Origin: Candidatus Heimdallarchaeota archaeon | Lineage (GTDB): Archaea > Asgardarchaeota > Heimdallarchaeia > Heimdallarchaeales > Heimdallarchaeaceae | NCBI GenBank assembly: GCA_016840095.1 | Contig: JAEOSZ010000108.1 | Coordinates: forward strand, 1 to 21,595 | DNA: 21,595 bases | Direction of reading: 5' to 3' | Part shown: positions 1 to 21,595 of the stretch, piece by piece | Position numbering within the stretch: position 1 is the stretch's first letter | Layout: each line of letters starts with the position of its first letter | The notes under the pieces: generated by a model | Seen by the model: the letters and a program-made list of their open reading frames with translations, nothing else | The model's database searches: none | Told to the model about the DNA's origin: nothing | Position numbers and translations under genes: made by a program

Positions 1-114
1 ACCAATTATTGTTGGAAAAACACTTCTTGGTTGATCCTCGCCTGCAAAACCGTTCTTTGTAAAACCTGTACCGTTATCTATAACCAGCGGTTTATTTTGA
101 ATCATCTCTTCCAT
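1..114 (-). CDS. Actin (Asgard actin, Lokiactin-like), 5' end only, truncated by window edge
   Basis: Not in the ORF track. The reverse complement of 114..1 reads [38 protein letters not shown], which matches the actin phosphate-1 loop (eukaryotic [29 protein letters not shown]). An SD-like AAGTGA lies just upstream of the ATG. Confidence 0.96.
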
Positions 115-185
115 AGATATCACTTTTTACTAGTTTTTATTGAATCCAAATTTAGGTTTGGTCTTATGGATTCTTAACCTTGAAG

Positions 186-202
186 TATATATTAAATGTT
201 TT
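186..202 (-). promoter_or_regulatory. Putative BRE/TATA for the actin gene
   Basis: Minus strand reads AAAACA-TTTAATATATA about 70-90 nt upstream of the actin ATG. The AT-rich context makes this uncertain. Confidence 0.35.
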
Positions 203-339
203 GATAGTTTTAGCCGCAATGACATGAACACTATCGTAGCTTTTATAAGCGAATTACAAGATTCTACAACGTTACAAGCGCTAGTTCCATCTAGAATAAA
301 TAATTGTTTTTTAATAAAAAAGGATTCAGAGTATTAGAA

Positions 340-1332
340 CTATAAACTACCATAATAAAGTAGATTTTCTCTAATCTCTTCTTCACTGAATCCTGCACTA
401 ATACCAACAATGATTCTAATCACATCCATTGTCTCTGCTAATTTCAATTCAAAGAAACCAATTAAGGCATCCATTTGAAGTACTGTTCCATATCTAAACG
501 TTTTCTTCCAATAATTCAGTAGATATCTTTCAACTGCAAATTCTAGCTCATGAAGAGGAACTTCTTTGGCACCAATATATTGTGCAAAAACTGTTCGATA
601 AGGAGTATAGTTATATCTCTCTAGAACTTCTTGAATACTTGAAGCATTGAGTCCTTTTGCAATGAAATTATTGGGTAAAATATATCGATATGCTGGGACT
701 CCCAAGGCAATACATCTACAGAGTGCTAGAATGTTTTTCATATTGACATATTTTTCATAGTGTTTCGATACTTTTGGAAGGATGCTGTAAACGTATTGAT
801 CAATAGCTGATTCCAAAGGAGTAAATCTGCCACTAGTCTTAAATTCCTCATTTGCTTTCCTTAGATATCTTTGTAAAATTTCATTCTTCTGGATTGAAAT
901 TATCTCATCAATTGATAGATTCATTAACCTCGAGTAGTAATCAATGGAATAATCAGCTACAGGAACTAGACGAGATAGTATCTCCTCATGCTTCATTCCC
1001 CTATAGTTACCTTGGAGCACTATTCGAAGATTTTCTGCATTGTATCTTTCACTGTAGTTCCTAAGTTTTTTCTTGACTGAAGAGCCTGCTTGTTTATAGA
1101 ACTTCAATAACAATTCAGAATAGGAATTTTTGAGATTTCTTGCTACATCTGAGATTTGGGTTTCAAAATTCAAGTCTCCAATTATAGCATCGTAAGAAGT
1201 TTGAGTAAAAGCTGCTCGTAGCTCTGTCAAATTTTTGGAAGATAATAACAGATTAATCTGAGATTTTGTTAGGAAGTTACCAATAACTCCATGAGCTCTT
1301 CCTAATATGTAACTTATATCTCCAACCGACAT
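340..1332 (-). CDS. atpC: A/V-type ATPase subunit C (V0 subunit d, vATP-synt_AC39 family)
   Basis: 330 aa. N-terminal YILGRAHG...LTKSQINLLLSSKNLTELRAAFTQTSY and C-terminal FFELKLAETMDVIRIIVG...SEEEIRE match the AhaC/NtpC/Vma6 pattern. Starts 1 nt after the subunit I stop, implying translational coupling. Confidence 0.88.
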   Translation of the reverse strand: MSVGDISYILGRAHGVIGNFLTKSQINLLLSSKNLTELRAAFTQTSYDAIIGDLNFETQISDVARNLKNSYSELLLKFYKQAGSSVKKKLRNYSERYNAENLRIVLQGNYRGMKHEEILSRLVPVADYSIDYYSRLMNLSIDEIISIQKNEILQRYLRKANEEFKTSGRFTPLESAIDQYVYSILPKVSKHYEKYVNMKNILALCRCIALGVPAYRYILPNNFIAKGLNASSIQEVLERYNYTPYRTVFAQYIGAKEVPLHELEFAVERYLLNYWKKTFRYGTVLQMDALIGFFELKLAETMDVIRIIVGISAGFSEEEIRENLLYYGSL

Positions 1333-1333
1333 T

Positions 1334-4300
1334 TTAACTACCTTTTTTTGGAACGAAATTTATGGCAACTAGTTTCTCTTTCAATGGTATGAATTCCTTT
1401 CCATCTCCTGTATAAAACTTTGTAAACCATTCTACCCAATGAAGCCTTAGTGTATTAAGGAAAGAAAGCAGCCCCTCTAATGGTAAGATAATACAGATTG
1501 CGAGCACTATTCCTACAATCCACCAAACCCATGAAATCATAAGTGCAGAAGCATAATGTCCATGTATTAGTCCTCCGAAATGACTCAAATCAATATGAGC
1601 AACATCTAGAAATGCTCCAGAGAAAGTTGATACCCCAGCTAAAAGATCTGTGCCTGTTAAAGTGAAAGGTAAACCACTTAGGATTGCATGAACTAACAGA
1701 AGAGCCATCAATCGACTGAAAGAAAGTGTGTTTGATATCAAGGCTAAAACATGATCTATTGCATCCATAATACCTTCTGATTTCGCATGTATATATTCCA
1801 AGACAAATAATACTGGAACTAACCCAACGAAATATACCAACCAAGATGGTAATGGCGGAAGCGTAAAGTGAAAAGCATGCCATACAATTCCTTCTCCAAC
1901 AATGATGTTGAATAGCAATGCGAATATTCCTACATAGACGATAGATAATGAAAGTGGAGCTCCCCATGAGGCAAATCCATGACCATATCTAATATTCTGA
2001 TAAACTTTCAACAAGACACCTAATTGGATCATTAGAAAACCTATTGTCAAAGCAACAATTAGGAACAGTTTTGTTTCATGTAGAGGATTAATGATTGGAA
2101 TCCAGTCAACACCTATTTTATGCATTAGATCTGGGATCAAATGCTCATCACCAAGTATTGAACCAAAGAAGAATCCAAATATCGTTGAGGATAATCCACA
2201 GAAGAGAAGAAGTTCCGCACCAGAATAAAGGTAACCTGTCATAGATTCGTCTGGCTCAATCTTATTCTTCTTTTTCTTATAGAGTAGGAATCCTGCTATT
2301 AAAGCTAACATGATTCCGTGACCAACATCTGCAAACATAATACCAAATAAAAATGGAAATGTAAATCTAATAATTGAATAGGGATCAACTTGCTTTGGAT
2401 TTGGTTGGCCTATACCACCAATAATTCCTCTAACTGCACCAAATACTTTTCCTCTTTTTGTAATTGCAGGATTAACTAGAGGAACATCAGGATTTTCTGT
2501 GATTTCTAAATCAAATGGTAAAGAATCCTTGCTCTTCTCTAGTTGTTTTAGACCTGCCTTAGAAATCCATCCCCAAAGGACAATCTTCCCTTCTGAAACC
2601 TGACACAATTCAAGTGAACTAAGTCTATTGTTCTCTACAGTAATAAGTTCTTCACAAGCCTTTAGTTTGCTTATGACAGAATCCTTTATGTTTTCAAGGG
2701 TTTTTTCTTTTTCTAAAAGCTCTTTTTCAAGTTCTTTCAATGTATCTTTCAATGAAACCTTTCTTTCTATTAGAGACAGATCTGATTCAATTGATTGAAA
2801 TGAATACTCACCCAATACACGAGAGATAGCTGTTTCGTATTCTTTCAAGGAGAGAACTAAGATATTTCTATCATTTGAACTTGAGTCTGTAGGCTCTGAG
2901 TCCCAAAAAATGAGATTATTATCAGTGACTTCATTCAAAAAGAATCTTACAGATTTTAGATTTGATTCAGGGATTACACCTAGGTGAGTAACTGTCTGAA
3001 ACCCACTTTGTAGTAGTACTGCATCTATCCCTCTATCTTGTAAGCCTTCTTCAAAAGGAAGAGATAGTTTTATCTGATCGCGTTTTCTTCTAATGTCTTC
3101 TACTAGTGAAAAAGAAGCATCAATTTTTTCTTCATTTTCACGTAGGAAATTTTCTATAAAGGCTTTTGAGTGTTCATAATCATCTACTATTTGAAATTGT
3201 TCAGGTTTATGATCTTTAACATCTTTAACTTTCAGAATATTAGATAATTTATTAATTCGAGCCTGATATTGGTTTAATTCTCCTCTCTGTTTAGAAATAT
3301 CCTCTAAGATATTATCGTTTAGAGATCCAATTTTTACAGGATGTACTGCATTAAGTGAGTATAAGTGTGATATGAATTGACGTGAAAACTTTTCTGGGCT
3401 TTCTAATCTAACAAAAAGAGATTTCTTTGCAAAAAGAAATCCTTCTCCTCCTCCTGAATGTGGTGGATGAGGAATGTGTTTTTCCAGCTCTTTTTCATCA
3501 CTCTTTGGTAATTTTTGTAGAAGTAATTCTTGTTCTCTATCTCTCTCTTTTTTACGAGATAATGGGACGTCTTCTAAAATAGTAACCTTGCTCTCAAATT
3601 CTAGAGATTCTATTTCACTAACAAATAATGAATAATCTTTTGAAATTACCCAGCCCCATAGAGTAAAGTTTTTGGTGGTTGTACGACCTTTTTCCTCTAA
3701 AGACAGAGTTTCATGAGTGGCTTTAATTAAAGTTAAATGATATCTTATTATCTCAGATAATTCTTCAGATAACACAGCAATATCGCTGGCTAATTTTTCT
3801 ATATCTTTAGTTACTTCCGAATGAAGACCTCCAATTTTTGTTGTTTTCCTTATTTCTTCTAAAGATTTGAGAATATCAAGATCAAACTTTGTTTCATCAA
3901 AATAATTCTCTTTTAGAATTTCAAGGATCCTATCCTTATAATCAATTAATGAGATACAGAGCATTACTTTCTTTTCTTCATCTTCTGTAGAGGTACTCCA
4001 TAAGAACAATTTTCCTGCAGTAATCTCATTAAGATAGAATTGGATAATTTCTTCATATGAACCATGAATCTCTCCTAGTACTGTGAATGTTTTTGAACCT
4101 GAAGATAATAGATCTATAGAAAATTCATCATCTATCTCACTTTGAAATTGTTTTAATGAAGAGAGAATTCTATTTTCTTTTTCTAATTTACTTAATTCAC
4201 TATTTTTGTTGTTTATTTGTTCTTCATATTCTTGGAGAAAATTATCCAGATTCTTAGTAATATCTTCATGATTTTGAACAAGAGCTAAATCATTCTCTTT

Positions 4301-4528
4301 TAGTGGTGGTAGATCTTCCAATTTAACGCTTAGAACATTTCCCAAATTCACTATTCTTTTCCACCTATCCTCCAAAATATCTTTAGTTGACTGTATTCTT
4401 GCTTGTTCTTTAGGACTCTGAGGATCTACAATTATCTGTTCATAAATATCAAGAGAGGATATCTTAGCCAATAGTGCATATGTATTTTTGACAGGTATCT
4501 GAACTTTTACTAGTTTAAACTTCGTCAT
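1334..4528 (-). CDS. atpI: A/V-type ATPase subunit I (V0 subunit a) with tandemly duplicated N-terminal cytoplasmic domain
   Basis: C-terminal membrane domain has FPFLFGIMFADVGHG, ISNTLSFSRLMALLLVH (essential Arg) and EGLLSFLNTLRLHWVEWFTKFYTGDG. There are two copies of the soluble domain, each ending in LWGW (residues ~291 and ~652). SD GGTGG lies upstream. Confidence 0.93.
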   Translation of the reverse strand: MTKFKLVKVQIPVKNTYALLAKISSLDIYEQIIVDPQSPKEQARIQSTKDILEDRWKRIVNLGNVLSVKLEDLPPLKENDLALVQNHEDITKNLDNFLQEYEEQINNKNSELSKLEKENRILSSLKQFQSEIDDEFSIDLLSSGSKTFTVLGEIHGSYEEIIQFYLNEITAGKLFLWSTSTEDEEKKVMLCISLIDYKDRILEILKENYFDETKFDLDILKSLEEIRKTTKIGGLHSEVTKDIEKLASDIAVLSEELSEIIRYHLTLIKATHETLSLEEKGRTTTKNFTLWGWVISKDYSLFVSEIESLEFESKVTILEDVPLSRKKERDREQELLLQKLPKSDEKELEKHIPHPPHSGGGEGFLFAKKSLFVRLESPEKFSRQFISHLYSLNAVHPVKIGSLNDNILEDISKQRGELNQYQARINKLSNILKVKDVKDHKPEQFQIVDDYEHSKAFIENFLRENEEKIDASFSLVEDIRRKRDQIKLSLPFEEGLQDRGIDAVLLQSGFQTVTHLGVIPESNLKSVRFFLNEVTDNNLIFWDSEPTDSSSNDRNILVLSLKEYETAISRVLGEYSFQSIESDLSLIERKVSLKDTLKELEKELLEKEKTLENIKDSVISKLKACEELITVENNRLSSLELCQVSEGKIVLWGWISKAGLKQLEKSKDSLPFDLEITENPDVPLVNPAITKRGKVFGAVRGIIGGIGQPNPKQVDPYSIIRFTFPFLFGIMFADVGHGIMLALIAGFLLYKKKKNKIEPDESMTGYLYSGAELLLFCGLSSTIFGFFFGSILGDEHLIPDLMHKIGVDWIPIINPLHETKLFLIVALTIGFLMIQLGVLLKVYQNIRYGHGFASWGAPLSLSIVYVGIFALLFNIIVGEGIVWHAFHFTLPPLPSWLVYFVGLVPVLFVLEYIHAKSEGIMDAIDHVLALISNTLSFSRLMALLLVHAILSGLPFTLTGTDLLAGVSTFSGAFLDVAHIDLSHFGGLIHGHYASALMISWVWWIVGIVLAICIILPLEGLLSFLNTLRLHWVEWFTKFYTGDGKEFIPLKEKLVAINFVPKKGS

Positions 4529-4572
4529 TCATTAGCCACCGATACTCTAACTAATCACGATAGGAGTTTTTG

Positions 4573-4592
4573 GGAAGATTTTAAAATCTTCC
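4573..4592. promoter_or_regulatory. Perfect 20-bp palindrome GGAAGATTTTAAAATCTTCC centred on a TATA-like TTTTAAAA; probable atpI-atpC promoter/operator
   Basis: The sequence is identical to its reverse complement and lies 45-64 nt upstream of the atpI start. Confidence 0.55.
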
Positions 4593-4670
4593 TCTCTGGC
4601 AGAAGCTAATATCCGAAAGGAGTTTACAAAATTTATTATTAATTCAGCAAAAAGAAAGCTGTTAATCATG

Positions 4671-4697
4671 AAATAAAAAAAAGAAAAAGAGGGAGGG
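4671..4697 (-). terminator. Oligo-T terminator after the SBP gene
   Basis: Minus strand reads CCCTCCCTCTTTTTCTTTTTTTTATTT about 10 nt after the stop codon at 4707; typical of archaeal U-tract terminators. Confidence 0.55.
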
Positions 4698-4706
4698 TTT
4701 AATGGT

Positions 4707-6524
4707 TTATTTCTTTCTATATCTTCTCAAAGCTTCAAGCACAGCTAATCCTAAGAAAGATAAGAATACTAACCCAGCAATACCGGTTGTGGTCGGATAT
4801 ATTGTTTCTCGTACTACATATCCTGCTTGCTCAACAAGGTCTAAAGCAAGATCTAAATCATAGATATAAGGTTCTAATGAGTCATCGTATCCAACTACTG
4901 AATCAGGGATTGCTGTAGTTGCAGGAGCACCAAGACCTTCAAGAATTTGGTCAACAATGATGTTACGTGGGCATGCATGACTTATAGCTTGTCTTAAGTA
5001 TTTAGCTGCTTCAGGAGTACCAAGGGGAGTTAATTCTCCAGTTCCAATTACTGGATGTAGCATGTTAACAGACATTTCTTGATGGGAAGGATCTTTGACT
5101 AGAATACCTTCAACACCAATTGGAGTGAAATCTGCAACTGATGGGAAGTATTGTGCATCCATAATATCGACAGTACCGGATATTAACTCAGCAACAGCTG
5201 TATCTTTTCCAGAAATATATGTTAAATAGAACTCATCTAAAAGTGGATCTTCACCACCAGATACAATTGAATCTGCCCAGTATGGATTAGGAACTAATTT
5301 CACGATACTATTGACTGAATCATATGTTTCCAACATAAATGGACCACATGATTTGACAAGTCCGTCTCCGACATTTCCAGTTAGTGGAACTTCATTAAAT
5401 ATAGAATATCCATAAGTGGAAATTAGAGGTGCAACAGTACTCTCGTCAACAATTTGTACTAAACCTAAAATGCTTTCCCAAAGGTTAAAGATACCATCAA
5501 AGTAGAACATTATTTGTCCACCTGCTCCTGGTATTGTTACTTCAATTGAAGCATTAGTTGGGAACCAATGAGTTAATGTTCCGTAATTTGATGATCCAAC
5601 TGCAGGAGTCATATGTAATTCGTAAGAATATGCAACATCCTCAGCTAAAACTGAAGTTCCATCACTGAATTTAATATCAGGGTCTAAATTAACAGTAACG
5701 TTAATCTGGTCATTGATAACTGGAGATACAGAAAAGTTCTCTGCGACTTGTGCTTCCCAAACATGAGAGTCTACAGCTCTTTGTACTAAAGCACCATACA
5801 TCATTTGCATCCATTGAGCATCATAAAATGATTCTACAACGTAGGTATTGTATTCTCTCAAATCTGCAGGGACAGCATATTTAATAATATGATCCGATGG
5901 ATCGTCCCAGTTTTCTCCTCGATGACCACCACTAGCTATTAAGAGTGTATCAATACCTGTTAGTCCTTCCTTGAATCCAAAAAGAGATCTTGGATATACT
6001 ATAGGAATAGATGGTAAATCTTCCATCAAAATTGCTTGTATTTGATAAGCTAGGTCTAATCTTGTTGGTGTATCAAGTTCAGCCATATAAAGATCTAAAA
6101 GAGCATCATAAGCTGCACTACTATATTGATAGTGATTGTCTCCGTCAGGAGTGATTGCTGTAGTTTCATATAGAGACTGCAAATTCAAATCTAGAGGCCA
6201 AGACCAACCAACAAAGAGGATATCATATCCTCCGTCAGCGTAGGTTGGGATGTAATCATAATTAATGAAAGGATACGACCATGTACGGGGGGCTATGTTT
6301 CCCCATCCTGTCGATTCATGAAAGTTAATGCCTATACCTATTTTAGGTAAGGTATTTTCCATTAATAGTGACCATTGATTCCTGGCTGCACTAGTATTTG
6401 GCGAAAGCAAGTCTAAATAGAAAACTGTATTTATTTCAACTTCTTGAGCTTGGATTTGTCCAATAGCCATTGAAAAGGTGAATAAAACCATTAGAGATAA
6501 TCCAAAAAGTTTTTTCTTATTCAT
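4707..6524 (-). CDS. ABC transporter substrate-binding protein, family 5 (OppA/DppA/NikA-like), circularly permuted, with signal peptide and C-terminal TM anchor
   Basis: Motifs IKFSDGTSVLAEDVAYSY, GPFML, LVPNPYW, LRQAISHA, YDLDLALDLVEQAGY and QAILMEDLPSIPIVY are present. N-terminal signal peptide (MNKKK + hydrophobic core + IQA). C-terminal PTTTG + TM helix + RRYRKK. SD GGTGA. Confidence 0.9.
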   Translation of the reverse strand: MNKKKLFGLSLMVLFTFSMAIGQIQAQEVEINTVFYLDLLSPNTSAARNQWSLLMENTLPKIGIGINFHESTGWGNIAPRTWSYPFINYDYIPTYADGGYDILFVGWSWPLDLNLQSLYETTAITPDGDNHYQYSSAAYDALLDLYMAELDTPTRLDLAYQIQAILMEDLPSIPIVYPRSLFGFKEGLTGIDTLLIASGGHRGENWDDPSDHIIKYAVPADLREYNTYVVESFYDAQWMQMMYGALVQRAVDSHVWEAQVAENFSVSPVINDQINVTVNLDPDIKFSDGTSVLAEDVAYSYELHMTPAVGSSNYGTLTHWFPTNASIEVTIPGAGGQIMFYFDGIFNLWESILGLVQIVDESTVAPLISTYGYSIFNEVPLTGNVGDGLVKSCGPFMLETYDSVNSIVKLVPNPYWADSIVSGGEDPLLDEFYLTYISGKDTAVAELISGTVDIMDAQYFPSVADFTPIGVEGILVKDPSHQEMSVNMLHPVIGTGELTPLGTPEAAKYLRQAISHACPRNIIVDQILEGLGAPATTAIPDSVVGYDDSLEPYIYDLDLALDLVEQAGYVVRETIYPTTTGIAGLVFLSFLGLAVLEALRRYRKK

Positions 6525-6600
6525 TTTTTTTTCACCACTAGTTTTTTAAAGCACACAAGATGTGAATAATCTCATGCGATGAGAATACATTCTATTGAAC

Positions 6601-6614
6601 ATTTATAAGTGTTC
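6601..6614 (-). promoter_or_regulatory. Putative BRE/TATA for the SBP gene
   Basis: Minus strand reads GAACA-CTTATAAAT about 80 nt upstream of the ATG. Confidence 0.4.
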
Positions 6615-6843
6615 TTTATAAAAGAGACTAAAACTCAAAAAATAGTGAAATATCAGAATGAAACGTTTCCTTTGAGGAATTTGAAGTTTCCACAGTTCTT
6701 ATTACCTTTCTAATTATTGGATTAATACTTTTCCAATAATTGAACTGATTTTTTTAGTTTTTTTTGAGAAGTTTTAGAAGAACAATATTTATTATGTTAA
6801 GAAGTAGTAATGTTTACTTAAGACATGGTTCTGTACAGAAGAG

Positions 6844-7701
6844 GTGTTTACATTAGATTTGATTGTCACTGGTAAGCAAGCTTCATTGGATTTTGAGGTC
6901 GGTTTAGTTTCCACGAGTAATAAATTCATTTTAGTAGATAGTTTAATTCAAGAATTAGATTTGTCACCTCTTTCAAAGTGCAAAAATCTACAAGAAGTAG
7001 TTCTTAGTTCGAACCATCTTACTGAGATAGATTTGAAACCTTTATCCAACTGCAAGAAACTTCAAAAATTGGATATCAGTCACAATCAGCTTCTCACAAT
7101 TGATTTGACACCATTAAGTAAGTGTACTAGTCTTGAAGTTGTATATTTTCAAAATAACCTTCTAAGTGAGGTTGATCTCACCCCTCTTCAGTTTATCAAA
7201 GAGCTTAGAGTTATTAATTTAGATTATAATTTACTTAATAAGGTTATTCTACCAAAGAACACTCAGTGGGACAATGTGGAAGAGTTAAGACTCTATAGTA
7301 ACTATCTTGAGAAAATTGACTTGAACGCACTTGAACAATGTAAAAAAATACGAGAAATTGATTTAGGGGATAATTTACTTTCTAAGATAAATTTGAAACC
7401 ATTCTATAATTATACACAAATTAATTCAATATCTTTGGAGAGAAATAAGTTAAAAGAAATCGATTTAAGTTCTTTGGATAAAAAACAACATTCCTATGTA
7501 TTATGCACAGATCCCAATGTTAAGTTGAAGAGATTTGATAAAGGAACTAAGATGGATAAAGCAAAGATAGTCTATTCTAAGGGTGAATACTATAGTGAAG
7601 AGCAAGAGCGTGTAATTAATCAATTTCTTAATTCTGAGAAGGAAGAAAAAAGACTTCAAAGAGATTACATATTGAATAAAACTTCTAAAAAACTAAATTA
7701 A
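6844..7701 (+). CDS. Leucine-rich repeat protein (24-residue repeats)
   Basis: Seven consecutive 24-aa repeats of consensus LxxIDLxPLxxCxxLxxLxLxxNx (e.g. LTEIDLKPLSNCKKLQKLDISHNQ) plus a partial eighth. The GTG start overlaps the SD GAGGTG, so the true start may be TTG at 6859. Confidence 0.9.
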   Translation: MFTLDLIVTGKQASLDFEVGLVSTSNKFILVDSLIQELDLSPLSKCKNLQEVVLSSNHLTEIDLKPLSNCKKLQKLDISHNQLLTIDLTPLSKCTSLEVVYFQNNLLSEVDLTPLQFIKELRVINLDYNLLNKVILPKNTQWDNVEELRLYSNYLEKIDLNALEQCKKIREIDLGDNLLSKINLKPFYNYTQINSISLERNKLKEIDLSSLDKKQHSYVLCTDPNVKLKRFDKGTKMDKAKIVYSKGEYYSEEQERVINQFLNSEKEEKRLQRDYILNKTSKKLN

Positions 7702-7732
7702 GATTTCAGAGTTAAACCCTGAAATAACAAAA

Positions 7733-8119
7733 TCACATACCAGCCAGAACTTCGACTGTTTCTGGTACATATCTCTTAATAACTTGCATTGCTAAACCTA
7801 CATTATGTAAATCTCTACTAGCACCAATTAAGATGTATTCACCCGCACTTGCTAGTATTGTAAACCCTTCTTCTCCTCTGATTAAAACTTGTTCCAAATC
7901 TCCATGTGCAAGATTTCCAGTTACCATTTTCCCTGTGGATAAGATTGCTGAAGAAACTGCACTTAGTAAATCAGGATCAGTTCCTTTTTCAGAAAAGAAA
8001 GCAACTTTTATTCCTTCAGCGTTTACAACTGCTAAAGCTTCTAGGTCACATCCTAAAGAGATTTGTTTTAGTATTCTTACTAATTGTTTTTTTTGCGCAG
8101 CTGATAGATCAATAGACAT
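7733..8119 (-). CDS. Roadblock/LC7 (MglB/LAMTOR2-like) domain protein
   Basis: 128 aa with ALAVVNAEG...DPDLLSAVSSAILSTG...GDLEQVLIRGEEGFTILASAGEYILI, the typical Robl_LC7 pattern. SD GGTG. Confidence 0.9.
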   Translation of the reverse strand: MSIDLSAAQKKQLVRILKQISLGCDLEALAVVNAEGIKVAFFSEKGTDPDLLSAVSSAILSTGKMVTGNLAHGDLEQVLIRGEEGFTILASAGEYILIGASRDLHNVGLAMQVIKRYVPETVEVLAGM

Positions 8120-8302
8120 TTTTTGACACCAATTTCCTCTACTCTAATTTATAGCAGACTAACACTATTAAACTTATCCAAAGTGCTCAGAGTGAAGAAC
8201 TGGATGACAATGAAAAGAGTTAGTAAATTTCCGACATTGTTAACTTGTTAAAGGAATGGTTTAGGATAAACATTTTTATTGTGGAAGAAAATCAGCTTCT
8301 AC

Positions 8303-9532
8303 ATGAAATTATTGTTTATTGTTATGGATGGTCTTGGTGATCGTCCAATTCCAGAGCTTGGAGGTCAAACTCCACTTGAATATGCAAAGACTCCAAATAT
8401 GGATAAGCTTGCTTCACTTGGAATGAATGGACTATTACATGTAATAGCACCAGGAGTGACTCCAGGAAGTGACACAGCTCATTTAGCACTCTTTGGAGTG
8501 GATCCATATGAATATTATACTGGTAGAGGTCCATTTGAAGCTGCAGGAATTGGTTTAGTTGTAAAAGAAGGTGATATAGCCTTCAGAACTAATTTTGCAA
8601 CAATAAACACAGAAGGATTAATAGAAGATAGAAGAGCAGGTCGGATTAAAGAAGGAACAGATCAACTAGCTAAGCTTTTTGAGGGAATGACAATAGATGG
8701 TATTGAAATTCTACTAGAGGCAGGTACTGAACACAGAGCTGCTCTAATCTTGAGAGGACCAGGTTTATCTGACCAAATTTCTGAAAATGATCCACATGTT
8801 GAAGGTAAAGAACCACTTGATTTCAAACCCCTTGATGATACACCAGAAGCAGAAAAAACTGCACGTGTACTAACAACATTTGTCATGAAAGCAAGAACGA
8901 TGCTTGGAAATGCTGAATTAAATAAGAAGAGAGAAGAAGAAGGATTATTTCCAGCTAATTATTTGTTGATTCGTGGAGCAGGTAAAGTTCCCAAATTACC
9001 TAATTTTGAGGAAGAATATTGTTTAGAAACTGCATGTGTGGCAGGTGGAGGACTCTACAAAGGCGTTGGGAGGATGCTAGGCATGCACATAATTGAAGAT
9101 CCTAGAATGTCAGGAGGAACAACAACCGATTTAGTTGCTAAATTTGATATTGCTCAAGATGCTCTAAAAAACTATGATTTTGTTTTCACACATGTTAAGG
9201 GAACTGATAATTATTCTCATGATGGTAAGTTTAAAGAAAAAGTTGAATTCATAGAAAGAGTAGATAAGGAAGTAAGCAGATTCTTACCTGAAAATTACGA
9301 AGGAGATTTAGTAGTAATGATTACTGGGGATCATAGTAGTCCTTGTAGTTTTAAGGATCATTCTGCTGACCCGGTACCTGTATTAATTTACTCACCAGAT
9401 TGTAGAAGAGATAAAGTAGAAAAATTTGGAGAGCGTTATGCTGTAGAAGGTTGTTTAGGTCATATTATAGGTAAATATCTAATGGGTATAGCATTAAATG
9501 AGATGAGATTGGTGCACAAATTTGGGGCATGA
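8303..9532 (+). CDS. apgM: 2,3-bisphosphoglycerate-independent phosphoglycerate mutase (archaeal type)
   Basis: MDGLGDRP...[19 protein letters not shown] (catalytic Ser), [35 protein letters not shown] and HSADPVP are present. ATG at 8303 fits homolog N-termini better than the ORF-track TTG at 8279. Confidence 0.96.
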
Positions 9533-10526
9533 AACAGGAACACAAAAAACATTGTATCGGCGGTCTTTACCATATTTACAGCTGTTTATTGCGATAATTT
9601 CTGTTTCTTTTTCCGCAATTATTGTAGTTTATCTAATTGATTTAGGTGTTCCACCAGCAGTTACTGCTATGTATAGAACTTTTTTTGCAGGTATTGGAGC
9701 TTTAATCCTTTCACTCTATAAGAAAAAGATAAAGTGGATTACAGAAAAAAACACAGTTAAAAGATATCATTGGATATTTTTTTCAGGTCTCTTGTTAGCA
9801 GTTCATTTTGCTACATGGTTTATTTCTCTTGAATATGTCAATGTAGCAATTTCTACAACACTTGTAGATGCTGTTCCCATATTTCTAGCTATTTTTGGTT
9901 TCATCTTCTTCAAAGAAAAGATTAACCTAGTTGGGATTTTAGGCATTGGAATAGCATTTGCTGGTGGAGTTTTACTTGCATTTGCTTCTCCTGGAGGTGA
10001 TAATGTTAATCTGCTACTAGGTATAATGTTTTCATTAATCGGCGCATTAACTGTAACATTCTATTTTCTTATTGGCAAGAAAATTCTTCAAGATTCTCCT
10101 CTGTGGCCATATTTTGCTTTAGTAAATCTAGCATCAGCTTTGTCTTTATTAATTTACAATCTAATCATTAGTAGAACATCTGCTGAAGAGTATGAAGTTT
10201 TCAGATTTTCAGCATTAGTGTATTTGCTATTTATTGTATCTGCATTAGGACCATCATTAATTGGTCATGCAACATATAACTATACGTTGAGAAAGTTACC
10301 TGCTTTCGTTGTAGGTGTAGCTATTTTAGGAGAACCCATTGGCGCAACAATTCTTGGAGTTTTAATTTTCCCTTTAACACAAACTCCTGAAGTTATAACA
10401 ATCTTATTTGCACTAGTTATCTTAGCTGGAATTGTTTTAACGTCCGTATCTCAATATATACAAATAAAATCATTAAGAAGAAAGAAAGATGAAAAAGAAA
10501 AATCAGATTCTATTCTCTCTGAGTAA
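9522..10526 (+). CDS. DMT superfamily / EamA family transporter
   Basis: About 10 hydrophobic segments in two EamA repeats, with AMYRT, GLLLAVHFATWFISL, FFKEK, GHATYNYTLRKL and LGEPIGATILG. Overlaps the apgM stop. Confidence 0.92.
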   Translation: MGHETGTQKTLYRRSLPYLQLFIAIISVSFSAIIVVYLIDLGVPPAVTAMYRTFFAGIGALILSLYKKKIKWITEKNTVKRYHWIFFSGLLLAVHFATWFISLEYVNVAISTTLVDAVPIFLAIFGFIFFKEKINLVGILGIGIAFAGGVLLAFASPGGDNVNLLLGIMFSLIGALTVTFYFLIGKKILQDSPLWPYFALVNLASALSLLIYNLIISRTSAEEYEVFRFSALVYLLFIVSALGPSLIGHATYNYTLRKLPAFVVGVAILGEPIGATILGVLIFPLTQTPEVITILFALVILAGIVLTSVSQYIQIKSLRRKKDEKEKSDSILSE

Positions 10527-11708
10527 TTCTTCCAACCTATCCATTGCAATTTTTATTTCTTCAAGAGTTGGCAAGTAAACCATTCTGAATCCATCATTTC
10601 CATATGGGCCAAAACCAGAACCAAAAACTGTCAAGATATGTTTTTGTTTCAGATAATCAAAAACAAACTCTTTATCATTTTTCCATTTGAATTGATCCAT
10701 AGAAATCATTGAGAAAATGTAAAATGCAGCTTTTGGTTTGTTTACTGTAATTCCATCCATCTCTGATAATCTCTTGTAAATTAAATCTCTTCTTTCTTTT
10801 AGAGTTTTTATTGTTTCAGGAAGATATGACCTTTGATCTTGCTTCAGTGCTTCAGTACCTGCTTTTTGTAAAGGAGTAGAAGCACATAGTCTTAGTCTTG
10901 TTAGTTTGTTTAAGCCATCCCATGGTTCTTCTATTTTACCGAGTGGATCGTGAATATAAGCATAGCCTAATCGCCATCCGGGGGCTAGAAAGACTTTGCT
11001 AAATCCATTATAAGCAATAACTGGGACATCTTTAGCTACTTCAGCTGTAGCAGTGTGTTTGAGTCCTTCATCCAAAACAAGGAGATCATAAGTTTCATCT
11101 GAAACAATACAAGCATCATATTCACCTACAATGTCTACTATCTCCTTCAAAATCTTCTCAGGGTATACTGATCCTGTTGGATTATTTGGCGTATTAAGAA
11201 AGACTAGTTTTGTTCTATCGTTCATTAATGAACGAATATGGTCTGGATCTGGATAAAAATCGTCCTCAACTACTGTTTTGTAATATTGCATATCATTTCC
11301 AAAAATTGTGCCATTTCCTGAATAACTTGGATAATGAATACCCGGAATTAGGATTCTATCTCCTGGATTTGTAAATGACATTAATGTCATTTGAATTCCC
11401 TCTGAAACACCAGCTGTTGCAACCACTTTGTTTGCAGTAACTCCGATTGTATATTTTCTGTTTTCATAATCTGCAATAGCTTCTCTGAATTCTAGAATTC
11501 CTTGAGAATCTGCATAATAATTGTAGTTCTCATCTTCTGCATATCGAAGCGCTTCTGTTAGTATTTTAGGAGTTTTAAACCCATATTTTATTGGGTCTCC
11601 AATATTTAGCTTAATTACCTTGTGGCCTTTAGCTTCAACCTCATTTGCTGCAGCAATAACATCCCTAATTGCATAACTAAATCCTGCTGTTCTATCAGAA
11701 ATTTTCAT
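10503..11708 (-). CDS. PLP-dependent aminotransferase class I/II (AlaA-like alanine aminotransferase)
   Basis: YAIRDV...KLNIGDP N-terminus, NTPNNPTGSVY, SDETYD and GFSKVFLAPGWRLGY (PLP lysine). The 3' end overlaps the EamA gene convergently by 24 nt. Confidence 0.93.
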   Translation of the reverse strand: MKISDRTAGFSYAIRDVIAAANEVEAKGHKVIKLNIGDPIKYGFKTPKILTEALRYAEDENYNYYADSQGILEFREAIADYENRKYTIGVTANKVVATAGVSEGIQMTLMSFTNPGDRILIPGIHYPSYSGNGTIFGNDMQYYKTVVEDDFYPDPDHIRSLMNDRTKLVFLNTPNNPTGSVYPEKILKEIVDIVGEYDACIVSDETYDLLVLDEGLKHTATAEVAKDVPVIAYNGFSKVFLAPGWRLGYAYIHDPLGKIEEPWDGLNKLTRLRLCASTPLQKAGTEALKQDQRSYLPETIKTLKERRDLIYKRLSEMDGITVNKPKAAFYIFSMISMDQFKWKNDKEFVFDYLKQKHILTVFGSGFGPYGNDGFRMVYLPTLEEIKIAMDRLEELLRENRI

Positions 11709-11880
11709 TTTGGATTTCCTCTATGGTTTTTCAGAAACTTATCAAAAAATAAAATTATTGGTTTGAACTTGTGATTGAGATTATTTCAATTTACTTCATT
11801 CTTTTTAATATACTATTTTCCAGATATTACATCTATAAATAAACAAAATTGTCAATTTTTACTAAAACTGGGTGTAATGT

Positions 11881-13281
11881 TTGCCGGCAATATCTAGTTG
11901 TAGCTTTTGTAGTGGTCCCGCACAATACTATTGTAAATCTTGTAAAAGGAAACTTTGTACTGAACATATTCACATGTCAAATACAGTTTATTCTTGTTCA
12001 ACATGTGGAATCGAGAGTCTAGATTCTAAATGTCAGAAATGTGGATCCGCAACAGAATTTTCCAGAAATGAACCTACTAATAGCTGTGAATGGTGTAAAT
12101 CAATTGACGTAGAAGATGGTCTTCTTTATCATCAACAGCTTCCTCATTTGATATTTTCCTCATTTTCTCTAATAAACAAAAAACTTTCTCAAGTATGGAA
12201 TTTAACTCAGAAATATCTTGAAATTGTTAAGAATGTCTATGATATGAGAAAAGCGAAAATTATGCTTTTTGGTGATGTGGAAGATGAAATTACTCTTTTA
12301 AGGGGAAAAATCTCAACATTCATTGATCAGTTGGTCAAGTTCGAAAATGATACTTTTGCAATGATAGATGAGAAGCTTCGTACTATTGGGTATATGAGGT
12401 TCACAAATCTTGATAATATAGAAAGAGGTGAAGAAATTCTTAATTTACTTGAAAATAGATTAGATTTACTTGATACTACAATAGAATCAAAGTTCAATGA
12501 AATCAATGAAGATTTCCAGTTTCTTAACCAAAAAGTTGATTTTCTGAGCTTTCAATTTGGTTTGTTAAGTAAGATCCACCATCTTCTGCCTGAAGATAAG
12601 GATGAACATCTTATTTCTATACTTCCACGCATTTGGTTAAAGAAAAATAACAAGTTACCTAAAAAATTCCTCATTGTACTTACAAACAAGAATCTATACT
12701 TATTACGAGAAAAAGGTTTGTTCAATGTTAAACTTAAAACAAAAGAAACTGTAAGCTTATCTTATATTATAAACAAGAAGTTTATCTCTAGAATATTATC
12801 TCGAGATATGTTTCGATTTAAAACTAGATTGGATACATACTCATTTCTTGGAAGAAAAGAAAATCTTGAACAATTTGTGATTTATTTTGAAATACTTGAA
12901 AATTATATTGATTACTCTATTCACAAATCATCTATAATTGAGGATCTTAAGTATTATTCTCTAACAATCAATGAATTGAAAACAAATATACAAAGAAACG
13001 TGAGTCATCTACGAGCTTACTTACTAAATAAGCGAGAATTGAAGAGGGAACTTTATTGGAGAGAAGGGCAAGATGCCAGATTCAAGAAGTTGTTTGAGCA
13101 ATTATTAGCAGTAGAAAGGAAGATTCACAGATTGAATGAAACACGAAGACATGGAGCTCGAGGAACTAAGGGTATAGATGGTTTACTAAGAAAACTTACT
13201 AGTGAGCATCATAGACTCAAACGACAATTGGATGATATTCAAAGAAAAAGTGCAGAATTTGATGATTTGTGGGAGTTTTAA
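11881..13281 (+). CDS. Hypothetical multi-zinc-finger / coiled-coil / PH-like domain protein
   Basis: Five CxxC and one CxxH in residues 7-72. Long helical region ~85-235, beta-rich basic segment with IVLTNKNLYLL (bPH/GRAM-like) at ~243-340, and a C-terminal coiled coil. TTG start preceded by GGGTG. Confidence 0.75.
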   Translation: MPAISSCSFCSGPAQYYCKSCKRKLCTEHIHMSNTVYSCSTCGIESLDSKCQKCGSATEFSRNEPTNSCEWCKSIDVEDGLLYHQQLPHLIFSSFSLINKKLSQVWNLTQKYLEIVKNVYDMRKAKIMLFGDVEDEITLLRGKISTFIDQLVKFENDTFAMIDEKLRTIGYMRFTNLDNIERGEEILNLLENRLDLLDTTIESKFNEINEDFQFLNQKVDFLSFQFGLLSKIHHLLPEDKDEHLISILPRIWLKKNNKLPKKFLIVLTNKNLYLLREKGLFNVKLKTKETVSLSYIINKKFISRILSRDMFRFKTRLDTYSFLGRKENLEQFVIYFEILENYIDYSIHKSSIIEDLKYYSLTINELKTNIQRNVSHLRAYLLNKRELKRELYWREGQDARFKKLFEQLLAVERKIHRLNETRRHGARGTKGIDGLLRKLTSEHHRLKRQLDDIQRKSAEFDDLWEF

Positions 13282-13299
13282 AAGTTAATTTCTCTCCCA

Positions 13300-13671
13300 T
13301 TAGTTTTTCCAGACTTTAAGGAATTCAGGCATTATTTCAAATTTTACTATTGGAATGCTTAACCATTTGGGATCTGTAGCATCATCAGAGAAATCAATTG
13401 TTTCATTTGTTGATGTTTTGTATCTAATAAATGATTTAGTTGGCATTTCTTTCTCATCTGTCCAAACTATTATTGGAAGAGCATTAAGTTCATAATAACC
13501 TAAACTAGTATTGAAAATGAAATAAATAGTTCTGTCTTCTTCGGTAAAATTGCCAATATATCCTGCGATTCGGTCTGGTCCAACACTTGATATAACTAAT
13601 CGCACTAAATCTTTAAGTGATGCAAGTTTTATTCCAGCTGGAGATTTCAATTGTTTTTTTTCTTCTGTCAT
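13300..13671 (-). CDS. Conserved hypothetical archaeal protein (resembles so-called cren protein family)
   Basis: IKLASLKDLVRL, GYYELNALPII, FIRYK...IDFS and WLSIPIVK resemble, from memory, a small uncharacterised TACK-archaeal family. ATG at 13671 is preceded by SD-like AGTGA; the ORF-track GTG at 13680 is probably the SD. Confidence 0.6.
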   Translation of the reverse strand: MTEEKKQLKSPAGIKLASLKDLVRLVISSVGPDRIAGYIGNFTEEDRTIYFIFNTSLGYYELNALPIIVWTDEKEMPTKSFIRYKTSTNETIDFSDDATDPKWLSIPIVKFEIMPEFLKVWKN

Positions 13672-13707
13672 GTTAATCACTAAAAAAAAGAAAGTTAGGT
13701 ATTGTTC

Positions 13708-14010
13708 TTAAAATACCATTAGAATAGCAACTAGCAATCCATAGATAGCTACAGCTTCAATAAGTACTATGAAGAGAAAGGCTTTTCCAAAAACCTCTGG
13801 TTTTTCTGTAATTGCTCCTATAGCTGCACTACCTGCCATACCCATGCCTATAGCTGCTCCTATACCAGCTATACCAACAGCTAATCCTGCACCAATTGGG
13901 CCTAAGTCTCCTGGTTCCGCAGCAAAGACTGAATTAGCAGCTAACATCACTAAACTAGTCAAGAGCCCTAGTAGGGTCCATCTTCTTGTTGATTTATTCT
14001 TAGAACGCAT
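13708..14010 (-). CDS. atpK: A/V-type ATPase proteolipid subunit K/c (single hairpin with N-terminal leader)
   Basis: GAGLAVGIAGIGAAIGMG Gly-rich helix, EKPE loop and LIEAVAIYGLL with the ion-binding Glu. N-terminal signal-like leader ends VFA|AE. SD GGTG. Confidence 0.95.
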   Translation of the reverse strand: MRSKNKSTRRWTLLGLLTSLVMLAANSVFAAEPGDLGPIGAGLAVGIAGIGAAIGMGMAGSAAIGAITEKPEVFGKAFLFIVLIEAVAIYGLLVAILMVF

Positions 14011-14048
14011 CTAATTACACCTATTTTCATGGTCAGTTATAGTAAGTT

Positions 14049-14064
14049 AATTTAAAAATTTCGG
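14049..14064 (-). promoter_or_regulatory. BRE/TATA promoter for atpK
   Basis: Minus strand reads CCGAAAT-TTTTAAATT about 40 nt upstream of the ATG at 14010. Confidence 0.6.
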
Positions 14065-14127
14065 AAAGACAGCAATTTAAGAATCTGGATATTAGAATCA
14101 ATTCTGAAACAATACATATAATAACTA

Positions 14128-14141
14128 CGAAAGCTTAAATA
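14128..14141 (+). promoter_or_regulatory. BRE/TATA promoter for the ESCRT-III genes
   Basis: CGAAAG-CTTAAATA, a near-canonical archaeal BRE+TATA about 32 nt upstream of the ATG at 14173. Confidence 0.65.
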
Positions 14142-14172
14142 GGTATAGACAAAATTTAAAGCAGTGATTTAG

Positions 14173-14787
14173 ATGTTTCGAGACTTTATGGGATGGCTAT
14201 TAGGTACAAAGAAGAGCCCTCGTGACCACATTATTAATCTTCGACTAACAGTAAGAAGATTAGAAAGAGCACAAAGAAAACTTGCTCGTGATGAGTCAAA
14301 AATGCAACTGAAAATGAAGCAAAGTATTCAACGAGGAGATTTGGAATCTGCAAGGTTATTCGCAACAGATATAGTTCGTAGTAGACGATGGGAATTTGGA
14401 TATCAAAAACTAGTTTCCCGAATGAATGGTCTAATTTTCAAACTCGAACGAGCAGATACTGCAGCCAGTATGGCAGAAGAAATGCATGGTATAGCCAATG
14501 CGTTAAGAGCAGCAAATGCTCAACTTCAAATTCCGGATCTAGATAGAGTGATTCAAGACATGGAAAGCTCAATTGATGGTATAGAAGAATCAACAGGAAC
14601 CATCGAGGATGGTATTGATGATTTGCTAATTGCTGATTCTGATCCAGCTGAAGTCGATAGATTGATTGAACAAACAGCTGCTGAATTAGGTGTTTCTACT
14701 CAAGCTGGCTTACCAACAGTTGGTGTTGTGCAGACTGATGACTTAGAGGAAGAAATCCAAAAATTAAGAAGACGAGAAGAGGATTAA
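14173..14787 (+). CDS. ESCRT-III subunit, Vps2/24/46 (CHMP1-3) class
   Basis: Snf7-family helical hairpin LRLTVRRLERAQRKL...GDLESARLFATDIVRSR. N-terminal amphipathic MFRDFMGWLLG, EVDRLIEQTAAE, and C-terminal MIM1-like DDLEEEIQKLRR. Confidence 0.93.
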   Translation: MFRDFMGWLLGTKKSPRDHIINLRLTVRRLERAQRKLARDESKMQLKMKQSIQRGDLESARLFATDIVRSRRWEFGYQKLVSRMNGLIFKLERADTAASMAEEMHGIANALRAANAQLQIPDLDRVIQDMESSIDGIEESTGTIEDGIDDLLIADSDPAEVDRLIEQTAAELGVSTQAGLPTVGVVQTDDLEEEIQKLRRREED

Positions 14788-14800
14788 AAGGTGATTATAA

Positions 14801-15454
14801 ATGGTTAAGAATTGGCTTTTTGGAAAGAAGAGAAAAGAAGATGCAGATGCATTAGCTACTCTCAAAGGGCAACAAAACAGATTACAAGCTGAAGCTAGAA
14901 ATCTTGAAAGACAATCAGATGAACAAAAAATCTTAGCCTCAAAAATGCTCAAAGCTGGTAACAAAGCTGGAGCAAGACAAGCTCTTAAACGAAGAGCTGT
15001 TTTCATGAAAAGATTAAATACAGTTCATAACACAGCGATGAATCTTCAAGCTCAAATTGACAGCATACAAACAGCTACTTCAACAGCAGAAACTGTAAAA
15101 GCAATGGAGCTTGGTACAAAAGTTGTTGGGGAGAAAATAAAAACTGTATCTCCAGAAAGGACAGAACGTGTTATGGATTCTGTTATGGAACAGAGAGACC
15201 AAATCGAAATGATGACCGAAGCTCTGTCTGATCCAAGTTTATCTGAAGGTATTCTAGATTTTGAAGATGATGCTGCAATTGATGAGCAATTAGCTCAATT
15301 AGAAGCTGAGATGGATTTAGGTACAACTACAAGTTTACCTGATGTTAGCGGTCTTCCATCAACTCCAGTAGGAACAAGTGAGACTGAAGATACATCAGAG
15401 CTTGAAGCTGAGCTTGAAGGCTTAAAGAAAAAAATGAGTGAAGATAAGCAATAA
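14801..15454 (+). CDS. ESCRT-III subunit, Vps20/32/60 (Snf7/CHMP4-7) class
   Basis: MVKNWLFGKK N-terminus, GNKAGARQALKRR, NLQAQIDSIQTA, DEQLAQLEAE, MIM2-like LPDVSGLPSTP and C-terminal ELEAELEGLKKKM. SD GGTGA. Confidence 0.94.
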   Translation: MVKNWLFGKKRKEDADALATLKGQQNRLQAEARNLERQSDEQKILASKMLKAGNKAGARQALKRRAVFMKRLNTVHNTAMNLQAQIDSIQTATSTAETVKAMELGTKVVGEKIKTVSPERTERVMDSVMEQRDQIEMMTEALSDPSLSEGILDFEDDAAIDEQLAQLEAEMDLGTTTSLPDVSGLPSTPVGTSETEDTSELEAELEGLKKKMSEDKQ

Positions 15455-15488
15455 TTCTTCCTCTTTTGAATTTTTATTTTTTACTTTT
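15455..15488 (+). terminator. Oligo-T terminator after the ESCRT-III pair
   Basis: TTCTTCCTCTTTTGAATTTTTATTTTTTACTTTT directly follows the stop at 15454. Confidence 0.5.
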
Positions 15489-15532
15489 AACAATAAATAT
15501 GAGTTTTTCTTAGATTCTGTATGAAACAAAAT

Positions 15533-15546
15533 GAAACATTTTATAT
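15533..15546 (+). promoter_or_regulatory. Putative BRE/TATA for vps4-vps25
   Basis: GAAACA-TTTTATAT about 30-40 nt upstream of the vps4 start. Confidence 0.5.
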
Positions 15547-15575
15547 TAGATAAATGGAATTAATAGATAGAGGTT

Positions 15576-16733
15576 GTGAATCACGTGTCTGCTCAAGGAT
15601 TAATCGATCACGCAAGAGATTTTGCAGTTAAAGCTTATTCTTATGATAAAGAGAAAAATTACAGCGAAGCTATACCTCATTATTTGGATGCTGCAGAAGC
15701 TTTAATGAAGGCTATAAAATTTGAAAGAAACCCACAGGTTGCTGGTTCTCTTAAGAAGAAAGCAAATATGTACATAAGTAGAGCAAAGGAACTAAAAGAG
15801 CTTTTAGAAAAGAAAAAAGAAAGAAAATCCACAGCAGGTAGTGATGAGGAAGAAGAAAAACTAGAAAGTGCTATATCAGATATAATAGTTACAGAGAAAC
15901 CAAACATTACTCTAAATGATATTGCAGGCTTAGAAACTGCTAAACAGACTTTGAGAGAAGCAATTGTTCTACCTTTAATGAGACCAGATTTGTTTTCAGG
16001 GGCAAGGAGACCCTGGAAAGGTATCTTACTTTTTGGCCCTCCTGGGTGCGGTAAAACTCTATTAGCAAAAGCAACTGCAGCTGAAGTAGCAGCAACTTTT
16101 TTCAATGTAAGTGCATCCTCCATAATTTCAAAATGGCTTGGTGAATCAGAGAAACTGGTTAAACAGCTCTTCGAGTTAGCAGATGAAAGACAACCTAGTA
16201 TTATTTTTGTGGATGAGGTTGATGCACTAGCTGGTGCAAGAGGAGGAGAACACGACGCAATGCGAAGAGTGAAGACAGAACTGCTGACATCAATGGATGG
16301 TTTATCCAGTTCAGAAACAGATCGTATTGTTACTGTAGGTGCAACTAATATACCTGAATCAATTGATGCTGCTTTCCGAAGAAGATTTGAGAGAAGAATT
16401 TATATCCCATTACCAGATTTAGCTGCTCGTGGAGCTATTTTTCTGCTTAACTCTAAAGGTGTAGAATTAGGAGATGATGTTGATTTCGAAGTTTTAGCTG
16501 AAATCACCGATGGGTATTCTGGTTCTGATATTGCAATGGTATGCCGAGAAGCAATCATGACACCAATTAGAGAAATGGATATGGCAGGAGCAATTGATGA
16601 TACTTCAATAACAGCAAGAGCAGTAACACAAGATGATTATCTTGAGGCTATTGAGGCTATCAATCCATCTGTAAGTGATGATGAGATTGAGAAATACGAT
16701 AGATGGAATGAAGAATTTGGCAGCAGTGCATGA
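15576..16733 (+). CDS. vps4: Vps4 AAA ATPase (MIT + AAA + Vps4_C)
   Basis: MIT domain (AVKAYSYDKEKNYSEAIPHY...YISRAKELK), Walker A GPPGCGKT, pore loop SKWLGESEK, Walker B IIFVDE, Arg fingers RRRFERR and C-terminal WNEEFG. The start may be GTG at 15585. Confidence 0.97.
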   Translation: MNHVSAQGLIDHARDFAVKAYSYDKEKNYSEAIPHYLDAAEALMKAIKFERNPQVAGSLKKKANMYISRAKELKELLEKKKERKSTAGSDEEEEKLESAISDIIVTEKPNITLNDIAGLETAKQTLREAIVLPLMRPDLFSGARRPWKGILLFGPPGCGKTLLAKATAAEVAATFFNVSASSIISKWLGESEKLVKQLFELADERQPSIIFVDEVDALAGARGGEHDAMRRVKTELLTSMDGLSSSETDRIVTVGATNIPESIDAAFRRRFERRIYIPLPDLAARGAIFLLNSKGVELGDDVDFEVLAEITDGYSGSDIAMVCREAIMTPIREMDMAGAIDDTSITARAVTQDDYLEAIEAINPSVSDDEIEKYDRWNEEFGSSA

Positions 16734-16750
16734 ATTTAGAGGTTTGACCC

Positions 16751-17509
16751 ATGTCTACTACTGAGAAGAAGAAGCCAAAGAAAGAGAAATCAGCTGAAAT
16801 AGATCTGAAAAAATTAAAGGAAGAAAAAGAAGTTTCAGATGAAAAACTAAAGCTTATTGAAGCTAGTATAAAGGGATTAGAGATAACAGCTGAAGAACTC
16901 AAATCAACTTTACCTGCTGTTGATGCTATTATAGTTAAAGAGGATCTTTCAAAAGACCAAAGGGCAGTTTTAGAATTAGAATTTGAGGAAGAGCTTCCAG
17001 CATGGGTAAAAAGACCTTGGATGTATATTAAACCAAAGAAGGATGATCAAGTAGAATCTTGGTTGCAAAGTTGGTCAGCTATAGTATTGGATTATTCTCG
17101 TATTTTTGTTATTCATATTATAAACATCAATGATTTGAGAAGTGTCCATCCTTTCAACAATAAGGAATTGGGAAAGAGACTGACACTAGCACAAGTAAGA
17201 AGTGTAATTGATCATTTAGTTCAACAGAATATTGCCCGTTGGTTAGATGAAGATACTAAAACAAGAGCCCGAATTTATTGGAAGTCAAATGACGAATGGG
17301 CTGATGCCCTTTTAGATTTCATGATTGAGACTGGAAGAGTTGTAGAAGTACATTCTCTTTATGATTTAACTCAGATGAACGAAAAATGGGGCAATTTACC
17401 TGCTGATGATTTGATAATAGTTTGCGAGATGCTAGTAGAACGTAAAGTTGCTCGATGGTTAAATAAAGAAAAAACTATAATTCAGTTTGAAGCTGATAAA
17501 GTGTTTTAA
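16751..17509 (+). CDS. vps25: ESCRT-II subunit Vps25-like, with N-terminal basic/coiled-coil extension
   Basis: SWLQSWSAIVLDY, PFNNKELGKRL and ARWLDEDTKTRARIYWKSNDEWADAL parallel eukaryotic Vps25 (AAWCSLVLSF, LFNNVKLQRKL, LEWLDKSK..IMWRRPEEWG). Tandem winged helix; located in the ESCRT locus. Confidence 0.9.
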   Translation: MSTTEKKKPKKEKSAEIDLKKLKEEKEVSDEKLKLIEASIKGLEITAEELKSTLPAVDAIIVKEDLSKDQRAVLELEFEEELPAWVKRPWMYIKPKKDDQVESWLQSWSAIVLDYSRIFVIHIININDLRSVHPFNNKELGKRLTLAQVRSVIDHLVQQNIARWLDEDTKTRARIYWKSNDEWADALLDFMIETGRVVEVHSLYDLTQMNEKWGNLPADDLIIVCEMLVERKVARWLNKEKTIIQFEADKVF

Positions 17510-17526
17510 ACAATTTTTTTTCTCAT

Positions 17527-18252
17527 CTAAAGACTCATCAATCCAGGGAACCAGTATTTCACTCCTTCTGAATAACTTCTGTCTACTCTAGCAATACTAT
17601 TTTCTTCAAAGAATTTTAAACATCTATCTATTCGCTCTTCAGTCCAACTTGTTCTCATTAACAAGTCTTCCTTAGTAACAAATCCAACTCTAGATGCATA
17701 ATTTAGAATAACATCATGATCAGGACTAAATTCTACTGGTACAAATTCTATTATCTTTAAACCAGAATCTAATACTCTGTAAGGAGGAATTAATTGAGAA
17801 TTAATTAGCTTCTCTAAAGATCTATACATATCATCAATTGAGACCATTCTGCCAGGACGAGTTTTATTGAGTTGTGTAAATAATTCTCCCAAAGCCATAA
17901 TACCGCCATTTTCTGGAATCAATTGTTGTCCTATTTCAAGAAGTTCGTTAGCTAGCACATCATAGAAACCTTTTCCTGAGAGCTTATCTTTAAGAGTTGG
18001 AGCTTCTTTCCAATCAAAGCGTCCAATTTCTGTGGGTAACCCTAATTCTTCTCTCAAATTTGCTAATTTATCATAATAATCTTTATTTTCAGAGATTTTG
18101 TCTCCATATTTTTTCTCAAACTTTTTCAGCTGTTTCTTAACTTCACTAATGTTATTAATCATCTGTTCTAATTCTTTGATCATTAGTTCTGCTTCTTTTA
18201 CTTGAAAAGCTGATTTAACTTTGATCTTTTTTTCTATGTCTCTTAAACCCAC
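17527..18252 (-). CDS. vps22: ESCRT-II subunit Vps22/Vps36-like (EAP30 domain)
   Basis: FYDVLANELLEI...NGGIMALGEL...VSIDDMYRSLEKL and C-terminal YWFPGL match the EAP30 winged-helix family. GTG at 18252 after GGAGA is the likely start; the ORF track uses TTG at 18264. Confidence 0.92.
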   Translation of the reverse strand: MGLRDIEKKIKVKSAFQVKEAELMIKELEQMINNISEVKKQLKKFEKKYGDKISENKDYYDKLANLREELGLPTEIGRFDWKEAPTLKDKLSGKGFYDVLANELLEIGQQLIPENGGIMALGELFTQLNKTRPGRMVSIDDMYRSLEKLINSQLIPPYRVLDSGLKIIEFVPVEFSPDHDVILNYASRVGFVTKEDLLMRTSWTEERIDRCLKFFEENSIARVDRSYSEGVKYWFPGLMSL

Positions 18253-18321
18253 TTCTATCTCCAACTTTGTTATTGTCTAGGACTTATTTATATCTTCTCA
18301 AATACATTGCTAAATTATTAA

Positions 18322-18636
18322 TTATATAACGTCTGCTAATTTTAAGAGCCATCTCTTTATCTTTTCAGTTAAAGAACTACTCTCTCTAGGTGAAAGAAAT
18401 GCCGCTAGTTTGTTTTTGTATTTATTGAAATAAGAATTATAGATTTGCATCATCTCTTCATGAATCTTCTTCCCTTCATCCCCAAGATTTTTTATTTCAT
18501 AAGAAATATTCTCTAGTTCCTCAAGAATGTAGCCCACATCTATTTTAATTTCTATCATGTTGATTAATTCAAACATTTCCTTTCGAATGTTTACGAACAT
18601 ATCGTTAATGGAACTAGTTCTTTCCAAGTAATTCAC
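18322..18636 (-). CDS. Small helical protein, putative stand-alone Vps28 C-terminal domain paralog
   Basis: Co-oriented between the ESCRT-I fusion and vps22, with SD GGTGA (likely start TTG at 18627). By-eye alignment to the C-terminal ~90 aa of 18699..20108 gives ELI/ELI, EEM/EDM, NKYK/GKYK and LxxxxxRWL/LxxxxxRWL in register. Confidence 0.6.
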   Translation of the reverse strand: MNYLERTSSINDMFVNIRKEMFELINMIEIKIDVGYILEELENISYEIKNLGDEGKKIHEEMMQIYNSYFNKYKNKLAAFLSPRESSSLTEKIKRWLLKLADVI

Positions 18637-18698
18637 CTAGTAACTTATCATAAAGAATGGAAAGAAAGGAATTAAAGAATCAAAACAAGCTTTTGGCA

Positions 18699-20108
18699 TT
18701 AGAGTTCCTTCAAAACTCTTCGAAAGTCATTAAGCCATCGAGCTGCTTGAAATTCTAATTTTTCACAATCTTCTTCTTTAATTATCTCCTGAGGTTTGTA
18801 TTTACCAATGATATCACGCCAGTTGTTCATATCTTCAATTGCCCAGTGATCTTTGGGAATTGAAGGGAATGTTGTCAGAATGTGTATCATTTCTTCTATG
18901 TCTGCGAGTAAGAGATCTGCTCTAGCTACTGATCTTAATCGTGTTAAATCTATCAGTTCAATTGCTGATGATACGAAATCAGCTGTTTTAGATGGCATCT
19001 TCTTAAGGGTATCAAATGGAATTGAATTTGTATCGGCGGTTTCTTCACCTTCAACTGCCATGAGTTGTTTGATTCCTTTTGGATACCTATTTTCCAGATT
19101 TTCTCGCTTAATGAAGTTATCTAATTTAAAACCTACTTTTTCTAATTCTAATCTTGTCTTGAAAATCCCTCTAATGAGAGCTCGTAGTTGTTTTCTATAC
19201 GCGATCTGTTCAATCTCACTGTTTTCATATCCTCTCACAAGATTGTCTAATGTTGCAATCGATGCAAATAGATCAGCTTCTAAATTCAATATCTTATCTT
19301 CTGCTTTTGTCATGTCACCACTTGAGCTACTTTTAATTTTATTAAGTTGTTTCTCTGCTATAAATCCTTTTTTAGTATATCTTTTATGCAGCTTGAGATA
19401 ATCGATATTTGTCATATCTCCATCTTCAAATTTTTCTTGTATAACTTCTAAGGTATCTTGAACTGCTAAAGATTCTGATCTTAAATCCTCTTCTCTTGAA
19501 ATAGAAATTTCTTTGGTTCTACTTTGTACGGCAATTCCACCTTCTTTCAAAAGAGATTCTCTTTCTTTTTCTATATCTCTTGTAACTTGCTCTATTTGGT
19601 TTTGATAAAACATTATTGAACTATCAATTGAGCGCTTTTCTTCCTCAATTTCTGGATCCATGCTAACAAAGGAAGCTTGAGGTAGTGTTCTGACAGGAAT
19701 AGTTGAACTAGGTAATCCTGTATATCTTTGTTCCATTTTAGGTTTCTTGATTTTTGTTTTATATGCTTTTGCTGGAACATTGATGAAGAGTTGTTTAATA
19801 TCAATCATGATCTGATAAATGTGATATCTTGGTTCCCATTCTGCTAGAAGACGCATACTTAAAGTTCCATCTTCATCTACATTTGGGTGATTTACTTTAG
19901 GAGTTATGTCAACAAATGGAGGAACATCTGGAAAACCATCTTGAATGTAAACATTGGCAAAGATTGGAATTTCAGTATCTTCTATTGTTCCGACATACCC
20001 TTTCCATTGTTTCAAATTACCTCTAACAGGTTCGAAATTTAATTGTTTATCAAATACTAGTTGCATTTCATTTGCAAGAAGGAAATCATCTGTGGAAATT
20101 TTGTTCAC
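18699..20108 (-). CDS. ESCRT-I fusion protein: UEV (E2-like, inactive) - coiled-coil stalk - Vps23 steadiness box - Vps28 N- and C-terminal domains
   Basis: UBC fold FPDVPPFV...HPNVDEDGTLSMRLLAEW with Ser at the catalytic Cys position. SB box AVQDTLEVIQEKFEDGDMTNIDYLK..RY..KGF, Vps28-N ADLFASIATLDNLVRGY and Vps28-CTD FVSSAIELIDLTRL...W...KLEFQ. Confidence 0.9.
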   Translation of the reverse strand: MNKISTDDFLLANEMQLVFDKQLNFEPVRGNLKQWKGYVGTIEDTEIPIFANVYIQDGFPDVPPFVDITPKVNHPNVDEDGTLSMRLLAEWEPRYHIYQIMIDIKQLFINVPAKAYKTKIKKPKMEQRYTGLPSSTIPVRTLPQASFVSMDPEIEEEKRSIDSSIMFYQNQIEQVTRDIEKERESLLKEGGIAVQSRTKEISISREEDLRSESLAVQDTLEVIQEKFEDGDMTNIDYLKLHKRYTKKGFIAEKQLNKIKSSSSGDMTKAEDKILNLEADLFASIATLDNLVRGYENSEIEQIAYRKQLRALIRGIFKTRLELEKVGFKLDNFIKRENLENRYPKGIKQLMAVEGEETADTNSIPFDTLKKMPSKTADFVSSAIELIDLTRLRSVARADLLLADIEEMIHILTTFPSIPKDHWAIEDMNNWRDIIGKYKPQEIIKEEDCEKLEFQAARWLNDFRRVLKEL

Positions 20109-20189
20109 CTTATTAAATTATGTCTCTATATAATTTGATTACAATCAAAGTTTAAAAAATATTGCATTTGAAAAGTGAAAAAAGGGTCA

Positions 20190-21194
20190 TTAATCTGATA
20201 TTTGTAATACTATTTTTATTGGTTGGGCTAGATTCTTATCTAGAACGAAAATTACAGCTTTATCAGTTTTTATTGCGTCTTCTAAAAACGATTCGATATC
20301 TAAGATTTTGCCTTGAAACATTAAATCTGGTTTTTCTAAACCATATGTTAACATTAATCTCATTCTGAAATCTTTTACAGTTTCTGTTGAAAGTGCAACA
20401 AACTCTATTTGTTCAAGTTTGTACATCTCTCCACATGCTGGGCATTCTTTTGATTTTTCTAGCTCAATGATGGTAACTGCATTGTTAAGACCATCATAAA
20501 AGAGATAATTGGTCAGTTTTTCACCTAGCTCTAGAATTAATTTCAATGCTTCTTGAGCCATAATTCCTCCAATTATAGATGATAATGGAGCAACGGCGGG
20601 TAGAGGAGGTCCAATTTCTATTTCCTTTCTATCTTTTTTTCTCTCTTCTCCAAATGGACTACATGCTTGAGCAAGTTCTTCTTCAGGTACTAAAGGTTGG
20701 CATTCAAAACATGCTGTTTCGTGGGGGATTATTACTTGAGCGTTACCTAGGAAGGCAAACATACCACCCATGACAAGAGGTTTTTTTACCCTAACAGCCA
20801 TTGAATTAATCCACCTTCTATCAATAAAAGTATCCAAACAAGCAACTATGACATCAGCTTGTTCATAAACTGATACAGAAACATCTTGCATTTTTTTATG
20901 GAAGAAATCAATTTTGATATTTGGATTGATTTCTTTTAATCTTTTTGCAGCTGTTTCTGATTTCGATTTACCAACATCTTCATCTTTGAACAACAATTGT
21001 CTATTCAGATTTGAAGTTTCGATAGTATCAAAATCAATTATTGTTAGTTTTTTTATTCCAGAAGAGACGAGTACAGTAGCTACATAACTTCCAATAGCGC
21101 CAATTCCAGCCAAAACAGCACTAGATGTATCAAGTTTAAATTGATCCCATCCAGGAATAAGTTGTTGTCTTGAGTAGCGCTCATCTTCATCCAT
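20190..21194 (-). CDS. Ubiquitin-activating enzyme E1 (ThiF/UBA family) with C-terminal ubiquitin-fold-like domain
   Basis: RYSRQ, GIGAIG nucleotide loop, DFDTIETSNLNRQLLF and Zn pairs CFEC and CPAC. Candidate catalytic Cys in AQACS. C-terminal TVKDF...DLMFQGKILD resembles a beta-grasp UFD. Adjacent to ubiquitin. Confidence 0.92.
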   Translation of the reverse strand: MDEDERYSRQQLIPGWDQFKLDTSSAVLAGIGAIGSYVATVLVSSGIKKLTIIDFDTIETSNLNRQLLFKDEDVGKSKSETAAKRLKEINPNIKIDFFHKKMQDVSVSVYEQADVIVACLDTFIDRRWINSMAVRVKKPLVMGGMFAFLGNAQVIIPHETACFECQPLVPEEELAQACSPFGEERKKDRKEIEIGPPLPAVAPLSSIIGGIMAQEALKLILELGEKLTNYLFYDGLNNAVTIIELEKSKECPACGEMYKLEQIEFVALSTETVKDFRMRLMLTYGLEKPDLMFQGKILDIESFLEDAIKTDKAVIFVLDKNLAQPIKIVLQISD

Positions 21195-21332
21195 TTGAAG
21201 AACTCCTTGAGTGTTTTATATAGAATGAACTGGTATAAGTTTCTTTTTACTATTACATTGAAAATAACTAGAAATTTTATAAAACAAGCTTATGAGAAAG
21301 AAAATTGAAATTAAAGAAGTAGCAAAATAAAA

Positions 21333-21569
21333 CTAAAGACCACCCTTAGTTCTGGCAATGAGATAGCATTTATCGCCATCCATCATTCCTGTTTGTTTAA
21401 GTATTTCACTGTCATCTAATTGTTTTCCATGAAAAACTATAATGACTGTGTTAGCAGGAATCTTCTTCTTCTTAGCAACTTCTCTCTTTAATTGTGCAAC
21501 TGTTGAATGTGGATCTACATCTAAATCTATTTTTCCTCCACCAATTGCGGTTACTACAGTTATTCTCAC
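21333..21569 (-). CDS. Ubiquitin-like modifier (pro-ubiquitin ending GG-L)
   Basis: Beta-grasp pattern TVAQLK..V....IP...IIVFHGKQLDD...L, ending ARTKGGL. GTG start after SD GGTGTGA. Confidence 0.96.
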   Translation of the reverse strand: MRITVVTAIGGGKIDLDVDPHSTVAQLKREVAKKKKIPANTVIIVFHGKQLDDSEILKQTGMMDGDKCYLIARTKGGL

Positions 21570-21595
21570 TTTTGTTCACACCTAATTCTTTCTAA

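Follow-up and report, generated by a model that had tools for sequence, protein, structure and literature searches.

Peripheral stalk number is regarded as the hallmark that distinguishes rotary ATPases, with one stalk in F-type, two in A-type and three in eukaryotic V-type enzymes; the two stalks of the A-type are joined by an appendage of subunit a and the three of the V-type by the same appendage together with a connector subunit (PMC3639240). In a 21,595-nucleotide stretch of a Heimdallarchaeaceae genome (the window), we examined a subunit a/I, P0001, that is 1064 aa long and carries two such arms in tandem, whereas prokaryotic subunit I has a single arm and a length of 650–700 aa. This locus raises the question of whether both arms are genuine stator (a-NT) domains, when they were joined and what the additional one does. 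The features needed to address it are listed below with the basis of each assignment.

340..1332, minus strand: subunit d (archaeal C/AC39), 330 aa (Pfam PF01992, E 2.4e-31)
1334..4528, minus strand: V-type ATPase subunit a/I gene (P0001), 1064 aa (ORF list, translation, Pfam PF01496)
1334..2458, minus strand: membrane (proton-channel) domain, aa 691–1064 plus stop codon (phmmer against the PDB)
2459..3433, minus strand: copy 2, a-NT domain, aa 366–690, membrane-proximal and the more conservative copy (Pfam V_ATPase_I starts here)
3434..3553, minus strand: linker, aa 326–365 (pLDDT <50, alignment of 29 homologues)
3554..4528, minus strand: copy 1, cytoplasmic a-NT domain, aa 1–325, the extra and faster-evolved copy (AF2 model, structure comparison)
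13708..14010, minus strand: single-hairpin proteolipid subunit c, 100 aa (Pfam PF00137, E 1.1e-20)

P0001 is the stator subunit a/I of one of two rotary ATPases in this genome. The other is a classic A-type enzyme encoded by an operon that includes a subunit I of normal length (687 aa), whereas the genes for the P0001 enzyme are scattered: the a–d pair and c share the P0001 contig, contig C104 carries A, B, D, F and a G-like gene, and E is on contig C14. The subunit d gene begins one base past the a-gene stop codon, and this pairing recurs at loci L005, L006, L015 and L016. Genes for E and G of the scattered set were found in 29 of the 30 family genomes, and in G005 they are missing along with the doubled a; each is present once in the P0001 genome, a gene number uninformative on stoichiometry. 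The product of the G-like gene, P0073, matched no PDB sequence and just 17 of the 29 sequences in its family gave matches, all faint, to Pfam V-ATPase_G_2 (best E 0.0014), yet its size, composition and place beside F suggest a G-like subunit.

The initial annotation had proposed that the entire cytoplasmic stator domain of this subunit is duplicated, and this is confirmed: P0001 contains two complete tandem a-NT domains that are homologous to each other. Residues 1–360 align with residues 361–720 in BLASTP (E 7e-17, 25% identity over 322 residues) at an offset of 361–366 residues, an alignment that includes every repeat block quoted in that annotation, whose range of 2460–4528 corresponds to residues 1–690. 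Profile–profile comparison built from 29 homologues of each copy is stronger still (E 7e-38, probability 99.95%, 319 columns). P0001 scores 138.8 bits against Pfam PF01496 (V_ATPase_I), above the cut-off of 30.7; this match covers only residues 399–792 and the C-terminus, and residues 1–365 scanned alone matched no Pfam family. The doubling is hidden in current annotation because Pfam recognises just one of the two domains. Profiles of copies 1 and 2 likewise found nothing significant among PDB sequences (best E 0.063 and 0.36, respectively), so that only structure comparison ties the copies to a-NT.

That comparison showed that the same type of soluble domain, consisting of a proximal lobe, a helical hairpin and a distal lobe, occurs twice in P0001. 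The AF2 model of copy 1 (pLDDT 85, pTM 0.75) superimposes on the yeast Vph1 a-NT with Z 18.5 and an rmsd of 4.3 Å over 305 residues, on Thermus subunit I (6r0z_N) with Z 16.2 and on the Meiothermus ruber I-NT (3RRK) with Z 10.8, and copy 2 (residues 370–674) reaches Z 10.6 against 3RRK. Each lobe of copy 1 resembles small ferredoxin-like domains; both chain ends contribute to the proximal lobe, whose match to PstA (Z 9.5) extends across 4..330 of the model. Foldseek also relates copy 1 to the V1 subunit C Vma5 (1u7l; E 2e-7, probability 1.00), with a TMq of 0.23 compared with up to 0.65 for a-NT, and the subunit C chain 7u4t_O aligns with Z 8.3 and an rmsd of 10.6 Å. Copy 1 is thus predicted to adopt a full a-NT fold, much nearer to a-NT than to subunit C. 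Between the copies, a variable charged stretch is followed by a conserved [HY][IV]PH..H.G...GG motif (conservation 0.64 versus 0.50 for the variable part in 29 aligned homologues); HIPHPPHSGGGEG, residues 351–363, lies at nt 3440–3478, where the initial annotation had placed the linker. Residues 329–368 have pLDDT <50 in the AF2 model, and the copies are thus joined by some 40 disordered residues that serve as a tether. The two-copy model has a pTM of 0.41 and therefore leaves the mutual placement of the copies unfixed.

A survey of subunit I lengths, which the initial annotation had suggested, located the doubled layout (1043–1071 aa) in 28 of 30 Heimdallarchaeaceae genomes, two single-contig genomes among them, and in none of the surveyed genomes from the other families of the class; 31 homologues of P0001 are 1036–1076 aa long. 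In quick trees with SH-aLRT support, copies 1 and 2 form sister clades, with every single-NT form outside them (NT tree, 95), and the membrane domains of single-NT Heimdallarchaeia forms are sister to those of the doubled forms (99), with three eukaryotic subunit a sequences, few as they are, outside the clade uniting the two. These topologies place a single tandem event, in which the entire cytoplasmic N-terminal domain was copied, in the stem of the Heimdallarchaeaceae, probably after the split from eukaryotes. Single-NT relatives in other Heimdallarchaeia, such as P0042 (674 aa) and P0085 of Heimdallarchaeota LC_2 (712 aa), share the a–d pair outside an operon and differ in having one a-NT, which is nearer copy 2 than copy 1: the copy 2 profile outscores the copy 1 profile on them (128.6 versus 87.8 bits for P0042). 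The literature yielded no paper describing a doubled a-NT subunit, which apparently makes this form new.

Several sequences resembled split, shortened or additional doubled forms at first sight. P0070 (778 aa) and P0069 (297 aa) at L015 are one gene, interrupted by an overlap or frameshift that lies within the membrane domain rather than at the junction of the copies; P0039 (322 aa), a candidate stand-alone copy 1, comes from a contig at 2.25x coverage, becomes unrelated past about residue 285 and is probably chimeric; P0061 is cut by a contig end; and P0037, on a 1055-base contig and starting at profile position 62, was read as cut. P0102 (830 aa, with a 514-aa N-terminal part) has no internal repeat, and forms of 759–816 aa owe their extra length to insertions in the membrane domain. 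Among the homologues there was no stand-alone or split copy 1, and it is fused in all complete ones.

Purifying selection acts on both copies (dN/dS 0.105 in copy 1, 0.081 in copy 2). Across 29 copy 1 sequences, whose identity falls to 41%, 34 columns are invariant, including motifs specific to this copy such as VDPQSPKEQARIQ (residues 34–46). In both copies conservation is higher in the lobes than in the helices; the lobes are the best-conserved parts of copy 1, in which the distal lobe scores 0.70 and the helices 0.52–0.57. On the stem branch after the duplication (1.22 for copy 1 versus 0.39 for copy 2 in a quick tree), copy 1 changed about three times faster, which is compatible with changed and retained function alike.

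With regard to function, we favour, at a probability of roughly 0.5, a stator in which copy 2 is ordinary and the tethered copy 1 extends the collar with further E/G docking, making it stiffer in a manner convergent with subunit C. Copy 2 would keep the usual role beside the membrane domain, its pair of lobes holding two E/G peripheral stalks, the arrangement known from Thermus. An a-NT begins and ends in its proximal lobe, so in copy 1 this lobe would be held close to its equivalent in copy 2, and the arm of copy 1 could extend around the collar in the opposite direction. The further lobe might then come to lie under the third B subunit and receive a third E/G stalk, or the existing stalks might be anchored doubly; in either case the outcome would be a stiffer stator, the same end as is served by subunit C in the eukaryotic V-ATPase, reached independently through a fused paralogue. 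A more far-reaching version, in which the fused second a-NT, in place of a separate subunit C, closes a eukaryote-like, three-stalk collar by convergence, the first known in prokaryotes, and which might couple to the actin cytoskeleton given that the main actin gene keeps its place beside the a gene in this family, is conceivable, although we regard it as doubtful.

Docking of stalks on copy 1, as expected if the extra copy adds stator sites, was proposed in the initial annotation and is reasonable given the conserved lobes, although co-folding lends it weak support: copy 1 with E(1–110) and G scored 0.32, whereas none of the 3 controls scored above 0.00, but a-NT–E/G complexes have been solved and the predictor may be reproducing known structures. 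At least 83% of contacts agreed between runs, and partner pLDDT was at least 79. The calibration set comprised 80 solved complexes, of which 58 reached the mark used, and 110 mismatched pairs, of which 2 did. At ≤0.60 only 7 of the solved complexes did so, together with both mismatches that passed; by this calibration, a pass that low is wrong in most cases when the proposed pairing was not already likely.

Other readings of the doubling differ in how much of this evidence they accommodate. To the idea that it is an artefact of assembly or annotation, or that copy 1 is a decaying relic, we give almost no credence, the lack of a Pfam match to copy 1 being the sole point in its favour. Copies only 25% identical exclude a collapsed or expanded repeat and the layout recurs in 28 of the 30 family genomes, in intact frame and in both single-contig, closed ones, so faulty assembly does not account for the doubling; a relic would hardly combine a dN/dS near 0.1 with a confidently folding copy 1. 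Very improbable, too, is the initial suggestion that P0001 models the origin of subunit C by duplication and later fission of a-NT, which would make the doubled subunit a precursor on the line to eukaryotes. Eukaryotic subunit C docks E/G stalks and completes the three-stalk collar, and copy 1 is alike at the fold level, both being elongated and two-lobed, as the Foldseek hit to Vma5 reflects; the membrane domain of P0001 also scores better to eukaryotic subunit a (phmmer E 6e-19) than to prokaryotic subunit I (E 4e-8 for Enterococcus, 4e-8 to 1e-3 overall). Against such descent, the doubling arose within, and is limited to, the Heimdallarchaeaceae, its copies are sisters with all single-NT forms outside, the three eukaryotic sequences of our sparsely sampled quick tree branch outside the doubled-plus-single clade, and no homologue is split. 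The comparison with Vma5, set as a check on this idea, likewise went against it (TM 0.23 and Z 8.3 to subunit C, rmsd >10 Å, versus Z 18.5 to a-NT); there is no sequence relationship between the two, Pfam PF03223 (Vma5) matching neither P0001 nor residues 1–365, and subunit C is a separate, releasable polypeptide, whereas copy 1 is fused to a membrane subunit. A PF03223 search of the genome also gave no match, a result made uninformative by control genomes that were equally silent. P0001 is therefore not supported as an ancestor of subunit C and is better regarded as its parallel, the likeness being a fair analogy in which a collar is enlarged by a second a-NT-like module.

Two further readings keep copy 1 functional while giving it a task other than collar extension. 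It could be a docking or regulatory module with no stalk to anchor, holding the pump to a partner that might be actin filaments, membrane-remodelling proteins or lipids. Its long branch after the duplication and its own invariant motifs would suit such a role, and the eukaryotic a-NT has been called a regulatory hub (PMC10313074). The best-scoring actin gene adjoins the doubled a gene in all five family genomes checked, in two arrangements; it lies on other contigs in five single-NT genomes of other families, with none within 10 kb in L016 and no adjacent actin gene seen in the genomes checked for single-NT forms. Adjacency is no proof of binding, however, and related genomes are not independent samples; moreover, conservation in copy 1 mirrors that in copy 2, lobes over helices, and the E/G co-fold was weak rather than nil, which leaves this reading unlikely, if a serious one. 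Less probable again is a brake or assembly element inside the complex that touches subunit d, the rotor or copy 2 to set coupling. In autoinhibited yeast Vo, a-NT contacts d, and subunit H acts likewise in V1. The structures closest to copy 1 are those of free, autoinhibited yeast Vo (8eas and 8eau, Z 18.1–18.5, rmsd 4.3–4.5 Å, compared with about 7 Å for a-NT in holoenzyme states), and the flexible 40-residue tether would permit motion; yet the conformation of an AF2 model says nothing about functional state, and archaeal sequence data give no hint of regulated disassembly.

The doubled-arm subunit can be seen as a natural experiment in enlarging a stator collar, in a family of archaea with eukaryote-like actin, ESCRT and scattered ATPase genes. 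Should collar extension by copy 1 bring in a third stalk, the three-stalk design would have evolved at least twice by reuse of an a-NT-like module, and a tractable archaeal system would be at hand for testing the use of extra stalks; should copy 1 bind another partner instead, the proton pump would have a tether of a new type.

Beyond the arms, P0001 resembles its counterparts on both sides of the prokaryote–eukaryote divide. Prokaryotic subunit I (Thermus thermophilus 6r0z/6ly9 chain N; M. ruber 3RRK) shares the two-lobed soluble arm and C-terminal proton-channel domain. Eukaryotic subunit a (yeast Vph1/Stv1, human ATP6V0A1–4), the best match to copy 1 in structure and to the membrane domain in sequence, has one a-NT and a separate subunit C as its extra collar element, where P0001 has a fused second a-NT. 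The two have in common the essential Arg and the LRLHWVE motif: R939 of P0001, which does not vary among 29 homologues, occupies the position of the essential Arg in ISNTxSYLRLWALSLAH, its counterpart in human a4 being the Arg of ISNTASYLRLWALSLAH, and E1018 and R1028 fall within EGL..FL..LRLHWVE. The subunit c gene at 13708..14010, which presumably belongs to the same scattered set, lies beside ESCRT-III genes and occupies the identical position in L005 and L006.

The V/A-ATPase subunit a/I of the window is a single reading frame (from the ORF list and its translation), in which two copies of the cytoplasmic N-terminal stator domain (a-NT, or arm; copy 1, residues 1-325; copy 2, residues 366-690) precede the membrane domain (residues 691-1064). 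It forms a pair with the gene for subunit d:

1334-4528, minus strand: V/A-ATPase subunit a/I with doubled arm (doubled a), 1064 aa
340-1332, minus strand: subunit d (PF01992), 330 aa, beginning one base past the stop codon of doubled a
13708-14010, minus strand: single-hairpin subunit c, 100 aa

The gene upstream of doubled a encodes an unrelated solute-binding protein. Between the a-d pair and the ESCRT island lie a 285-aa leucine-rich-repeat protein (6844-7701, plus strand) and a Roadblock/LC7 protein (7733-8119, minus strand).

BLASTP of residues 1-360 against 361-720 yielded E = 7e-17 and 25% identity over 322 residues at an offset of 361-366 residues, and the tandem blocks quoted in the initial annotation all fall inside this alignment. 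From 29 aligned full-length homologues (A1) we excised one alignment per copy (copy 1, A2; copy 2, A3); compared as profiles, the two paired significantly over 319 columns (E = 7e-38, probability 99.95%). The Pfam family V_ATPase_I matched at 138.8 bits, covering residues 399-792 and the C-terminus, and residues 1-365 searched alone against Pfam matched no family. The linker consists of a variable acidic/basic stretch followed by a conserved [HY][IV]PH..H.G...GG motif and then the first strand of copy 2; residues 329-368 have pLDDT below 50 and are predicted to be disordered. Across the homologue alignment, the proton-path arginine R939 and the LRLHWVE motif are kept in the membrane domain.

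An AlphaFold2 model of copy 1, built on the copy-1 alignment (pTM 0.75, pLDDT 85), has the same order of secondary-structure elements as copy 2 of the full-length model. Its top Foldseek matches were a-subunit N-terminal domains (E = 4e-12), among them Thermus subunit I and 3RRK, the crystal structure of Meiothermus I-NT, and a-NT chains likewise ranked first in a structure search independent of Foldseek. With VIA-align, copy 1 scored Z = 16.2 against Thermus subunit I and 10.8 against 3RRK, to which residues 370-674 of copy 2 in the full-length model aligned at Z = 10.6. Copy 1 had also been considered as possibly resembling subunit C, the collar subunit of eukaryotic V1, but its fold is that of an a-NT domain: yeast Vph1 aligned at Z = 18.5 (VIA-align; 305 residues, rmsd 4.3 Å), versus far weaker matches to subunit C chains 7u4t_O (Z = 8.3, rmsd 10.6 Å) and 1u7l (Foldseek TMq 0.23, E = 2e-7). 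Small ferredoxin-like proteins aligned to the distal lobe of copy 1 (residues 146-213) and also to its proximal lobe (range 4..330); since the two ends of the domain together build the latter, both a-NT termini lie within the proximal lobe.

A word-indexed protein search with the N-terminal 720 residues recovered 31 relatives, 28 of them 1036-1076 aa long and three shorter (711, 902 and 936 aa, one labelled 'partial'); those named are Heimdallarchaeota or Heimdallarchaeaceae, save one 'Asgard group' and one 'Thorarchaeota'. Exhaustive comparison of the copy-1 profile with 1.84 billion cluster representatives returned only 28 proteins: four full-length doubled representatives, a fifth of 801 aa that clusters with a 1066-aa member, a few fragments and otherwise single-arm subunits of 615-719 aa. 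Among 83 genomes of the class, two arm matches in one frame of 1043-1071 aa occurred in 28 of 30 Heimdallarchaeaceae genomes, spanning four of the five genera and including two single-contig genomes; all other families had single-arm forms (684-732 aa) or no match. Single-arm relatives score higher with the copy-2 profile than with that of copy 1. In a quick maximum-likelihood tree of arm domains, the copy-1 (SH-aLRT 100) and copy-2 (91) clades are sisters (95), with all single arms outside, and copy 1 has a stem about three times longer than that of copy 2. The equally quick membrane-domain tree joins doubled (100) and single-arm Heimdallarchaeial forms (90) as sisters at 99, with three eukaryotic sequences outside; the other subunit I of the same genome falls in the opposite half, with a Caldarchaeales sequence as its neighbour and bacterial V/A types in the same group. 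The simplest reading is that the arm was duplicated once, in the Heimdallarchaeaceae stem.

No fission form of doubled a exists among the short and split homologues. This, together with the family-specific duplication, the sister copies, the position of the eukaryotic sequences and the a-NT fold, leaves a literal descent of subunit C from copy 1 unsupported. What survives of doubled a as a model for the origin of subunit C is an analogy, showing how the same kind of module can enlarge a collar. In full-text searches of the literature on Asgard or Heimdallarchaeial V-ATPases, subunit a or peripheral stalks, no description of a two-arm subunit a was found. In one Heimdallarchaeaceae MAG (GCA_054384195.1; L015, 877-4057), gene calling splits doubled a into overlapping ORFs of 778 and 297 aa; as the split falls within the membrane domain, it reflects a frameshift, sequencing error or pseudogene.

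Copy 1 retains 34 invariant columns among 29 sequences with identities down to 41%. Mean pairwise identity falls from 0.70 in the membrane domain to 0.53 in copy 2 and 0.48 in copy 1, and dN/dS (Nei-Gojobori) against the closest orthologue (genome G008) is 0.036, 0.081 and 0.105, respectively, at a dS of 0.8-1.0, with more distant pairs near saturation. Helices are less conserved than lobes in both copies.

With 3.44 Mb on 165 contigs (89% complete), the genome encodes two rotary ATPase gene sets:

C95, 21.3-30.6 kb: compact classic set, with A, B, D, E, I (687 aa) and four-helix c; C/d, F and an H-like gene alongside
This contig: scattered set, with doubled a, d and single-hairpin c
C104, 19.4-32.1 kb: scattered set, with A, B, F, a G-like gene and D
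C14, 62.9-63.5 kb: scattered set, with E

The scattered genes, on at least three contigs and home to doubled a, are eukaryote-like in layout. Eukaryotic subunit a is a far better match than prokaryotic I for the membrane domain of doubled a; for its classic paralogue the two score about the same.

A single arm connects two E/G stalks at their bases in A/V-type enzymes, whereas three stalks are connected by the arm and the connector subunit C in eukaryotic V-ATPases (PMC3639240). We give about even odds to copy 1 extending the collar. Its proximal lobe would be tethered to that of copy 2 through some 40 flexible residues, so the second arm could circle the other side of the collar, giving one or two additional docking lobes. 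When copy 1, E(1-110) and the G-like protein were co-folded from family alignments, the result lent this weak support (median score 0.32 versus 0.00 for the best of three controls; at least 83% of contacts shared between runs; partner pLDDT at least 79). Of 80 solved complexes 58 pass the mark, as do 2 of 110 mismatched pairs, yet scores of 0.60 or below comprise only 7 of those 80 and both passing mismatches, and the pass may reflect likeness only, because a-NT complexes with E/G have already been solved. Of 30 Heimdallarchaeaceae genomes, 29 have the scattered-set E and G genes; G005 (genus g4, 89% complete) has neither these nor doubled a, a joint absence which argues that the three proteins work together and suggests loss of the whole second ATPase in that genus.

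The main alternative is that copy 1 has acquired another partner, such as actin. In all five Heimdallarchaeaceae genomes checked, doubled a has the best-scoring actin gene immediately next to it, co-directional and downstream of d in the genus of the window (G023, L005/L006 and this contig), divergent and upstream of doubled a in three other genera; the related contig L015 shows this linkage too. Single-arm genomes of other families carry actin on other contigs (5/5 checked), and L016, a locus with an a-d pair, has no actin within 10 kb.

A true actin gene occupies positions 1-114 (minus strand) of the window, 225 bp past the a-d pair on its downstream side; its counterparts are at L005 14417-15553, L015 1-224 and G006:C1:1612889-1613995. 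Subunit c bears a 35-residue N-terminal extension resembling a signal peptide or extra helix (…LVMLAANSVFAAEPGD), and its gene stands back-to-back with two ESCRT-III (Snf7) genes (14173-15454). On C104, the gene that comes directly after F and the G-like gene encodes a membrane protein of 99 aa with two helices (G000:C104:26237-26536, minus strand; L017 38-337), which scores 26.2 bits against Pfam DPM2, near the 27.3 cut-off; the protein may act as a small accessory subunit in the membrane, or its gene may be unrelated.

Follow-up and report, generated by a model that had tools for sequence, protein, structure and literature searches.

A small gene between the ESCRT-I and ESCRT-II genes of a Heimdallarchaeal ubiquitin–ESCRT island probably encodes a stand-alone, ancient paralogue of the Vps28 C-terminal domain

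The DNA analysed here, referred to as the window, is a stretch of 21,595 nucleotides from a Candidatus Heimdallarchaeota archaeon (GenBank assembly GCA_016840095.1, contig JAEOSZ010000108.1, positions 1 to 21,595 of the forward strand). It carries a typical Heimdall-type Asgard ubiquitin–ESCRT island (Table 1). On the minus strand, a co-directional block runs from ubiquitin through the E1-like enzyme, an ESCRT-I fusion protein and a small gene to Vps22, and the ESCRT-III pair, Vps4 and Vps25 on the plus strand run convergently with this block. The fusion matched the Pfam models UQ_con (2.5e-11), VPS28 (8.4e-10, model positions 2-188) and Vps23_core (1.8e-5), and it is of the type of HeimAB125_14070, which was studied by Hatano et al. 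2022 (PMC9192718). It ends in a Vps28 C-terminal four-helix-bundle domain (CTD) of its own, which is the cis paralogue of the small gene product. The small ORF had been singled out in an earlier note, made from the sequence without database searches, as lying between the ESCRT-I and ESCRT-II genes. It is indeed flanked by the fusion and by EAP30/Vps22, the latter gene being located 57 nt downstream on the same strand.

Table 1. Genes and features of the window, with the evidence for each
Feature	Position	Strand	Evidence or remark
Ubiquitin	21333..21569	-	Pfam match
ThiF-type E1-like enzyme, upstream of the fusion	20190..21194	-	Pfam match
UEV–Vps23 core–Vps28 fusion, 469 aa, one-chain ESCRT-I	18699..20108	-	Pfam matches
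Vps28 C-terminal four-helix-bundle domain of the fusion, residues ~373-469	18702..18992	-	
GGTGA Shine-Dalgarno-like motif	18633..18637	-	5 nt upstream of TTG 18627
Maximal small ORF, opening at GTG 18636	18322..18636	-	104 codons + stop
Stand-alone Vps28-C-like four-helix bundle gene (most likely extent)	18322..18627	-	101 aa from TTG 18627
EAP30/Vps22 (ESCRT-II)	17527..18264	-	EAP30 8.5e-21
Vps25 (ESCRT-II)	16751..17509	+	ESCRT-II Pfam 4.1e-21; convergent with Vps22
Vps4 AAA ATPase with MIT domain	15576..16733	+	Pfam match
ESCRT-III (Snf7 family), first gene	14173..14787	+	Pfam match
ESCRT-III (Snf7 family), second gene	14801..15454	+	Pfam match
466-aa protein beside the ESCRT island	11881..13281	+	no Pfam match at E <= 0.001
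Roadblock/LC7 protein	7733..8119	-	
Leucine-rich-repeat protein	6844..7701	+	

Some further features of the neighbourhood were observed. Vps25 carries an extension of about 90 residues in front of its ESCRT-II Pfam match (residues 92-211), in keeping with reports of N-terminal subdomains in Asgard Vps25. The 466-aa protein encoded beside the island was ruled out by hhalign as a relative of the small protein. The Roadblock/LC7 and leucine-rich-repeat proteins, encoded within a few kb of the island, both belong to typical Asgard 'eukaryotic signature' families.

The maximal small ORF is present as the earlier note had described it, and the note had credited it with a Shine-Dalgarno motif of its own, GGTGA. 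This motif is conserved in 13/13 same-family loci examined, but it does not belong to the listed start. It overlaps the GTG that opens the maximal frame and is therefore unable to serve this codon as a ribosome-binding site; it fits the TTG at 18627 instead. In 12/13 of these loci the fourth codon of the maximal frame is likewise TTG, ATG or GTG. The thirteenth (L039, G145 contig C21) has CTG as the fourth codon, with an in-frame TGA between the upstream GTG and the CTG; its start may be non-canonical or lie further downstream, or the sequence may contain an error. Because both the motif and the position of the start codon are kept, at a fixed distance from each other, the gene most likely starts at the TTG. 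The resulting length of 101 aa is the commonest among the homologues; the GTG would give 104 aa and an ATG at 18600 would give 92 aa. The last of these is the start chosen in one public gene call. Public protein sets already contain this 92-aa product from JAEOSZ010000108.1 itself, so that the ORF can no longer be called unannotated, as it had been in the earlier note. HeimAB125_14060 (P0010), labelled 'hypothetical protein', is 89% identical to the window protein.

A word-indexed search returned 43 homologues of 72-104 aa at E <= 0.01. Excluding the 92-aa call of the contig itself and one near-identical copy, these were 43-90% identical to the window protein. Invariant or near-invariant blocks are F/L-E-L-I, E-I-K-I-D-x-G-Y-I-L-E-E, K-Y-K-N-K-L-A-A-F-L and the tryptophan W96. 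When a profile was searched against 1.84 billion representatives, 14 matches were obtained, nearly all of them family members of about 100 aa or fragments thereof, together with one repeat protein. Judged by these searches the family appears compact and distinct. When 301 Asgard genomes were searched with the profile in six frames, 69 of them, about a quarter, gave matches. All genomes were positive in the window's own family (28/28) and in families f6 (11/11), f17 (19/19) and f19 (4/4), and matches were also found in f3 (1/1), f9 (2/2) and f13 (1/1). The same six-frame search gave no match in f2 (0/11), f5 (0/21), f11 (0/76) and f14 (0/68). The gene was found at the same position in all loci examined, across several Asgard families, bearing out the expectation that it would recur there in relatives. 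The gene is under purifying selection, as this pattern of conservation shows, and we have next to no doubt that it is genuine. The alternative, a chance frame in the spacer between two genes, might be suspected because the ORF is short and AT-rich, lacks a Pfam match and is given different starts by different pipelines. It is refuted by the depth of conservation at the protein level, which includes residues that are invariant across several families; the preserved length and position, the constant distance of the Shine-Dalgarno motif from start codons that vary, and the confident fold prediction described below leave this reading virtually no chance.

Two variant forms were noted during these searches. 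In two f24 genomes, the profile matched the C-terminal domain of frames of about 470 aa (L050:330-1730 (+), on G042 contig C38, and also G059:C282:32-292). The C-terminal ~90 residues of this 466-472-aa protein match at E ~1e-5 and include the motif I-E-L-D-x-x-P-Y-S-I-L-E-E-L. It gave no Pfam match, and the f24 genomes are without any PF03997 match; the protein may represent the stand-alone domain in fusion with other sequence. It and the 466-aa protein of the window are not homologues of each other. The second variant, P0047 (97 aa, on a contig of 560 nt), is almost identical to the window protein over its last ~45 residues and unrelated in its first half, and probably results from a frameshift or a chimeric join in the assembly of this very short contig.

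The earlier note had taken the small ORF for a separately encoded duplicate of the four-helix bundle that ends Vps28 and had pointed to structure prediction and Foldseek as a check. AlphaFold2, given an alignment of 26 sequences, returned a confident four-helix bundle (mean pLDDT 90.7, pTM 0.80) with helices at residues 3-29, 34-49, 53-73 and 83-103. Among 48,161 chains compared with this model, the yeast Vps28-CTD (2j9u_A) came first (Z 12.0, rmsd 2.2 Å, 92/94 residues). The Vps28-CTD structures 2j9w, 2j9v and 2g3k reached Z 12.1-12.2, and rmsd values of 2.1-2.8 over 92-97 residues were obtained for the Vps28-CTD structures (VIA). By the search tool's own warning, Z values below ~13 are common among helical bundles, and comparable values were seen for a redesigned bundle (12.3), a designed binder (11.9-12.1) and CheA P1 (11.9). 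In the Foldseek search against the PDB, 2j9w had both the best TM score (0.66) and the best probability (0.89), though nothing reached E <= 0.001. Structural neighbours in the ESM Atlas included a eukaryotic Vps28 cluster (TM 0.78, rmsd 2.2 over 101 residues) and two Asgard clusters; a feature search of the same resource with the small protein gave no usable match. The Vps28-CTD was thus the top natural match in three independent structure libraries, consistent with its being the best natural structural counterpart of the predicted model. The superposition of bundles speaks for compatibility of the predicted fold with the Vps28-CTD, short of proof of homology. Since the protein of ~101 aa consists of the bundle alone, and the N-terminal half of Vps28 with its steadiness-box hairpin is missing, it is a domain-only paralogue and no Vps28 orthologue.

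Homology was examined by comparing profiles with hhalign. An alignment of 35 members of the small family was compared with an alignment of 31 Asgard Vps28 CTDs, made up of the PF03997 matches of 30 genomes and the fusion of the window. The two profiles matched with a probability of 86.5%, which is under the usual 95% comfort level, at E 4.6e-6 and a score of 35.9, over 83 colinear columns (16-101 against 11-97 of 103). The small family has a tryptophan in an E...(R/K)W motif in its last helix, and this invariant W96 aligns with the CTD tryptophan of the RW(L/F) motif, kept in 29/31 of the aligned CTDs. When the rows of the fusion family were removed, the match stood at 71.9% and E 3.5e-5. The small-family profile was also aligned with the single fusion sequence; here the best local alignment fell on residues 383-465, within the CTD and in the same register, at E 0.05, which is not significant alone. 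The by-eye alignment of the earlier note was reproduced by hhalign in the register of helices 1, 2 and 4, but the gap in helix 3 was placed differently.

Up-down four-helix bundles arise easily, and the small protein might be a generic bundle whose likeness to Vps28-C is convergent. It would then be an accessory protein specific to the cluster, serving the fusion or Vps22 as, say, a chaperone or assembly factor. The tie of its structural scores with designed bundles and CheA P1 agrees with such a reading, as do the searches that gave no Pfam or HMM connection to VPS28. In a single-sequence-to-profile test, PF03997 was matched up to E = 1 neither by the window protein nor by 10 divergent members, the Pfam scan of these sequences returning weak coiled-coil noise only. 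The six-frame PF03997 search of this genome found the fusion only and left the small gene unmatched. BLASTP of the small ORF against the fusion gave nothing significant. The family HMM found no Vps28 among the PDB sequences, where only designed coiled coils appeared (E > 0.002), and gave no link to Vps28 among the 1.84 billion representatives; the fusion CTD, used as a query among shorter proteins, returned fragments of the fusion only.

The hhalign match itself, however, argues against convergence. In 150 column shuffles the score was 11.2 +/- 2.3, with a maximum of 18.9, compared with 35.9 for the native profiles. Controls that keep the helical periodicity scored low as well, the reversed profiles reaching 11.7 and 13.4 and the helical N-terminal half of Vps28 a score of 10. 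Permutation of the helix blocks in all 24 orders also keeps the periodicity. Here the native order scored best, each helix found its cognate, and high scores in permuted orders (up to 32.9) arose only where cognate helices stayed colinear. Helix 4 alone gave about 21, helices 3-4 about 27 and helices 2-4 about 33. All four helices contribute to the native match. The aligned helix-4 tryptophan, the first rank of the Vps28-CTD among natural proteins and an independent published annotation (see below) likewise speak against a generic bundle, which we regard as distinctly improbable. Because the profile–profile match can be taken together with the fold and the gene context, homology of the small protein to the Vps28 C-terminal domain is very probable, in agreement with the central claim of the earlier note.

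The gene order is informative about the age of the small gene. The most divergent family members (L001-L003) have kept the order ubiquitin, E1, fusion, small gene and Vps22. In more distant lineages (L034-L036) Vps23 and Vps28 are unfused, the Vps28 there being a full protein of 202-211 aa with its own CTD, and the small gene lies between vps28 and vps22. Wherever both were among the matches listed, the small-gene match starts 60-100 nt after the VPS28 match. Where the small gene is present, vps28 and vps22 are separated by ~300 nt, which it fills exactly, whereas in lineages without it the two genes adjoin directly or share a few bases, leaving no room for it. A clean presence/absence polymorphism of the small gene was seen between loci L004-L033 and L020/L022/L014. 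The Vps23–Vps28 fusion was restricted to the window's own family in the searched sample (frames of ~470-490 aa). The small gene is found beside unfused Vps28 in other lineages and hence appears to predate the fusion; from its distribution and gene order it is probably an old, lineage-patchy paralogue. A recent duplication of the end of the fusion is ruled out by this occurrence next to unfused Vps28 and by an identity of only about 14% between the small protein and the CTD of the fusion. To describe it as a duplicate of the end of the upstream fusion, as had been done before, is therefore misleading. We consider it likely, on the whole of these data, that the small gene is a real, expressed-type gene for a stand-alone, ancient Vps28-C paralogue in the ESCRT block.

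In eukaryotes, the Vps28-CTD is the element of ESCRT-I that docks on ESCRT-II via Vps36, in yeast by binding the zinc finger of Vps36, and it has also been reported to bind the ESCRT-III subunit Vps20. By analogy, the small protein would be a detachable docking module at the junction of ESCRT-I and ESCRT-II. Homology and gene position together make a function at the ESCRT-I/II/III junction somewhat better than an even prospect. Its most likely role would be an extra CTD-type contact, either to the complex of a symmetric Vps22 homodimer with Vps25 or to a Vps20-like ESCRT-III subunit. A two-fold symmetric Vps22 homodimer has been described (Hatano et al. 2022, PMC9192718). A complex prediction for the small protein and Vps22, both supplied as alignments, gave a score of 0.00, which counts neither for nor against binding.

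The earlier note had left open whether the protein would be a bridge or a decoy. As a competitive decoy or regulator, the free bundle would occupy the docking site of the Vps28-CTD on ESCRT-II or on a Vps20-like ESCRT-III subunit, and would limit or time the coupling of ESCRT-I and ESCRT-II instead of bridging them. A protein that shares fold and homology with the cis CTD and lacks the steadiness-box hairpin for anchoring in the headpiece would suit this role. Moreover, every locus examined has, immediately upstream, the gene for a complete Vps28 that brings its own CTD, so that bridging has no obvious need of a second CTD that lacks an anchor. However, the low identity to the cis CTD and the distinct conserved surface motifs suggest a different partner, and its close, stoichiometric-looking position in the operon is what one would expect of a subunit sooner than of an inhibitor. 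Because the small protein has conserved surface motifs of its own, unlike the cis CTD, and is placed like a stoichiometric operon member, we favour an accessory docking subunit over a pure decoy. A positive bridge is a possibility that we put forward tentatively, and a decoy is unlikely. A more far-reaching form of the docking-subunit reading would make the small protein an obligatory, overlooked subunit that physically joins the Vps22 homodimer, or a Vps20-like ESCRT-III subunit, to the dimeric ESCRT-I fusion. We regard this as rather unlikely. If it were so, the protein would play the part of the ESCRT-I-binding module of eukaryotic Vps36, and reconstitutions without it (Hatano et al. 2022) would miss the native link.

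The Vps28-C interpretation of the small gene has already been published as an annotation, and the statement in the earlier note that no description was known does not hold. Makarova et al. 2024 (mBio, PMC10936438) list cog.004115 in their Table S2, which refers to doi 10.1038/s41586-021-03494-3 for data, as 'Vps28 protein, C-terminal region'. In their text they state that some Asgard genomes have, besides a full vps28, a separate gene for the Vps28 C-terminal domain, and that this domain presumably interacts with ESCRT-II, as in eukaryotes (PMC10936438). The member of cog.004115 in Heimdallarchaeota AB_125, As_001-p_01332 (7115..7351, minus), is the orthologue of the small gene by position and lies between EAP30/Vps22 (As_001-p_01331) and an 'E2 fused to Vps23 core' (As_001-p_01333), the same flanking genes as those of the small gene in the window. 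The spacing to the fusion would also be equal, at 141 nt, if the window ORF started at the equivalent internal methionine. The published call is 78 aa long, in contrast to the 101 aa read here from the conserved Shine-Dalgarno motif and start. Judged by sequence and flanking genes, the small gene of the window is a member of this asCOG. For cog.004115 the publication (PMC10936438) offers annotation only, with no experiment and no dedicated family analysis. Hatano et al. 2022 (PMC9192718) used HeimAB125_14050 (Vps22) and 14070 (fusion), and 14060 is nowhere mentioned; no experiments on the small protein were found in the literature searched.

The main model for the origin of eukaryotic ubiquitin-dependent membrane remodelling is provided by the ESCRT clusters of Asgard archaea. 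For an archaeal handover from ESCRT-I to ESCRT-II without Vps36, an obvious candidate link is a separately encoded Vps28-C module whose place between vps28 and vps22 is fixed. To the published annotation the present analysis adds an independent, controlled confirmation of the Vps28-C assignment, a corrected start codon, the status of an old paralogue present in about a quarter of the sampled Asgard genomes, the abutting of vps28 and vps22 where the gene is missing, and the observation that the published Heimdall biochemistry makes no mention of the small protein. The value of the small gene is thus that of a pointer to include its product in reconstitutions of Heimdall ESCRT-I/II, and no discovery is claimed.

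Compared with known systems, the small protein resembles the eukaryotic Vps28-CTD (2J9U, 2J9V and 2G3K from yeast, 2J9W from Xenopus; the C-terminal half of PF03997), which is likewise an up-down four-helix bundle of ~95 residues, and the association of its gene with ESCRT-I and ESCRT-II genes is a further likeness. Sequence identity between the two is ~5-14%, and the Pfam model misses the small protein. Unlike eukaryotic Vps28, it is not fused to the steadiness-box hairpin and hence cannot sit in the ESCRT-I headpiece in the same way, and the NZF finger of Vps36, the yeast partner, has no Pfam-detectable counterpart in the cluster of the window. With the CTD of the fusion the small protein shares the type of domain, the operon-like block and the predicted order of helices, whereas the invariant motifs ELI..E.KID.GYILEE, KYKNKLAAFL and W96 are absent from that CTD. 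A third comparison is provided by Asgard multidomain proteins in which Vps28-C is combined with adaptin appendage, longin, PCI, TPR and other domains (PMC10936438, Fig. 6B text), and a 788-aa Asgard PCI protein is among the ESM Atlas structural neighbours of the small protein. In these multidomain proteins the bundle is a portable module presumed to dock on ESCRT-II; the window protein, unlike those with cargo- or adaptor-binding partner domains, is the bare domain.
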